From Parcubacteria group bacterium (GTDB lineage Bacteria > Patescibacteriota > Minisyncoccia > Phycocordibacterales > UBA2135): a stretch of DNA of 64,000 nt. The notes below the pieces were generated by a model. It was given only the letters and a program-made list of their open reading frames with translations. It ran no database searches and was not told the DNA's origin. The position numbers and the translations under genes were made by a program. The stretch spans positions 225,044-289,043 of the forward strand of contig JACPBB010000002.1 in assembly GCA_016180525.1 (NCBI GenBank), read 5' to 3'. Positions 1 to 64,000 of the stretch are shown here, piece by piece; the first letter of the stretch is position 1, and the number at the start of each line of letters is the position of its first letter.

Positions 1-321
1 GCTGCCATCAGCATCCAGCGCTCACAGCGTGACACAAAGCGTCAACGAGACGCTTCAGCGCAAATTCAGGAAGTTGCAGTTGATGTTGTTCGCGACACTG
101 TACTTGCCGCTAAAGAGAGCGAAGGCGACGTCCTTTCTCAGGTTGAGAAGTTGGCGGCGATGACTATTAAAATGACTGAGACGATGGAACTTGCCCAGGT
201 AAAGGAGCGCGAAAGTGCGGAAAAACGGAGAGAGGCGGGCGCGATTCTCGCAGAACTCGTAGCGAAGATGTCTGCGAAGGAAAAAGAATTTACGGTTCAG
301 CCGCTTTCGGTGAATTCATAA
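1..321 (+). CDS. Partial CDS (C-terminus), coiled-coil protein resembling the toxic anion resistance protein TelA family
   Basis: Open frame 1 from the window edge to TAA at 319-321 (AAISIQRSQRD...ESAEKRREAGAILAELVAKM...VNS*). The helical pattern recalls TelA C-termini; followed by a hairpin terminator. Confidence 0.5.
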   Translation, partial: AAISIQRSQRDTKRQRDASAQIQEVAVDVVRDTVLAAKESEGDVLSQVEKLAAMTIKMTETMELAQVKERESAEKRREAGAILAELVAKMSAKEKEFTVQPLSVNS

Positions 322-332
322 ACATTAAAACC

Positions 333-368
333 AAAGCCCATATCGTGAAAATGATATCGGGCTTTTTA
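333..368 (+). terminator. Rho-independent terminator (possibly bidirectional)
   Basis: AAAGCCC-ATATC...GATATC-GGGCTTTTT hairpin plus T-tract between convergent genes. Confidence 0.6.
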
Positions 369-440
369 TTTTTTAAAATTAATATATGAAAAAACCCAGC
401 GTTGGTGTAGCACCTACGCTGGGCGTTAATTATCTAACCC

Positions 441-1145
441 TTACTTTCCGGTTCGGACAAACTCAATCGTCTTGAGGTCCACTTCGTGGCCGGCATATGC
501 CTGGAACCAGCCGGTCTCTTTGTCCATCTCAACAACATAGAGGCTTAATCCTTCATCAGTCTCTGCAATGAAGTCCCAGTAATCAATCTTGCTTTCTTTC
601 TTTCCATCACTCGTATGCTCCGTTACAACAGCGGCGTGCTCTTCCTTGATATCGCCGGGCCGAGCAAACGACAGCCCCCCAACATCATCTACCGGAAGCT
701 TCCCACGCTTTAATTTACCATGCGCACCCTTATCATATTTACATTCAAATTGTGGCACTAAAAGATAGGAACTTGCTCCCTCAACGACTGAATCATGTTT
801 TCCGCGCGGCACAATGCGGAGCAGAAGCCACACGGCGTCGTCGTCTGTCTTTGCACCCCGCCTGTCTACCAAGAGATAGTCAGCAAACAAATACCGCTCA
901 TCACTAATAGTGCGTGCCGTGACGTTTATGGCATCAACTGCAAAGTGACTTTCTTTATACTCATCCATTCGGACAAGCGCGACGTCTCCGAGTGAGAGGT
1001 CAAGAGGATTGTATTCAATGAGTGCTCGCTTTACTTCGCGAACTCCCGCTTCTACCGCGTCCGTGACAACCTCTGTTGTCTTTTTGGCGCCCCGCATTGC
1101 TTGTTTCAACATTTCAAACGGAGTCATTTTTTCGGTACCGCTCAT
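441..1145 (-). CDS. Hypothetical protein, DUF4178/YjfK-like, in a DUF350 operon
   Basis: 234-aa ORF overlapping the upstream stop by 4 nt. Family guess is from context and the beta-rich YWDF...LYVVEMDKETGWF...G segment. Confidence 0.45.
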   Translation of the reverse strand: MSGTEKMTPFEMLKQAMRGAKKTTEVVTDAVEAGVREVKRALIEYNPLDLSLGDVALVRMDEYKESHFAVDAINVTARTISDERYLFADYLLVDRRGAKTDDDAVWLLLRIVPRGKHDSVVEGASSYLLVPQFECKYDKGAHGKLKRGKLPVDDVGGLSFARPGDIKEEHAAVVTEHTSDGKKESKIDYWDFIAETDEGLSLYVVEMDKETGWFQAYAGHEVDLKTIEFVRTGK

Positions 1146-2044
1146 GCATCTCTCCTGCGGATGTTAAATTTATGGAAGAATACGACGTACACAAGAGATC
1201 CGCCAAGAAGCAATGTAATGATTGTCGTCCACACGTATGTTGATAGGCTGGAAGACTCCTTAGCCTTTTCCGCGGCAACCTCGTCTTTGTAGACGAGATC
1301 CCTGTCTTTCTCTAACTCCTTCGGAACATATGTCGGATCTTTCTTAACACCAGTATCTTCAAGCGCCTTGAGGCGCTTGTCCATATCGGCGTCTTTTTGC
1401 TTGAGTTCTGCAAGACGGTTCGGGTCCATTGAGTCGCGATGGTTATAGACAAACCGGTCTCGCTCATGTGAGTTTTGGCTCATGAGCCATATCCAGAACC
1501 ACGGACTGATGCCATCGTTGTAGTGATGAACAACCGTTTGTCCGCTGGACTGATAATTGCTACCGAATCGCTCTGAGGCGCGCCTTTCGCGCGTTTGCCA
1601 GTCATTTTTTGAATAATCACGTGGCATTGCCGCGTTCTTTGTCTCCGGCTTCGGAGACGGCCTGTAGACTGGAGTTTCTTTAGCCGCGGGCTTTGGCGGA
1701 TTTGCTTTCTCAAACGCTGCTTTCGACTGCTCTTTCTTGACGCTCTTTAGGGCGCTGCTGTCATATGAAGATGATTTTGACGGCGTTGGAGATTTGCTGG
1801 GAGCGCTGAAAAAAGGCTTTGAAGCTGATGGACTTGTCGATGGTTTGTAGCTTGGCGTCGACGATCGCGACGGACTGCTTTTAAACGACGGCGATGAACG
1901 TGAAGGACTGCTTTTAAATGACGGAGAAGACTTGAAGCCACCACCACCGCCCCTAAATCCACCACCCTTAGCAAAGGAAACGGCGGGAGCAAGAACAATT
2001 GTCGCCGCAACGAGTGCGACGAGGCACTTCTTGAGGATGTTCAT
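1142..2044 (-). CDS. Exported Gly/Ser/Pro-rich low-complexity protein with C-terminal TM anchor
   Basis: Start reassigned to MNILKK (AAGGAGG RBS upstream). Signal peptide, GGGFRGGGGG and SSPS repeats, ISPWFWIWLM motif, C-terminal TM helix. Confidence 0.75.
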   Translation of the reverse strand: MNILKKCLVALVAATIVLAPAVSFAKGGGFRGGGGGFKSSPSFKSSPSRSSPSFKSSPSRSSTPSYKPSTSPSASKPFFSAPSKSPTPSKSSSYDSSALKSVKKEQSKAAFEKANPPKPAAKETPVYRPSPKPETKNAAMPRDYSKNDWQTRERRASERFGSNYQSSGQTVVHHYNDGISPWFWIWLMSQNSHERDRFVYNHRDSMDPNRLAELKQKDADMDKRLKALEDTGVKKDPTYVPKELEKDRDLVYKDEVAAEKAKESSSLSTYVWTTIITLLLGGSLVYVVFFHKFNIRRRDA

Positions 2045-2057
2045 GTGGGCCTCCTTC

Positions 2058-2921
2058 CTAGCCTGCAAGGTGAACGAACATGACGGTAATTGCGACAGAC
2101 AGGGTTCCGTCAACAAAGCCAACGCCCCAATTTCTGTCAGCCGTCATTTCTTTGCGCATCCGCGCACCAGGAATAATGATATAGTTCACGACAAGTCGCA
2201 GCACTGTCATCACAAAGAGCCAGATACCCACGTAAAGCACAACGTCCAGAAGATCGCTCGTCCAGCTTTCAAACTGCCCAGTGAGGGCGCCTCCAAGTGC
2301 CATGCCAGCCGCGATAAGCAAACCACCCATCGAGAATGCGACAGCTGTGTTTTGGTTCGCGATCTCATCGGCGGCGTTTGGCACCACAAACCGATAAAGA
2401 TACGCAACGGTGACGAGCAAGCCTTGTCCGAGCGCAAACCACACGACTTCCGTCGTGAACTTGTCTTCGCTTCCGGCAAATGCTCCCGAAAAGATAAAGG
2501 CCGTCGCCGCAAGAGTTGACGCCTCAATGATTCCGACAGCGGTATTCCGCTTTCCCACAACCTCGGCTGTGTTTGAAACTTTGCTCAAGATGCACTTGTC
2601 GTTTACCCACATTGAAATCCACAACAGCACAATAACTGTAACGAGCGACTCTCCCAGTACTGCCATGTCGTAGAGCCACCCGAGTCCGCTTGGCTTGGCG
2701 ATGCCGATAAACGCGACAATCGTCGCAAAGAGCATGCCAGCGAGCCGGATGAGTACTGCTGGGTTATCAGACTCCACTGCTTCTTGTGTGAAACTGTATT
2801 TGTGCACGACTCTGGCCTCTATGCCAAAGACGACACGGGAAACAATCACTGCCACCATTGAAACAATGATGATTGGAAGTACCTGCGATACGAGCAGGGA
2901 TCCAAGTTCTGCAAGCGTCAT
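2058..2921 (-). CDS. Double DUF350 (YjfL-like) inner membrane protein
   Basis: About 8 TM helices with repeated N-x-A-V-G/A motifs (DNPAV, RNTAVG, QNTAVA, RNWGVG); AAGGAGG RBS. Confidence 0.75.
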   Translation of the reverse strand: MTLAELGSLLVSQVLPIIIVSMVAVIVSRVVFGIEARVVHKYSFTQEAVESDNPAVLIRLAGMLFATIVAFIGIAKPSGLGWLYDMAVLGESLVTVIVLLWISMWVNDKCILSKVSNTAEVVGKRNTAVGIIEASTLAATAFIFSGAFAGSEDKFTTEVVWFALGQGLLVTVAYLYRFVVPNAADEIANQNTAVAFSMGGLLIAAGMALGGALTGQFESWTSDLLDVVLYVGIWLFVMTVLRLVVNYIIIPGARMRKEMTADRNWGVGFVDGTLSVAITVMFVHLAG

Positions 2922-3010
2922 TGTAAACCCTCCTTTTAAGGGTTATTTGTTAAGGAACCGAGGACAGACTATTCTGTCCCACGAACAACATATTAGCAAT
3001 ATTATGTATT

Positions 3011-3052
3011 TTTGTCAAATAATATTTGACAAATAAACAATAGTATGATAAA
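3011..3052. promoter_or_regulatory. Divergent sigma70-type promoters sharing a palindrome
   Basis: TTTGTCAAATA-A-TATTTGACAAA inverted repeat puts TTGACA on both strands between divergent genes; AT-rich -10-like sequences follow. Confidence 0.55.
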
Positions 3053-3110
3053 TTAGATAATAGATGCTACGGTTCTGCGGATGAAGGGTGTTGAAAGGAG
3101 GGGCGTGCCG

Positions 3111-4160
3111 ATGTTTTTGAAGCTATACCGGCGGCTAAGCCGCATAAGCAGCCGCGCGCTGCTCTTCACTCTTCCGGTACTCTTCTGCGCCACATGGTTT
3201 TTGATGTGGAGGTTTGAAGGGCCGGTACCGATTGTCTCCCCGGGAGTGTACTGGTGGTATTTCATCGTCACTGCGGCAACGGTCGGGTACGGTGATTTTA
3301 CTCCGGTGACACTCGGTGGGCGCATTGTTGGCGCCACAATTATGCTCGGAGGCATCGGGATCCTCGCCGGACTGCTTGGCAAAATAGCCGAGTCCGTCAT
3401 CCGCTTCTCAAAATGGAGGGAGTCTGGAATGTTGCCACTTGACGCGAAAGACCACATTGTGGTTTTCGGATACCGAAAAGGTGAAACTGAGGAAGTCTTC
3501 AGAGAGTTGCTTGCGGATATAGATGTTCGGAAAACACACGTTGTGCTCTGCTCAAGCAGCGAAAAAACAAATCCGCTTTTGAGGCACAAAGAATTTAAAA
3601 CCGTTGAATTTGTTCACGGAGATCTTTCGTCGGAAGATGTCATGAAGCGGGCGTGCGTGGGAAGCGCGGCAAAAGTCGTTGTTCACGGACACTCGGATGA
3701 TCAAACGTTTGCTGTCGGCGTTGCCGCAAACGCAGAAATGCAGAAGAGCGCGCACATGGTTGCGTATTTTCATGACCCGCACAGAGCGTCGCTCTTACAG
3801 AAGGTTAACCCGCACATTAAATGTCAATCCTCGCTCTCCGTGCCGCTTTTGGTTCTTGAAACGCAGGAGCCGGGCTCTACAGAGATTGTGAGACAAATTC
3901 TCTCCCACTTGGATGGAGACACGGCATTTAGGTGTGATATTCCAAAAGATGTTACTTCCGTCTCTTACATGGATATGTTTGTATTCCTAAAGCGGAAATA
4001 CAACGCAGTGCTCATTGGTACCGCGGAGTCCCACGACAGGAGCGCAAAAGTGAAATTGAATTCAGAGGCAGAGCCCATGATTTCGGGTGGGATGTCCATC
4101 TTTTATGTCGCTCCGTCTCGGCTGAAAAACATTAATTGGTTTGAAGCGATACAGGTTTAA
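3111..4160 (+). CDS. Potassium channel protein (2-TM pore plus RCK/TrkA-N domain)
   Basis: Selectivity filter TVGYGD, KDHIVVFGY Rossmann start and FVHGD motif; RBS AAGGAGG before ATG 3111. Confidence 0.9.
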   Translation: MFLKLYRRLSRISSRALLFTLPVLFCATWFLMWRFEGPVPIVSPGVYWWYFIVTAATVGYGDFTPVTLGGRIVGATIMLGGIGILAGLLGKIAESVIRFSKWRESGMLPLDAKDHIVVFGYRKGETEEVFRELLADIDVRKTHVVLCSSSEKTNPLLRHKEFKTVEFVHGDLSSEDVMKRACVGSAAKVVVHGHSDDQTFAVGVAANAEMQKSAHMVAYFHDPHRASLLQKVNPHIKCQSSLSVPLLVLETQEPGSTEIVRQILSHLDGDTAFRCDIPKDVTSVSYMDMFVFLKRKYNAVLIGTAESHDRSAKVKLNSEAEPMISGGMSIFYVAPSRLKNINWFEAIQV

Positions 4161-4256
4161 TATTGTTGGAGCCGTCTCGGAAGAGGCGGCTTTTTTCATG
4201 ATTGAACAAACAGAACGTAAAAAGCCGCTCTAATCGCGTGTAGAGCGGCTGTTATA

Positions 4257-4778
4257 TTATTTTTCAACTCTCGGCGTGTGTCCGGGTCCCGTAACGCGGG
4301 TTGAGAGGGTGAGGTCTGCATAGAGGTCGTAGGCCTGTCCGAATCCTTTCACATACCGCACTACTCCGGTTGGTGTCAGGCAAAACAATTTAAAATCTGC
4401 AAGCTTCGGCATTTCGTCAAATATTTTTCCAAATTTTTTACGGAAAAGCGCGAGGGTTGTCTCATACAGGCTGTATTCTCGGGAAATCATAACTGCTCTG
4501 CAGAGCATCTCAATCCGATGTCTCGCGAATATATTTTTTGATTCGCACTCATCTGCAATAAGCAGAACACTTACTTGCTTCGTTTCCAAAATGTCTCCTG
4601 TGCGAGGCACGGTCGTGCTCAAGAAGACATAAAAACTGGTGCCGCTTTTTACAAACGGAGCGTAGCTTGCAGTGGGTTTTCCCTCCGCACTAGATGTTGC
4701 GAGTATGAGCGTTTTTCTTTTCTCAACAAATTCACGCACTTCTTTATCAATGTCAGCGCTCTCGGGTATTTTGGACAT
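4257..4778 (-). CDS. HugZ/HutZ-like pyridoxamine 5'-phosphate oxidase family protein
   Basis: TLILAT...G.PTASYAPFV, VSVLLIADE, DFKLF and RYVKGFGQAY motifs. Confidence 0.8.
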   Translation of the reverse strand: MSKIPESADIDKEVREFVEKRKTLILATSSAEGKPTASYAPFVKSGTSFYVFLSTTVPRTGDILETKQVSVLLIADECESKNIFARHRIEMLCRAVMISREYSLYETTLALFRKKFGKIFDEMPKLADFKLFCLTPTGVVRYVKGFGQAYDLYADLTLSTRVTGPGHTPRVEK

Positions 4779-4936
4779 TAGGCTCCAACATTTTTGATTC
4801 TACATATTATTATAATCTATTAGCAAAGATACTGTCGAGAGAGTCTCACGTTCTATTAAAGAGTGTGGGATTAATCCTCGACAATAACTATTTTGGGTGT
4901 ATAACAAAAAGAGACACATACACAAGGGACAAATAT

Positions 4937-5557
4937 ATGCGTACACGCGGCAGACGAAATAAGGAATCACAACTGACGGATGAATTGCGCTGCGAAATGA
5001 TTTTTTACGCAACTACGCATAATTATTCGGACGCTGAGCGTTATGAGCGTTTTGCGATTGATTGCAAGCTTGATAAAAAAGCGCTTGAAATCGGTGCGGT
5101 GGTGAGGGGTCTCGTTTCAGACCTGCGCGAACGCGGAAGGCCGCCAGTTCAGATATTGGAGACCGCTTCCGCCACGGGACTTACCGCCGTCGGAGTTGTT
5201 GCAGAACTCACAAGGGCTCGTATCATGTGTATATACACCTCGCTTGATGCAGAACAGAATCTTCTCAATTATGCTTGCGCGCGCGGCAGGGGGCATAAAT
5301 TTGTTCAGGGTGATTTTGAAGCGCTACCATTTAGCGATGAAATATTTGATGTGTACATCATGATGGGCGCGGCTGGATATCGGCCGAAAGGAACGTTTTA
5401 CAGCGAAGCATACCGTGTTCTGCGTAGCGGCGGCTACTATGTGATGCCACAGATTGGCCCGCAGCCGACGGTAAGCGAGCGGGAAAAAGCCGATGCGATG
5501 AGTGCTGGATTTATTATTATTCGCGCGGATAATTATCTCATTGCGCAGAAAAGTTAA
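4937..5557 (+). CDS. Class I SAM-dependent methyltransferase
   Basis: ILETASATG motif I, GDFEALPF..FD and RVLRSGG motifs; start uncertain. Confidence 0.75.
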   Translation: MRTRGRRNKESQLTDELRCEMIFYATTHNYSDAERYERFAIDCKLDKKALEIGAVVRGLVSDLRERGRPPVQILETASATGLTAVGVVAELTRARIMCIYTSLDAEQNLLNYACARGRGHKFVQGDFEALPFSDEIFDVYIMMGAAGYRPKGTFYSEAYRVLRSGGYYVMPQIGPQPTVSEREKADAMSAGFIIIRADNYLIAQKS

Positions 5558-5619
5558 TCAAGAACAGTAAAGCCCGACCATTCAGTCGGGTTTTTGTATA
5601 CAGCGAAGAAGTATTGTTT

Positions 5620-5758
5620 TGTGGAGATTGATGAATGACGTTAGAACCTCTTTGGTTAAATCGAGAGATAGCGCGCAAATAAACGGTTTGATAGAATGTG
5701 TCAAAATATTTGAATCGCAGGTTGTCTAGGTGAGATACGTGGAAGAAGTTAGAACCTG
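5620..5758. repeat. 139-bp direct repeat copy A (att-like arm beginning with the tmRNA 3'-end core GTGGAGA)
   Basis: Same length as 7286-7424, with about 11 mismatches counted by eye. Confidence 0.9.
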
Positions 5759-5833
5759 GTAGTTTTTCAAAAGAAAAAGGCACGACCCGTTGTGGATCGT
5801 GCCTACAGTTTTGATCACAGAGGATTGTGCAAC

Positions 5834-7126
5834 TTACATCAACTGCATCATCCTATCGTAGTCGTTGGCAAGTGCATCCTGCCGAATGAGTCGCTGGGTG
5901 TGGTCAATCTCGATGCGATAGCCCTGCACGAGACAAGTCTCCTGACTATCGGCACCGCCAGTCTTGGTTGGATCACCGACGAGCTCGTAGGCATTCGCTT
6001 CTTTGGGGAGCACAGTCTGCGCCTCGCGGATGTCGTAGCGGAAGATTGGGACGGGGTAGTTCGACTCGGTGTAAAACCGGGCGAGTTCTCCCACCTTCTC
6101 CATTGACGTGACACGGAACTCCGGCTCGTAACTATCCGCGCTGGCTCCCTTCTTCTGGAACTGCGTGAACCATGTCTTGTCCGGCATTTGCATCAGGACG
6201 AAGAGCCCGTCGGGTGTGCGGTCGAGACCGCTTGGCTCGAAAAGCTCTTGCCAATGCTTGCGCAACAACCGACGTGCATCGGGACCGTCTTGAACTTTAC
6301 CGACCGGACCCGGACGAACTCCGAGCAGTCGCACACCGTTCCACCACTCGTGGATACCGACGTCGCACGCCCAGCTCGGCAATTGCATGCCGTTCTGATG
6401 ATGGATGAGACCAATCCCACCGATCGAGGTGAGATGTGCGAAGGCAAGACCCGGCTCGATATCGCGACACCAGTACGGCAAGTTGCCCGGCTCCTCGACA
6501 TCAATGATGTGGGGATCGCCGACCTCTTTGCTTGCCTGCTTCTGGTAGTACTGACGAGCCAGCGCAGCGTGACGCGTGATGTACTCGTGCGCTTGCGGAC
6601 CAAGCCGTGCCACCAGCAAAGCATCGCGACTTGCGTCGCTCGCTCGCCGGTAACCAGTCGGAGCTCGAAACTGCTGGTCGCCCCAGCGGTTGCGGTACTC
6701 CTCGTAGTCGATGATCGACACGTCGCCGTATTCGCCACGAGCCAACTTGTCGAACTCCACCTGCGAGATACGTCCGCCGCGATGATTGCGCGACTTGTCA
6801 TCGAACTCGTAGCGGTAGGCGTCGAGGATTCCTTGCAGTGTCGACATCGGACCGATACCATGCGCGACGATGATCGACGTACGACCAGCCAGCACGCCGA
6901 AGTACTCGGCCGTCAGGGTGGTGTAGTAGCGATCCCACGGCGTGGGGTTCGAGGAGTTAGTCATTCCCAACTCCTTGTATGGAGGAGTTACGAGCCGCAT
7001 CGCGATCGCATCCGGCATGGTGCCGATGTGACCGTCTTTTCCAGCGAACTTGCTTGCTTGCTTGAACGCCGGAACGAAGCCTTTTTCGTGATAAAAGGCC
7101 ATTGAACCGCCAGCTTTCTTACTCAT
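5834..7126 (-). CDS. Hypothetical protein (~430 aa), GC-rich cargo gene
   Basis: Start reassigned to MSKKAGG (AAGGAGAG RBS). Visibly higher GC and GC3 than the flanks; no recognisable motif. Confidence 0.75.
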   Translation of the reverse strand: MSKKAGGSMAFYHEKGFVPAFKQASKFAGKDGHIGTMPDAIAMRLVTPPYKELGMTNSSNPTPWDRYYTTLTAEYFGVLAGRTSIIVAHGIGPMSTLQGILDAYRYEFDDKSRNHRGGRISQVEFDKLARGEYGDVSIIDYEEYRNRWGDQQFRAPTGYRRASDASRDALLVARLGPQAHEYITRHAALARQYYQKQASKEVGDPHIIDVEEPGNLPYWCRDIEPGLAFAHLTSIGGIGLIHHQNGMQLPSWACDVGIHEWWNGVRLLGVRPGPVGKVQDGPDARRLLRKHWQELFEPSGLDRTPDGLFVLMQMPDKTWFTQFQKKGASADSYEPEFRVTSMEKVGELARFYTESNYPVPIFRYDIREAQTVLPKEANAYELVGDPTKTGGADSQETCLVQGYRIEIDHTQRLIRQDALANDYDRMMQLM

Positions 7127-7234
7127 TGAGTACTCTCCTTTTTTCCGTGTTTGGGATTTGAAGGAACGGACGGGATTGTCCAAAAATATGATACCACGAA
7201 GTCTTGTATAAATCAATAGTGAGAAATATAGATA

Positions 7235-7293
7235 AAAACACCCAGAAAATCGGGGCATTTTTATTCTTCCATATTGTTCTACGGCTGTGGAGA
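7235..7293. repeat. ~59-bp repeat (terminator plus tmRNA 3'-end core), copy of 8034-8093
   Basis: AAAACACCC...CGGGG..TTTTTATTCTTCCATATTGTTCTACG(G/T)CTGTGGAGA occurs at both positions. Confidence 0.9.
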
Positions 7294-7424
7294 CTGATGA
7301 ATGACGTTAGAACCTCTTTGGTTAAATCGAGAGATAGCGCGCAAATAAACGCTTTGCTGGAATGTGTCAAAACATTTGAATCGAGTGTTGTTTAGGTGAG
7401 ATGCATGGAAGAAGTTAGAACCTG
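7286..7424. repeat. 139-bp direct repeat copy B
   Basis: Matches 5620-5758. Confidence 0.9.
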
Positions 7425-7458
7425 TTGGTCGAAAGTGGTAAAATGAGGGAAAAGATTT

Positions 7459-8034
7459 ATGAATATAGAATACGAAGCTACATTTTTAGATGTGAATAAA
7501 GATGAAATGCGTAAGCGCCTGAAAGACGCTGGAGCTACTCTTGTACGACCAGAGTATTTACAGAGAAGAATCCCTTTTTACTTACCGGAAGGTAAGCGCT
7601 CAAAAGATGCATGGCTGCGAGTCCGCGACGAAGGAGACAAGATCACGTTGAGCTTAAAGATCGTTGCTGGTGAGAAAATTGAAGATCAAAAAGAAATCTG
7701 TCTTGTGGTTAATGATTTTGATGAAGCGGTAAAACTTCTTGAATCAATCGGCTGTGAAAAGAAATCTTACCAAGAGACTAGGCGTGAGCTCTGGGTTTTA
7801 GATAATGTCGAAATCACCATTGATGAATGGCCGTTTCTCGAACCCTTTGTTGAAGTAGAAGGACATTCAGAAGAAGAGGTAAAAAAGGTGTCAGAAAAAA
7901 TAGGATTCAACTACAGCGGTGCTCTTTTTTGTGCTGTCGGAAAACTGTACAAGATGAAATACGGAATCCATCCAGACGAGATCAATACAGTCGAGAAAAT
8001 AGTATTTGATATGAAAAACCCTTTCTTGAAATAA
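7459..8034 (+). CDS. CYTH domain protein (class IV adenylate cyclase-like)
   Basis: N-terminal EYEATF, WLRVRDEG, ETRRELW and FVEVEG motifs. Confidence 0.88.
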   Translation: MNIEYEATFLDVNKDEMRKRLKDAGATLVRPEYLQRRIPFYLPEGKRSKDAWLRVRDEGDKITLSLKIVAGEKIEDQKEICLVVNDFDEAVKLLESIGCEKKSYQETRRELWVLDNVEITIDEWPFLEPFVEVEGHSEEEVKKVSEKIGFNYSGALFCAVGKLYKMKYGIHPDEINTVEKIVFDMKNPFLK

Positions 8035-8086
8035 AAACACCCTGATTTTCGGGGTGTTTTTATTCTTCCATATTGTTCTACGTCTG

Positions 8087-8492
8087 TGGAGATGGGCAGA
8101 TTTGAACTGCCGTGCAAAAAGGATTTTTAATTGGTTCTACGCATGTAGAGTATTTTAATTTTAAGTATCGTGCGTAAAAAATATTCAAAATCGCACGGCA
8201 CCGAGTTTCTTCCGCCGAAGCGGATTTTGGAAAACAGCCGAAACAAACTATTTTCCTATTCCGAAAATATTATGCGTATATCTCTCTATCGGAAGTCAAG
8301 AGTATACACACCAACTATCGCAATTTATGCGTATGCTGGAGCAAAACCTACGCGGTCAACTCCGAAGAGCGACGCAAGCGCTGATTCCACTTTAGAAAAT
8401 AAGTTTGCACTTATTTATGTGGCCGGTTTACGAGTCAGCCAGCTCTATGCGCGCAATTAAAAATGTTCTTCTTGGCGATGCCTTTCATCCCC
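8087..8492 (-). ncRNA. ssrA: tmRNA
   Basis: 5' GGGGATG pairs with 3' CATCTCC-A including the G3.U wobble; T-arm GGCAG-TTCAAAT-CTGCC; tag ORF at 8325-8408 ending YA*; smpB lies just upstream. Confidence 0.93.
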
Positions 8493-8558
8493 CTAAATCA
8501 CTCCGCCAGAGGCGGATGATTGGGCAAGCGTTTTCGCGAAGCGAAAAGCGCTTTAGCC
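8491..8558. repeat. Structured two-hairpin element, copy 1 (CCCTAAATCA-hp-TGATTGGGCAA-hp-TTTAGCC)
   Basis: Conserved linkers shared with 30102-30169 and 39560-39632; stems differ in sequence but still pair. Confidence 0.8.
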
Positions 8559-8831
8559 ACGCTTCGCATGGCTTATTTTGTTTACATAGAAATTTTTCAC
8601 TCGTTGTTTAAATACATTTCCCCACTTAGTTTTAAGGAATCTTTCTCTCTGGAATGCTTCCGATTGAGAAATATATTTTTCTGTATAAATCAGAACGAGA
8701 GGTCTGCGAAATTTTGTTGCAGGTATAAATCCTTTATTATGTCTCGCAACTCTTTTTTGTATATTTCTTGTACAGCCTGTATAAAGTTTTTCATCTTTCT
8801 TGCTGTACAGAATGTAAACAAAATAAGACAT
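8553..8831 (-). CDS. Small GIY-YIG nuclease family protein
   Basis: YFVYILYS...LYTGCT...R...HN.G...TK.RRP..L.Y.E...A..RE..LK motif. Confidence 0.9.
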   Translation of the reverse strand: MSYFVYILYSKKDEKLYTGCTRNIQKRVARHNKGFIPATKFRRPLVLIYTEKYISQSEAFQRERFLKTKWGNVFKQRVKNFYVNKISHAKRG

Positions 8832-8848
8832 GTGAATTAATATAACAC

Positions 8849-9165
8849 ATCAGTCCTAAAAGGTGGGGGCAAGCTTTTGTTGTTTTTCTTTTTGTCGCTT
8901 GCCCGAAGTTGTTCAGCAGGATGCCGCGATCGCGATGTCCACACGCTTCCGGCCGATGTCGCGGTCAATGAAGACCGGATTTTCGTCGGATGTGTCGTGG
9001 TGCGGATGAAGTTCGGAAACCTCATCCAAATCATCGTCGTCTTCAACGGCGGGATCCAATGTTGGGATCTCTCCGTCTGGCAGAGTAAACCTTGCCATGA
9101 TATTTCCTCCGTTTGGCAGGTATGCCTGAGGTGGTCAGGCAAACATCCCACCTTTTAAAACTGAT
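8849..9165. mobile_element. Putative MITE-like element with 19-bp terminal inverted repeats enclosing a small ORF
   Basis: ATCAGTCCTAAAAGGTGGG (8849-8867) versus CCCACCTTTTAAAACTGAT (9147-9165): 17/19 inverted match. Confidence 0.5.
8913..9098 (-). CDS. Small acidic hypothetical protein (61 aa)
   Basis: GGAGG RBS before ATG; EDDDDLDEVSE acidic tract. Confidence 0.55.
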   Translation of the reverse strand: MARFTLPDGEIPTLDPAVEDDDDLDEVSELHPHHDTSDENPVFIDRDIGRKRVDIAIAASC

Positions 9166-9182
9166 ACAGATTTTAAAAGAAC

Positions 9183-9623
9183 TTAACCTCTTAATTTTCG
9201 TCCAATATCGCGCTCAGTGTCTCGCTTCTTGATAGCTTGTCGTTTATCATATTTTTTCTTTCCGCGCGCAACGGCAATCTCAAGTTTTACTTTTCCTGCC
9301 TTATTATACACTGAAATGGGCACTATTGTCAACCCTTTCTTTTTTTCATACCCCGCAATTTCAGATATTTCTTTTCTATTGAGTAAAAGCTTGCGTACCC
9401 GATTCGGATCATAATCTCCTGGGGTATTTTTCACTTGATATGGGGGAATGTGCATGCCGACTATAAACGCTTCGCCGCCACGCACTATTATATAGGCACC
9501 GGAAAGCGAGCCCTGCCCCCCCTTCAGAGACTTTACTTCAAATCCGAGCAATTTCAAACCTGCCTCGAATTTCTCAAGGACTTCATAATTGAAATATGCT
9601 TTTCTGTTTTCTATAAGCCTCAT
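9183..9623 (-). CDS. smpB: SsrA-binding protein
   Basis: NRKAYFNY, EAGLKLLGFEVKSLK, RKLLL and GKKKYDKR motifs. Confidence 0.97.
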   Translation of the reverse strand: MRLIENRKAYFNYEVLEKFEAGLKLLGFEVKSLKGGQGSLSGAYIIVRGGEAFIVGMHIPPYQVKNTPGDYDPNRVRKLLLNRKEISEIAGYEKKKGLTIVPISVYNKAGKVKLEIAVARGKKKYDKRQAIKKRDTERDIGRKLRG

Positions 9624-9709
9624 ATCCGCATTGTAGCATAGCGTTGACTTGTTTTTGGCAGGTGTGATAAGGTTACGGCAGATACTTATGGGTTCGCAAG
9701 GAGAAGGTA

Positions 9710-11287
9710 ATGAAAACAGCGCAGGAACGTCTTGCCAAAGTACATTTTTTCTCGGTAAAACCTGATCTTTCGGCTCTTAACACAAAACAAAAACGAGCGC
9801 TTGCTCATTGCGTCAGTGCGGCGCAAATCATGACTGACATATATCTTGGCCAAGCACACTCTGGCAATAAGGACATTTACAACGAACTTCAAAAACGAAG
9901 TGACGCTGAAGGAAGAGATCTCTTGCGTTACTTTCTTATTCATGGATGTCCGTGGGACGCGTATGATAATGATAGGCCATTTATTCATGGAGTTGGAGAA
10001 AAGCCAAAATTTGGTTCTTTCTACCCACCTGATTTGACGGAAGGCGAGTGGAAATCGTATCTGGAATCACATCATAAAGAACGCGAACAACTTGAGAGTA
10101 ACTATACCGTAGTGAAGCGCCGGGGTGCTAATCTGGTCGCAGTTCCCTATTCACAAGAATATAAGGACAGATTGGAAGATGCTGCGAATTGTTTGCGGAA
10201 AGCAGCGTCTCTTTTATCTCCCGGAGCATTGCAATCGTTTTTGCAACTTCGTGCGGATGCTTTTCTTTCGAATGATTACTTTGAAAGTGATATGGCGTGG
10301 GTGGACACAGATGGAAACCCCTTTGAAGTAACAATTGGCCCCTACGAAACATACTTTGATAGGCTGCTCGGTCTGAAGGCTTCTTTTGAAGCATTTATCG
10401 CATTACCGGACAAAGATGCAACAGTAGCTCTCGGAAAGTTTACGCCACTGGTGCCCGACTTTGATCTCATGCTCAGTCAAGAGTTCAACTTCGCTCCAAA
10501 AGGCGCTGCGATTCCTTTAGAAGTTGTTGCGGACGTGATGCGTGGAGGTGAGGCTGGATTCGGTTATATGTTCGTGGCGTACAATTTGCCCAATGATCGA
10601 AGAGTGCACGATATTAAGGGGTCAAAAAAAGTATTTTCTCGAACAATGATGGAGGCGAAGTTTTATACGGAAGTGCTTCCTGTTGCGGAGAGAATACTCC
10701 CGCCCGCTCTAGCCGAATTGTGTACCTTTGACAATCTCTTTAACTTTGTTCTCGGACATGAATTGGCACACGGCCTTGGTCCAAGCAAGGTGAAGGTTGA
10801 CGGGAGAGAAATGCCATTTGAGGTTGCGCTTAAAGATCTCCACTCTTGTCTTGAGGAAGCAAAGGCGGACATGCTCGGCTTCAGGTTACTTAATTACTTC
10901 AGGAGCCGGGGAGTGTTTGATGACAAAATGCTTGCCGGAATGGTAATTACAGAAATCGCAGCTCACTTCCGCCAATGGAGACACGGGTTTACGGAAGCTC
11001 ATTCTAAAGGCGAGCTTATTGAGTACAACTGGCTCAAGTCGGCTCATGCCCTGCATTACAACAGAACATCTAAAAAGTATGAAATTGATGTGGAACGTTC
11101 TCTTCAGGCAATGTCTCGTTTAAGCACAGAATTTCTGAATCTACAGGTGGCTGGTGATTATGAGCGTGCAAAAAATTTCGTGAAGCAGTGGTCATCCGTT
11201 CCGGATGAACTTCCTTCAATTATAGAAGGCCTCACTGATATTCCAACCGCAGTAAGTCCTGTGTGGGATCTGTCGGAGTTAAAATAA
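9710..11287 (+). CDS. Peptidase family M49 (dipeptidyl-peptidase III-like)
   Basis: IGPYETY.D.L, AYNLPND, HELAHGLGP and LEEAKAD motifs. Confidence 0.88.
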   Translation: MKTAQERLAKVHFFSVKPDLSALNTKQKRALAHCVSAAQIMTDIYLGQAHSGNKDIYNELQKRSDAEGRDLLRYFLIHGCPWDAYDNDRPFIHGVGEKPKFGSFYPPDLTEGEWKSYLESHHKEREQLESNYTVVKRRGANLVAVPYSQEYKDRLEDAANCLRKAASLLSPGALQSFLQLRADAFLSNDYFESDMAWVDTDGNPFEVTIGPYETYFDRLLGLKASFEAFIALPDKDATVALGKFTPLVPDFDLMLSQEFNFAPKGAAIPLEVVADVMRGGEAGFGYMFVAYNLPNDRRVHDIKGSKKVFSRTMMEAKFYTEVLPVAERILPPALAELCTFDNLFNFVLGHELAHGLGPSKVKVDGREMPFEVALKDLHSCLEEAKADMLGFRLLNYFRSRGVFDDKMLAGMVITEIAAHFRQWRHGFTEAHSKGELIEYNWLKSAHALHYNRTSKKYEIDVERSLQAMSRLSTEFLNLQVAGDYERAKNFVKQWSSVPDELPSIIEGLTDIPTAVSPVWDLSELK

Positions 11288-11401
11288 TTTTTGATATAGC
11301 ATGAGCCCGAAATGAATCGGGCTTTTTCTTTTTACATATCAATTTTAACATTGTAATTTTAAAAAGCGGTCTGATGTTTATCAGACCGCGTTGATTTTTA
11401 T

Positions 11402-13231
11402 TTATTTCTTTTTCTGTTTTGCGTAGAGCTGTTCTGCCTCCGCAAGTAATTTCTCAATTGACGCGAAGCCCAAGTTCCAAAATTCTGGGTTTGTCGGGTC
11501 AAGGCCGAATGGAGCAAGTAATTCTTTCGGTCCTTTTGAGCTTCCGGCGCGCAAAAGGTCAAGATACATTTTTTCAAACTCTTTTTTCTCAAATCCACTT
11601 TGCGCCGCGTAGAGCGACTGAGTTAAGAGTTCTCCAAACGCGTATCCATAGACATAGAACGGATTGTGGAAATGTGGAATATATGCCCACAGATAGTCAA
11701 AGTCTTTGTATCTGAAGACTGAGCCATCTTTGCCATAGATTTTTTCTGTTACTCTTTTCCAAATCTCGTTAAATTCAGGAACCGACAATCGTCGAGGAGA
11801 AGCATGGATTTCCTGCTCAAAGAACGAAAAACAAATTTGGCGGATAACGGAATTCATCATATCGCCAAGCTTGCCCATATTGAGAGCGAGCAACTCTTCA
11901 GGATTATTTTTCTCTACCGCCCTCTGTTTTAAGGAATTAAATGTTGTCATTTCTCCAAAGATGGAAGCGGTCTCGGCAAGCGCGATCGGTGCCTGCTGCA
12001 TCAGTGCCCCCTGCGCCTCACCCGCAAGAATACCGTGCACGCCGTGTCCCAATTCATGTGCCAAGGTCATTACATCTCGTTCTGTTCCCAAGAAATTCAA
12101 AAGCGTGAAACATACGGGCTTGTGTCCCGGAAGGGTAAGCGGTGCGTTAAACGCGCCGCTTGATTTATTCTTAACCCGCGGTGCGTCAATGCGCTTCTCT
12201 TGTACCATCTTTGCAACAATGTTTCGTAGTGTCGGACTGAAGCTTCCATATGCGGAAAGTACGAGCTCAATTGCTTCCGGATATGTAATCAATTCATCAC
12301 TTTTTTCAAATAGTAGAGGAGCATTTCTGTCGCTCCAGAGGAGTGGCTTAATGCCGAGCATTTCTCCTTTGAGAGCGTAGTATCTCTGTGCGAGAGACGC
12401 TCCCATGTTTGCAACAGCTTCATGAAGGGCGAGAACGGCCTCATCAGGAATTTTGTTTTCTTTGTTCCGCTCTGACATGGGGTGTGGATATTTACGCTCT
12501 CGGTCAGAAACCTGTTTTAATCCGACGATCATGTTGAGCGTTTGTCCGGAAAGACGCGCGAAATGTCCGCCTAATCCCTTGTTGAATGCTTTAAGCGCTC
12601 TTGCACGGCGAGAACTCTCTTGTGCTGTTCCAAGGACGTGGAGTATCTCATTCTGGTCAAGCTTTTTTCCCTCAAACGGGAAGCGCAACAGCACATCTTC
12701 CTCATCATAATATTTACTCCATGATTCCGGTCCGAACATCTTGCGCTTAGAAAGCGCGCTCTCAACCTCTTCTTCTAAAAGATGCGGTTTTGTTTTCCGA
12801 ACATCTAGAATCCACGGCATATGGAATGAAATAACGTTGCTTTTCTTAGATTGCACTGTAATGTATTTTTGCGGCAGACGTGCGAGTTCAAGGGCAAAGA
12901 AAGTGAGATATTCTCCGTTTACGCGACTCATCAATTTTTGTACCTCATCCACTTTTGTTTTTACCTTCTCGCTTGTTTCGTCAAGAGCTTTTACAAGGAG
13001 TAGGTAAGACATTATTTTGGTTCCAAGTTCCTCAATGTTAATCCACGTTTCCACCGCTTTTCCAAGGCGCGTGCGGAGTTTTCCTTTAAACATGTTTTCA
13101 AATTGCCGCGCGCGTTCCTCAAGCAGTCTCATGTCCGCGTTTATCTGCGGGTCGTCAATTCCTTTATAAAAACAAGACAAATCCCAGCGTACATTTTCTG
13201 TTCCAAGCGCTTTTGCCGTCGCAGTACTCAT
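11402..13231 (-). CDS. pepF: M3 family oligoendopeptidase F
   Basis: WDL N-terminus, K.SGAF, TLAHELGHGVH, AETASIFGE and FYVYGYAFG motifs. Confidence 0.9.
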   Translation of the reverse strand: MSTATAKALGTENVRWDLSCFYKGIDDPQINADMRLLEERARQFENMFKGKLRTRLGKAVETWINIEELGTKIMSYLLLVKALDETSEKVKTKVDEVQKLMSRVNGEYLTFFALELARLPQKYITVQSKKSNVISFHMPWILDVRKTKPHLLEEEVESALSKRKMFGPESWSKYYDEEDVLLRFPFEGKKLDQNEILHVLGTAQESSRRARALKAFNKGLGGHFARLSGQTLNMIVGLKQVSDRERKYPHPMSERNKENKIPDEAVLALHEAVANMGASLAQRYYALKGEMLGIKPLLWSDRNAPLLFEKSDELITYPEAIELVLSAYGSFSPTLRNIVAKMVQEKRIDAPRVKNKSSGAFNAPLTLPGHKPVCFTLLNFLGTERDVMTLAHELGHGVHGILAGEAQGALMQQAPIALAETASIFGEMTTFNSLKQRAVEKNNPEELLALNMGKLGDMMNSVIRQICFSFFEQEIHASPRRLSVPEFNEIWKRVTEKIYGKDGSVFRYKDFDYLWAYIPHFHNPFYVYGYAFGELLTQSLYAAQSGFEKKEFEKMYLDLLRAGSSKGPKELLAPFGLDPTNPEFWNLGFASIEKLLAEAEQLYAKQKKK

Positions 13232-13356
13232 CGGTCTTCTCCCTTCTTAAGTCTGGCCTAAGTTTATGGATATTCATCTGAAAGTCAAACAATCTTCTCT
13301 AATGAATCAATGTACCCCTTTTATTTTTAGAGATTATGTTGTATAGTAAAATTCAT

Positions 13357-15351
13357 ATGTTTCCGGAAAATCAAAAAGAAAAAAAGAGCAAAAAGGGTAA
13401 CATGCCTCCATTTTTAAAAGGTCCCAGTAAGGGCACCTCGCGAAATCAGTTTTGGGGAAATCTTTTAAGCACTCTTTTGATACTTCTTATTATTGTTACG
13501 GCGTATTCGCTTATTGTTGAAAATAAAAAAGAGAAAATTGAAATACCCATTTCTGTTTTGGCGCAAGATATAAAAGGCGAGCTTATTTCAAAAATTACGG
13601 TTTCTGGAGAAAAAATAACGGCAACATATAAAGAAAAAGACCCGAACGCCCCCGCTCCAAAAGAAGGAGATGAGTCTGCGTATGTCACAAAAGAATCAAA
13701 AAAAGAGGCGGGTACGGCTCTCTCCGATACGTTGGTAAACTATGGAGTAACGGCACAACAGTTGGGCGCCCTTGAAATTGAAATTAAAAAAGAATCAGGA
13801 CTCGCATTCTTTTTATTAAACGCGGCGCCATTTTTGATTCCCATTATATTTATTCTCCTCTTTTTCTGGCTTATTTCTCGCCAAATGAAAGGGGCAGGCA
13901 TGCAAGCGTTTACATTCGGCCAGTCAAAGGCTCGGATTATTGACCCGAATGATAAAAATCAGAGGGTAACATTTAAAGATGTCGCCGGAGTCAAAGAAGC
14001 GAAGGAAGAACTTGTAGAAATCGTTGATTTTTTAAAAAATCCGAAAAAGTTTTTAGATATAGGTGCGCGTATTCCAAAGGGCGTGCTTTTAATGGGCGCC
14101 CCTGGAACCGGGAAAACGCTTCTTGCCCGCGCGGTTGCAGGGGAGGCGAAGGTTCCATTTTTCTCAATTTCAGGTTCAGAGTTTGTTGAAATGTTTGTCG
14201 GCGTTGGCGCCTCTCGTGTTCGCGATTTGTTTAAAATGGCGAAAAAGGCCGCTCCCTCCATCGTGTTCGTAGACGAAATAGACGCTGTTGGTCGCGTGCG
14301 TGGTACTGGTGTTGGCGGCGGGAATGATGAACGGGAACAGACACTCAATCAGATATTAGTTGAGATGGATGGATTTGAGCCGAATGAAAAAGTAATTGTG
14401 ATGGCAGCGAGCAACAGACCGGATGTATTAGATCCTGCGCTTTTGCGTCCCGGAAGATTTGATAGACGCGTTGTTCTTGATTTGCCGGATATTCATGACA
14501 GGGAGGAAATTTTAAAAATTCACAGCGTTAAAAAGCCGCTTGGAGAAGATGTTGATCTTAAAGTGATTGCACAGAGAACACCGGGATTTTCAGGAGCCGA
14601 CTTGTATTCACTCATGAATGAGGGGGCGATTTTGGCAGCGCGTGAAAGTCGCAAAACAGTTACTCAATACGACCTTATTCGTTCTATTGAAAAAGTGATG
14701 CTCGGGCCAGAACGAAAAAGCCATCTGCTTTCTAAACAAGAAAAGAAAATAACCGCGTATCATGAAGCCGGACACGCGCTCGTCGCCTCGGTCCTCCCGC
14801 ACGCAGACCCCGTGCACAAAATATCAATTGTTGCGCGTGGACATGCGGGTGGCTATACATTGAAACTTCCATTTGAAGAAAAACGGCTTCAGTCTCGCAA
14901 GGTGTTCTTAGATGACATTGCTGTTTCTTTGGGAGGCTATGTTGTAGAGAAAATGATTTTTGGAGATTTAACAACTGGACCATCAAATGATTTGCGTGTT
15001 GCTGCAGCTCTCGCGAGGGATATGGTAACGAAATACGGCATGTCAGAGGCATTTGGCCCCGTGGCGCTTGAGGACTCCGGTGGAAGGCTTTTCTTGGGCC
15101 GAACCGCAACGGGAGAGCGGGAATATTCTGAAGATGTTTCTAAAAAAATTGACGCGGAAGTTGCTCGCATTATTGATGAGGCGATGGAGAAGGCGACAAA
15201 AGTCGTTACAAAGCATAGAAAGGCGCTTGATGCGATTGCTGGTGAGCTTATTAAAACTGAAACACTGGAACGTGCAGAGTTTGAAAAAGTACTCATTGTA
15301 AATGGCATTACGCCTAAAAAAGAAGCAGAAGATGAAATTGAAAAAAAATAA
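13357..15351 (+). CDS. ftsH: ATP-dependent zinc metalloprotease FtsH
   Basis: Two TM helices, Walker [24 protein letters not shown]. Confidence 0.97.
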
Positions 15352-15449
15352 TTACATTTTAAAGCATCTTTAAAAATGCCCTCTCATTTGTGTTGCAAAT
15401 GAGAGGGCATTTTGATAGGAATTTAGCTGCATAGTGTATAATTTTAGTA

Positions 15450-17777
15450 ATGGCTAATATTCTTTTTGTTTACAGGCTTGCGTTTGTTTGTCTTTTAGCG
15501 CTGATATTATTTTTTTTTCCATTTTTGATCGTGCGCGCCGTTAATGTAACAACGGTAGTTTTACCCAATGGGGGAGAGTGTCTTACGGTCGGCGAATCCT
15601 ACACGATTCGATTTTCGTGGAGCGGGGCTGACGTTGAACATCTTGCTATTTACTATCGAACCGACGGCGCGCAGCCTACACATCTTGACTCTTCTACTAT
15701 CAAGCACCCGATAAACGTTCCGCAACAAGGCACGACATGGAATTGGACTCCAGGCAGTTCCAATATATCTGAGACGGGCAGGGTCTGGGTTGACGGGCAT
15801 GAAAACGGTCATGATTCTCTGGCGACTTGGGATAATTCTGATGCGGATTTTGCGGTCCGCGCGGATTGCTCTGAGCCAGCTCCAGCAGAGCAGAGTAGCG
15901 CTCCTAGACCTCTTCCCACAGGCCCTGCTCCTGTGTTTTCTTTTTTACCGGAGCCCGAGCCTATACTTCCAAAGGGCGGAGGGCCAGTGTCATATCCTCC
16001 AACGATTGAATTTACGAATACCTTTAAATTTGGTCAAATTTTTAGCGATGTTATTGATATTTCATTTATGGCTGATGACCTAAATAATATTGACAAACGA
16101 GATACGTTTGGAATCTCAAATCATCCGGTATCCCTTTTTTATACAAGCGGAAAAAATTTAACCAAGCGAACCCTCATTGCGCAAGGACTTGCCAGCACGA
16201 CATCATATACATGGAGAGTCCGCGATATTCCCGACGGGAACGACTATCGTGTCATTGCCGAGGTGGCTGACAGAAGCGGACTTGTTGGGCAAGCGATAAC
16301 ACCTCCTTTTACAATTGATAACTCAATTCCTTCGGCTGAAGTATTCAGTCGTACATCTATAATTTCGTGGAGAACCCCCACTCCAACCTATTCGTTTGTT
16401 GAATATGGAGAGAGAGTCAGAGAGAGGGCGGTATCGGGGAGGGAAACAGTCCCCGATACACTCCCTTCGAGAGAACATTTTTTCATTATTGAAGGCTTGA
16501 GTCCAAATACGACATATCATTTTCGTGTGATAAACTCAATTACTCCGATTTTACGGCAAGGGCAAAGAGAGGCGCAAGACTATTTTGACCCTCAATTTAC
16601 TGTGTTTCCAAAATCATTTACAACCGCACCAGTTTCAGCCGTGGATGTTTCTCCGGTTTCTGGAATATTCACTGTTTCCGGCCGAACAACAATGTTGTTG
16701 TCATGGGTACGTTCAACAAAAGCATCTTTTGAAACTATTATTGTGCGACAACAGGGACGCTTTGCCAGAAATCCAAAAGATGGAGAGGTCGTTTTTCGAA
16801 GCAACGCGTCATATTATAGAGATGCCGGGTTGCGGCCAGAAGAAACTTATCAGTACAGTATTTTTCAAACAGATGGGCTCGGCAATTTCTCGTTCCCTCG
16901 TTTTGTGCGCGCAACAACAAAAGAAGGATTAAAAGAAGTCCCGACTCCTCCGCTTGAAGAAAGCGAACCCTCGCTACAGTTACGAGTGGGAAGTTTTTCA
17001 TCTGAATCGGGTGGAAAAACTGTTACGCTTCGTTGGAAAAATCCAAATAACCCTCATTTTTTAGGTGTTCAAATTGTGAGAAATACAGAATCACTGCCGT
17101 CACATTCCTTTGACGGCGCCGTTCTGTTCCGAGGATTAGCGGAGAGCTTTACTGACTCCGATTTAGTGCCTGGCAATCGTTATTTGTATGGGATTTTTCC
17201 GTTTGATTGGAACAACGCGTTTTACTCAGGCTCCTTTACTTCGGGTGTTCCAGAGGAGAGTTCCGCATTTGAAACACTTTCTTCTTTTTTGGTACCCGTT
17301 TCCGCGACGTCCTCTTCTATGAAACCTCTTGCCGATATCCAGATTCAGATTAACGCACTGTATGAAAAAGTTAAGGAAATTTCTCTCGCGATACAAGTAT
17401 TACTCGGGGAAGGGCCGTTTACGTCATCTCTGTCTTCCGGAAAAAAAGAGTCGATGCCGAGTCCCGAGGTACGGCAGTCCAAAACACACATCGTATATAT
17501 TACTGAATCGGGATTTAGTCCAAAGGAGATTATTATACAAAAAGGAGATACGGTATTGTGGATAGGGAGGAGTACGGGACACTCGTGGCCCGCCTCCGAT
17601 ATTCATCCGACTCACGGTTTATACCCTGAGTTGGGAGGCTGTATTGGAAGCACATTTGATTCCTGTCGCACGCTCTCCTTGGGAGACGAATATTCTTTTT
17701 TGTTCAACAAAGTTGGGGTATGGCAGTATCATGACCACCTCAATCCTCTACACGCGGGTACTATTACGGTACAATAA
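15450..17777 (+). CDS. Large exported protein with Ig/fibronectin-III-like repeats and C-terminal cupredoxin-like domain
   Basis: Signal peptide; GLSPNTTYHFRV, GLRPEETYQY and LVPGNRYLY FnIII motifs; C-terminal FSPKEI.I.KGDTV...HPTH...W.YHDH. Confidence 0.75.
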   Translation: MANILFVYRLAFVCLLALILFFFPFLIVRAVNVTTVVLPNGGECLTVGESYTIRFSWSGADVEHLAIYYRTDGAQPTHLDSSTIKHPINVPQQGTTWNWTPGSSNISETGRVWVDGHENGHDSLATWDNSDADFAVRADCSEPAPAEQSSAPRPLPTGPAPVFSFLPEPEPILPKGGGPVSYPPTIEFTNTFKFGQIFSDVIDISFMADDLNNIDKRDTFGISNHPVSLFYTSGKNLTKRTLIAQGLASTTSYTWRVRDIPDGNDYRVIAEVADRSGLVGQAITPPFTIDNSIPSAEVFSRTSIISWRTPTPTYSFVEYGERVRERAVSGRETVPDTLPSREHFFIIEGLSPNTTYHFRVINSITPILRQGQREAQDYFDPQFTVFPKSFTTAPVSAVDVSPVSGIFTVSGRTTMLLSWVRSTKASFETIIVRQQGRFARNPKDGEVVFRSNASYYRDAGLRPEETYQYSIFQTDGLGNFSFPRFVRATTKEGLKEVPTPPLEESEPSLQLRVGSFSSESGGKTVTLRWKNPNNPHFLGVQIVRNTESLPSHSFDGAVLFRGLAESFTDSDLVPGNRYLYGIFPFDWNNAFYSGSFTSGVPEESSAFETLSSFLVPVSATSSSMKPLADIQIQINALYEKVKEISLAIQVLLGEGPFTSSLSSGKKESMPSPEVRQSKTHIVYITESGFSPKEIIIQKGDTVLWIGRSTGHSWPASDIHPTHGLYPELGGCIGSTFDSCRTLSLGDEYSFLFNKVGVWQYHDHLNPLHAGTITVQ

Positions 17778-17856
17778 TTAATAACAACTTAATAATTCAG
17801 ATTTACATTTTTTATTTGGGCTATTTGAATGAATTTGTGTATCAGGATTACTATCC

Positions 17857-18465
17857 ATGGCTTCTAGTCTTAAAATAATATTAATTGCAGTTTCAATCGG
17901 TCTCCTTGCTGGTGGTTTTTATTTTTTGTCATTGAAAACTGAAGCACCAAACAATGTAGTCCAAAATCCTGAACAAAAAAACGAAATGGTCGTATCTGAT
18001 ATTCCAGCCACTGAAGCGGGCGATGTTTCTACACCAGAGAGTAATGCAACAATCCAAGATGAAGGCCTGAAAAATGATACCCCGTTACCGCAACAAGAGC
18101 CTTCCCCGATAAAGCAACCTGAAATTACGAATACTTCAACAATCCAAAAACCAGCAGTAATTTCGCAAGAGCTGCAAGAGTACTTAGTGCATATTTATAG
18201 TTTTACTGACTGGCGTCCCACCAGCCTTACTGTTTATGTTGGAGATACGGTAACGTTTATAAATGAAGATAATGCTCTTCACTGGCCTGGCGCGGATCCG
18301 CACCCAACACACAGCTCTTTACCCGATTTTGACGCTCTTGGTGGAATATCAAGGGGGCAGAGTTACTCGCATACATTTAGAAAAATTGGAGCACATGGGT
18401 ATCACGACCATCTTCTTGAAGTGCCCCCCACTATCGGAGTTATTACTGTTTTGCCGCGGCAGTAA
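17857..18465 (+). CDS. Membrane-anchored cupredoxin-like protein
   Basis: N-terminal TM, disordered linker, VGDTVTFIN...HWP..DPHPTH...YHDH. Confidence 0.75.
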   Translation: MASSLKIILIAVSIGLLAGGFYFLSLKTEAPNNVVQNPEQKNEMVVSDIPATEAGDVSTPESNATIQDEGLKNDTPLPQQEPSPIKQPEITNTSTIQKPAVISQELQEYLVHIYSFTDWRPTSLTVYVGDTVTFINEDNALHWPGADPHPTHSSLPDFDALGGISRGQSYSHTFRKIGAHGYHDHLLEVPPTIGVITVLPRQ

Positions 18466-18476
18466 ACATTCAAATC

Positions 18477-19943
18477 ATGCTCAAAGGATTTCACTTCAAT
18501 ACATTTTGGCAATTTGTTTTTTTAGGCACGATTGTGTTTTTTATAATCGGCATCTTTCTTTCAAGCCTTGTCCGTCCAACGCTCGTGCATTTTGTGCTAC
18601 GACAGCAAGAGCTGACGACTGTCGTGTTTGCAAACAGGCTTGCCGCGGAACATTTATTTGCTGAAGATTTTAAAAAACCGGCAGATGAAAATTCTCGCGT
18701 GCGTTTTGAGGCATTTGTTGACGGCCTTCAAATTCCTGGATTGTTTCGGGTAAAATTTTGGAATCCAGATGGAGTTATCGTGTATTCTGATGAGCCACGT
18801 CTTATCGGACAAAAATTTTCTCTGACCGAAGGGCTACAAGGAGCGCTTGACCTTAAATCTGTCGCTGAAATTGAAAAATTCAAAGAAGGGGATCCGCATC
18901 ACGAGTACGAGACATCTTTTGTCGAAGGGCTTGAAATATATGCGCCCATTACCTTTGGCGCTTCGCCCAAAATTATCGGGATTTTTGAAGCATATGCCCG
19001 AACAGGATTCCTTAACGAACAAATTAATGAACTTCGTAATTTATTCATAGGACGAATTATTATTTCATTGACACTCATGTTTTTGGCACTCTCGTTTATT
19101 GTCTGGCGTGCATCCCGCACGGTAGCTCGTCAGGGAGTAAAGCTACAGGCATACGCGACTGGTCTTGAAAGAATGGTTGAAGACAGAACAAAAAAACTGA
19201 AGGAAGCATCGGAAAGCGAAATTAAAAAAGCGAAAGAATTGATAAAACTCAAAGACCAGTTTGTATTTGTTGCGGCTCATGAATTACGTACCCCCGCAAA
19301 CGCGATTAAATGGGGACTCGATGCCTTTAAGATGGATTCCCCGGATATTTTTGAAAAGAAAAAATCTTTTTTGGATATCATAAAAAATAGCAATGAACGA
19401 CTGTTGCGACTTGTAACCGACCTTCTTGAGGTTGCCCGCATTGAGGGAACAACAATTACCATTGACATAAACAAGGTTTCCATTCCCGAATCTCTCGGTG
19501 AGGCAATAAAAGAAACTGAAGGGATGGCAAAATCTAGTGGTGTTGGGGTTGTCAACAATATCCCAAAAGACATTTCTTATGTACTTGCTGATCCTGTGCG
19601 GCTTAAAGAGGTTTTTATAAATCTTCTGACAAATGCGATTAAATACAATAAGGAACGCGGAGTCATTACGATTTCTTCGGAACAAAAAGATAGTTTAGTT
19701 ATCATTCATGTGGCTGACGAAGGTATTGGCATTAGTTCGGAAGACCAAAAACACGTGTTTGAAAAATTCTGGCGTTCAGAATCAGTGCACGGCATTGAAG
19801 GCACGGGTCTCGGTCTTTTTATCGTAAAACAGCTTGTTGAACTGATGAACGGCGAAATCTGGTTTGAGTCTAAACCGCAACAGGGAACAGTGTTCTCTTT
19901 TTCACTCAAAAAATATTTAGGAGATAAAAGAAATAAGTCATAG
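18477..19943 (+). CDS. Sensor histidine kinase
   Basis: Two TM helices, H-box AHELRTP, N-box NLLTNAIKY, DEGIGI and GTGLGL. Confidence 0.95.
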   Translation: MLKGFHFNTFWQFVFLGTIVFFIIGIFLSSLVRPTLVHFVLRQQELTTVVFANRLAAEHLFAEDFKKPADENSRVRFEAFVDGLQIPGLFRVKFWNPDGVIVYSDEPRLIGQKFSLTEGLQGALDLKSVAEIEKFKEGDPHHEYETSFVEGLEIYAPITFGASPKIIGIFEAYARTGFLNEQINELRNLFIGRIIISLTLMFLALSFIVWRASRTVARQGVKLQAYATGLERMVEDRTKKLKEASESEIKKAKELIKLKDQFVFVAAHELRTPANAIKWGLDAFKMDSPDIFEKKKSFLDIIKNSNERLLRLVTDLLEVARIEGTTITIDINKVSIPESLGEAIKETEGMAKSSGVGVVNNIPKDISYVLADPVRLKEVFINLLTNAIKYNKERGVITISSEQKDSLVIIHVADEGIGISSEDQKHVFEKFWRSESVHGIEGTGLGLFIVKQLVELMNGEIWFESKPQQGTVFSFSLKKYLGDKRNKS

Positions 19944-19946
19944 TTT

Positions 19947-20498
19947 ATGCGCATGCCTATAGGCACAAAAAAATATTTCTTTGCTCTGTTGCTGGGAGCT
20001 TTGTTCATATTTTTTCCTCTTTTCGTAAGCGCGCATGTGGGACTTGGAATGTATGCGGGTACGCACGCGGTTGCGCTTGTGGTGGAGCCACATCATTCTC
20101 CGTTTGTCGGGGAAGACGTATTTTTCACGTTTTACATGAAAGACCTGCATGGCTATTTCCCGACAGAGCCGTTCATTACCTCTGTAATTATTCAAGAAAT
20201 AACAAAAGACAATGAAGAGCTCAATATCGTCGCGCTTGTTCCTGAGACCGTTAAGAGTGGCGTATATAAAACATCGTATCGATTTAAACAAGCGGGCCTT
20301 TACAGAATTGAATTTGGCTTTGGAAAGGCCGATGAGCCGGATGTTATACGAGATGCGGTATTTGAAATTGAAGTACGAGACCCGGGATACCCGATTTCCG
20401 CAAAGATGGCGCCCACGATTGTTCTTTTGGGGGTCATTATTTTTGTTTTAGGAATATTGACGGAGAAATATATACGCGATAGAAACGCTTTTGAGTAA
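19947..20498 (+). CDS. Exported/membrane protein (YtkA-like beta-sandwich) with N-terminal His after the signal peptide
   Basis: VSA-HVG cleavage site, GVY...Y.F.QAG.Y.I motif, C-terminal TM helix. Confidence 0.55.
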   Translation: MRMPIGTKKYFFALLLGALFIFFPLFVSAHVGLGMYAGTHAVALVVEPHHSPFVGEDVFFTFYMKDLHGYFPTEPFITSVIIQEITKDNEELNIVALVPETVKSGVYKTSYRFKQAGLYRIEFGFGKADEPDVIRDAVFEIEVRDPGYPISAKMAPTIVLLGVIIFVLGILTEKYIRDRNAFE

Positions 20499-20544
20499 CG
20501 CATACTGATTATGATAGTATAAAGAATATAGACATTGTTTTTTT

Positions 20545-20925
20545 ATGGAAACGCAAAGCAAAAAAATTCTCATCATTGAAGATGATAAAGATCTCGCTCA
20601 CTTTTTAGAAGAAGTTCTTAAAAAAGAGCGATACTCTGTTTTCGTGGCACACGACGGCAAAGAAGGTCTTGCAAAGGCGCTTGCGGAAAGTCCGGATCTT
20701 ATTTTTCTTGATGTGCAAATGCCCAAGATGAACGGTATAGCGTTTTTAAGGGAGTTGCGGAAAGACAAAAAGGGAGTTGCCATTCCTGTTATTGCGCTCT
20801 CTAATATTGACGACGCGACCACGGTGAGCGAACTTATGGTTGGGAATGTAAAAAATTTCTTTGTGAAGACAAATCTAAGTCTCCCGGATGTCATCGTAAA
20901 AGTAAAAGAGATACTGGGAAATTAA
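20545..20925 (+). CDS. Single-domain response regulator (receiver)
   Basis: ILIIEDD and PDLIFLDVQMPKMNG motifs. Confidence 0.92.
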   Translation: METQSKKILIIEDDKDLAHFLEEVLKKERYSVFVAHDGKEGLAKALAESPDLIFLDVQMPKMNGIAFLRELRKDKKGVAIPVIALSNIDDATTVSELMVGNVKNFFVKTNLSLPDVIVKVKEILGN

Positions 20926-20975
20926 ATGTAGTCATTGTTTTTGCGGCACTTCTGTACTACAATAAAAACATTCTT

Positions 20976-21365
20976 ATGGATACACAAAAGAAAAAAATTC
21001 TCATTGTTGATGATAACAAAGATTTACGAGGCGTTTTAGTAAATGCTCTCCATGCCGAAAATCTGACGGTTCTTGAGGCGGGAAATGGGGAAGAAGGCCT
21101 TGCTCTGGCGCTTGCCGAGCACCCCGACATGATACTTCTCGATATCGTTATGCCTAAAATGGACGGAGTTACGATGCTTCAGAAATTAAGAAAAGATAAG
21201 TGGGGGCGAGATGCCTGGGTCACCATGCTTACCAATTTAACTGATGCCGAAAAAGTTCACGCTGCCATGGAAGAGGGGGTATATGACTTTTTAGCAAAAA
21301 GTGATTGGGCGCTTGAAGATTTGTTGTCAAAAATACGTCTTAAATTGAATATTCCAACAGGCTAA
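20976..21365 (+). CDS. Single-domain response regulator (receiver)
   Basis: ILIVDDN and PDMILLDIVMPKMDG motifs. Confidence 0.92.
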   Translation: MDTQKKKILIVDDNKDLRGVLVNALHAENLTVLEAGNGEEGLALALAEHPDMILLDIVMPKMDGVTMLQKLRKDKWGRDAWVTMLTNLTDAEKVHAAMEEGVYDFLAKSDWALEDLLSKIRLKLNIPTG

Positions 21366-21439
21366 ATTAACGGCGCACGCACCTTTTATATTTTACACCA
21401 AAACTTGACTAATGAATTATTTTATAGTACAATAACCAT

Positions 21440-21739
21440 ATGTCAAAAGAAAGACCTAACCAAGCTAATCAAAATAAACATGAGCACGTTGCTGAAGGTG
21501 TAAAGCTTTCTCCCGAAGAAATTCAGCATCTTTTAAATAAGTATGGCGAGAGAGGACTTGAAGAGGATCCAGAACATTCTGAGTATTTAAAAATAAGAAA
21601 CACAAGGATTCAGAAGTTAAGCACAATTGGCAGGATTGGTGCAAAAAAAGGAGCTGATGGTCGTCTCATGGGCGGAAAACCAAAAAAAATCGAGCAGAGA
21701 ATAAGAGAGCTCCTTGGTCTTGAGGAAGAAAAATGGTAA
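21440..21739 (+). CDS. Hypothetical protein
   Basis: 99-aa ORF with TTGACT/TACAAT promoter immediately upstream and a terminator downstream. Confidence 0.6.
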   Translation: MSKERPNQANQNKHEHVAEGVKLSPEEIQHLLNKYGERGLEEDPEHSEYLKIRNTRIQKLSTIGRIGAKKGADGRLMGGKPKKIEQRIRELLGLEEEKW

Positions 21740-21798
21740 ATCACTCAAATTCATAATTCAAAACACCTCGTTTTAAACGAGGTGTTTTGAATTATATC

Positions 21799-22025
21799 CA
21801 CACTCCCCTGGATTCGAACCAGGGACCGCAGAGGTATATAAATATATAATTTCTTCGTTCGGTCGAAATATAATAATGTGCTTGTTGGTGTGCGCGCCAG
21901 GATTCGAACCTGGAACCGCAGAGGTATAAGCTCTGTGCTCTACCGTTGAGCTACGCGCACATTTTATATTTCTTCCTCTCTCGAAATTATAAGCTCTGTG
22001 CTCTAACCAACTGAGCTAGGGGTGG
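21799..22025 (-). other. Split tRNA-Ile(UAU)-like gene: 5' half at 21988-22025 and 3' half at 21799-21835, interrupted in the anticodon loop
   Basis: Joining CCACCCCTAGCTCAGTTGGTTAGAGCACAGAGCTTATA to CCTCTGCGGTCCCTGGTTCGAATCCAGGGGAGTGTG gives a cloverleaf with two acceptor-stem mismatches. Confidence 0.7.
21886..21960 (-). tRNA. tRNA-Ile(UAU)
   Basis: Full cloverleaf GTGCGCG...CGCGCAC-A-CCA; anticodon arm CAGAG-CTTATAC-CTCTG. Confidence 0.92.
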
Positions 22026-22084
22026 GTTCATTCATACAATACTATGTATTACTCATTTTTTCAATTCTCAAATATTTAAATTCA

Positions 22085-22124
22085 AAAAACATTCTAATAT
22101 TCTGGAGAATATTAGAATGTTTTT
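22085..22124. repeat. REP-like palindrome (core CTAATATTC-TGGA-GAATATTAG), copy 1
   Basis: 18-bp perfect stem; same core at 57923-57966. Confidence 0.75.
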
Positions 22125-22133
22125 ACCCTTAGT

Positions 22134-24284
22134 TTATTCAAAATGGATTTTTTCTCCTGTCTCGATCTGTTTAGCAATAAGCGGATATTTTTTAAATGTG
22201 GGATCTTTTGAGATGATATTTTGCGCTTCGGTGCGCGCCGCCTCAACCATTTTTATATTTTTGATTGCCTCCATGCCGATGTCAGAAATACCCCACTGCT
22301 TTCTTCCGGAGAGTTCTCCGGAGCCGCGCATTTCTAAATCAAGTTCCGCAAGTTCAAATCCGCTTTTTGCTTTTTGAATTGCCTTAAGTCGCTCAATTGA
22401 TTTTTTGCTTTTTGTATCCGCAAAAACATAACAATACGCTTGATGGTTGCTCCGCAATACCCGTCCGCGTAACTGATGTAGTTGCGCAAGCCCAAATCGC
22501 TCTGCGCCTTCAATCACAATCATAGTAGCATTTGGAACATTTACACCGACCTCAACAACCGAGGTTGCCACAAGAATATCTATGTTTCCATCGGAAAATT
22601 TTTTCATTATGTTTTCTTTTTCTGCGGGCCGTAACTTGCTGTGGAGAATTTCTATTTCATATTCCGGAAATACTTCTTGTTTCAGTCGTCTTGCTTCTGC
22701 TTTTACCGATTTTGTGTTGAGCGCAAGGAGTTTTTTGGGGTCTGGCTCATCAATTCTCGGACAGATGACATACAACTGCCGGCCTTCTTTGAGGCGCGTG
22801 GCAATTTCTTCATATGCTGCACCTCGTTTATCCGGAGAAATAATTTCCGTAATAATTGGCTTTCTGCCGACTGGCATTTCGTCAAGAAGCGTTAAGTCAA
22901 GATCTCCAAAAACAGTAAGTGCAAGCGTGCGGGGAATAGGGGTCGCAGTCATTGACAGCAAATGCGGTGCCGCGTACACCCCATCGTTTTTTTTGGATAA
23001 TTTGGCTCGCTGCATGGTGCCGAAGCGGTGTTGCTCGTCTATAATAATGAATGCCAAGTGTTTAAACGAAACAGTTTTTTGAATAAGGGCGTGTGTGCCG
23101 ATAAGAATTGGAATTTCTCCGTTTTTTACCCATTTTAAGAGCTGGGCTCGTGAAATATCCGTTGCACTTTTGGGATTTACTTTTGAGGGAAATTTTTTGC
23201 ATCCACTTCCCGTTATAAGACCGATCTGTATGGGCATATGTGAGAAATATTCCATAAAAGATTGAAAGTGTTGCTGTGCCAGAATTTCTGTCGGTGCCAT
23301 ATATGCTATCTGTAAATTTCCAAAATTTTGGCCTTTGGGTTGTGATGTTACGACTGCGTATGCGGTGATTGCCGCAACGGCAGTTTTTCCCGAACCCACG
23401 TCTCCTTCAAGAAGTCTTGACATCGGCTCGTCTTTTTCAAAGTCGGATAAGATTGTTTTAATAGCCGTCTCTTGTGAATTTGTGAGCGTAAAGGGGAATC
23501 TGTCAGAAAATGTTTTTATCTGTTCCCCATTAGATTCAATGGTATATGAGGCATTATTTTTATATTCATGCCGTATTTTTTGTCGTGACAGCTGAATAAA
23601 AAAAACCTCCTCAAACGCGAATCGTTTTCGCGCGGAGATACGATGCGACTCTTTCTGCGGATTATGAATCCATACCAAGGCTGTTTTTAATTGTGGAAGA
23701 TTATATTTTCCTAAAATATTTTTCGGAATTGAGTCTTTTATATCCTCATGCACCTTCTCACGCAACAATTTTTTGATTGCGTGATAAAACCACTTTGAAG
23801 TTATTCCGCGGCTTTCCGGATAGACGGGGTACATCATTGTTGTTCCGCCATCTAACGCGGTATTTTTTTTGCGTGAATGATATGAATGTTCAAATTCTGG
23901 ATTTGCGACATAGAGCTTTCCGTTTCTCTCTCCGATTTTTCCTGAAAACCGCAACTCTACTCCTATTTTTAATTTGTCCGCGATATATGGTTGGTGAAAC
24001 CATAATGCCTTAATTGCCCCAGTGTGATCTCTTATTTTCGCTTCGGTCATTATCATCCTTTTTCTGAATGCTCGGATTTTTTTAACGCTCTCTATCGTGC
24101 CGTGGAAAGTGGCAACGTCTCCCCTCTGGAGAAGGGAGATTAGTTTTTCGTCCGCAACTGATTCGTATCGTGAGGGAAAGTGATACAGTAGATCTATCAT
24201 TGTTACAATTCCCAATTTTTTAAGGGCCGCTTTTTGGTAGCGTGTAAGCCTAAAAATGTTTTCAAGCGCTGTACTCGGGTTCAT
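22134..24284 (-). CDS. recG: ATP-dependent DNA helicase RecG
   Basis: GDVGSGKT, DEQHRFG, MTATPIPRTL and QLHQLRGRV motifs; start reassigned to MNPSTAL. Confidence 0.96.
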   Translation of the reverse strand: MNPSTALENIFRLTRYQKAALKKLGIVTMIDLLYHFPSRYESVADEKLISLLQRGDVATFHGTIESVKKIRAFRKRMIMTEAKIRDHTGAIKALWFHQPYIADKLKIGVELRFSGKIGERNGKLYVANPEFEHSYHSRKKNTALDGGTTMMYPVYPESRGITSKWFYHAIKKLLREKVHEDIKDSIPKNILGKYNLPQLKTALVWIHNPQKESHRISARKRFAFEEVFFIQLSRQKIRHEYKNNASYTIESNGEQIKTFSDRFPFTLTNSQETAIKTILSDFEKDEPMSRLLEGDVGSGKTAVAAITAYAVVTSQPKGQNFGNLQIAYMAPTEILAQQHFQSFMEYFSHMPIQIGLITGSGCKKFPSKVNPKSATDISRAQLLKWVKNGEIPILIGTHALIQKTVSFKHLAFIIIDEQHRFGTMQRAKLSKKNDGVYAAPHLLSMTATPIPRTLALTVFGDLDLTLLDEMPVGRKPIITEIISPDKRGAAYEEIATRLKEGRQLYVICPRIDEPDPKKLLALNTKSVKAEARRLKQEVFPEYEIEILHSKLRPAEKENIMKKFSDGNIDILVATSVVEVGVNVPNATMIVIEGAERFGLAQLHQLRGRVLRSNHQAYCYVFADTKSKKSIERLKAIQKAKSGFELAELDLEMRGSGELSGRKQWGISDIGMEAIKNIKMVEAARTEAQNIISKDPTFKKYPLIAKQIETGEKIHFE

Positions 24285-24400
24285 TTCTAAAGCATATCTT
24301 TTTGGGACTTTTTTGGGAAGTTTACATTTGCTAGTAAGCGCCTTGTCAAAATTCATGCAAAGCATATACTTTCTCATAGAATACAAACAAAAGGAATCTC

Positions 24401-24682
24401 ATGAGTTTCCGTACCCAGCTTAAAGTCTTTGGGATAATGGCATTTGTTGTCGTCGTTGCGCTCTTTGCGTGTGAACGTAGCCTTCCGATTAAAGGAGAAC
24501 AATTTGAAGCACTTAGATCTTTGTGTGAATCTCATGGAGGCATTGATCGCGTGGTCTATAATCTTGATGCGGATGCAGAGACATTTGGCCTTACAACTCT
24601 ACCCGTACCCAAAAGGGTTGTTTGTAAAGATAAAAGTACACGCTTTGTTCCAAGAAGCATCCAAAAAATGAGCAATAAGTAG
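24401..24682 (+). CDS. Small exported/lipoprotein-like hypothetical protein
   Basis: Hydrophobic N-terminus ending LFAC; two further Cys. Confidence 0.55.
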   Translation: MSFRTQLKVFGIMAFVVVVALFACERSLPIKGEQFEALRSLCESHGGIDRVVYNLDADAETFGLTTLPVPKRVVCKDKSTRFVPRSIQKMSNK

Positions 24683-24721
24683 AATGTGTTCAAAAACACC
24701 CCGATGTTTCGGGGCGTTTTT

Positions 24722-25072
24722 TTAATTTTCGTTAGGTTTGTGGATAATCGCAAGGGCGACTGCCATTGCAAGAATTGAAAGGTCGCGGAAGACAACATCC
24801 ATCTGTGACAAGTTAAAGACAACGATGAGAAAGAGGAGTATTGCGGAAACTACACTCGGGTAAAATGCCCGCTTTCCCGAGAGAAGCCAGATGGCAATTA
24901 TAATTTCTAATACTCCGAATGAATGGAGCAAAAATGCGTCATTTGGAATAAGTGCGTGCGCAAATTGCGGGAAATAGCCAATCCACGCAAATGGGTTAAA
25001 AAACGCCGATATCGCCGGATAGAGAAATGCAAACGCAAGTCCAATACGAAGAATGAGAGAAATGTGTTTCAT
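24722..25072 (-). CDS. DoxX-family membrane protein
   Basis: LRIGLAFAF, GVLEIII..WLL.G and FRDL motifs; four TM helices. Confidence 0.75.
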   Translation of the reverse strand: MKHISLILRIGLAFAFLYPAISAFFNPFAWIGYFPQFAHALIPNDAFLLHSFGVLEIIIAIWLLSGKRAFYPSVVSAILLFLIVVFNLSQMDVVFRDLSILAMAVALAIIHKPNEN

Positions 25073-25152
25073 GATACTAGGCTTTAGGCTCTAGGCCTTA
25101 GGCTTTAGGAAATTTAATGTCCCTAGAGCCTAGTGCCTAACGCCTAGCGCCT
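25073..25152 (-). repeat. Heptamer-repeat hairpin (TAGGCNN)n...(CTAAAGC)n-CTAGTATC abutting the start codon
   Basis: Same family as 32848-32917, 36395-36465 and 55225-55276. Confidence 0.85.
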
Positions 25153-25163
25153 GAAGAATTTAT

Positions 25164-25640
25164 TTATTTAACAGTAATTGTTCCTCGGTGATTTGCCTGT
25201 ATGTGGTTGTGATAGTTCCACGAGCCGACCTCGGTAAATGCAAAACTCCATGAAGACCCCGGCGCGGTAACGGCGCAGGCATCAAACGAAGAACCGAGAC
25301 AGTCGCTCGATGATTTTTTGGGATAGAGCGAGTGTGTTGGGTGAATAGCCGAGGCAACCCACAGAGAAAGCTCACTCTCATTTTTAAACATCACCGTTTC
25401 TCCTGCCTTTATTTCAACAGTTTCAGGGCTGAAACCGTCTTTCGTGTAGGTGACGACTGTGGCAGATATTTTTTCCCCTGCTTTGTTGAGAGTAGAGGGC
25501 AGAGGAGTATTTGAGACCTCCTGTTTTACCTCTTGCATTGAGTTTGTTTCTGGCGCCGCGGCTTTTTTATTAAAGAAAAAAAGACCACCAACAACGACGA
25601 GAAGCACGAGCACAATTCCTAAAATAACTTTAGACTGCAT
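25164..25640 (-). CDS. Membrane-anchored cupredoxin-like protein
   Basis: GFSPETVEIKAGETV.F.N...WVASAIHPTH..YP...W.YHNH. Confidence 0.75.
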   Translation of the reverse strand: MQSKVILGIVLVLLVVVGGLFFFNKKAAAPETNSMQEVKQEVSNTPLPSTLNKAGEKISATVVTYTKDGFSPETVEIKAGETVMFKNESELSLWVASAIHPTHSLYPKKSSSDCLGSSFDACAVTAPGSSWSFAFTEVGSWNYHNHIQANHRGTITVK

Positions 25641-25760
25641 ATTTTACTGTTGTAATGATTAACTGCTAATTTGTTTTAGTATACAGTATTTGCCAATTCT
25701 TTCAAGGGGTTATATTAAAAAACAGTAAAGCAAAAACTCTGGTACGATGCCCAGAGTTTT

Positions 25761-26012
25761 CTATAGCGTTTTGAGCCCTGCTACGCGATGGTTTCTTCGC
25801 ACATCAATAACGATTGAAGCAAGTTTTTTAAATCCCAGGATCATAGCCTCTTCCCTGCCGTCGTCAACTAAAACCCAATAGAGTAATCCGTCTTGAGTCT
25901 GAATGAATTCTTTAACGCGGAGCTCAAAAAATTTTTCTATCACATCCCGCGCCTCAGTAGTCGACACTCGTTTTGCAAATCTTACGATGATTTCCCCAGG
26001 AATGTATTGCAT
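25761..26012 (-). CDS. Small hypothetical protein resembling a subtilase pro-domain
   Basis: MQYIPGEIIVRF N-terminal motif; start uncertain. Confidence 0.45.
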   Translation of the reverse strand: MQYIPGEIIVRFAKRVSTTEARDVIEKFFELRVKEFIQTQDGLLYWVLVDDGREEAMILGFKKLASIVIDVRRNHRVAGLKTL

Positions 26013-26081
26013 TAATAGAATTTCCCACTTTTCTATTATTAGACTATCACAAAACAAAAATCCTGCCAGAAAGGCAGGATG

Positions 26082-26825
26082 CTAACAAATTTCGTCATTG
26101 AGATCAAAGAACAATTTATCGGTTTTAATACGACATGATGTTCGTCGCAATATTTTACCAATGACACATCTGAACATTCGTGTCTTCTTCCTGTGTTTTC
26201 TCATTGCGTATCTCTGCTGCGCTCGAGCCGCAGAGCGCGTGGGGGTAACCCACAGGCCACCTTCACAAGGTCCACGTGACACTGGCTCCCGTGGAATATT
26301 CCACTCGTTTGGCATGTATGTAATCTCTCGGGCACCCATAAGCCCAAGCGAGGAGAGATTTTCTCCGAGCACCTTATATGCAATGCCGGGTATTTTTTGT
26401 TTGTCCAGATTTTTTAATATATCAGCAGTGGGCGACCATAGCCCGAGTTTTCCATCGCAAAAGATTGGCTTTTCAAAAAGCACCGGGTTCTCAAACGACC
26501 ACATGTACGTATCGTTTCCATAGCATCGCTTTCCCCATTCAAGATGTTTCTGTCGGTGCGCGTGCCACTCTTTTTCATTTTCAATTCGGATTACGTCTTT
26601 CAGCATGACAAACCCTAAAATTGCTCCTGTGTCTTCTTTTTGGACATCTATCTTAAAATGCTCGGCGGCCATTTTGTTTATTTTTGAACCTGCGTGAATT
26701 AAGAGCGGCCCGCGGTACTTTGTGTTCCATTTTCGTATCTCCGCGCTACGGATGAGTCCATGGCTTTTTACAAATGAGCCGACAATAAGTCCCGCCCACG
26801 GCTCCTGTATAGTCAGAGCTTTCAT
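26082..26825 (-). CDS. ASCH domain protein with C-terminal extension
   Basis: MKALTIQEPWAGLI, EIRKW.T.YRGPLLIHA and G.LGLW motifs. Confidence 0.8.
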   Translation of the reverse strand: MKALTIQEPWAGLIVGSFVKSHGLIRSAEIRKWNTKYRGPLLIHAGSKINKMAAEHFKIDVQKEDTGAILGFVMLKDVIRIENEKEWHAHRQKHLEWGKRCYGNDTYMWSFENPVLFEKPIFCDGKLGLWSPTADILKNLDKQKIPGIAYKVLGENLSSLGLMGAREITYMPNEWNIPREPVSRGPCEGGLWVTPTRSAARAQQRYAMRKHRKKTRMFRCVIGKILRRTSCRIKTDKLFFDLNDEIC

Positions 26826-26913
26826 TTCGGAGCCTTTTTGTTTGTTGTTCTGTCCAACAGGGTATCACAATATTCAGATTTTAAAAAACCCGCATAGTGT
26901 GTTATGCGGGTCG

Positions 26914-27534
26914 CTAATTTTTCGTTCTCCACTCGTAATATCCGGCTACAAGGAGAATAATTCCTATCATGATAAGCGCGCGAATAGTGTAGGCGACAGG
27001 AAGAATATTTCCTTCAATATATGTATTGTATGCGGGAATTAAGGAAAACAGAGCCGCTAAAAAAAGAATACCCCATGCAGCCAAAGGCTCTGTGTTTCTT
27101 TTTTCTTTAAACATATTGTGGAGCGTCGGGAAATATCCGCACACAATAAGAAATTGGGTAAACCAATTTGATGTCCACGCGTCACCAGAGGCAATTCCGT
27201 AAAGCACAATAATTCCGGCACCGAGAAGATAATATTTTTGCCACCAGAATGTTTTTTGAAGCATCTCACGGCTACCCCACAGAAATATAGCGGCTACAAC
27301 GAACAGTATGGAAACAAAATCGGCGGCGTTAAAGATATTCGTCTCAAAATCTTTTTTCTCGGCAATCACATATGTGGCAAGGCTTAATCCAGTCGCGAAA
27401 GCCCAGATGAGCCAGGAAGAAAGTGCCGGCTTTGCTTTTTTTGTGTAAATCAATCTTCCGTATACGAACGTAAAGAGCACCATCAATATTTCCACAAACC
27501 ACACGGCAACCTCATGCAAGGGCGTGGAAGACAT
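26914..27534 (-). CDS. Multi-pass membrane protein (PQ-loop-like)
   Basis: About 7 TM helices; KP...SW.IW and PT......TEP..AW motifs. Confidence 0.6.
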   Translation of the reverse strand: MSSTPLHEVAVWFVEILMVLFTFVYGRLIYTKKAKPALSSWLIWAFATGLSLATYVIAEKKDFETNIFNAADFVSILFVVAAIFLWGSREMLQKTFWWQKYYLLGAGIIVLYGIASGDAWTSNWFTQFLIVCGYFPTLHNMFKEKRNTEPLAAWGILFLAALFSLIPAYNTYIEGNILPVAYTIRALIMIGIILLVAGYYEWRTKN

Positions 27535-27644
27535 ATTGTTGCTATTCGTGTTTGTGTTCTTGTTTATTTTTAATACAGATTATGTTCACAATCAAGGTTT
27601 TATATTACAATTGTAAAAGAAATTAAGCACAAGGGCAGGGCGCT

Positions 27645-28280
27645 GTGCGCAGAGCATTGATTGAGGGACATATCCGGAAATTGTCTGATTCGCTTGGCGG
27701 AATTCGTCCTCCGGTTACTGGAGAAATACTTTACGTGCTGCATGCGAAAAAAGATTTTGCCGGAATGGTGAAATACATTGCCCGCGCGCTTAAGGTAAAC
27801 TGTAAGATACGAATTGACTATGTTAACTGTACCGATGACGCCAATGCAAAAATAGGTTATCCAGAGCACATATCTCCCTTTGGAACCAGAGAATTTAGAA
27901 ACACTAAAGTTACACTGTATCTGCATCAGGCATTCCTGCGGGCGGCGCCATGCGACATGGTTATTTTTGCTATTGCGCATGAATTTTCCCACGTTGTTCT
28001 TGCCTCTATTGGCCACGAATTAAAGAGTGACGAAGTGGCAGCTGATTTAACGGCAATGATATTAGGATTTCGTTATTTTTATCTTTCGGGAAATAGATAT
28101 GACAAAGAGGGGAACCAGTTTGAAACAGATATTTTTTTGAAATTGTGGCGTGAATTCAATAAACGATTGTTGGGACATGTGTATATACATGTTACATGCG
28201 GATATCTCACTATGGAAGAAATACAGTTTGGATGCTCACTTATGGAGGAAATAGAAAAAACGCAGCATAAAAATAAGTAA
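27645..28280 (+). CDS. Putative zinc metallopeptidase-like protein (HExxH)
   Basis: IAHEFSHVVL...E..AD motif. Confidence 0.55.
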   Translation: MRRALIEGHIRKLSDSLGGIRPPVTGEILYVLHAKKDFAGMVKYIARALKVNCKIRIDYVNCTDDANAKIGYPEHISPFGTREFRNTKVTLYLHQAFLRAAPCDMVIFAIAHEFSHVVLASIGHELKSDEVAADLTAMILGFRYFYLSGNRYDKEGNQFETDIFLKLWREFNKRLLGHVYIHVTCGYLTMEEIQFGCSLMEEIEKTQHKNK

Positions 28281-28365
28281 CCGCCCATGATTGGGGCGGT
28301 TTTTCATTGACTTTTGAGATTTTCTTAAGTAATCTGCCAGATAGTTTGTTCAAAAAGGGGCGTGC

Positions 28366-28917
28366 ATGAAAATCATTCTTCCGAAAATTTTTTATGGCAT
28401 TGATCTGGCCGAAGAGCCGCTGTTCTTTTTGGCGGGGCCAATACGAGGTGGAGGAGACTGGCAAAAAGAGACGTGCGTCGCGCTTCAAAAGCATGTGCCG
28501 AATTGCATTATTGCTTGCCCCTGCAGGTGGAGTGCAAAGCACCCGCTCTCTTCATATTTTACAGAGGGGCTGGATACTGTTTTTGAAAGGCAGACAGACT
28601 GGGAGCGATATTACCTTGAACGAGCGGGCACATTAAACTTTGCCGGCGGCATCATTTTCTGGCTTCCGTGCGAAAGCAAAAAAGATCCCCATCCGGGACC
28701 CGAGCCATACGCAATGGATACCCGGGGAGAGTTGGGAGAGTGGAGATGGCGGATGAAGACAGAGAACGCGCGCGTTGTTGTCGGCGCCGAAGAGGGTTTC
28801 TTCGGTCTCAGCCAAATGCAGCGCAATTTTAGCAAGGCTCTCGGCTATGATTTTCCGGTCTATTCTTCTATTGAAGATACGGTGGAAGCGGCAGTGGCTC
28901 TTGCCTCGAGACAGTAA
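28366..28917 (+). CDS. Nucleoside 2-deoxyribosyltransferase-like protein
   Basis: FFLAGPI.G..DWQ, Q..WE...L, IIFW and T..ELG motifs. Confidence 0.7.
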   Translation: MKIILPKIFYGIDLAEEPLFFLAGPIRGGGDWQKETCVALQKHVPNCIIACPCRWSAKHPLSSYFTEGLDTVFERQTDWERYYLERAGTLNFAGGIIFWLPCESKKDPHPGPEPYAMDTRGELGEWRWRMKTENARVVVGAEEGFFGLSQMQRNFSKALGYDFPVYSSIEDTVEAAVALASRQ

Positions 28918-29065
28918 CTAAATCCCCCATTTTATCAGATGGGGGATTTTTCAAATTTTAAAATTGTTAAAATATTTTACGCGTGGCTATTTATTAATAC
29001 AAAATATTATGCGACGCTCCGTTGAAACTCTCTGGGGTCGGTGGATGGAAGGCGTGTGAGCGATT

Positions 29066-29218
29066 TCAAGTTCTTCGGCTATCGGCCCAAAGAAACAGAA
29101 CGCCCAAAGCAAAATAAAGTGTTACTTCTATCCAACTTTGTTTCTGAAATGCTTCAAAAAGCGCTGTTCCAAAAAAGATTATGAATATTGTAAGATTTAT
29201 GAATTTCGGGCTTTTCAT
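29066..29218 (-). CDS. Small 2-TM membrane protein (50 aa; below the ORF-track cut-off)
   Basis: Manual translation MKSPKFINLTIFIIFFGTALFEAFQKQSWIEVTLYFALGVLFLWADSRRT*. Confidence 0.55.
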   Translation of the reverse strand: MKSPKFINLTIFIIFFGTALFEAFQKQSWIEVTLYFALGVLFLWADSRRT

Positions 29219-29273
29219 GCTTTCGTTCTAGCTAATTTATTCTTTGGCGGCAAATTTTATTCGGAAATTTTTA

Positions 29274-29486
29274 TTATTCAATAAAACCCACTATCGCCAA
29301 AAATCCCAAGAGCACAAAAATGACTCCTATAAATCGAGTAATGTTGTACGTGCGTTGGCTCGGTTCATATTTTGCACCCATAATTACACGTTGAGTCCAA
29401 ATTTGAAATTGTATTAAAATATCTGGCCTTACCACCATAAGCCCACCCGCAACCAAAAGAATAAATCCGACTATTGTAGATTCCAT
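29274..29486 (-). CDS. Small 2-TM membrane protein
   Basis: 70 aa, two hydrophobic helices around a YEPS...RFIG motif. Confidence 0.65.
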   Translation of the reverse strand: MESTIVGFILLVAGGLMVVRPDILIQFQIWTQRVIMGAKYEPSQRTYNITRFIGVIFVLLGFLAIVGFIE

Positions 29487-29517
29487 ATGAGATAATTATA
29501 ACTAATTTATTTTTTAG

Positions 29518-29645
29518 CGGAGGCGGCAGGAACCTCACTACTCAGCCGATGGTCATCGGCTTGCGTTTTCAAACCACTCGGTTTGAAGAATCCTCCACGA
29601 GAAAATTACAGTTTTCCCGACCCCTTTCGTGTTCGAATCCTGCCG
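29518..29645. repeat. tRNA-3'-end-mirroring structured element (Ser copy)
   Basis: Ends CGGAGGCGGCAGGA and TTCGAATCCTGCCG copy the tRNA-Ser 3' end in opposite orientations; core is homologous to 59949-60088. Confidence 0.8.
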
Positions 29646-29700
29646 TCACGAAAAGACGCTTTTTCAAAATACCCATATGGGGTATCTTAAAAAATCATTT

Positions 29701-29787
29701 CGGAGGCGGCAGGATTCGAACCTGCGGAACCCTTTCGGGTTCAACACATTAGCAGTGTGCTGCTTTCGACCGCTCAGCCACGCCTCC
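29701..29787 (-). tRNA. tRNA-Ser(GCU)
   Basis: GGAGGCG...CGCCTCC-G, long variable arm, anticodon loop CTGCTAA. Confidence 0.93.
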
Positions 29788-29791
29788 AATA

Positions 29792-30037
29792 TTATTTTGT
29801 TGTTATTAATTTTTTAAATGCCCCTCCTCCTTTATACCTCTTTATTTGTCTTTCTCGCAACCAAGCGTCTTTTTTTGAGAAATATTTCTCTACTTTTACC
29901 ACCTTCCACGGAATACCAGATTTCGTTGATTTATTTTTTTCAGAATTATGATAATGCAGACGCTTTTCTAAATTAGAAGTATATCCAATGTAATATTTTT
30001 TATTTATGTCACTGTAAAGAATGTATACGATAAACAT
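29792..30037 (-). CDS. Small GIY-YIG nuclease family protein
   Basis: MFIVYILYS...YYIGYT..LEKRL..HN...STK...PW...E..IK motif; start reassigned. Confidence 0.9.
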   Translation of the reverse strand: MFIVYILYSDINKKYYIGYTSNLEKRLHYHNSEKNKSTKSGIPWKVVKVEKYFSKKDAWLRERQIKRYKGGGAFKKLITTK

Positions 30038-30039
30038 AA

Positions 30040-30103
30040 GCTGCTTTCGACCGCCCACCGCCTTTGGCGGGGTCCCGCTCCGGCGGTGATCAGCCACGCC
30101 TCC
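30040..30103 (-). pseudogene. Duplicated 5' fragment of tRNA-Ser interrupted by a GC-rich palindrome
   Basis: GGAGGCGTGGCTGA-[35-nt insert]-GCGGTCGAAAGCAGC is identical to the tRNA-Ser 5' end. Confidence 0.8.
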
Positions 30104-30169
30104 CTAAATCATAATTTGCTTTGCAAATTTGATTGGGCAATCGTCCGCTATGAGCGGAGCGATTTAGCC
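30102..30169. repeat. Structured two-hairpin element, copy 2
   Basis: CCCTAAATCA...TGATTGGGCAA...TTTAGCC. Confidence 0.8.
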
Positions 30170-30270
30170 AAATCATTCTTTACCATACCATATTTTCATA
30201 TCTTTTCCAGTATTTTTTTACTAAAAATCTTATATACTTATTTTTAGAAAATACAAAGGAGATTTTTTAA

Positions 30271-30597
30271 ATGACAAAAAAAATGTCTCCGGTTGTAAAG
30301 AATTTTGGACGAACGTTGCGCAGTATTCGAAGGACAAGCGCGAATTTTAACAAAGCGATGGGTTTTAAAAATCAGGTGAAAAATGCGCACGAAGCATTAA
30401 AGGGAAGTGTGATAAAAAAAGTTGTTGGAGAAGAGGGGCCAATGGGGAAAACAGTTCGAGTGATTTGCGAAGATGGCATGGAATTTGTTGCCAAATCAGT
30501 AAGCAGGCCCGGGATACATTACGAATGGGATACAGGGACGCTTGTTCAGGTGGAACGTCGTGGCGCGAGACTTGACGGACCAATTATTGACGAATAA
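30271..30597 (+). CDS. Hypothetical protein
   Basis: 108 aa, AAGGAG RBS, terminator downstream. Confidence 0.6.
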   Translation: MTKKMSPVVKNFGRTLRSIRRTSANFNKAMGFKNQVKNAHEALKGSVIKKVVGEEGPMGKTVRVICEDGMEFVAKSVSRPGIHYEWDTGTLVQVERRGARLDGPIIDE

Positions 30598-30624
30598 TGT
30601 AGTAAAGCCGCACGTGCGGCTTTT

Positions 30625-31278
30625 TTAATGCGCCACCGTGCAGCATAAAATTTTTCGCGCGCCGGCAGCTTCTAAAACTTTTCGCGCCTCTAGCATTGTT
30701 CCTCCTGTTGTATAAATATCATCAATTAAAATTATATTTCTCCCGGCAATTTGTTCGGGATGAGAGAGGCTGAAACACCCGAGAACATTTCGCAGGCGCG
30801 CTTCACGATTTTTTATTGTCGCCTGTGGCGCTGTTTCTTTGTGTTTTTCTAAAACTTCAACGCACAATTTAAATCCCTCTCCGTGAGTTACGAGTTCTTT
30901 TGCGATTAACTCCGCCTGATTAAATCCGCGTTCACGCCACCGTTTTTGTGAAAGCGGAATGGGTATTACAAGCGGCTTTTCAAATTCTTGAAACAAGACC
31001 AACTCTTCCAGCTCGGCGCAGAGTTCCTCGTAGAGCATCTTCGCGCACACTGCCGCAATGTCTTTGCCGCCCTTATATTTTAATGTCCACAGCAGGCGGC
31101 GTATTGTTTCATCTTTGTATTGAAAAACCGAAACAAAACCAGTTTCATCGTGCGCGACCCTCGGCAGCTCTTCAACACAGCTCATACATATATATGTACC
31201 CGTCACTCCGCATTTAAAACACCGCGCGGGAAAGAGCTCGTTGAGTAAGGTCGACCAAAATATCTTTATATATTCCAT
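30625..31278 (-). CDS. comF: ComF family competence protein (Zn ribbon plus PRTase)
   Basis: CxxC...CxxC, RGFNQAE and IILIDDIYTTGGT motifs. Confidence 0.92.
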   Translation of the reverse strand: MEYIKIFWSTLLNELFPARCFKCGVTGTYICMSCVEELPRVAHDETGFVSVFQYKDETIRRLLWTLKYKGGKDIAAVCAKMLYEELCAELEELVLFQEFEKPLVIPIPLSQKRWRERGFNQAELIAKELVTHGEGFKLCVEVLEKHKETAPQATIKNREARLRNVLGCFSLSHPEQIAGRNIILIDDIYTTGGTMLEARKVLEAAGARKILCCTVAH

Positions 31279-31681
31279 ACCTCTTAATGAATCTCCACAC
31301 CTTAACAGGCGTGGAGATTCATTTCAAGAACCCTCGGTTCTTGACGTGACGTGTCGCTTTGCTCGCGTCACTGATCTCCGACACGGGAAAACTGCGCCTC
31401 TCGCCTGTTTCGCTTTGCGAAACAACGGCGAGTCTGCCTGCGACAGATAGGATGAAAAGCAAAGCAGCTTGCTTTTCATTCCTGCTCCCCCTTTCCTTGC
31501 AGCTCTTATTTTCCGCCTTTACAGGCGGAGAATAAGAGCTGAATTAATGGGGATAAGTTTGACAGTTTCAATATTATAATTCAACGCTTGCGTGGTATAA
31601 TTATATAGGCCGAATTCACTTGTGGCGAGCGAAGCCGAATCCACATAGGAAGACACGGAGATACTTGATATTATTAAAGCA

Positions 31682-32842
31682 ATGAGTCTTTTAGAGCAGA
31701 TAATTCGCGCTCCCTTATCTTTTCTTGGAAAATTTGGGAAAAAGAGCGGAAACAGCGTTATCGGTGTTGATATTGGGCCATCCTCAATTAAGGTGGTGCA
31801 ATTGCGCCGTGAAGGCGGCCGCGCCATCCTTGAAACATATGGGGAGCTCGCGCTCGGTCCCTACGCAGGGCTTTCAGTCGGACAAGCGACAAATCTTTCT
31901 GCTGAAAAAATCGCGGAAGTGTTGAAAGACATATTGCGAGAAGCAAATGTTACGACAAAAGAAGCAGCGTTCTCTATTCCGCTTGCCGCAAGTCTCACAT
32001 CTGTCATCTCCCTTCCGGCGGTCAGCGAGAAAGAATTAAAAAGCATGGTTCCGATTGAGGCGCGTAAGTACATACCGGTACCGATTTCCGAAACAACACT
32101 TGATTTTTGGGTAATACCCAAAAGAGAAAACGACACTCTTGAAATTGAGCGCGAGTCTCTGGCGGAAAATTCGGGCGAAGCAAGTGATTCGGGGCGCGTT
32201 GATGTGCTTTTGGTTGCGATTCACAACAGCATTATTCAAAAATATACGCGAGTCGCCGAACTTGCTAGTCTCTCTGTTGGCTTTTTGGAAATTGAAACAT
32301 TTAGTGCTATCCGGGCGCTTCTCTCTGGCGGCATCTCCACATCTCTTATATTGGACATTGGATCAAACGCCACGAATGTTTCAATTGTTGAAAACGGCGT
32401 TGTGTACCGGTCGCATGTGGTAAACCGCGGCTCGCAGGACATAACAGTCGCGCTCTCAAGGGCCTTGAGCATCACGCCGCTTCAGGCAGAAGAAATGAAG
32501 CGCGAAAAGGGAATTTTGGAGGCGGATGGGGAAGAGAGTAAGGTCGCGCACACCGCACGGCTCATATTGGAAAATATTTTTACGGAAGCAAACCGAGTGC
32601 TTCTTGAATACGAGAAGAAACAGCATGCGGCCGTGAGTAGAGTGTTTCTTTCCGGTGGTGGAGCATTGCTCAAAGGGCTATTGTCGTTTGCAAAGCAAAA
32701 TTTAGATACTGAAGTGATATATGGAAATCCTTTTTCAAAAGTAGAAACTCCAGCCTTTCTTGAATCTGTATTAAAGGATATTGGCCCGAGCTTTTCAGTC
32801 GCAGTTGGAGTAGCGCTTCGTAGATTGCAGGAATTAGAATAA
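31682..32842 (+). CDS. pilM: Type IV pilus assembly protein PilM
   Basis: IGVDIG.SSIKVV, EARKYIP, LDIG and LSGGGALL motifs. Confidence 0.92.
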   Translation: MSLLEQIIRAPLSFLGKFGKKSGNSVIGVDIGPSSIKVVQLRREGGRAILETYGELALGPYAGLSVGQATNLSAEKIAEVLKDILREANVTTKEAAFSIPLAASLTSVISLPAVSEKELKSMVPIEARKYIPVPISETTLDFWVIPKRENDTLEIERESLAENSGEASDSGRVDVLLVAIHNSIIQKYTRVAELASLSVGFLEIETFSAIRALLSGGISTSLILDIGSNATNVSIVENGVVYRSHVVNRGSQDITVALSRALSITPLQAEEMKREKGILEADGEESKVAHTARLILENIFTEANRVLLEYEKKQHAAVSRVFLSGGGALLKGLLSFAKQNLDTEVIYGNPFSKVETPAFLESVLKDIGPSFSVAVGVALRRLQELE

Positions 32843-32847
32843 ATTTC

Positions 32848-32917
32848 AGGCACTAGCCATTAGGCACTAGGGGAAAATAAAAATATTCCTAAAGCCTAAA
32901 GCCTAAAGCCTAGTATC
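32848..32917 (+). repeat. Heptamer-repeat hairpin abutting the start codon
   Basis: AGGCACTAGCCATTAGGCACTAGG...TTCCTAAAGCCTAAAGCCTAAAGCCTAGTATC-ATG. Confidence 0.85.
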
Positions 32918-33520
32918 ATGGCAGAATTTAAAACATCCTTTATTCCCAAAAAACCCATTTCCCCAAGCGGGGCCGGGCAAGCACAAAAAGGCATCAACCT
33001 TGTTTTGTTTGTTTCAATTGTAATTTTTTTCGCCTCTGCGCTTATCGCGGGCGGGGTATTTTTATTCGGAGTCTTTCTTGACCGGCAGGAACAAGGACTC
33101 ACCTCCTCAATTGAACGTGCACGAGAAGCCATTGAGCCGGAGCTTGTTTCTAGTTTAAGTAGAATTGATGCAAGAATTAAGGCCGTAAAAAATATTCTTG
33201 ATAATCATCGCACGGTTTCTCCGCTTTTTGATTTACTTGAACAAATTACGCTTCAGAGCGTTTCATTTGAAAGTTTTCAATATATTGTTGAGTCCGAAGG
33301 GAAAATTAATTTACTGCTCAGCGGTACGGCACGGAATTATTCCTCCATAGCGCTCCAGTCGGTATTGTTCGGGGAAGACAGATCTATTGAAAATCCTATT
33401 TTTTCAAATCTTCAGCTTAATAATCAAGGAAATGTTAAGTTTAATTTTTCCGCGAATGTGAATCAGCGTCTTACTTTGTACCGGAACGCGGTTTTGGGAG
33501 CAGTAACTCAAAGTTTTTAA
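32918..33520 (+). CDS. pilN: PilN-like pilus assembly protein
   Basis: Short cytoplasmic N-terminus (SFIPK), TM, coiled coil, LSGTA; located after pilM. Confidence 0.75.
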   Translation: MAEFKTSFIPKKPISPSGAGQAQKGINLVLFVSIVIFFASALIAGGVFLFGVFLDRQEQGLTSSIERAREAIEPELVSSLSRIDARIKAVKNILDNHRTVSPLFDLLEQITLQSVSFESFQYIVESEGKINLLLSGTARNYSSIALQSVLFGEDRSIENPIFSNLQLNNQGNVKFNFSANVNQRLTLYRNAVLGAVTQSF

Positions 33521-33526
33521 CATACT

Positions 33527-34066
33527 ATGATACGACAAATTTTACCAATTCTTCTTGTCTTAGCGTCGCTTGCGATATTCTTTTTCTTTGTTGTTCCACA
33601 ATACGCGACGCTTCAAGGAAAACGTAGTCAGATAGCCGCCCTTAACGAAGCCCTCAACAATTCACGACAAGTACAGGCCGTGAGAGACAGGTTGCTCACA
33701 AGTTACAACAATATTGCGGACGAAGACATTGACCGGCTGAAGAAAATTTTACCGGACCACGTTGATAACGTGCGTCTCATTCTTGAAATTGATCGTATTG
33801 CTTCCCGGAATGGTATGGTTCTCCAGAATGTGGTTACGAGAGATAGCACGAAAGAAAGCGCCGGTTCTTTTGGACCGAATGACGCGCTTTTCGGGAAGAT
33901 TCGCATAGGGTTTTCTTTGATTGGGCGGTATGAGTCAATTGTGAATTTTCTGGCTGAACTTGAACAAAGTCTCCGCGTTGTTGATGTCGTGGCACTGTCA
34001 TTTGCGCGCGGGCAAGGAGATTTGTTTGAATACGATTTGGAAATTGATACGTATTGGCTAAAGTGA
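33527..34066 (+). CDS. pilO: PilO-like pilus assembly protein
   Basis: TM, coiled coil, LP, G.Y....FL..LE.S.R motif. Confidence 0.8.
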   Translation: MIRQILPILLVLASLAIFFFFVVPQYATLQGKRSQIAALNEALNNSRQVQAVRDRLLTSYNNIADEDIDRLKKILPDHVDNVRLILEIDRIASRNGMVLQNVVTRDSTKESAGSFGPNDALFGKIRIGFSLIGRYESIVNFLAELEQSLRVVDVVALSFARGQGDLFEYDLEIDTYWLK

Positions 34067-34218
34067 ATTGGCCCGCCATTTTTGAACTTTCGTTGAGAGT
34101 TCAAAAATGGCGGAAGCCAAACCTTTACCCCTTTCTTTTCGCGCAAGCGCGCAAAAGGAGGGGGTGCTCAAAAAATATATTCATTATTCATTTCATTCAT
34201 AATTCATTATTTTTTGGC

Positions 34219-34518
34219 ATGTCTCAAAAAAATAAAAACATAATACTTGGCGTTGTTCTTCTCGTTGTTATTTTTATGGCGTACTCGTTCTTTTTTAAAA
34301 AAGATTCAAACGAAAGTCCGCTCATTGCAGAGAGTACTCTTTCTCAAAACAAGGAATCAGGAGTTGTTGAAGAATTTTTAGTTCTTTTGCGAACTCTCAA
34401 TAATTTAAAACTTGACGCGGAATTGTTCAATGACGAGGTGTATCGTAGTTTGCGCGATGAGAGCGTGGAGCTTGTTGGGCAGCCTCGTGGACGAGTAAAT
34501 CCGTTTGCACCACTGTAG
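34219..34518 (+). CDS. Small membrane protein, PilP-like
   Basis: TM plus C-terminal GRVNPFAP motif; start reassigned to MSQKNK. Confidence 0.65.
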   Translation: MSQKNKNIILGVVLLVVIFMAYSFFFKKDSNESPLIAESTLSQNKESGVVEEFLVLLRTLNNLKLDAELFNDEVYRSLRDESVELVGQPRGRVNPFAPL

Positions 34519-34580
34519 CCTCTAGGCCATAGGGTCGTCAAAGACTAATGGCTAAATCCTAGTGGTTAACTACTAACATC

Positions 34581-36383
34581 ATGGCTTTTTTAGACTATCT
34601 TGTTCAAAAAGGAATTTTAGAGTCGCGTGATATTGATACAATTATAGAAGAAAGCGCCGACTCGGGAGACATAGAACCCGCATTACAAAAGCGCGGCATT
34701 CCCGAGGAAAAACTTTTAAATCTTAAGGCGGAATATTTTGGTGTGCCTGCCAAAAATATTGACCCAGCGGCCGTTTCCGCCGAACTGTTGCGGTACATAC
34801 CGGAAGAATCGGTGTTACATTATCATTTTATTCCCATTGGATTTGCCGATGGCGTGCTTGAGGTTGGCGTCATTGATCCCGACAACATGGAGGCACGCGA
34901 TGCGCTCCAGTTTATCGCTTCAAAACTCGGTGTCCCATTTAAAATATTTCTTATTTCCAAATCAAATTTTGATGCGTTACTTGAAAACTATCGCGGATTA
35001 ACTGGGGAAGTACACCAGGCTCTTTCAGAAATTGAAAGCGAGGTACAGTCGGAAAACGCACCTCCCGTGCCCGTGCCGTCCATAAGTGACCTGCAATCAG
35101 GAAAAAACATCGGTACGAATAAGAAAAAAATATCCATAAATAAAAACGGATTGCCGACCGATAAAATTACGAATGACGTCAACATTGGCAAAGGGGTAAT
35201 TCTAGAAGATGCTCCTGTTACAAAAATTGTTGGTGTTATTTTACGGCATGCGATTGACGGAGGAGCTTCGGATGTTCACATAGAGCCGACTGCCAAAAAT
35301 ATTCGCGTGCGCTTTAGGGTAGACGGAGTTTTATACACGAGCTTACAGCTTCCCTCGGCTGTTTTAAACGCAGTTGTCGCACGGATTAAAGTTATGGCGA
35401 ATTTGAAACTTGATGAAAAAAGGAAACCACAAGACGGAAGATTCCCCATGAAGCTAGAGGAAAGGACCATTGATCTGCGCGTTTCCACTTTTCCTACGTA
35501 TTATGGGGAAAAGGTAGTTATGAGAATCTTAGACCCACAGCGGGGCGTTGCCGAACTTGAAAAAACGGGTCTTTCTGAAGAAAATATTAAAAAAATACGC
35601 GAAGCGATTAAACGTCCTTACGGAATGATTTTGCTTACTGGCCCCACTGGTTCTGGAAAGACGACGACTCTCTATGCCATGTTAAAAGAACTTGACCGTG
35701 ACAAGAAAAATGTTGTCAGTCTTGAAGATCCCGTAGAATATACGATTGAGGGCGTGAGTCAGTCACATGTTCGACCAGAAATTGGATACACATTTGCGAC
35801 TGGTTTGCGCACTACGCTTCGTCAAGATCCAGATGTGGTTATGGTGGGGGAGATTAGAGATAAGGAAACCGCAGAACTAGCGATTCAAGCGGCGCTTACG
35901 GGACACCTTGTACTCTCAACGCTCCACACGAACAACGCTGCTGGAGTTGTGCCAAGACTTGTAGACATGGGCATTGACCAATATCTTATAGCGGCAACCC
36001 TTGCAGTCGCGATTGCGCAGCGTCTTGTAAAAGTAATTTGCCCTGATTCTAAAAAGCCAGTGCCGGTTACGGAAAGCATCAAGGTAATGGCAGAAAAGTT
36101 ATTTGCGGATCTTCCCGCTGAATTTAAAAAACAAATTCCCCGTATGAAAAATGTCTATGAAGCGGTGCCGTCGGAGAGTTGCCCCGGTGGTACCCGTGGC
36201 AGAACAGGCGTTTTTGAGCTTTTTGTGGTTGATCGGGATATGGAAAAAGTGATACTGACAAACCCCGTTGAGTCTGAAATATTTAGGGTGGCGCGGGGAC
36301 AAGGAATGCTTACTATGAAAGAAGATGCCCTCATTAAAGCATTAGAGGGTGTAATCCCTTTTGGTGAAGTTAACGCACTGTAA
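34581..36383 (+). CDS. pilB: Type IV pilus assembly ATPase PilB/GspE
   Basis: ASDVHIEP, GPTGSGKTT, LRQDPD and LSTLHTN motifs. Confidence 0.93.
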   Translation: MAFLDYLVQKGILESRDIDTIIEESADSGDIEPALQKRGIPEEKLLNLKAEYFGVPAKNIDPAAVSAELLRYIPEESVLHYHFIPIGFADGVLEVGVIDPDNMEARDALQFIASKLGVPFKIFLISKSNFDALLENYRGLTGEVHQALSEIESEVQSENAPPVPVPSISDLQSGKNIGTNKKKISINKNGLPTDKITNDVNIGKGVILEDAPVTKIVGVILRHAIDGGASDVHIEPTAKNIRVRFRVDGVLYTSLQLPSAVLNAVVARIKVMANLKLDEKRKPQDGRFPMKLEERTIDLRVSTFPTYYGEKVVMRILDPQRGVAELEKTGLSEENIKKIREAIKRPYGMILLTGPTGSGKTTTLYAMLKELDRDKKNVVSLEDPVEYTIEGVSQSHVRPEIGYTFATGLRTTLRQDPDVVMVGEIRDKETAELAIQAALTGHLVLSTLHTNNAAGVVPRLVDMGIDQYLIAATLAVAIAQRLVKVICPDSKKPVPVTESIKVMAEKLFADLPAEFKKQIPRMKNVYEAVPSESCPGGTRGRTGVFELFVVDRDMEKVILTNPVESEIFRVARGQGMLTMKEDALIKALEGVIPFGEVNAL

Positions 36384-36394
36384 TATAATAAAAA

Positions 36395-36465
36395 TAGGCA
36401 CTAGGCGTTAGGCATTAGGAAAAAACAACGATATTCCTAAAGCCTAAAGCCTAAAGCCTAGTATC
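36395..36465 (+). repeat. Heptamer-repeat hairpin abutting the start codon
   Basis: TAGGCACTAGGCGTTAGGCATTAGG...TTCCTAAAGCCTAAAGCCTAAAGCCTAGTATC-ATG. Confidence 0.85.
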
Positions 36466-37515
36466 ATGGAAAAAACAACTCTGGAACAATTAATTGATAT
36501 CGTAATGAAAGAGGGGGCATCAGACCTTCATATTTCTTCTGGCAGACATCCTACGATTCGTGTTGCTGGGGAATTGACCACTCTTTCTAAATACCCCGTT
36601 TTGTCAAAAGGAGACGCTTTGGAGATTCTTACACTTCTTGTCGGAGAGAGTTCAAAAAAGGAATTTCTGGAAACCCATGAGCTTGATTTTTCTTATTCCG
36701 CAAAAAACGGCTCTCGTTTCAGAGGAAACGCGTTTGTGCAGCAGGGTGCTGTGGGCATCGCGCTCCGTTTTATTCCTTCGCGAGTGATGACCCTCGAAGA
36801 ATTAAGTCTTCCTCCTATTCTTGAAACATTCGCCATGCGAAAGCAGGGATTTTTCTTAGCGGTTGGGCCGGTGGGTCAAGGTAAATCAACAACTCTTGCA
36901 GCAATGATAGATATTATAAATAAACAACGCACGGAACATATTGTTACCATTGAAAATCCTATTGAATTTGTTTACGAAGCCGGTAGTTCTATTATTGATC
37001 AGCGGGAAGTTGGTGTTGATACGAGAGATTTTCACATAGCCCTGCAGTCAGTATTCAGGCAAGACGTTGATGTTATTATGGTTGGTGAAATGCGCGGGCC
37101 TGATACTATTGCGACCGCGGTAACTGCAGCAGAGACGGGGCACCTCGTACTCTCAACGCTTCACACGAATAATGCTGCGCAAACCATTGACCGCATTATT
37201 GATACCTTTCCTTCGGAGCAGCAGAATCAAATTAGGGCGCAACTTTCTCAAAGCCTTGCCGGCATTTTTTCGCAAAGGCTTATTCCCAGAATTTCTGGAG
37301 GCGTAATTCCCGCCTATGAACTCTTAATAAATACTCCGGCCGTCGCGAACCTGATTCGTGAAGGAAGGACGCACGAGATAAATGTTGTCATAGAGACCGG
37401 CGCCGAGGAGGGAATGATTCATATGGACCGAACTCTCGCGGAGTTGGTTCGACGAGGGGAAATTACTCAAGAGAGCGCTCGGGCGTATTCTCTGAATACG
37501 GAGATATTTAAGTAA
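36466..37515 (+). CDS. pilT: Type IV pilus retraction ATPase PilT
   Basis: ASDLHI, GPVGQGKSTT, AAETGHLV.STLHT and AVANLIRE motifs. Confidence 0.92.
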   Translation: MEKTTLEQLIDIVMKEGASDLHISSGRHPTIRVAGELTTLSKYPVLSKGDALEILTLLVGESSKKEFLETHELDFSYSAKNGSRFRGNAFVQQGAVGIALRFIPSRVMTLEELSLPPILETFAMRKQGFFLAVGPVGQGKSTTLAAMIDIINKQRTEHIVTIENPIEFVYEAGSSIIDQREVGVDTRDFHIALQSVFRQDVDVIMVGEMRGPDTIATAVTAAETGHLVLSTLHTNNAAQTIDRIIDTFPSEQQNQIRAQLSQSLAGIFSQRLIPRISGGVIPAYELLINTPAVANLIREGRTHEINVVIETGAEEGMIHMDRTLAELVRRGEITQESARAYSLNTEIFK

Positions 37516-37669
37516 ATTAAGAAGCGAAGCGACTATGATTTACTTAACCCTGTTAAATAACCTCGTTTGATAATTTGATTGCAAATTATCAAACGAGGTT
37601 CCCGCTTCGCGGGATTTAACAGGGTGATGATTTTTAAGAATTCGTTATCACTCGTTTAAAAAATCTATC

Positions 37670-38878
37670 ATGCTTTTTCAATACAAAGTTATTAATCAAG
37701 AAGGGAAACCGCAGGAGGGCTCGATTGACGCGCTTAATGAAGAAGTGGCTATTAATTCTCTTCAACGAAGAGGACTTACTGTTGTTTCAGTAACTAAAGA
37801 AAAAGAAGAATCTTTTTTTGAAAAGCAACTTTCATTTTTTGAACGGGTTTCCGTTCGAGATGTGGTTATACTGTCAAGGCAAGTTTCTACTCTTTTTACC
37901 GCGGAAGTTTCTGCGCTTCGTGTATTTCGTCTTTTGGCGGGAGAATCCGAAAATCCAAATTTACGAAAAAAACTTGGAATAGTGGCGGATGACATACAGG
38001 GAGGTTCTTCAATTTCTGACGCACTCTCAAAGCACCCATCTATTTTTTCTCCGTTTTATGTAAATCTTGTGCGCGCAGGAGAAGAGGCGGGAAAACTTAA
38101 TGAAGCATTTTCGCACTTAGCAGATTACCTTGATCGGTCGTACGAGCTCACCATTAAAACGAGAAACGCTCTTATTTATCCGGCGTTTGTTATCGCTACC
38201 TTCGTGGTGGTTATGATACTTATGCTTACTATGGTTATACCGCGGCTCTCCGCGATTTTATTTGAGACAGGGCAGGAGATTCCTATATATACAAAAATAG
38301 TTGTGAGTATAAGTGATTTTTTTGTGAGTTATGGGATTTTGGTTCTCATATTGTTGCTGGGAGGCGGCATCGCGCTCGGCAGATTTGTAATGACCCCTAC
38401 GGGAAGACACTCGTTGGATCGATTTAAAATCTCAGCTCCCTTTTTTGGCAAATTGTTTCAAAAATTATACCTTGCTCGTATTGCCGATAACATGCACACC
38501 ATGCTTACGAGTGGCATTTCAATGGTTAAGGGGCTTGAAATCACCGCTTCTATCGTAGGGAATGTCGTGTATGAAGACATATTGAAAAAAGCGGCAGAAG
38601 ACGTGAAGGGGGGAGATTCGGTTTCAAATTCTTTTGGTGGGCACAGGGCGGAAATTCCAAATATCATGGTACAGATTATAAAAGTGGGTGAGGAGACTGG
38701 AGAACTGGGAAACATTCTCCGCACGCTCTCTGCTTTTTACGAGCGCGAAGTACGCAATGTTGTCGATACTCTTGTCGGACTTATAGAGCCCGTGCTTATT
38801 GTAGGGCTTGGTCTTGGAGTAGGGCTTTTGCTTACCTCAGTGCTCATTCCGATATATAATATTTCGAGTGGGTTTTAA
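37670..38878 (+). CDS. pilC: Type IV pilus platform protein PilC/GspF
   Basis: Two GspF domains (AGEEAGKL, VGEETGEL) and YP.FV. Confidence 0.93.
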   Translation: MLFQYKVINQEGKPQEGSIDALNEEVAINSLQRRGLTVVSVTKEKEESFFEKQLSFFERVSVRDVVILSRQVSTLFTAEVSALRVFRLLAGESENPNLRKKLGIVADDIQGGSSISDALSKHPSIFSPFYVNLVRAGEEAGKLNEAFSHLADYLDRSYELTIKTRNALIYPAFVIATFVVVMILMLTMVIPRLSAILFETGQEIPIYTKIVVSISDFFVSYGILVLILLLGGGIALGRFVMTPTGRHSLDRFKISAPFFGKLFQKLYLARIADNMHTMLTSGISMVKGLEITASIVGNVVYEDILKKAAEDVKGGDSVSNSFGGHRAEIPNIMVQIIKVGEETGELGNILRTLSAFYEREVRNVVDTLVGLIEPVLIVGLGLGVGLLLTSVLIPIYNISSGF

Positions 38879-39106
38879 GAGAAAATAAAGAGCGAAGCGA
38901 CTCTATTTTTCTTACCCCCCCCTCACTCTTAGAGAGTGAGGGGGTGCTCAAATTTAACACTCGCTAACGCTCGTTTAAATTTGGCATGTGGATAATATAC
39001 GCACCTTATTTTATTGTATGGTATACTATATAGTACAACTGAGAATAATAATTTCTCAATTTTAAAATGTTTTTAGGTCGAGTTCAAAACAATAATTAAT
39101 ACATAT

Positions 39107-39565
39107 ATGATTTTTTATAAAAAAGGTGGAACCAGAGAAGGTTTTACTTTGATTGAACTTCTTGTGGTTATTGCGATTATCGGCATTCTTTCTTCTGTGG
39201 TGCTTGCCTCCCTCAACAGCGCGCGAGAAAAATCACGGGACGCAAAGCGAGTTGCCGACTTAAAACAGATTCAGCTTGCTCTTGAACTTTACTTTGACGA
39301 TAACAACAGCACATATCCCGCAACACTTGCCCCGCTTACAACAGGAAGCTATATCCCTGTTATTCCCGAAGACCCAAATGGAGCAGCGTATAGCTACTCA
39401 GGACTCGGAGGTGCTACATGTACTGATTATCACTTGAGGGCGACGCTTGAGAATGCGGCAAACCCCGCGCTTGATAATGATTCAGATGCGGCAGCGGGAA
39501 CGGCTTGCACGGGAAGCGCCGCAGATGCTGCCGGGACTGATCCGATATATGATTTGAAGCCCTAA
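39107..39565 (+). CDS. Type IV major pilin
   Basis: G|FTLIELLVVIAIIGIL prepilin motif; Cys pair. Confidence 0.92.
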   Translation: MIFYKKGGTREGFTLIELLVVIAIIGILSSVVLASLNSAREKSRDAKRVADLKQIQLALELYFDDNNSTYPATLAPLTTGSYIPVIPEDPNGAAYSYSGLGGATCTDYHLRATLENAANPALDNDSDAAAGTACTGSAADAAGTDPIYDLKP

Positions 39566-39632
39566 CTCACTCCGCAGTTGATTTTGCGGATGACCGGGCA
39601 AGCGTTTTTGCGAAGCAAAAAGCGCTTTAGCC
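39560..39632. repeat. Structured two-hairpin element, copy 3 (overlaps the pilin stop codon)
   Basis: CCCTAACTCA...TGACCGGGCAA...TTTAGCC. Confidence 0.75.
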
Positions 39633-39721
39633 GTAATTTGCTTTTTACTGCACGCAGTGCGTTAAACAAGCTCTGTTTCATCAGGAACGGGGCTTGTTTC
39701 TGTTGATGGTATAATGAATCT

Positions 39722-40552
39722 ATGATTTTATATTTTTCAATTCTTGTTTTTATACTGGGACTTATTGTCGGCAGTTTTTTAAATTCGTTTATTACTCGAT
39801 ACCAAACAGGGCTTGGATATGGCGGGCGATCTTTTTGTTTTTCATGCGGACACAAGCTGTCCTTTAGAGACCTTATTCCTATTTTGAGTTTCATATTTCA
39901 AAAAGGCCGTTGTCGGTACTGTGGGGCCCGTCTCTCGCTTCAGTATCCATTAGTTGAGGTTGTCACAGGACTAGTATTTGTTTTTGTAATTATAAAATTG
40001 GGCTTTTTTTTATCGCCACTCTACTTTCTACTTTCTACTTTCTACTTGTTTATTTTCAGTATTCTTGTCGCGATTGTGTTTTATGACATTCGACATAAAA
40101 TCATTCCGAATGCCCTCGTCTATTTATTTATTGCTCTTTCTTTCTCAAGCATCTTTTTCAATGATTTTTTGCTACAAACTACAAACCACAAACTACAAGC
40201 TCTCAGTGCAGGGCCAATTGTTGCCGCCCCTCTTTTCCTTTTATGGCTCATATCAGCAGGAAAATGGATCGGTCTCGGAGACAGTAAGCTCGCACTTGGT
40301 ACTGGATGGTTTCTTGGAGTATCAGGTGGGTTTACCGCACTTATTCTGGGAACATGGATTGGCGCTGCCGTCGGCATCTTGTTTATTATCGGAGGAAAAA
40401 TGTTTCGCGCATTTCCTTATTTGTCCCAAAGGTTTAAAAGATTTACAATGAAGAGTGAGATACCGTTTGCACCGTTTATTATTTTGGGAACATTAATCGT
40501 TTTTTTCTGTGACATTTCTTTTGCGGACATCCAATCACTGTTTATGTTCTGA
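39722..40552 (+). CDS. pilD: Prepilin peptidase
   Basis: GSFLN, RS.C..C, GRCR.C, YDI.HKIIP, GLGD.KL and IPFAPF motifs. Confidence 0.93.
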   Translation: MILYFSILVFILGLIVGSFLNSFITRYQTGLGYGGRSFCFSCGHKLSFRDLIPILSFIFQKGRCRYCGARLSLQYPLVEVVTGLVFVFVIIKLGFFLSPLYFLLSTFYLFIFSILVAIVFYDIRHKIIPNALVYLFIALSFSSIFFNDFLLQTTNHKLQALSAGPIVAAPLFLLWLISAGKWIGLGDSKLALGTGWFLGVSGGFTALILGTWIGAAVGILFIIGGKMFRAFPYLSQRFKRFTMKSEIPFAPFIILGTLIVFFCDISFADIQSLFMF

Positions 40553-40599
40553 TACCTACGAAATTGTACTAAAAATATACGAACAAATACAAAAAAAGT

Positions 40600-41238
40600 A
40601 TGAATTTACGAAAGTGCATTAAAAAAACATACGAACAAATACGAAAAAATTTCGCACGGTTTTCGTATAATTTCGTATATGTTCGTAGAGAAGGTTTTTC
40701 TCTCGTAGAGCTTTTAGTGACGGTTTCTATTTTTGTAATCGTTACAAGCATCGTGCTTATAAATTTCCCCTCATTCAGCAGTAAAATAGCTCTTGATAAC
40801 TTGGCACACGAAGTGGCTCTTTCGGTTCGGCAGGCACAAGTGTTTGGTGTTTCATCAAAAGAGTCTGCTATTGGATCAGGAATTTTTCCTAGCCATGGAG
40901 CGCATTTTGACATAAACCAAAATGCCAAATTTTCACTTTTTATTGATATTGATGAAAACAACAAATATACCGGCGAATCTGAACTTTCAGAAACGTTTAA
41001 TATTCAGCGGAGAAATTACATTAGTGAAATCTGCGGCTTTTTAACGTCCGCATCAAGCTGTACCCCGCTTGATGTTGTTGATATTGTTTTTACACGGCCG
41101 AATCCGGAACCAACACTTTTAGGAAAGGTTGGTGTGTCTGAAAATCTATATTCATACGCAACCATAACGATTTCTTCCCCGTCTGGAGCAACGCGTTCCG
41201 TGGTTGTATGGTCAAACGGACAAATAGCCATCCAATAA
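40600..41238 (+). CDS. Minor pilin (FimT/GspH-like) with long repeat-derived leader
   Basis: G|FSLVELLV motif. Confidence 0.85.
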   Translation: MNLRKCIKKTYEQIRKNFARFSYNFVYVRREGFSLVELLVTVSIFVIVTSIVLINFPSFSSKIALDNLAHEVALSVRQAQVFGVSSKESAIGSGIFPSHGAHFDINQNAKFSLFIDIDENNKYTGESELSETFNIQRRNYISEICGFLTSASSCTPLDVVDIVFTRPNPEPTLLGKVGVSENLYSYATITISSPSGATRSVVVWSNGQIAIQ

Positions 41239-41240
41239 AC

Positions 41241-41858
41241 ATGAACCTACTAAACTGTACTAAAAAAACATACGAACAAATACGAAAAAATTTCGCAATG
41301 CTTTCGCGTAATTTCATACATGTTCGTAGGAGAGGCTTTACCCTTATAGAGATGATTGTTGCTGTTTCGGTGTTTGTGGTTGTCATGGTCTCTGGTATCG
41401 GCGCGCTTGTTTCTATGATTGACGCTAATCGAAAAGCCCAATCGCTCCGTATTGTTATGGACAATCTCAATTTTGCGCTCGAAAACATTACCCGTAACAT
41501 GCGTGTCGGGGTTGATTACCACTGCGGCGCGGTCGGAGATTTAAATGTTCCGCGCGACTGCCCCGTTGACGGAGATAGCTTTATTGCATTTACAAACTCA
41601 AGCGGGGATAGAATTATTTTTAGATTAAACAGTGGAAGGATTGAAAAATCAGAAGACCTTGGGGCGAGCTTTTTGGGCATTACGGCTCCGGAAATTACGG
41701 TTGAAGAATTGCGCTTTTTCGTTCAAGGTTCGGAAGCAGGGGACGGGCTTCAGCCAGAAGTTCTTGTTATTGTAAGGGGCGTTGCCGGAGCAACTCCAGA
41801 GACAAGCACTACATTTAGCCTGCAGACCATTGCGTCTCAAAGGCTGCGAGACACGTAA
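41241..41858 (+). CDS. Minor pilin (PilW/GspJ-like) with long repeat-derived leader
   Basis: G|FTLIEMIV motif; start reassigned to MNLLN. Confidence 0.85.
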   Translation: MNLLNCTKKTYEQIRKNFAMLSRNFIHVRRRGFTLIEMIVAVSVFVVVMVSGIGALVSMIDANRKAQSLRIVMDNLNFALENITRNMRVGVDYHCGAVGDLNVPRDCPVDGDSFIAFTNSSGDRIIFRLNSGRIEKSEDLGASFLGITAPEITVEELRFFVQGSEAGDGLQPEVLVIVRGVAGATPETSTTFSLQTIASQRLRDT

Positions 41859-41859
41859 T

Positions 41860-42384
41860 ATGAAAATTCAAAATTCAAAATTCAAAATTCAAAATTTTCG
41901 TGAATCCGCAGGGTTCACATTGGTGGAATCTTTGGTCGCGATTTCAATCGTTCTGGTGTCTGTCGTCGGGCCGCTTACTATTATTTCAAAAACGCTTTCA
42001 TTTGCGCGCTTTGCTCGTGATGAAATTACCGCATTTTATCTTACACAAGACGCGGCAGAGTTCGTGAGAAACACGAGAGATAACAGTATAATTGCAGGAG
42101 AGGATTGGCTCGCAGACCTCTCTGCGTGCGTTGGAGGAGTGTGTGCAGTTGACCCAACTGCGGGAATTATTTTTAGCTGTGGCGTCTCTTGTGACCCGCT
42201 CAAACTCTCTTCTTCCGGGGTGTATGGGTACACAAATGGAAACAACACTATCTTTACAAGAGAAATAACCATTGATGAGACATCAGGAAACAGAGAGGCA
42301 ACGATTGATGTAACGCTTAGGTGGCGACAAGGTCTCGCTGAAAGAAATTTTACAATACGAGAGTATATATTTAATTGGCAGTAA
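41860..42384 (+). CDS. Minor pilin (PilV-like)
   Basis: G|FTLVESLV motif; start reassigned to MKIQN. Confidence 0.85.
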   Translation: MKIQNSKFKIQNFRESAGFTLVESLVAISIVLVSVVGPLTIISKTLSFARFARDEITAFYLTQDAAEFVRNTRDNSIIAGEDWLADLSACVGGVCAVDPTAGIIFSCGVSCDPLKLSSSGVYGYTNGNNTIFTREITIDETSGNREATIDVTLRWRQGLAERNFTIREYIFNWQ

Positions 42385-42474
42385 AAATAATTTCAAATTG
42401 CAAATTGTAAATTTCAAATTTATAGTTAACAATCTGCAATCTGAAATTTGAAATCTGAAATTAAAATTTCTATC

Positions 42475-45014
<2,540 letters not shown>

Positions 45015-45096
45015 GTTTCTAAAATTTTTTTGACATATTTTTATAGATGTGGTAACATCAAACAAGATACGTGATTAAACCGAACGGAGTTTGCGT

Positions 45097-46464
45097 ATGA
45101 AATACTACGCATTGCCGCCGTATAAGAATAAAGCTGTAGAATTTATTTCTCTCATTTCTCGTGAAGATAGGGAAAGAGCGATTAAAGATGCTGGATACAA
45201 TACGTTTCTTCTGAAATCAAAAGATGTTTTCATTGATTTTTTGACAGACAGCGGAACATCGGCAATGTCCGACCGCCAGTGGGCCGGCATTATGCTCGGA
45301 GACGAAGCATATGCCGGAAGCGAAAATTTTTATCATCTGGAAGATGCTGTCAAAGACGTGTTCGGCTATCCGTATTTGGTGCCGACACACCAAGGGCGTG
45401 GCGCCGAGCATATTATGGCACAGGTTTTAATTGGCGGCAGAGGCGGCTTTATTCCGAACAATTTATATTTCACTACAAGCCGCCTGCATCAGGAAATTGC
45501 CGGCGGTACGTGGCTTGACGTGAGTATTCCCGAGGCGAGCGATCCGAAAAGCACTTGTCCGTTTAAGGGCAATATAGATGTTGCAAAACTTGAAACATAC
45601 ATTAAAGAAAAAGGACCAGAATCAATTCCGTTTGTGCGAATGGAAGCATCGGTGAATATGGCGGGTGGCCAGCCGTTTTCAATGGAAAACGAGAGGGCAG
45701 TAAGCGCGCTTTGTAAAAAACACGGCATATTTTTGCTCTTAGATGCCACGCGAATTGTTGAGAATGCTCACTTTATAAGAGAGCGTGAGGAGAAATATAA
45801 GAGTTGGTCGCTTAAGAAAATCGTGCGAATGATGTGCGCATTTTCCGATGGATGCACGATGTCGTCAAAAAAAGACCATTATGTAAACATCGGCGGTTTT
45901 TTGGCGACAGTACGAAAGGATGTGTTTGAAAGGGCGCGTGCTCTCGTCGTGGTATATGAGGGGCTTCATACCTACGGCGGTATGGCGGGTCGCGACATGG
46001 AAGCGCTTTCAATCGGCATAAAAGAATCGGTTGAGAATGAGGAGCTGGTTGCTCATTATGTGGGGCAGGTTTCTGTGCTTGCCAAAATGCTTCGCGATAG
46101 AGGAATTCCCCTTTGCGAACCGCCTGGCGCGCATGCTGTTTTTCTTGATGCAAAGCAATTTTTACCGCACCTCTCCCAGAGTGAATTTCCGGCGCAGACA
46201 CTTGCCTCGGAACTCTACATTGAGGGTGGCGTGCGGACCATGGAACGCGGTATTGTCTCCGGGCAGCATGGCAGTGAGCCATACGACGGGCTGGAATTTG
46301 TCCGTCTTGCTATTCCGCGGAGAGTGTACGAATTGGCACACCTTATGTATGTTGCGGATGTGGTGGAAACAGCATGGAGACGGCGTTCACACATTCGTGG
46401 GCTTGCCATGGTATATGAGCCGAAAGACCTGCGATTTTTCCAGGCGCGTTTCGAAAAAAAATAA
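45097..46464 (+). CDS. tpl: Beta-eliminating lyase, tyrosine phenol-lyase-like
   Basis: GYNTFLL, TDSGT.AMS, GDEAYAGS, THQGRGAE and MSSKKD (PLP Lys); TPL-type YFTT, MERG and LRFF motifs. Confidence 0.8.
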   Translation: MKYYALPPYKNKAVEFISLISREDRERAIKDAGYNTFLLKSKDVFIDFLTDSGTSAMSDRQWAGIMLGDEAYAGSENFYHLEDAVKDVFGYPYLVPTHQGRGAEHIMAQVLIGGRGGFIPNNLYFTTSRLHQEIAGGTWLDVSIPEASDPKSTCPFKGNIDVAKLETYIKEKGPESIPFVRMEASVNMAGGQPFSMENERAVSALCKKHGIFLLLDATRIVENAHFIREREEKYKSWSLKKIVRMMCAFSDGCTMSSKKDHYVNIGGFLATVRKDVFERARALVVVYEGLHTYGGMAGRDMEALSIGIKESVENEELVAHYVGQVSVLAKMLRDRGIPLCEPPGAHAVFLDAKQFLPHLSQSEFPAQTLASELYIEGGVRTMERGIVSGQHGSEPYDGLEFVRLAIPRRVYELAHLMYVADVVETAWRRRSHIRGLAMVYEPKDLRFFQARFEKK

Positions 46465-46539
46465 GATGAAAATAACCCCGTCTTTCTCGAGGCGGGATTT
46501 TTTTAGTCAAATCTTTTTATTTCTGATATGATTGAGTCA

Positions 46540-46827
46540 ATGGATAAAAAAGAACTTCAAAAACTTGCCACGCTTGCCCGCATTGCGGTTTCTTCGGATG
46601 AATTGCAGACACTCCAAAAGGACATGGAGGGGGTTTTACAATATATTTCTCAAATTCAGGAAGTCTCTGCCGGCCATCATGAAACTAAAAACGGCTTCTC
46701 TTTACAAAATGTAATGCGAGAAGACAAAGATTCGCACGAGAGCGGTGCATATACAAAAGAGTTGCTTGCCGAGGCTCCGCAAAAAAAAGACGGCTATATA
46801 CAAGTAAAAAAGATTATTTCCGCATGA
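46540..46827 (+). CDS. gatC: Asp/Glu-tRNA amidotransferase subunit C
   Basis: LA.LARI, NVMRED and AP....GYI.V motifs; overlaps gatA. Confidence 0.9.
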   Translation: MDKKELQKLATLARIAVSSDELQTLQKDMEGVLQYISQIQEVSAGHHETKNGFSLQNVMREDKDSHESGAYTKELLAEAPQKKDGYIQVKKIISA

Positions 46828-48266
46828 GCATCGATCTTTCACAATTGACTATTTCAAAAACTCGTAACCATTTGCTGAGAGGTGATTTTACCGTACAGGA
46901 ACTTACCGAGAGTTATTTAAAGAATATCGCCAAAAAAAATTCCGATATTAACGCATATGTAGAGATATTTGATGATGTGCTCGCGCAAGCCGAGAAGGCG
47001 GACAAAGAGATTGCTACTCAAAAAGAGAAATCGTCACCATTATGCGGGACTCCGGTTGCGATAAAAGACAATATTTTGATTAAAGGACGCCATGTTTCAT
47101 GTGGTTCCAAAATTTTAAAAAATTATAAAGCGACATATGACGCCACGGCGATTGCAAAACTGAAAGAAGCGGGGGCAGTTTTTCTGGGACGCGCGAATAT
47201 GGACGAGTTTGCCATGGGGAGCTCTACTGAACGCTCTGCATTCGGTCCGACAAAAAATCCACATGACACCCTTCGTTCTCCGGGCGGCTCCTCCGGTGGT
47301 CCTGCGGCCGTGGTTGCGATGGATGGGGCGCTGGCTTCGCTCGGCTCTGACACGGGCGGTTCAGTGCGTCAGCCGGCAAGTTTTTGTGGTGTCGTTGGCC
47401 TTAAACCAACATACGGTGCGGTATCACGATACGGGCTTGTCGCCATGGCATCATCTTTTGATCAGATTGGCCCTATTACAAAAACCGTTGAAGACGCGGA
47501 GATTGTCTTTAATGCAATTTCTGGAAAAGATCCGTATGACTCAACATCCGCTGAATCTATAACTCAAAACTCAAAACCTAAAACCTCAAAATTTACTATT
47601 GGCATTCCAAGTTTTTTGTTTGGAAAAGAGACTCCGCTTGAGGATGATGTGTTACAAAATTTTAATAATTCTATAGAGATGCTCAAAAAAGAGGGCCATA
47701 CCGTAAAAGAGGTTGAAATGCCGCTCGTTAAATATGCTTTGCCCGTTTACTATATTATTATGCCGGCAGAGGCGTCTACGAATCTTGCGCGCTTTGATGG
47801 TGTGCGGTATGGGCTCTACGCAGAAGGTAAAAATTTATTTGATGATTATGCAGATACACGCGGTGTGGGATTCGGACCCGAAGTAAGAAGGCGCCTGCTT
47901 CTTGGGGCGTATGTGCTTTCATCTGGATATTATGACGCGTATTACAGGAAAGCAGTCGCTGTTCAAAACGCTATTAGATTTGATTGTGAATCTGCGTTTA
48001 AGAATGTTGATGTGATAGTTACGCCAACTTCGCCAACCCCCGCCTTTGTTCTTGGAGAAAAATTGGAAGATCCTGTTGCCATGTATCTCTCTGATATTTT
48101 AACTGTTGTTGCAAATATTGGAGGGTTCCCCGCAATTTCCGTTCCTTCGGGCACTGTTATGCGTGGGAAGAGCAGTCTTCCGCTTGGAATTCAGTTTATG
48201 GCTCCGCACAATGAAGAAAATGTCCTATTTTCAATAGGAAAAGAATTTGAAATAATTAAGGAATAA
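46824..48266 (+). CDS. gatA: Asp/Glu-tRNA amidotransferase subunit A
   Basis: Amidase signature: NMDEFAMGSS, GGSSGG, GSDTGGSVRQPA. Confidence 0.96.
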   Translation: MSIDLSQLTISKTRNHLLRGDFTVQELTESYLKNIAKKNSDINAYVEIFDDVLAQAEKADKEIATQKEKSSPLCGTPVAIKDNILIKGRHVSCGSKILKNYKATYDATAIAKLKEAGAVFLGRANMDEFAMGSSTERSAFGPTKNPHDTLRSPGGSSGGPAAVVAMDGALASLGSDTGGSVRQPASFCGVVGLKPTYGAVSRYGLVAMASSFDQIGPITKTVEDAEIVFNAISGKDPYDSTSAESITQNSKPKTSKFTIGIPSFLFGKETPLEDDVLQNFNNSIEMLKKEGHTVKEVEMPLVKYALPVYYIIMPAEASTNLARFDGVRYGLYAEGKNLFDDYADTRGVGFGPEVRRRLLLGAYVLSSGYYDAYYRKAVAVQNAIRFDCESAFKNVDVIVTPTSPTPAFVLGEKLEDPVAMYLSDILTVVANIGGFPAISVPSGTVMRGKSSLPLGIQFMAPHNEENVLFSIGKEFEIIKE

Positions 48267-48311
48267 TTAGGTACTAGGAAAAATAGAGATTCCTAAAGCC
48301 TCGTGTTATGG

Positions 48312-48431
48312 ATCCCGTTCCAAATCGCGGGCGCGAAACAACGCATATGATATATACAACAAAAATTCACATTACAAGTAACATAATGGGTCGTTGCGCT
48401 TAAGGCGCCCGCGCCCTATTTGGAACGGGAT
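48312..48431. mobile_element. MITE-like element with ~23-bp imperfect terminal inverted repeats
   Basis: ATCCCGTTCCAAATCGCGGGCGC ... GCGCCCGCGCCCTATTTGGAACGGGAT; ATGGAT at both junctions. Confidence 0.55.
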
Positions 48432-49065
48432 GGATTTACTTGCACAAGCAACAAAAGTCGAGCAAACTGCGCAACAGGTTACTTTTTTTGATCCGAATTA
48501 TCTGAATATTCAGTATTTTTTTAATCTGGTCCCCACCTTTTTCAAATGGCTCTTTTCCATAAGTGGAGGAGCATTTTTAGACGGAACTTATATTGACAAA
48601 AGTTCTCTTGAAAATATTTTTTTGTTTTTTTCAGCTGTCCTCCTTTGGGGTAGCATTTATTCATTTTGGAAAATACGAAATATACGGAAAGAACAAAATG
48701 CTCGCTGGAGCGACATTCATATTTCAGCGCTTGAAAATGTCACGAAAACAGAACACAACAGAACCTGGGCCGAGATTCTTGACCGCCTTGATTCGTTTAA
48801 TGAATCCGACTGGAGAAGGGCGATTCTCTCTGCTGACTCCATGCTTGATGAAATGCTTGAGACAATGGGCTATCACGGAGAGACTATCGGAGAGCGGCTG
48901 AAAACGATTGAAGAGAGTGATTTTCTTACGCTTGATAAGGCGTGGGAAGCGCATAAGGTACGCAACCGCATCGCGCACGAGGGAGAGTTTGTGCTCACAA
49001 AACGAGAAGCTCGCCGCGTGATCGATCTCTACAAAGACGTCTTTGAGGAGTTCCATTTTATTTAA
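48430..49065 (+). CDS. Membrane-anchored hypothetical protein with C-terminal RxxxxH (HEPN-like) motif
   Basis: TM, AI..AD..LD, G.T.GERLK and AW.AHKVRNRIAH motifs. Confidence 0.65.
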   Translation: MDLLAQATKVEQTAQQVTFFDPNYLNIQYFFNLVPTFFKWLFSISGGAFLDGTYIDKSSLENIFLFFSAVLLWGSIYSFWKIRNIRKEQNARWSDIHISALENVTKTEHNRTWAEILDRLDSFNESDWRRAILSADSMLDEMLETMGYHGETIGERLKTIEESDFLTLDKAWEAHKVRNRIAHEGEFVLTKREARRVIDLYKDVFEEFHFI

Positions 49066-49106
49066 TACAAAACAAAATGCCCCATATGGGGCATTTTGTT
49101 TTGCTA

Positions 49107-49177
49107 TTGCGGGAGCGGGAATTGAACCCGCTTCTCAAGGTTATGAGCCTTGCGACTTACCGTCCGTCCCTCCCGCG
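49107..49177 (-). tRNA. tRNA-Met(CAU), probable initiator
   Basis: C1:A72 mismatch, anticodon loop CTCATAA, T-arm GCGGG-TTCAATT-CCCGC. Confidence 0.8.
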
Positions 49178-49266
49178 GCATGCTTTGCATCATACTCTGT
49201 TTATAAGAAAGTTTCAATGAGAAAGTATTAAAAGAAAAAGAACCCAGACTAGGTTCTTAAATATGC

Positions 49267-49671
49267 TTATTGCGAGAAACCAAAAGAATAAGAGCAACTT
49301 TTTACGTCATATATAATATCAACTCTTTTTACACCTTTTCCAAACGTGAAATTACCCATTCGTGCTCCGATGCAACCCTCAATGACGATAAAAACGGCAT
49401 ATGCCCCATATGGAACATCATGAAATTGCGCGACGGGCTTATTTCCGGAAACATACTGTTCTTCTACACCGTATCCCCGGTATCCTTTCCAGCTCTCGTC
49501 TCTGATACTTGAAAGCACTGATGTGCCCGTATAGTCTTTTACGAACACCGATACGGTCGCAAATGAATTCTGCGCGGACGCCTCTTCGGAATTGGCATGT
49601 TTTTCAGTCCATCCGAGCGCAAGAAACAGGATAGCAATAATCAAAAGCCCCCGTGATAAAAGTGAATTCAT
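49267..49671 (-). CDS. Exported hypothetical protein
   Basis: Signal peptide; F.DVPYG.Y beta-sandwich-like motif. Confidence 0.6.
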   Translation of the reverse strand: MNSLLSRGLLIIAILFLALGWTEKHANSEEASAQNSFATVSVFVKDYTGTSVLSSIRDESWKGYRGYGVEEQYVSGNKPVAQFHDVPYGAYAVFIVIEGCIGARMGNFTFGKGVKRVDIIYDVKSCSYSFGFSQ

Positions 49672-49770
49672 TTTTTTGCCCCTAATGTTCTATATATATT
49701 CCTATCATGGTCTATTCACGGTTGCAACGGATTGTCTTTCCATATTTTTCATGCTATTTTGTGTTAGAAT

Positions 49771-49843
49771 GTCGGGGTAGCTCAGTTGGTAGAGCATGGG
49801 ACTCATAAACCCAAGGTCGGCGGTTCAATCCCGCCCCCCGACA
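49771..49843 (+). tRNA. tRNA-Met(CAU), probable elongator
   Basis: GTCGGGG...CCCCGAC-A cloverleaf, loop CTCATAA. Confidence 0.88.
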
Positions 49844-49888
49844 CCCTGGACGAGTCACATAAAATTTTTTTATAGAACATAAAACGAT

Positions 49889-49962
49889 GCGGGCGTAGCT
49901 CAGCTGGTTAGAGCGCTTCCCTGTCACGGAAGAGGTCGCGGGTTCAAATCCCGTCGCTCGCG
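49889..49962 (+). tRNA. tRNA-Asp(GUC)
   Basis: CTTCC-CTGTCAC-GGAAG anticodon arm, G73. Confidence 0.93.
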
Positions 49963-50066
49963 CAAAAATAAAGAGGACGAAGTGAAGCTTTGGCAGACTG
50001 TATTTTTATAGACAACAGTCTGAGGCTGTGCTAGTTTGAGGTAAGATATATAAAACGGAGGCACTG

Positions 50067-50453
50067 TTGAACATCCAGCTTGTGAATGAGGCGCGCGAAG
50101 CGGCTGAAGCATTGGAACAGAGTGTATTAGGGCGAATGAAACTGTACTTTGCGAAAAATTTTGGTAAGAAAATATTTCTCTGTTACGAAGGCCCCGAAAA
50201 GCATGAACATTGGACGGGGGAAAATCCTTTTTATCTCTTTTGGTGTCATGTGTGCGAACATTGGGCAAAAAATTATCCGAATGGATTCCCGGAAAAACAA
50301 CGGCTTCACTGTAGCAATTGCGATACGCGTTATAGTTTCATTCAGTTACATACGCGATTTCAAATGCTGCGAGAGTTTTTCAAACTTATTCGTAGTATTC
50401 GTAAAATGAAACGAGAGCAAGGAAGTGGCGGTGGTGGAACAGGTCTTGTGTAA
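50067..50453 (+). CDS. Hypothetical zinc-ribbon protein
   Basis: CHVC and CSNC pairs; GGAGG RBS before TTG; terminator downstream. Confidence 0.6.
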   Translation: MNIQLVNEAREAAEALEQSVLGRMKLYFAKNFGKKIFLCYEGPEKHEHWTGENPFYLFWCHVCEHWAKNYPNGFPEKQRLHCSNCDTRYSFIQLHTRFQMLREFFKLIRSIRKMKREQGSGGGGTGLV

Positions 50454-50601
50454 TTTTTCAAAATTAAAACCCACCCAGACGGTGGGTTTTTGCATAAAAG
50501 TTAAAAATAAAATATTATGGTATTGAGTGCCGATGTAAGAGAATCTTGCATCGGCGGCACTCGGAGAAAATGAAAACAAGTTTTCATTTTACTCCTCGTT
50601 T

Positions 50602-50674
50602 GCCGATGTAGCTCAGATGGTAGAGCAACTCCATGGTAAGGAGTAGGTCGCCGGTTCAATTCCGGCCATCGGCT
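50602..50674 (+). tRNA. tRNA-Thr(GGU)
   Basis: GCCGATG...CATCGGC cloverleaf, loop ATGGTAA. Confidence 0.92.
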
Positions 50675-50679
50675 TCAGT

Positions 50680-50752
50680 GCCACCTTAGCTCAGTTGGTA
50701 GAGCACAGCTTTCGTAAAGCTGGGGTCCGGAGTTCGATCCTCCGAGGTGGCT
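50680..50752 (+). tRNA. tRNA-Thr(CGU)
   Basis: GCCACCT...AGGTGGC cloverleaf, loop TTCGTAA. Confidence 0.92.
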
Positions 50753-50811
50753 TCTAAACTATATTACTAGGAAGTTCGTCGGTTCAGACATGGTATAATG
50801 AAAGTTATAGT

Positions 50812-53439
50812 ATGAAGTTTTTCTTGAACTATCTTAAAATAACACTCTTCTTCTTTTTTTTGATTGCTACCTTTGCGGGCATAGTTTTTGCGAATGCGGA
50901 AGAGGAAGATGATCTATTGGGGCAAACAAGTCTTCGAGCAGTCATTCAAATTGCGGACGAACTTGACCGTTTGCACCCTGAACTTTCCTCTGGTGAAGAG
51001 AATCTGGCGAGTGCTGTAGATGCCGTCTTCTCGGTTCGCAAAGAGGCAGCAGTTGAAGCAACCGCGCTCGGTAGACAGCTTGAAAATGTTCTGGATGATT
51101 TTAAAGGGAATCTTATAGATGTCGATTCTTTTTCTGACGAGGATTTGCCGATTGATGAAAATAAAATCATTAAAGTTTTTATTCTTGATGATGGGGCGGC
51201 ATGTGACGATCCAGACATTGTTTATGTAAGTAAGATATCAATGGGAGATACTTCAGAATGTAGCTCCAGTGGACATGGCGCAACAGTCTCACGCCTTTTT
51301 GTAGACACGGCCAAACAATTACACATTGACAATCATATAGAGCTTTACTCGATACGCACTTTTAATGAAGAAGGATATGCAGTGTGGGAAAATGAAGCAA
51401 TTCGTTATGCAGTGGATAATGGAGCGGATGTCATCAATTTATCAACTGGTTTTTATCTGTTACAAGACGAAGAAGGAAACTTTTTACTGAACCAGGACGA
51501 AGAAGGTAATTTTATACCGGATACCTATAGTGAAAGTTTCTTGGGAGCGGAAGCACTTGATTATGCGCATGGCAAAGGGGTTACTATAGTTACTGCTGCT
51601 GGCAATACTTCCGGCCTTCTCCGGGATTATGGGAAATTCCATCCGGCGTCTATCAGCGTTGGAGCGCTTGATAAGGACGGGAAACCTGCACATTGGCGCT
51701 TTGCTCTCATTGGCACAAGCGGATTGATATTTGGTGAGTCAGCGTCTTTTTTTGCCAACGGAGATGGATACGATATTGTTGAATCGACAGGTGAAATAGA
51801 AGGTGGCACATCTTTTGCGAGCCCCCGCGTCGCGGCTGTTGTTGCACAGGTAAAATTAAAACCAACAAATTCTTTCTACGACATAAATCAAAATGGGAGA
51901 TGGGACACTCCAGAAGTCGAATTTTATATACGAGTGAACCTGAATCGTTCCGAGTATGCGCCACTTCAGTTGAAAGACGGCATAAATGTGGGAGAAGAAT
52001 ACTGGGGGACTAAAAGTGATCTAGTAGATCAGATACAGCTACTTGCCTTCGATGGATTTAGGGACCCATCAACAGAAGATGTGCTGGCGTTACGAGAGTT
52101 GCTTGACGGATTTTTCATAAAATTATGGGAGGTTATTGGGGACAGAGTTGGACAAACGGAAGAGTTGCAGACGCTAAAAGAAGGAGCGAAAGAGAGAGTT
52201 GCTGCAGTCGGGTTTTTTGACTTTTCTCCGCTTCGCGATCTGCTTTCTTATCTTTTTCCATTTTTTGATGAACGGCCGGCAGATGACCTTTATGTAATTC
52301 AAAATTCTCGCCCAACTTCCTTTTATGGTTTTATAATTCAAGGATTTAATTATTTACAAAAGCCTTTTAATGAACGCGCACGCAAAAGAGAATTTTCTGG
52401 CGCCACCGGTTTGTATACCATTCAATATGTAGACAGTCTTATTGATGAATCACTGGAAAAAATATATGGTGCGGACAGGGTATTGCTTGACAGTATTTTG
52501 CGTCTCGGTGTTTCAGATGTTTCTTTGCGATCAAATGCAAGAGTAGAGACGTTGTTTACTGCAATGACTGAAACTGAAGCGGCTCTTCAAAATGATATTT
52601 TTGCGGCGATTGCCCGATTTGAAGAAGATGTCACTACTGAAGAAGCCGATGATATCGCCGCTGAATCTAGAAAAGAAATCATCCCTGAAAAATCACAGGC
52701 CACTGAAGACGTGTCAAAACAAGGACGACCCGCGATTTATTTTACAGCCGTGCCACATGGTTCTGGAGAGGTAATGCTTAAGTGGGAAACATCAGGGGCG
52801 CGAATCTGTACGGGATACAATTTTGAAACAGGAGGGAAGACAGACGGGGAAGTTGTTGTTTCTTTGCCTAAAGAAACCACTACATACGCGCTAACATGTT
52901 TAGCGGGCAATGGGAATTCAGCCCATTACTCAATTAATGTATCATCGACTCAACAAGGGTCTCTAAATTCCACTACGCCACCCACCTTCGCACCGTCGGC
53001 GCTAGCACCTACAATAGAATTGAAATCTTTATCTGACTTTACCGGTCGCAATACCACGCTCTCGTGGGAGAGTGAAAATACAGCTGTTTGTATTGGAGCA
53101 AATTTTGATACTGGCGGAAAGACATCAGGATCTGTACAAGTAACACAAACAGAAAACACGGAATATAAAATAACCTGTGTAGGCTCCGGGGGTTCGCAAA
53201 CGAGAGCTGTGGCCGTTGAGGTTTTAAAAGAGGCTGAACTGCCCAAAAACCCGACTATTACGCTCTCTCAAAAAAGTGGAAATATTATTCTCACCTGGAG
53301 CGCGCCCTCCGCAAACTGCGCGATTCGCGGCACCGACGGATTTGAATATAAAACAGAAGCAACATCGGGCTCGGTGAATGCCGGTCCTTTGAAATCCGGA
53401 ATAAACTACACAATAGAGTGTCAGGTGGAGCGGCAATAA
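50812..53439 (+). CDS. Exported S8 (subtilisin-like) peptidase with C-terminal Ig-like repeats
   Basis: Catalytic ILDDG, HGATV, AAGN and GTSFASP; three L.W....C...Y..TC repeats. Confidence 0.82.
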   Translation: MKFFLNYLKITLFFFFLIATFAGIVFANAEEEDDLLGQTSLRAVIQIADELDRLHPELSSGEENLASAVDAVFSVRKEAAVEATALGRQLENVLDDFKGNLIDVDSFSDEDLPIDENKIIKVFILDDGAACDDPDIVYVSKISMGDTSECSSSGHGATVSRLFVDTAKQLHIDNHIELYSIRTFNEEGYAVWENEAIRYAVDNGADVINLSTGFYLLQDEEGNFLLNQDEEGNFIPDTYSESFLGAEALDYAHGKGVTIVTAAGNTSGLLRDYGKFHPASISVGALDKDGKPAHWRFALIGTSGLIFGESASFFANGDGYDIVESTGEIEGGTSFASPRVAAVVAQVKLKPTNSFYDINQNGRWDTPEVEFYIRVNLNRSEYAPLQLKDGINVGEEYWGTKSDLVDQIQLLAFDGFRDPSTEDVLALRELLDGFFIKLWEVIGDRVGQTEELQTLKEGAKERVAAVGFFDFSPLRDLLSYLFPFFDERPADDLYVIQNSRPTSFYGFIIQGFNYLQKPFNERARKREFSGATGLYTIQYVDSLIDESLEKIYGADRVLLDSILRLGVSDVSLRSNARVETLFTAMTETEAALQNDIFAAIARFEEDVTTEEADDIAAESRKEIIPEKSQATEDVSKQGRPAIYFTAVPHGSGEVMLKWETSGARICTGYNFETGGKTDGEVVVSLPKETTTYALTCLAGNGNSAHYSINVSSTQQGSLNSTTPPTFAPSALAPTIELKSLSDFTGRNTTLSWESENTAVCIGANFDTGGKTSGSVQVTQTENTEYKITCVGSGGSQTRAVAVEVLKEAELPKNPTITLSQKSGNIILTWSAPSANCAIRGTDGFEYKTEATSGSVNAGPLKSGINYTIECQVERQ

Positions 53440-53533
53440 AATATCTCGCCGTAAGCGGCACTTTTTTCAATTAAGAACAATAACCTACCCTCGCGTAGGT
53501 TTTTTCTTTGGCATTTTTTGCTATACTGCTTTC

Positions 53534-54415
53534 ATGGTCAATGATAAAAAAGCAATAGAGGCGCGCATACAGGCGATAGAAGAGGAAATGTCTATAGCCG
53601 ATTTTTGGAATAACAAAGAAAAAGCGCATGAAATGGTAAAAGAGTTAAACGAACTTAAGGCAAAAGCCGTAGGAGTAAATAAGTATGACAAAGGACACGC
53701 GATTATAACTATTTTTTCAGGGGCCGGAGGAGACGATGCGGAGGATTTTTCCCGCATGCTCTATGATATGTATCTCAAATACATTGAACGGCAAGGGTGG
53801 GGAGTTCGGCTATTGCACAAAAATGAAAATAATCATAACGGGTTTCGCAACGTGACTGTTGAGGTTGAGGGAAAAAATGCATATGGCACCCTTAAAAACG
53901 AATCAGGCGTACACCGGCTTGTGCGTGTCTCTCCTTTTTCCGCGAAAAAACTTCGCCATACGTCATTTTCAATGGTTGAGGTTATTCCCAAAATAGAAAA
54001 AAAAGAGATTGATATTTCACCGAATGACATCAAAATAGAGTTTGCTCGCTCAAGCGGGCCGGGTGGACAGAACGTAAACAAGCGGGAAACGGCTGTTCGT
54101 ATTGTTCATATTCCGACAAACATTTCCGTTCATGTTGATTCAGAGAGAAGCCAGGAAAGCAACCGCCAAAAAGCATTGGAAATTTTAAAAGGTAAGCTTT
54201 TTGTGCGGGCGGAGAAAGAACGGGCGAAAGAAGACGCGGGCTTTCATGTTTCAAAAACAACGGAGGCGGAATGGGGCAATCAAATGCGCTCGTACGTGCT
54301 CCACCCCTATAAAATGGTTAAAGACCATCGAAGCGGGGTTGAGGTAAGGGATACAGATGCGGTATTATTAGAAGGACGGCTAGATGAGTTTATTGAAAAA
54401 GAACGAGATCTTTAG
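53534..54415 (+). CDS. prfB: Peptide chain release factor 2 (short N-terminus)
   Basis: SPF tripeptide, GPGGQNVNK and WGNQMRSYVLHPY motifs. Confidence 0.93.
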   Translation: MVNDKKAIEARIQAIEEEMSIADFWNNKEKAHEMVKELNELKAKAVGVNKYDKGHAIITIFSGAGGDDAEDFSRMLYDMYLKYIERQGWGVRLLHKNENNHNGFRNVTVEVEGKNAYGTLKNESGVHRLVRVSPFSAKKLRHTSFSMVEVIPKIEKKEIDISPNDIKIEFARSSGPGGQNVNKRETAVRIVHIPTNISVHVDSERSQESNRQKALEILKGKLFVRAEKERAKEDAGFHVSKTTEAEWGNQMRSYVLHPYKMVKDHRSGVEVRDTDAVLLEGRLDEFIEKERDL

Positions 54416-54534
54416 ATTGAGTATCTTTTTCAATAACCCCCTCTTTTTAGATTCTTCTAAATTTAAAAGAGGAACTCAAAAAGAGGGGGTGCTCAATTTT
54501 GCAATTACTCACTCCGTTCGTAAACAAAATTGGC

Positions 54535-55215
54535 ATGATTCACTACGACAAAGTTTCTAAAATTTATTCCGACAACTCCATCGCGCTTGATGACGTGAAT
54601 CTTTCAATTGAGCCGGGAGAATTTGTTTCTGTCGTGGGTCAGTCGGGTGCGGGAAAAACAACATTATTGAAAATGCTTTTAGCGGAGGAGCGACCCTCGC
54701 AAGGGAGTGTTTTTTTTGAGTCTGTTGATATCCACGCGCTTCCGCACAAACACATCCCTTCGTTCCGCCGCAGGATTGGTGTCATATTCCAGGACTTCCG
54801 GCTCTTGCCTCACAAGACGGCATATGAAAACATCGCCTTTGCGATGGAGGTTGCGGGTCGTACTGATGAAGAAATTGCCTCCGATGTTCCACATGTGCTT
54901 GACCTCGTGGACCTTGGAAACAAAATGTGGAATTTTCCAAGCGAGCTCTCCGGCGGGGAAAAACAGCGCATCGCAATCGCTCGCGCGATTATTAATCAGC
55001 CCGATGTAATTATTGCTGATGAGCCGACGGGAAATTTAGACCCCTTGAACACTCGTGAGATTATTGAAATTTTAAATAAGATTCATGAGATGGGGACGAC
55101 AGTGCTCCTCACGACGCACAATAAAGGGGTTATTGATGCTCTGCGCAAAAGAGTCATTACCATGGATAAAGGAAGGATTGTCCGCGACGATAAATCGGGA
55201 AGATATGTGCTGTAA
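54535..55215 (+). CDS. ftsE: Cell division ATP-binding protein FtsE
   Basis: GQSGAGKT, FQDFRLL, LSGGE and ADEPTGNLD motifs; upstream of ftsX. Confidence 0.93.
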   Translation: MIHYDKVSKIYSDNSIALDDVNLSIEPGEFVSVVGQSGAGKTTLLKMLLAEERPSQGSVFFESVDIHALPHKHIPSFRRRIGVIFQDFRLLPHKTAYENIAFAMEVAGRTDEEIASDVPHVLDLVDLGNKMWNFPSELSGGEKQRIAIARAIINQPDVIIADEPTGNLDPLNTREIIEILNKIHEMGTTVLLTTHNKGVIDALRKRVITMDKGRIVRDDKSGRYVL

Positions 55216-55224
55216 TTTACGTTA

Positions 55225-55276
55225 AGGCACTAGGCGTTAGGAAAAAATAAAAATATTCCTAAAGCCTAAAGCCTAG
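55225..55276 (+). repeat. Heptamer-repeat hairpin just before the ftsX start
   Basis: AGGCACTAGGCGTTAGG...TTCCTAAAGCCTAAAGCCTAG. Confidence 0.8.
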
Positions 55277-55280
55277 TTTT

Positions 55281-56225
55281 ATGTTTTGGATAAATATTAA
55301 AAGAATCATACGGTCGGGGTTTGTTAATTTTTGGAGAAATGGCTTTGTTTCCCTCGCCTCAATTCTCGTTATTACCATAACGCTGTTTCTTATCGGCTCC
55401 CTTATTTTTTTTAGCGCCGTTTTGAATTTTGCCCTTGATGAGCTTCGCAATAAAGTAGATATTAATGTTTACTTTACAACCGCCGCGCCAGAAGGGGATA
55501 TTTTAGCACTTAAGGGGAATTTAGAATCTCTCACGGAAGTTTCTTCCGTAGCGTATATTTCCCGCGACGAAGCCCTTGCCGAGTTTCGTACGCGGCATGA
55601 AAATGATTTTTTGACGCTTCAGGCTCTTGAAGAATTGGGAGAAAATCCGCTTGGTGCGAGTTTCAATATTCGTGCGACGGAGACTTCTCAATACGAATCA
55701 ATCGCGCGGTTTCTTGAAAATGTGGGTCCATCCGCGGAGGGGAACTCGTCAATCATTGATTCAATAAACTACAATCAAAATAAAGTTGCCATTGAGCGAC
55801 TGGGCAGAGTCATTGACGGGGCCGAAACACTCGGTATTGCTATTATTGTTGTCATGGCCGCTATTTCTATTGTCATTGTGTTTAACACCGTGCGTTTGGC
55901 AATTTATACCTCGCGCGAGGAAATCAGTGTCATGCGGCTTGTAGGAGCAGAGAACAGATTTATCCGCGGGCCATTTATGATTGAGGGGTTTTTGTATGGT
56001 ATTTTTTCCGCAGTCGTATCTCTTATTATTTTTTATCCGGTTACCGCGTGGATGGGGGGAGCAACGGAACGGTTTTTCGGAGGCATCAACGTGTTTGATT
56101 ATTACATAGCAAATTTCGGACAGATTTTTCTCATTATCACGGTCTCTGGAATTGTGCTCGGTGTTATTTCAAGTTATATCGCCGTACGAAGGTATTTGGG
56201 GGGAAAATATTATCAAGTAAAATAA
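55281..56225 (+). CDS. ftsX: Cell division permease FtsX
   Basis: NPL, NTVRL.I..REEI.VM.LVGA...FI.GPF..EG motifs. Confidence 0.93.
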   Translation: MFWINIKRIIRSGFVNFWRNGFVSLASILVITITLFLIGSLIFFSAVLNFALDELRNKVDINVYFTTAAPEGDILALKGNLESLTEVSSVAYISRDEALAEFRTRHENDFLTLQALEELGENPLGASFNIRATETSQYESIARFLENVGPSAEGNSSIIDSINYNQNKVAIERLGRVIDGAETLGIAIIVVMAAISIVIVFNTVRLAIYTSREEISVMRLVGAENRFIRGPFMIEGFLYGIFSAVVSLIIFYPVTAWMGGATERFFGGINVFDYYIANFGQIFLIITVSGIVLGVISSYIAVRRYLGGKYYQVK

Positions 56226-56258
56226 TGAGCGAAGCGAATATATTTTAACAACATTGGC

Positions 56259-57899
56259 ATGAAAAAATCTCGTAAATATATATTCGTCATCGGAGGTGTA
56301 ATGTCGGGCGTTGGCAAGGGTATTGCCACCGCCTCTATTTCTAAAATATTGGAGGCGCGCGGGCTCTCTGTAAACGCCATCAAAGTTGACCCGTATTTAA
56401 ACGTTGACGCCGGCACTATGAATCCAACCGAGCACGGAGAGGTGTTTGTTTTAAAAAGCGGGCTTGAGTGTGATCAGGATATGGGCAACTACGAGCGTTT
56501 TTTGGGGAAAGATTTAAAGGATGATTTTTATGTCACGAGCGGCATGGTGTACAAAAGTGTCATAGACAGAGAGCGGAGTCTCGGATATAAGGGAAAGTGC
56601 GTTGAGGCCATACCGCATGTTCGGGATGAGATAACTCGTCGGTTCAAGCGTGGCGTTGATTTAAACAACGCGGATGTTGCCGTGATTGAAATCGGTGGCA
56701 CCGTTGGCGATTACCAAAACGTCATGTTTATTGAAGCCGCGCGCGTGCTCAAAGTTGAAAATCCTAATGATGTGCTTTTCGTGCTCGTAACATACCTTCC
56801 GATACCTAAAATGATAGGAGAAATGAAAACGCGTCCGACGCAAAACGCCGTGCGCCAGCTTAACTCATATGGCGTTCAGCCCGATGTGATCATCGCGCGA
56901 AGCGAAGCGCCGCTTGATAAACGGAGAAAAGAGAAGATTGCCGTTTCCTGCAATGTCCTCTCCGAATATGTTATCTCCGCGCCTGATGTAGAGAGTGTGT
57001 ATGATGTGCCGATTAATTTTGAAAAAGATAAAATCGGAGAGATGCTATTGCGGAAATTACAACTCAAAATATCTCGGCGGAAGAGCGACATGGGAGGCTG
57101 GAAGCGTTTTGTTTCTAAAGTAAAGGGCGCGAGAAAGAGCGTGAAGATCGCGCTTATCGGCAAATATTTTGATACGGGAGATTTTGTGCTCTCCGACTCC
57201 TACATTTCCGTTATAGAGGCACTTAAAATATCGGCATATACGCAAGGGAGAAAGCCGGAGCTCACATGGCTCTCCGCCGAGGAATTTGAGAAAAATTCCC
57301 GCGCGCTCCGGAAATTGGATTCATTTGACGGCATCGTGGTGCCGGGAGGGTTTGGTAGCCGCGGCATTCTCGGGAAAATAAAGGTTATTGAATACGTGCG
57401 TAAGAAAAAAATTCCGTATCTCGGGCTTTGCTACGGCATGCAGCTTGCGGTGGTTGAGTTTGCCCGTAATGTTGCCAAATTAAAACGGGCGCATACGACT
57501 GAGATTTTGTCGCAGACCCCGCATCCGGTGATTGACATCATGCCTGAACAGAAAAAGATTGTCGCCGATGAGAATTACGGTGGCACAATGCGGCTTGGCG
57601 AATACGTAGCGCTTCTTAAAAAGGGAACGATTGCACGGAATGCCTATGGCAAAGAAACCGCGCATGAGCGGCACCGGCATCGCTTTGAAGTAAACCCAAA
57701 CTATATTAAACGGCTGGAGAAAGCGGGAATTGTGTTTTCTGGCGCCTCACCTGACGGAAAACTTATGGAAATAGTGGAGCTTCCTAAAAAAGTACATCCA
57801 TTTTTCCTCGGCACGCAGTTTCACCCCGAGTTTCAGGCGCGACCACTCTCTCCGCATCCGCTTTTTACGGAGTTTATAAAAGCGGCAATCAAAAAGTAA
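56259..57899 (+). CDS. pyrG: CTP synthase
   Basis: GGVMSGVGKG, DPYLNVDAGTM.P.EHGE, GLCYGMQ and QFHPE motifs. Confidence 0.97.
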   Translation: MKKSRKYIFVIGGVMSGVGKGIATASISKILEARGLSVNAIKVDPYLNVDAGTMNPTEHGEVFVLKSGLECDQDMGNYERFLGKDLKDDFYVTSGMVYKSVIDRERSLGYKGKCVEAIPHVRDEITRRFKRGVDLNNADVAVIEIGGTVGDYQNVMFIEAARVLKVENPNDVLFVLVTYLPIPKMIGEMKTRPTQNAVRQLNSYGVQPDVIIARSEAPLDKRRKEKIAVSCNVLSEYVISAPDVESVYDVPINFEKDKIGEMLLRKLQLKISRRKSDMGGWKRFVSKVKGARKSVKIALIGKYFDTGDFVLSDSYISVIEALKISAYTQGRKPELTWLSAEEFEKNSRALRKLDSFDGIVVPGGFGSRGILGKIKVIEYVRKKKIPYLGLCYGMQLAVVEFARNVAKLKRAHTTEILSQTPHPVIDIMPEQKKIVADENYGGTMRLGEYVALLKKGTIARNAYGKETAHERHRHRFEVNPNYIKRLEKAGIVFSGASPDGKLMEIVELPKKVHPFFLGTQFHPEFQARPLSPHPLFTEFIKAAIKK

Positions 57900-57922
57900 G
57901 AAAAGACCATTATCGTATCTCA

Positions 57923-57966
57923 TTACAGACATCCTAATATTCTGGAGAATATTAGGATGTCTGTAA
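57923..57966. repeat. REP-like palindrome (core CTAATATTC-TGGA-GAATATTAG), copy 2
   Basis: 20-bp perfect stem. Confidence 0.75.
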
Positions 57967-57972
57967 AAAGCG

Positions 57973-58323
57973 ATGTCTTCAAATTCCGAATATCACGACT
58001 ATATTGTGCACGATGTACTCGGAGGCATTCCGGGCATCACGTCGCGCAAAATGTTTTCCGGCTTTGGAATATACAAAGACGGGATTGTGTTTGCCATCAT
58101 TGCCGATGGCGATTTGTATTTCAGGACCGACGATAAGAATCGTCCTGATTTTGAAAAATATGGAAGCGAGCCGTTTTCATATCCGCGCGCGGGGAAAACC
58201 GCGACATTAAAAAATTACTGGCGCCTGCCGGAGGAAATAATGGAAGACAAAGAAAAAATTTTTGATTGGGTAGAGGAGGCTGTGCGCGCAAGTGTTGAGC
58301 GGCAAAAGAAAAAGACCTCATAG
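57973..58323 (+). CDS. TfoX/Sxy N-terminal domain protein
   Basis: RKMFSGFGIY.DG..FA....LYF motif, PF.Y and YW..P. Confidence 0.85.
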   Translation: MSSNSEYHDYIVHDVLGGIPGITSRKMFSGFGIYKDGIVFAIIADGDLYFRTDDKNRPDFEKYGSEPFSYPRAGKTATLKNYWRLPEEIMEDKEKIFDWVEEAVRASVERQKKKTS

Positions 58324-58414
58324 AAAAGAGGTTTTTTATTTGACAATTATTGTGCAAATTGCTCTACTCTATATTAGATTGTTTGCTTAGCAATATGTAC
58401 AGAGGAGGTCTGTA

Positions 58415-59326
58415 GTGGCAAAAAGTCCGCTCGTTTCATTTACAGAGTTTCTTGCGCTCGTGAAGTCGGGATCTATCGGGGAGACAGTTCTTGTGCCCGC
58501 GGTGCCGCTTTTCTATGAGATAGGAACTGATAAGTTTTGGGAAATAGAGATTGATGATGACCCGCTTGTTGCCGTTAATAAGGCCGGTAGAAAATATTTT
58601 CAGGAGTCTAGCCTAGACTGGCGCTGGCCGGCAGGAGGGCTTGCGATTATCCTTGCGCTCAAAGACAACCAAAATGTTCTCATTGCGCTTCACAGAGACG
58701 CAGGGGCTCCATCTAACCCGGATTGCGATACGATTGCGGCAGGACTCGGTTCGTCTGTTGAAGATATGTGTTATCCGCTTCGTCTTGCGTTTCGCGAAGG
58801 AATGGAAGAAGTTCTTGTAAAAACTCCGCACGGAGTTTTATATCCGCACCTGCAAGATGATCCGTTTGGACACTCGCTTGCGCTTAAAAATATTGTTGAA
58901 AGTACCGCAAGGGCAATTTTTAATTTATCAGTTTCTAACTTTATACCAGGGGAAGCATTTATCCTTGAGACGCCCGCGGAAGAGGATGTTCGGGTAAAGT
59001 GGCGCGGTGTATCATATCTCTCCCGAGGAATTGTTCTCTTAGATCCAAAAACGCACGGAATAGATGTAATCAAGGTGCTTATCATGCACGCTCCATGCAC
59101 ACTTGATGAACTTACTGTCTGTGACGGCGAGTGTATTGACGGCGTGCCAATTCATCGAAGCGTGTATGCGTACGAACTTGATGAGGATCATTGCCCCACG
59201 GGGAAAATCATAGCCGGATGGAAGGCTGGCGCGCGACTTTCTGCCTCTCAAATACCCGCCACCCAGAAACAAACTCCAACATTAGAAAAAGCTCTTTGGG
59301 CGCTCGGACTTTATAGACCAGCGTAG
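58415..59326 (+). CDS. Hypothetical protein with Nudix-like box
   Basis: RD..AP...G...A.RE..EEV; GGAGG RBS before GTG. Confidence 0.55.
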   Translation: MAKSPLVSFTEFLALVKSGSIGETVLVPAVPLFYEIGTDKFWEIEIDDDPLVAVNKAGRKYFQESSLDWRWPAGGLAIILALKDNQNVLIALHRDAGAPSNPDCDTIAAGLGSSVEDMCYPLRLAFREGMEEVLVKTPHGVLYPHLQDDPFGHSLALKNIVESTARAIFNLSVSNFIPGEAFILETPAEEDVRVKWRGVSYLSRGIVLLDPKTHGIDVIKVLIMHAPCTLDELTVCDGECIDGVPIHRSVYAYELDEDHCPTGKIIAGWKAGARLSASQIPATQKQTPTLEKALWALGLYRPA

Positions 59327-59469
59327 TGAGAAAATCGTACAGTGCGAATGGTTCAACCCGTTCGCATTTTTATTAGGCCACAGGGCCACTTTTGCTTGAC
59401 AGGATATCTATATCATGCTAGAAATGGCACAGAATAACGCATAGCAACTTTGGCGAAGGAGTTCTGCAC

Positions 59470-59886
59470 ATGCAGACCGTGAAAACAGTTACAGTGCAAC
59501 AGCGAGGCACATACAGCATTTATTACTCTCACGGAGACGACAGTCCGGATTTGTTTGCGCTTGATTGGGCGTTTACGCCAACCGACGGCATATCTAAAAA
59601 CGATGGCAAGCCCGCCGAGCACAAATGGTTTTCGTCGGTGAAAGAGGGACAGCGCTGGTGGCCACACAATGAAACAGATGAAAAAATGCATGAGGTGCTT
59701 CTCGAACATTTCGGTCTTGCCGAGTGGAAAGAACAGTATCCGCTTAAGGAGATGAAGTTGATGTCCCCGCGGATGCTTGCTCGTGAGCGATTGGAAAAAG
59801 AGAGAAAGAATCCAAGGTTAGAGAAGCATAAAATGAAAAGCGATACTGCTGGATTTCCGATTCTCGCCAAAGAGTACCGCGACTAA
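59470..59886 (+). CDS. Hypothetical protein
   Basis: AAGGAG RBS, TTGACA promoter upstream, terminator downstream. Confidence 0.65.
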   Translation: MQTVKTVTVQQRGTYSIYYSHGDDSPDLFALDWAFTPTDGISKNDGKPAEHKWFSSVKEGQRWWPHNETDEKMHEVLLEHFGLAEWKEQYPLKEMKLMSPRMLARERLEKERKNPRLEKHKMKSDTAGFPILAKEYRD

Positions 59887-59948
59887 GATTTAGAAATTAA
59901 GCGCACACACGTGCGCTTTTTTTAACACGAGTTCTTTTGCTCTACTCA

Positions 59949-60088
59949 AAACTGCCGGGCTTGGAATCTCACTGCTCAGCCGATGGCCATCGGCTTGCGC
60001 TCACGAACTCAGCGGTTCGTGGGCTCCGCCGCGGGGAAACTCCCGTTTCCCCGACCCCCTTCACGTTCTCGTCCAGCCCGGCAGTTTT
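59949..60088. repeat. tRNA-3'-end-mirroring structured element (Gln copy)
   Basis: Ends CTGCCGGGCTTGGA and TCCAGCCCGGCAG copy the tRNA-Gln 3' end; core is homologous to 29518-29645. Confidence 0.8.
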
Positions 60089-60208
60089 TCACTGCGTTCA
60101 AAACTGGCCGTCTTGAGTTAGAACTATTGACGGTTAAGTCCCGCTTACTCGGTTTAATTTTCTTTTCGCTTATCAAAACGACGTGTCTCGTGCGAGTTAA
60201 AGAACGTG

Positions 60209-60538
60209 TTACTTAAGCCACTTTGGTTTTAGCTCATCAACATCGTGCGCGTCGAGGTATTCTGAAGCATCTCTTTTCCTTTTTAGCCCCAAGTGATCCA
60301 ATTGTTCTGCTTTTTCAGCAATTTCTCCAGCTTCGTCACGCTGTACAAACCTGCCCGTACTTGTCATAAAACCATCTTCGGGTTTCGTATCATAATCGGA
60401 CCAATCAGGACGTTCCTCCTCCATAGCAATAACGGCATCCATATGAGTGTTGCCTGTAAATATCTGCCCACCTAACCTAATTGCAGAGGCAGTGATTTTT
60501 TCTATTTTGGGAGTGAATTTTTCTAGGCCACCTTCCAT
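60209..60538 (-). CDS. Hypothetical protein resembling a small phage protein family
   Basis: SAI...G..H and GF.TSTGRFV.R.EA..IA motifs; start uncertain. Confidence 0.55.
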   Translation of the reverse strand: MEGGLEKFTPKIEKITASAIRLGGQIFTGNTHMDAVIAMEEERPDWSDYDTKPEDGFMTSTGRFVQRDEAGEIAEKAEQLDHLGLKRKRDASEYLDAHDVDELKPKWLK

Positions 60539-60610
60539 AAATATAGTATAGCCCTTAACCTTAGATAAATTCAAATAAACGCACCTCGTGCGCGATTACC
60601 TGTCACGAGT

Positions 60611-60626
60611 TGGTTGCCGGGCTTGG
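60611..60626 (-). repeat. Copy of a tRNA-Gln 3' end including CCA (att-like)
   Basis: Reverse complement CCAAGCCCGGCA-A-CCA. Confidence 0.7.
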
Positions 60627-60694
60627 TATCCTTCGCTACCCCCCTTCGCCAAGGCTTCGGAGGTCAAGAAAGCTTCGGAATACCTCTTTTGCGC

Positions 60695-60877
60695 TTAGTC
60701 ATCTTTCTTCAAGGCTTCAGTGTTCAATAGTCTTTTATACGCAAAAGCCTTTCCAGAACCTGATTTTAAATATCGCTCAAAATCTTTGGCAAGTTTCTGT
60801 CTTTTCCGCAAATCTTCTGTATAACCATAATAAAAATTCTTAGATTTTGAGCTCCATAAAATGTAGACATAATGCAT
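60695..60877 (-). pseudogene. Internally deleted GIY-YIG gene flanked by TTCGCCAAGGCTTC inverted repeats
   Basis: MHYVYIL.S....FY.GYTEDL..R is fused directly to A..FERYLKSGSG; the central HN.G...PW segment is missing. Confidence 0.75.
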
Positions 60878-61012
60878 AGCTTTAGTCGTTCTGAAGCCTT
60901 GGCGAAAGACGACTGACTACCTCAGTTTAGAACCCCACACCTTGAGACCTTGTAAGGATTCTTTGGGTACTTCCAGTGTAGCAAATTGAGGCATCTCAAT
61001 CAGACCTGTTTT

Positions 61013-62299
61013 TTATCGCTTATGGTATTCCCAAACTTTGTAGACCCGAGTCAAAAAACCTATATTCCCAACAGACTCTTTGAATTCCTTATCTAATGTC
61101 GCAGTTCCATCAGGTTTTCGATTTATTCCCATAAAATGCATCTCTGTTCTTTCCGGCGATGCGGCCAATATCATTACTTGTTCTTTTTTATTTTTTTGAA
61201 GCCGAGGAGGCACTAAATCTTCACCTTCTTTCGGCAGCTCACCCAACCACATCTCACCGACTATTAACACAGCTGCGCAGTGCGTTTCTTCTACTTTCTC
61301 AGCAATACGCTCAGCCATTAAATAACGGTCTTCTGGTTTATCCATCTGTATGCGGATTATTTCAGGGTGTCGATCGGGAAAATATAAAAATGCGACAGGG
61401 TCCACATAACCATCAATACTAAACAAATGTTTGGCTGTCTCAATGTGGTACCTTACTTGACTGAAAGGGAGATCTTTTCCTCCCGTATTCATCAGAGCCA
61501 TTATTTCTTTTGGTACGCCATAACGTTTCTTGGCACGTTCGTAGTGTGTTTCATCGCTACCAGATATTTTGTCAAAAAGAGAAACTGATCTTTCTTTGGG
61601 AGTAAGAATTGTATTTTGACTATAATGAACTTTAAGGATGCGTCCCTTTTTCACGTCGTTCCGAATGGTAATCATGAAATCCTGACCTGGTTTTACAAAA
61701 GTATTATGATCACAAACCATGGGATTTACACTGCATACCACATGAGCGTCATAAACTATCTTTGTGAGGATGGAGAGACAATAAATCAAGACATCAGTTA
61801 TTTCGGCTTTCGGGAAACTCTCTACAACCCATTTGCGCTCTGCTTCGATAATTGTCTCGTCTTTGTAATGCTTAGGTAACTTTAGTTTTACTACTTTTTT
61901 GAAGTTTACTACCGCTTCTTCTAGAGAAACATATGGGTTAAGTACCGCTGCAAAAAGAACTTGGTCTAAATGATTTTTTATCCTCAATGTGAGATGACTT
62001 TCCTTTTCTAGGTCCCCTCTCTTAACTACATAGTTACGGGCATCTACGAGCCAGCGTAAAATTTTGTCTGTTTTCATTTTCGCTTGGTATGGCGCGTACC
62101 AATTATCAAAATCTGGAATTTTTGACTTCTCTGACTGAAGAATAAAAGTTATGTTGCGTAGGGCTTGTACCAAGTCGTTGAGTGCCGTTGTGAACTCCTC
62201 TGGTTTCTGATATTGGATCCCTATTTCTTCAAACATTGAAAAGGCCTGATTCAGGCGTCTATGAGTCTGTGGGAGTGAACAAACGGATTTACTACTCAT
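61013..62299 (-). CDS. Hypothetical protein (428 aa), island cargo; helical N-terminus possibly HEPN-like
   Basis: Long ORF directly downstream of tRNA-Gln; LN..VQALR.ITF.LQ...W....RN motif. Confidence 0.7.
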   Translation of the reverse strand: MSSKSVCSLPQTHRRLNQAFSMFEEIGIQYQKPEEFTTALNDLVQALRNITFILQSEKSKIPDFDNWYAPYQAKMKTDKILRWLVDARNYVVKRGDLEKESHLTLRIKNHLDQVLFAAVLNPYVSLEEAVVNFKKVVKLKLPKHYKDETIIEAERKWVVESFPKAEITDVLIYCLSILTKIVYDAHVVCSVNPMVCDHNTFVKPGQDFMITIRNDVKKGRILKVHYSQNTILTPKERSVSLFDKISGSDETHYERAKKRYGVPKEIMALMNTGGKDLPFSQVRYHIETAKHLFSIDGYVDPVAFLYFPDRHPEIIRIQMDKPEDRYLMAERIAEKVEETHCAAVLIVGEMWLGELPKEGEDLVPPRLQKNKKEQVMILAASPERTEMHFMGINRKPDGTATLDKEFKESVGNIGFLTRVYKVWEYHKR

Positions 62300-62352
62300 A
62301 TGAAATTTGTGAGATTACTGGCATCTCAGTCACCTGACTTAGCATAAGCTTC

Positions 62353-62423
62353 CTGCCGGGCTTGGACTCGAACCAAGATAAATAGATCCAGAGTCTATTG
62401 TCCTACCGTTAGACGACCCGGCA
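62353..62423 (-). tRNA. tRNA-Gln(CUG)
   Basis: TGCCGGG...CCCGGCA-G; anticodon arm ATAGA-CTCTGGA-TCTAT. Confidence 0.92.
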
Positions 62424-62645
62424 ATGTTATTAATCTATACTAAAATCAAGCTTGTTTCAATAATGAGAGAATAGCAATATTTAATGTGTTAAAATAAACT
62501 CATAGAAACAATACAATCAGAAAAATGGCCGCGGTTTGTAGAAATGGTGGGGAAATGGTGTCACTCCTTCGTCCTCCTACGCTGAAGCTTTGGAAGGACT
62601 ACGGACGGGCAAGCAGGTACCTTTTTCTGTAAAAAATAGATTTAA

Positions 62646-62711
62646 ACCCCCACACCTATCGAGTAATTCTTAACGTGCGCTACGGCGCTATTGCTCGATA
62701 GGTGTGGGGGT
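62646..62711. repeat. Long palindrome (REP/MITE-like)
   Basis: ACCCCCACACCTATCGAG...CTCGATAGGTGTGGGGGT. Confidence 0.7.
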
Positions 62712-62982
62712 AAACATTTCGCCGTAGCTCTAAATTCCGCAACACAACATCCTTACATTCTCCCCAAGTAGTAGAGCAAAGCTCACTACGGGGCAGGCAA
62801 GTATGTAAGGATGTTGTTTGAGGGGGTTGTGGTTTGGGGGAGGAGGGGCGGGCGGGGTTTTGCGCTTGAACTTGAAATAGAACGTTTTTGCGCGCCCACG
62901 CAAAGGCAAAAAATTGACTTTTGCGCTTCAGGGTGTGATTATGGGGAAATAATATGTCTAAAACCAATTTAATGAAGTAAAT

Positions 62983-64000
62983 ATGCAAAAACTTTTTGCA
63001 AATTACATTCAATCTGTCTCCACTAAATTTTCTCACAAGGAGACAAGCGAAATGGGCTACCGCACCGATTTTGAGAGTTTACTCAAGGGAATTTTTGAAT
63101 CCATAAATGTAAAACGAATTGACCACGACGCTCGCGCAAAACAAGGGAATAAGCCAGATTTTGTTCTTTATAATCATGAAATACCAATTTTATATATTGA
63201 AGCAAAAGATATTGGTGTTTCTCTAGATAAGGTTGAAAAGTCGGAGCAGATGGCGAGATACTACGGCTACACAAATTTGGTCCTTACGGATTATGTAGAA
63301 TTTCGTTTTTATAGAAACGGTGAACCATATGAAGAGCCAATAAAAATAGCAAATTATGATTTAAAAAACAGAACGATTACACCAATTTCGGAAAATTATG
63401 AACATGCCACCAAAACACTTTTAGATTTTACGCAATCGCAAAAGGAGCCGATAACATCTGGACAGCACCTTGCAAAAATTATGGGAGGAAGAGCGCAGAG
63501 AATCAGAGATAATGTGAAACAGCTTCTTGCGGCGGAATCGGGCAAAGATGCTGAAATTAATCGTGTGTATGAAGCGGTTAAAAAATTTCTTGTTCATGAC
63601 CTTACGCTAGATACTTTTGCTGATATGTATGCGCAAACACTCGTGTACGGACTTTTTGTGGCTCGCTTTCATGATGAAACGCAAAAAGATTTTTCTCGCC
63701 AAGAAGCGCGCGATCTTGTTCCTGCGTCTAACCCATTTCTCGGACATTTCTTTGACCACATTGCAGGCCGTAATTTTGAGAAACGACTTGGGTATATTGT
63801 AGATGAACTGTGCGAAATTTTTTCTCACGCAAACGTTAAAGAGCTAATGAAACAATACTTTAAAGATGATCTGTGGGGGCAAAAGCACGAAGGACCTGAC
63901 CCGGTTATTCATTTTTATGAAGATTTTTTGAAAGAATATGACGCAGACCTCCGCAAAAACAGGGGGGCATATTATACACCCCTACCCGTTGTGCGGTTTA
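62983..64000 (+). CDS. Type ISP/IIG restriction-modification enzyme (nuclease plus N6-adenine MTase), partial
   Basis: Manual translation MQKLFANY...KPDF...YIEAKD...MYAQTLVYGLF...DPVIHFYEDFL..YD...R..RGAYYTP; runs off the window end so it is absent from the ORF track. Confidence 0.88.
   Translation, partial: MQKLFANYIQSVSTKFSHKETSEMGYRTDFESLLKGIFESINVKRIDHDARAKQGNKPDFVLYNHEIPILYIEAKDIGVSLDKVEKSEQMARYYGYTNLVLTDYVEFRFYRNGEPYEEPIKIANYDLKNRTITPISENYEHATKTLLDFTQSQKEPITSGQHLAKIMGGRAQRIRDNVKQLLAAESGKDAEINRVYEAVKKFLVHDLTLDTFADMYAQTLVYGLFVARFHDETQKDFSRQEARDLVPASNPFLGHFFDHIAGRNFEKRLGYIVDELCEIFSHANVKELMKQYFKDDLWGQKHEGPDPVIHFYEDFLKEYDADLRKNRGAYYTPLPVVRF

Follow-up and report, generated by a model that had tools for sequence, protein, structure and literature searches.

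Genomic islands stacked in tandem at the 3′ end of the tmRNA gene (ssrA) are known from Dehalococcoides, where the gene for the serine integrase DsiB overlaps the attachment site (att) at its 3′ end. In the accessible part of that study, the DsiB gene is suggested to be complete only on the circular form, and 15 islands without an integration module are proposed to be cis-mobilisable (PMC3146451). As described there, the islands hold several genes (about 12 kb for the vcr islands), are bounded by a 20-bp direct repeat of ssrA and carry a DsiA/RecF/ParB/Mom module. Cis-mobilisable elements (CIMEs) are treated, in the available portion of their description, as individual decay products of ICEs and IMEs, together with their site-specific accretion (PMC5704250). 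For the phage-type large serine recombinases, the model of the LI integrase, as far as the accessible text sets it out, places zinc-ribbon-domain (ZD) motifs at 24-16 in attP and at 19-11 in attB (PMC3783163). The tycheposons of Prochlorococcus, in the accessible part of the preprint, encode tyrosine integrases in 910 of 937 elements (bioRxiv 10.1101/2020.12.28.424599).

Here, we analyze a window of 64,000 nucleotides from a Parcubacteria group bacterium (JACPBB010000002.1:225044-289043 of GCA_016180525.1), in which two short units, each with one gene, lie side by side at the tmRNA 3′ end. The units, minimal and stereotyped in build, are a variant of both the Dehalococcoides ssrA islands and CIMEs; they are not an integron. 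Novelty in kind is not supported for the locus, since stacked ssrA islands, some having a serine integrase and others lacking it, are already known from the accessible text on Dehalococcoides (PMC3146451). The available part of PMC9580842 holds nothing on such cassettes, and the literature covered here, which takes in only a minority of subscription journals, contained no description of them in Patescibacteria, nor of single-gene serine-recombinase cassettes.

Results

Two one-gene units lie side by side at the tmRNA gene

Throughout, LSR stands for large serine recombinase, P for the element-side half of attP, and G000 for the genome that bears the window (0.95 Mb, 97% complete). From the tmRNA outward, the locus runs through the right arm R2, the CYTH gene, the left arm L2, the right arm R1, the gene for a 430-aa protein, the left arm L1 and the host flank. 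The features, in window coordinates, are as follows.

8086..8492, − strand: tmRNA gene (ssrA), called by ARAGORN and by Rfam (105.5 bits)
T-arm and acceptor stem of the tmRNA: host half-site B, with the putative ZD (zinc-ribbon-domain) motif GTTCAAATC at 19-11 from the centre
8088..8089: putative crossover dinucleotide at the joint of tmRNA and unit 2, GG on the + strand and CC on the tmRNA strand
7289-7290 and 5623-5624: equivalents of the crossover dinucleotide
8031..8092: right arm R2, with a strong hairpin terminator at about 8030-8064 (z -5.6) and a putative P′ half-site at 8061-8088
7459..8034, + strand: cargo gene of unit 2, CYTH-domain protein of 191 aa (PF01928; 39% GC)
7396..7422: D site of unit 2, a degenerate second P-type half-site
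7288..7395, + strand: left arm L2, with the P half-site at 7290-7317 and a severed LSR C-terminal tail of 35 codons and a stop
7232..7293: right arm R1, with a decayed hairpin (z -1.3) and a putative P′ half at 7262-7289
5834..7126, − strand: cargo gene of unit 1, 430-aa protein (58% GC; GC3 70%)
5778..5804, − strand: terminator-like hairpin behind the cargo gene of unit 1
5730..5756: D site of unit 1
5622..5729, + strand: left arm L1, with the P half-site at 5624-5651 (putative ZD motif at 5639-5647) and a severed LSR tail
4865..5623, + strand: host flank outside the units, with a SAM methyltransferase gene (ending at 5557), a hairpin at 5573-5590 and the B′ half-site

Each unit consists of a P half-site, an LSR tail and a D site, followed by one gene and then by a terminator with the right half-site; R1 and L2 together form an attP-like joint. 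Conservation of the arms falls from about 90% to background directly past the D site, and the stop codon of the CYTH gene lies inside the R2 hairpin. The layout proposed in the initial annotation was borne out by measurement. A sequence scan found the motif GTGGAGA of the tmRNA 3′ end at 5621, 7287 and 8086, where about 0.15 copies per 2.47 kb would be expected by chance on one strand. The two tandem units, put at about 0.8 and 1.67 kb, measure 799 and 1,666 bp; their common 139-nt left arm (5620-5758 and 7286-7424) is 92.1% identical, and the common right arm with its terminator (7232-7293 and 8031-8092) is 88.7% identical over 62 nt. As claimed, each unit has one cargo gene unrelated to the other, i.e., the CYTH gene (PF01928) on the + strand and the GC-rich 430-aa gene, whose product has no Pfam or NCBIfam family, on the − strand. 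L1 and L2 have a 57-nt stretch in common, and no other full copy of either arm was found in the 0.95-Mb genome. The DNA left of 5621 had been taken for the original host flank, and this is supported by G002, a relative of the same family that carries different cassettes: there, too, the methyltransferase gene stands behind the array (67% amino acid identity). What did not survive is the 7-bp core as an invariant. Within the window 7-8 bp are common to the boundaries, whereas across relatives GG alone is constant, and the 20-bp direct repeat of ssrA is absent.

Mis-assembly is an unlikely source of this arrangement: the arms differ by 8-11%, the joints are covered by unitigs and independent data show this architecture again. 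Unitigs of four runs from one study, possibly the source of the assembly, span all of it, the joint of right arm and left arm among the rest; the unitig graph alone is compatible with other paths through the 57-nt stretch common to L1 and L2. At contig level, neither a circle joint nor an empty-site joint was present among the unitigs and contigs of the four runs. In run X3, differences in depth were seen together with a joint of 5748 to 7287 (28 nt on one side). Neither was given weight, since arms common to co-occurring organisms account for the branches.

The left arm is likely the severed tail of a serine recombinase gene

Read from the core, the left arm encodes a 35-residue peptide starting WRLMNDVRT, which a profile search matched to the C-terminus of P0003, a 206-aa LSR fragment. 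At least 120 relatives of P0003 are LSRs with PF00239, PF07508 and PF13408, and the tails of these relatives switch at W|W between tmRNA- or tRNA-derived sequence and an element-derived ‘W.L...RT’ form (about 14, by eye). LSRs are frequent in the order, in 201 of 301 genomes, and many of the 30 that we inspected continue into a tRNA 3′ end, read on its reverse strand. The recombinase acting on the cassettes is likely an LSR with a gene that runs through attP, the left arm being its severed 3′ tail. The initial annotation held the units to be without a recombinase; this is correct in that no intact recombinase is encoded, and is to be amended in that the final 35 codons of an LSR-type gene are present in every left arm.

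The frame of the tail is open in 30 of 31 distinct arms and ends with a TAG stop in 29 of them, and its pN/pS of 0.98, obtained on arms chosen by fixed spacing, gives no sign of purifying selection at the level of the protein. Given this ratio and the way in which the arms were chosen, the cassette tail may be a relic, or it may be constrained as DNA or as part of the site. Past the stop of the tail, the D site is a degenerate second copy of the P half, with 20/28 positions matching the P consensus. The 35-aa tail of the window (type A) occurred on a single LSR fragment, P0003, which may be a tandem joint; no complete element with a type-A tail was found.

Candidate helper elements of about 10 kb share the P half

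Two complete elements resemble the units in their P half. In G286, a 10.25-kb element without an internal core reaches from the tmRNA to a P half, and encodes a 563-aa LSR ending in the tmRNA, a CHC2 zinc-finger protein, unknown proteins and a DNA methylase. A related 10.1-kb element lies at tRNA-Ala in G579, with an OLD-like ATPase and an LSR 94% identical to that of G286. Relative to P2 of the window, the P halves of G286 and G579 match at 25/28 and 26/28 positions; past the P half, both elements have a different tail of 26 aa (type B), and a full-length LSR, P0152, reads through into a P half with the type-B tail. Among 68 relatives of the helper LSR, the close ones mostly have a C-terminus derived from tmRNA or tRNA sequence. 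LSRs of this clade sit at the ends of tmRNA, tRNA-Ala and tRNA-Val genes with highly variable host flanks, and the one at tRNA-Val in G322 is truncated. The DsiA/RecF/ParB/Mom module is absent from the units, and Pfam found none of it in the helper genes scanned. The tmRNA of G053 also bears a complete LSR element, which has another far end and another frame and was rejected as a helper for these reasons. What looked like a right arm within G579 was a false match.

The initial annotation called for a search of the genome for a serine or a tyrosine recombinase. For the serine type the search came out empty, family, profile and protein searches detecting no LSR in the 97%-complete G000; for the tyrosine type it returned a 341-aa Xer-like protein and a fragment at a contig edge. 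Among 10 other arm-bearing genomes, no LSR was found that is both intact and closely related to those of the helpers: the best full-length match reached 38%, and one fragment was 79% identical. One of these genomes has a truncated copy at tRNA-Val.

The arms carry candidate attachment half-sites

In the helpers, GG is bracketed by an inverted repeat, TTCATCART, that occupies 12-4 in both P and P′. This dinucleotide is the sole block common to all joint variants, and is also the centre of the inverted repeat of the helper attP. In P, the motif GTTC-AA occupies 24-16, and in the T-loop of the tmRNA it is found at 19-11; a scan of offsets between the whole P and B half-sites did not single out a 5 bp shift. 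The right half of the cassettes is shifted by one base from the register of the helper P′ and has a weak resemblance to P (10/28, where other offsets give 9). Compared to D it matches at 13/28 positions, no other offset exceeding 9. A central dinucleotide with inverted half-sites is clear in the helper attP, weak in the cassette pairing of R with P, and better in that of R with D. One reading would be that R, the gene and D made up the original mini-element, which would have inserted next to a P remnant of 108 bp and moved along with it ever since.

Where the helpers have LSR coding sequence, the right arm consists of a conserved, non-coding half-site with a hairpin. Within the arms, conservation is highest in the att half-sites and does not extend evenly over the full length. 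The strong hairpin of R2 against the decayed one of R1 agrees with a greater age of the outer unit.

The same arms surround different single genes in other hosts

The left arm was matched in 14 of 401 genomes of the order and the P-half pattern in 9 of 371 genomes of the class, G000 being included in both counts; the reversed control pattern gave no match. The P-half pattern also matched 59 stretches of metagenome contigs, several of them redundant, and the two arm patterns had no match in viral contigs, which gave no support to a phage origin. In the genome collection, 13 of the 14 records matching the arm pattern are labelled as Patescibacteria-type or uncultured bacteria, in keeping with a patescibacterial host. 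A Vibrio match was rejected as chance, with neither arm nor tmRNA around it, and extra tRNA and tmRNA calls made at lowered thresholds were discarded as false. Of four relatives from an early arm search, three match the short terminator part alone and are left out of the cassette counts.

After removal of duplicate cargo, there were 39 arms of the window type (type A), of which 21 belong to complete units and 18 are without a right arm, these ending at a contig end or in a different end. The 21 distinct complete units measure 0.56-1.66 kb and hold 20 different cargo genes. Exactly one ORF of at least 80 aa is present in 19 units and two ORFs in one; the remaining unit has none by our script, yet encodes a 196-aa HAD hydrolase by other gene calls. 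Cargo kinds comprise amidase, DsrE, histidine phosphatase, MGS, methyltransferases, serine hydrolase and unknowns, and relatedness among the cargo was limited to two pairs, the CYTH proteins (93%) and two methyltransferases (26%). Arrays hold one unit (L119 and L193), two (the window) or six (L189, ahead of the tmRNA), with 15 cassettes oriented towards the tmRNA and 6 away from it. The right arm adjoins the tmRNAs of different hosts, tRNA-Ala (L210) or the next P half; its joint is of a constant TG|TGGA type, with a spacing from the inner motif that varies. Loose right-arm ends at tRNA-Ala were also present in runs X2-X4, and REP-like inserts split P in 3 of 12 aligned arms. The arms thus behave in other genomes as had been predicted for them, with the same arms around different single genes at the tmRNA and a variable number of units.

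The CYTH unit was found again, alone, at a distant tmRNA (L193/L194), with a different flank, the same arms and a protein 93% identical. Between the window and L193/L194, the gene is identical at 493/576 positions, the left arm at 111/141, the right arm at 51/58 and the tmRNA at 259/435. Its left arm in the window is 92% identical to that of the neighbouring unit, versus 79% to the arm of L193 with the same cargo. Arm identity is 0.86 within contigs (13 pairs, 10 of them from L189) versus 0.74 between contigs (452 pairs), and the two arms of the window are each other’s nearest. The 430-aa protein has unnamed clusters as its Atlas neighbours, at 0.91 and with low recognition. Copies of its gene at about 95% identity, without either arm, are present in metagenome contigs from other studies, which suggests that the gene was recently captured from a donor of higher GC.

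The array resembles integrons in layout

Integrons are defined by the integrase IntI, the attI site and attC sites, the attC motif being RYYYAAC...GTTRRRY with a single-strand hairpin. No match to PF00589 was found in the window; the nearest lies about 93 kb away and is Xer-like, scoring 126.8 bits against a TIGR02249 cut-off of 265. There is no attC motif in 5501-8200, and the joints fold no better than shuffled sequences (z 0.15 and 0.59). Integrons also have a common Pc promoter that drives co-oriented cassettes; here, a promoter scan gave results at chance level (4 against 4.1 expected), with cassettes in both orientations. Like integrons, the arrays are tandem, variable and mostly of single-gene units, they would be entered at one fixed site, and their ends are more alike within a host. 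Unlike integrons, they go with a probable serine enzyme, have no recombinase at the array and no attC hairpin, are read in both orientations and bring their own terminators. The term integron-like system, used in the initial annotation, is apt for the variable tandem array of single-gene cassettes and misleading as to integron membership, IntI and attC being absent.

Discussion

The comparison with Dehalococcoides is close. Tandem placement at the tmRNA 3′ end and an integrase gene overlapping att are common to both, in our case in G286, G579 and P0152, with only the tail in the window. The Dehalococcoides islands differ in the features set out in the accessible description (PMC3146451), whereas the units here span 0.6-1.7 kb with one gene, a core of 2-7 bp, a right arm with a terminator and an internal second half-site, and also occur at tRNA-Ala. 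Like CIMEs as described in part in PMC5704250, the units have no integration or transfer genes, have kept their att ends (as judged by sequence) and stack in tandem at the end of a target gene; unlike them, they make up a family in which the ends are fixed and the single genes interchangeable, with no adjacent autonomous element in the window. The phage-type LSRs of the LI/A118 kind, in the accessible text of PMC3783163, likewise have a central dinucleotide, with ZD-like motifs at 24-16 in the element half and 19-11 in the host half. Here, by contrast, attP lies inside the 3′ end of the integrase gene, the host motif is the T-loop of a tmRNA or tRNA, and the host B′ half is highly variable. 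The helpers recall tycheposons in combining an integrase, replication-type genes and cargo at tRNA or tmRNA genes; tycheposons mostly use tyrosine integrases, and the available part of the preprint describes no fixed-arm single-gene cassettes.

We consider it fairly probable that the window holds two recombinase-less one-gene cassettes, stacked at the tmRNA and inserted sequentially by an LSR supplied in trans from a helper of about 10 kb. Mobilisation in trans is here what we infer, and mobility itself is suggested by the distribution of the units. A circular unit would join R and P into an attP site, which would recombine at the GG/CC dinucleotide with an attB made up of the T-arm and acceptor stem of the tmRNA. 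Recombination would restore the tmRNA, and the next unit would enter beside it and push older units outward, so that, of the two, unit 1 would have been the first to enter. The reading frame of the helper LSR would span the crossover at a Trp codon, integration would swap the C-terminal tail, and the cassettes would retain the LSR tail as a relic or as a component of the site. With less assurance, cargo may have been swapped between D and R, and arms may have recombined or been homogenised within a host. A bolder proposal, to which we give tentative consideration and which is doubtful as it stands, is a serine-based analogue of the integron. Here, minimal cassettes (P with tail, D, gene, terminator with P′) would arise anew within hosts by gene capture at the D site, circulate as circles of less than 2 kb and be installed by helpers at tmRNA or tRNA-Ala, and the tail of a cassette could complete the integrase frame of a neighbouring helper.

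The units might instead be immobile relics, i.e., deletion remnants of larger LSR islands, as in the decay of CIMEs, with the single gene a chance survivor. Decay is the standard account for tandem islands in the accessible parts of PMC5704250 and PMC3146451, and a truncated LSR of the helper clade does exist at tRNA-Val (G322); the pN/pS of the tail near 1, the inserts in P and the decayed R1 hairpin also fit. As to such an origin, the P half matches the helpers, and the right arm and type-A tail are unlike the two helpers found. Independent deletions sit poorly with boundaries that are sharp and identical in all units, with conservation dropping from about 90% to background right past D, and with sizes of 0.56-1.66 kb in units that are nearly all single-gene. 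The right arm, a conserved non-coding half-site with a terminator, is not the LSR coding sequence that the helpers have, and the entire CYTH unit recurs in a distant host. We regard decay into immobile relics as unlikely. The tandem units could also mark a replacement hotspot, in which an LSR laid down the arms once and homologous recombination between them, for instance following DNA uptake, has since exchanged the genes without any site-specific step. The greater likeness of arms within an array than between hosts speaks for this, as does the CYTH left arm, which is nearer to its neighbour than to the L193 arm with the same cargo. A right arm of 62 nt is, however, short for homologous recombination, conservation peaks at the att half-sites and not arm-wide, and right arms adjoin tmRNA, tRNA-Ala or P at the crossover. 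As the whole explanation a hotspot appears improbable, although the hotspot and site-specific routes may coexist.

That a tyrosine recombinase moves the units, whether of the integron type or a host Xer-like enzyme, has in its favour that the sole recombinases of G000 are tyrosine-type (the 341-aa Xer-like protein and the contig-edge fragment). This is highly improbable given that neither attC motif nor hairpin is present, that the Xer-like enzyme, at 127 bits, falls short of the integron-integrase cut-off of 265, that the common core is only 2-3 bp, and that the ends of the units match LSR genes and LSR elements.

The genomes of Patescibacteria are tiny, and there is little description of the ways in which these bacteria acquire accessory genes. 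With its att half-sites, a candidate enzyme clade, complete helpers and at least 20 cargo genes, the locus offers a testable route of gene gain, and the helper LSR clade, given its very variable host flanks, may also interest those who develop integration tools. Provided that the cassettes are mobile, integron-like shuffling would have arisen independently with a serine recombinase, and the formation of single-gene cassettes would be open to study in a second system. If they are inserted by a borrowed serine recombinase, cassette-style swapping of single genes would be available to ultra-small bacteria.

Surroundings of the tmRNA in the window

The gene neighbourhood of the tandem cassettes contains, besides the tmRNA itself (8086-8492, minus strand), the following features:

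441-4160, left of the host flank: genes for a DUF350 protein, a Gly/Ser-rich protein of 326 aa, a 234-aa protein of unknown function and a potassium channel
8553-8831, minus strand: small GIY-YIG gene adjoining the tmRNA

The cluster at 441-4160 was not found near any of 42 further tmRNAs compared, over a downstream span of ~11 kb. The tmRNA has an unusually long predicted tag of 27 residues (ARAGORN) and carries insertions by Rfam, one of which is similar to a small repeat hairpin. The GIY-YIG gene is bounded by 25-nt inverted repeats (8563-8587 and 8812-8836) and has four paralogues elsewhere in the same genome, and small GIY-YIG genes also adjoin the tmRNA in two other stretches (L011:10626-10892 and L189:10398-10637). 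At a contig start of this genome lies a tyrosine-recombinase fragment (G000:C4:2-346, L016), and since the contig start interrupts it, a further, unassembled element may be present.

Cargo, gene-less units and half-site inserts

N-acetylmuramoyl-L-alanine amidase-like genes are a repeated cargo adjoining cassette arms, confirmed by Pfam in stretches L120 and L122 and assigned on resemblance in L129. Units of ~200 bp without genes, occasionally in tandem, lie downstream of the tmRNA in genomes G001, G009, G019, G040, G045, G056 and others, and at L272:278-686; in these the tmRNA 3' end is repeated, and a hairpin precedes a further copy of that end in inverted orientation. A 23-nt REP-like hairpin is inserted at the identical position within the element-side attachment half-site in genomes G002, G106 and G322.

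Large serine recombinase elements at tmRNA and tRNA genes

Large serine recombinase (LSR) genes were located as follows:

L272:688-10940 (genome G286): complete ~10-kb element at tmRNA, with CHC2 zinc-finger gene; cargo, DNA methylase
L267:2505-12631 (G579): complete ~10-kb element at tRNA-Ala, with CHC2 zinc-finger gene; cargo, OLD-like ATPase
L273:13273-13787 (G322): truncated LSR of the same candidate helper clade, C-terminal part 79% identical, ending in tRNA-Val(GAC)

The integrases of the two complete elements are 94% identical, and their cargo differs. In another genome (G053, L270), two LSR elements 8 kb apart lie at tmRNA and tRNA-Ser, the latter element adjoining a P-like end that bears its own short tail. 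The truncated gene in G322 represents a decay intermediate, and tRNA-Val(GAC) is a third target, after tmRNA and tRNA-Ala.

Follow-up and report, generated by a model that had tools for sequence, protein, structure and literature searches.

Among described systems the closest is the tRNA-dependent lysogeny of actinobacteriophages, in which insertion breaks an essential tRNA gene and the inserted element carries a complete tRNA of the same isotype; in the accessible parts of that account the element is a whole prophage that encodes a tyrosine integrase and has an attP/attB core of ~10 bp (PMC10865867). Elements of the IS200/IS605 group, e.g. IS608, have subterminal hairpins, insert 3' of a short motif, employ guide base-pairing and form a circular junction (PMC5934647, accessible portion). 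Short hairpin repeats are a further group: REP, GTAG/CGTC repeats and REPINs occur with RAYT transposases (PMC3733652), and SRM/NTS repeats with Ssn GIY-YIG nucleases (PMC11893778); these statements again follow the accessible portions, and the word tRNA is absent from the available main text of the Ssn paper. The tRNA-Thr(UGU) of Lak megaphages has an intron that is predicted, in the available text, to encode a tRNA (10.1101/356790), and the available main text of the Nature paper on huge phages does not contain the word intron (PMC7162821).

The locus described here lies on the minus strand of a stretch of 64,000 nucleotides (the window) from the tiny genome of a groundwater bacterium (G000; 945,633 bases in 5 contigs, 97% complete). 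A 153-nt protein-less insert (no ORF of at least 50 aa) splits a tRNA-Ile(UAU) gene at the TA of its anticodon and carries a second, intact tRNA-Ile(UAU). The insert is probably one copy, here loaded with cargo, of a dispersed repeat of Patescibacteria whose movement likely takes place as single-stranded DNA; the outer tRNA halves are likely a dead scar and not exons. If this is right, hardly any self-rescuing mobile element would be smaller, a likely essential gene being broken and fully replaced within 153 bases. The self-rescuing mini-element is real, recurrent and apparently undescribed; no paper describing the element or its nests was found in the searchable literature, most subscription journals being outside its reach.

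As in tRNA-dependent lysogeny, the insert supplies a same-isotype tRNA for the gene that is broken, if the inner tRNA functions as its intact structure suggests; unlike the prophage with its integrase and attachment core, it is a small hairpin whose nesting is iterated (PMC10865867, accessible portion). It resembles IS608 in its subterminal hairpins, which here covary, in insertion 3' of a motif and, by prediction, in a guide and a circular junction, but there is no tnpA in or adjoining the element, no lagging-strand bias was seen, and the bases that the apparent guide matches are 3' of the TA, one guide serving the two ends, a geometry different from that in the accessible account of IS608 (PMC5934647). 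Like the REP and SRM repeats, which in the available text are acted upon as single-stranded DNA by a trans enzyme (PMC3733652, PMC11893778), it is a short, multi-copy, mostly intergenic hairpin; unlike them it has a longer two-hairpin design, a variable target-matching stem 1 and a gene as cargo, and no GTAG or CGTC tag was seen in it and no linked enzyme gene found. The Lak inserts likewise place a tRNA-like sequence inside a tRNA-gene insert; those, however, are near-identical inserts in phage genes that were read as introns, and neither a hairpin family nor decay is described in the available text (10.1101/356790).

The element is of neither the tRNA-dependent lysogeny nor the IS608 type. 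TA-targeting bacterial MITEs (ERIC, Correia, RUP) are non-autonomous and palindromic with TA at both ends, a feature that the element shares, TA being also part of the definition used by the parser; unlike in MITEs, its termini are not mutual inverted repeats, since the left terminus pairs internally, varies between copies and matches the target, and beyond the partner of the left end there is a second hairpin. The anticodon loop is also interrupted by the 37/38 introns of archaeal and eukaryotic tRNA genes and by bacterial group I tRNA introns. The present insert resembles both in this respect, but its junction is not fixed at 37/38 and has no bulge-helix-bulge, no splicing endonuclease or ligase was found in the genome, and neither a group I core nor a terminal G is present in the insert. 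The designs of integron attC sites, hairpin telomeres and IS607 were provisionally set aside as well, since their motifs are lacking.

Organization of the nested locus

Read along the minus strand, the locus begins with the 5' half of the outer tRNA-Ile(UAU) (22025 to 21990), which was parsed from the sequence as positions 1-35 and ends in CTTA. The left arm of the element follows (21961..21989) and consists of stem 1 (21989-21983), the left strand of a tandem-GA internal loop (21982-21976) and stem 2. The inner tRNA-Ile(UAU) (21886..21960) is carried as cargo in the loop of the long hairpin H1; it has no stem mismatch and an encoded CCA, and it is detected by ARAGORN and by Rfam RF00005 at 73 bits. 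The right arm (21847..21885) contains the stem 2 partner, the right strand of the tandem-GA loop (21861-21855) and the stem 1 partner (21853-21847), which with the TA that follows it forms the proposed target guide, a role suggested by the flank-match test described below. A terminal mini-hairpin, H2 (21837..21846), whose position is conserved across the element family, stands between this internal TA and a terminal TA, and the outer 3' half (21799..21836) extends from position 36 to the discriminator, with no encoded CCA. At the locus as it stands ARAGORN and Rfam call the inner gene and leave the outer tRNA uncalled; with the insert removed the outer tRNA scores 117.9, as compared to 124.1 for the inner.

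The original prediction of an intact tRNA-Ile(UAU) nested in a split tRNA-Ile(UAU) is thus confirmed by the minus-strand sequence, ARAGORN, Rfam and the unitigs of four sequencing runs, and its insert of about 152 nt measures 153 nt (21989-21837). The complementarity that it reported between the insert flanks is real, since the insert folded as DNA gives -25.7 kcal/mol (z -4.86, 0/200 shuffles as good) and the whole locus folded as RNA gives a z of -3.09; the inner flank pairing is real as well, but four bases of the stem claimed for it are in fact the start of the acceptor strand of the inner tRNA itself. The two mismatches ascribed to the outer acceptor stem are present, i.e. two acceptor-strand bases of the outer 3' half break pairs. 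An uninterrupted CCACCCC-type gene, the relative with which the locus was to be compared, is found near recG in a genome of the same family (G007), and because this plain gene has a perfect acceptor stem the two mismatches in the window are likely losses. A plain tRNA-Ile(UAU) gene occupies the corresponding site in many relatives.

Outside the element the upstream neighbor is recG (22134..24386, minus strand, by Pfam), and a RecG-like match lies within 2.5 kb in 50 of the 80 split-gene loci (see below) that have flanks. A promoter-like site upstream of the outer 5' half (22036..22064, minus strand) would drive read-through into the inner tRNA, its match (9/12; one such site found versus 2.0 expected in shuffles) being no better than chance; the inner gene likely uses the resident promoter, since the left arm, at 29 nt, leaves no room for a full one. 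Just downstream of the outer 3' half a near-perfect palindrome (21753..21795, detected as an opposite-strand self-match) may mark the end of transcription, and no terminator-like site was scored there.

The repeated TATA at the two junctions, from which the break had appeared to be placeable at 37/38, holds at the window locus only. The two bases after CTTA are TA in 26 of 50 nests and other bases in 24, these bases change together with the right arm, and the first base of the left-side 36-37 pairs with the right arm in 34/34 type-A nests, in a register fitted to the pairing. Since TA is the only repeat that the two junctions have in common throughout the relatives, the break falls between 33/34 and 35/36, not at 37/38; the TATA repeat of the window is the fixed TA plus a two-base match.

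A dispersed hairpin element and its putative guide

The arms of the insert belong to an element with the order target TA, stem 1, tandem-GA loop, stem 2, loop or cargo, the partner strands, TA, mini-hairpin and TA. Empty copies of it are present at many loci; it also forms tandem arrays, and either of its loops can hold a tRNA. In 18 empty long hairpins taken from the nest loci 89.4% of the cells are paired and 16 of 21 pairs show double changes; none of 500 shuffles was as high and slid controls gave 29-46%. A model (R1) built from these 18 hairpins detects 9 empty copies in the window's genome at E < 1e-6 and copies in 51/101 genomes of the order; a single genome has as many as 30, and empty copies far outnumber loaded ones. 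The 35 copies examined with their flanks are intergenic or at tRNA genes, one being inside a short ORF call, and no Rfam family matched the element arms in the window and 15 related loci. The conserved core is the internal loop, which is able to form two tandem GA pairs; among 34 terminal hairpins 18 have a GNA triloop, one has GNRA and none UNCG. Single-stranded DNA forms stable GNA triloops as well as stable tandem GA pairs, and DNA rather than RNA would appear to be the acting form of the hairpins; G-T pairs are present in the stems, so that folding as RNA is possible as well.

Element copies are also found in antisense orientation in tRNA genes. An empty copy in the window (50546..50610, minus strand; model R1, 55.4 bits, E 1.9e-10) stands antisense at the TA of positions 8-9 of tRNA-Thr(GGU), where stem 1 supplies the first seven bases of the tRNA and the old copy of these lies behind the element. 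Antisense copies at positions 8-9 occur in tRNA-Thr, -Trp, -Lys and -Ala(CGC), stem 1 again rebuilding the acceptor strand, and antisense nests that carry a tRNA interrupt the anticodon of tRNA-Ile(GAU) in two metagenome loci (L342, L322), cases that are rare because a narrow pattern found them in none of 401 genomes of the class. The GA motif would be missing from a transcript of an antisense copy, and this favors DNA as the level at which the element acts. Every UAU nest found has the sense orientation, a count that carries no evidence since the search pattern misses most antisense insertions.

The first bases of the element tend to match the bases that lie behind it. The mean matching prefix is 1.88 nt (n=57) as compared to 1.24 nt in global shuffles (0/10000 as high) and 1.53 nt in within-genome shuffles (2/10000), and matches of at least 4 nt number 11 versus 4.6 in shuffles, significance being overstated because the shuffle tests treat sibling copies as independent. 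From 88 parsed copies 68 had a terminal hairpin call; 11 of these are tandem junctions, and the 57 single or terminal copies were parsed without looking at the flank, an earlier parser having given the same result. The window locus itself has a guide match of only 2 nt. Stem 1 seems to be brought in by the element, because sibling copies keep stem 1 while their flanks differ further out, and at the 11 tandem junctions the terminal hairpin is followed by TA and then by stem 1, the layout predicted for a circle junction.

These matches between first bases and flank point to a built-in target guide, and from the sequence comparisons we infer, as a supported reading, a guide-directed mechanism acting on single-stranded DNA. 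In the simplest form of it the stem 1 partner and the internal TA would base-pair with the target across the cut, the element would be excised as a circle and reinserted 3' of TA, and a putative single-strand nuclease-ligase, host- or trans-encoded, would perform the chemistry. More tentatively, and with rather less than even confidence, the element may represent a new class of protein-less, DNA-guided Patescibacteria mini-transposon, in which one internal guide pairs in turn with its own junction and with the target, few base changes suffice to retarget it, and the tRNA-loaded form homes repeatedly into the same essential gene. If this were true, decoding of AUA by the host would depend upon a 150-base parasite and the putative recombinase would be a programmable single-stranded DNA insertion enzyme. 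The guide-like match offers a direct test of site choice by short hairpin repeats, a question long open for REP-like elements, and points to a putative enzyme.

No mobilizing enzyme was identified among Y1 transposase and GIY-YIG loci or in a search for ORF cargo. The window's genome has no Y1 transposase, and none of 39 Y1 loci has an element within 1.5 kb of the Y1 gene; in one further case (L314) an element is ~1 kb from such a gene. Y1 genes are present in 38 of 50 element-bearing genomes versus 24 of 50 others (Fisher p 0.007, with kin not independent). The Y1 transposases of copy-rich genomes were rejected as mobilizers since their own palindromes differ from the element; at loci L215-L224 Y1 transposase-like ORFs of 210-250 aa are each flanked by their own short palindromes. 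An element is found at 1 of 30 GIY-YIG loci, and a link to these genes was likewise discarded, as they are near-universal (100/101 genomes) and some copy-rich genomes have only one weak match. The window contains a stand-alone gene for a 92-aa GIY-YIG nuclease (8553-8831, minus strand) directly upstream of tmRNA, and its genome has four more small GIY-YIG genes, one of which, at C1:362886, has an intact tRNA-Phe on one side and a partial one on the other; it is possible that these small genes are Ssn-like. An autonomous version, i.e. an arm pair around an ORF within 3.5 kb, was found neither in the window's genome or the related loci examined for it nor among 102 metagenome loci, many of which are chance matches. 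Lagging-strand bias, estimated from local GC skew with low power, was not seen (5/10 copies in the window's genome, 15/26 elsewhere), and three patterns gave no match in viral contigs.

Other small hairpins and nests occur in the same genome. A short hairpin motif that combines tandem GA with a loop of GAA is present at 22 sites, mostly intergenic and near start codons, two of which (C1:263933 and C1:281270) fall inside the window; it shares structural features with the element and in relatives is found inserted in the element's terminal hairpin. Further tRNA-in-tRNA layouts involve tRNA-Pro(UGG) (C1:152545-152775, plus strand) and tRNA-Gly(CCC) (C1:358560-358800, minus strand), with arms that are complementary but without the terminal TA hairpin of the element.

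The nest family and alternative readings

A search pattern consisting of the tRNA-Ile(UAU) 3' half without the preceding CT was found in 23/401 genomes of the order and 0 times in the control, one match (G048) being to an intact gene. Among species representatives it identified 91 loci, with record titles nearly all of Patescibacteria type. Together with the window, 53 of these parse as full nests and 31 have an inner tRNA and the 3' half with no clean 5' half, the left arm being kept behind a damaged 5' half in 23 of the 31; for the other 8 a distance of 400 nt contains no inner tRNA, 5 of them being cut by a contig edge and 3 being off-target matches. None of the 91 loci is a split gene that clearly lacks an intact neighbor. 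By a length rule the cargo tRNA is in the long-hairpin loop in 35/53 nests, as in the window, and in the terminal-hairpin loop in 18/53, which includes tandem arrays. Nests reach a depth of three or more layers, as at L076, L063 and L066.

The outer copies decay. After 3 mis-paired rows were dropped from the 53, a stem mismatch or changed loop is seen in 17/50 outer copies versus 0/50 inner; outer stems are intact in 33/50, a figure raised by a search pattern that favors intact 3' halves. These family-wide data support the alternative raised in the original prediction, in which a mini-element with inverted repeats disrupts a gene and brings the replacement tRNA with it, the outer copy then decaying. 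Nests of this kind record the order of insertion and show the turnover of tRNA genes in reduced genomes. In the outer layers of L076, L066 and L074 further small palindromic insertions are found in the D and T loops. At two loci, L021 (G044) and L020 (G006), tRNA-Ile(UAU) genes are flanked by the stem 2 inverted repeat alone, and these genes likely remain from older nests that have lost their outer layers.

It might be asked whether the loaded cassettes travel at all, since only the empty element could be mobile and the resident tRNA copied into its loop in place by template switch or recombination. Such copying would account for the 16/53 parsed nests in which outer and inner tRNA share both acceptor and anticodon stems, for the great excess of empty over loaded copies, and for some loci (L023, L117, L141 and L173) at which an intact gene stands beside a copy broken by an empty element. 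We nevertheless consider it unlikely, because both stems differ between layers in 21/53 nests, layers of different tRNA types alternate in deep nests (L076, L063), and the left arm of the window is identical at 27 of 29 bases to that of a middle layer in another genus (G002); the identical layers would also result if a cassette reinserted into the tRNA that it carries.

Splicing is a still less probable explanation of the split gene, and the insert is most likely not a spliced intron. By this account the precursor would be spliced to yield the outer tRNA and the released piece trimmed to the inner one, for which it can be said that the arms bring the outer halves together in the RNA fold, that the rejoined outer tRNA scores well (117.9), that a cut at 33/34 would leave the changes at the left junction within the insert, and that the Lak phage tRNA introns are predicted, in the accessible text, to encode tRNA (10.1101/356790). 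The intron at the canonical 37/38 site that had been offered as one of two readings is not supported: the conserved junction is located elsewhere, inspection shows no bulge-helix-bulge at 37/38, and neither the splicing endonuclease (PF01974) nor RtcB (PF01139) was found in a genome that is 97% complete. Splicing is also difficult to reconcile with decay of the outer copies, with antisense copies in tRNA genes, the transcripts of which would be without the GA motif, and with the intact neighbor that accompanies the split genes of the 91 loci. A self-splicing group I or II intron was rejected, as no intron or ribozyme in Rfam matched the window at gathering score or 15 related loci up to E 5, and thus no catalytic core. 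Group I introns have reportedly been found in tRNA genes of Patescibacteria; the present insert has no such core. For annotation it follows that tRNA-in-tRNA layouts in Patescibacteria should not default to introns.

Marginally less probable again is a host-kept RNA design, which might serve as a scaffold for processing or as a decoy that diverts anticodon nucleases. The nests recur in many families, their arms tightly extend the acceptor stem, and the tRNA-Pro and tRNA-Gly layouts of the same genome, with other arms, could be taken in its favor; against it, the distribution is patchy (23/401), close kin have plain genes, and the outer layers show decay and secondary insertions. The mobile-element reading is preferred over each of these.

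The assembly supports the locus as given. In run X1 a single unitig covers 21000-22015 without difference, bridging the 3' junction fully and extending only ~27 letters past the 5' junction, just under a 31-letter rule; in runs X2-X4 pieces overlap across the 5' junction, bridged by ~27-29 letters only, again without difference. All four runs are from one study and are possibly the source of this DNA. At 97% likeness none of them contains an uninterrupted (empty-site) allele of this organism; a joint that skips the insert, seen in all four at 85% likeness, is gone at 97% and was read as tRNAs of other organisms and not as an empty allele. An assembly chimera joining two similar tRNA genes, which the short repeats, the common origin of the runs and the short bridge at the 5' junction might suggest, is hardly credible given independent unitig assembly of four runs with no differences, an arm sequence that is unique and covarying, and the same layout in dozens of other assemblies.

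tRNA-Ile(UAU) as target and cargo

The choice of gene may be related to the decoding of AUA. TilS was not found in the window's genome and is above cut-off in 0/101 genomes; the window's genome has only two CAU tRNAs and uses 3789 AUA codons among 189085. With TilS missing, AUA codons in use and only two CAU tRNAs, a tRNA with the UAU anticodon is likely needed. The anticodon loop of tRNA-Ile(UAU) holds TATA and is thus a ready target. An empty element in the UAU anticodon would likely be lethal without TilS, and the copies that persist would be those carrying, or sitting beside, a replacement tRNA; the replacement would in turn bring a fresh target and so give rise to Russian-doll nests.

A second, odd tRNA with a UAU anticodon is found on another contig of the same genome (C5:101811-101903, minus strand; L418), and the nested inner tRNA may consequently not be the sole reader of AUA. 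It is 93 nt in length, its variable arm is long and position 37 is a G, and it adjoins a second tRNA-Arg(UCU) and small ORFs between dihydrouridine synthase-like and dnaX-like genes, so named by eye. In another genome (G048; L061/L140) an intact tRNA-Ile(UAU)-like gene has A at position 33 in place of the usual U.
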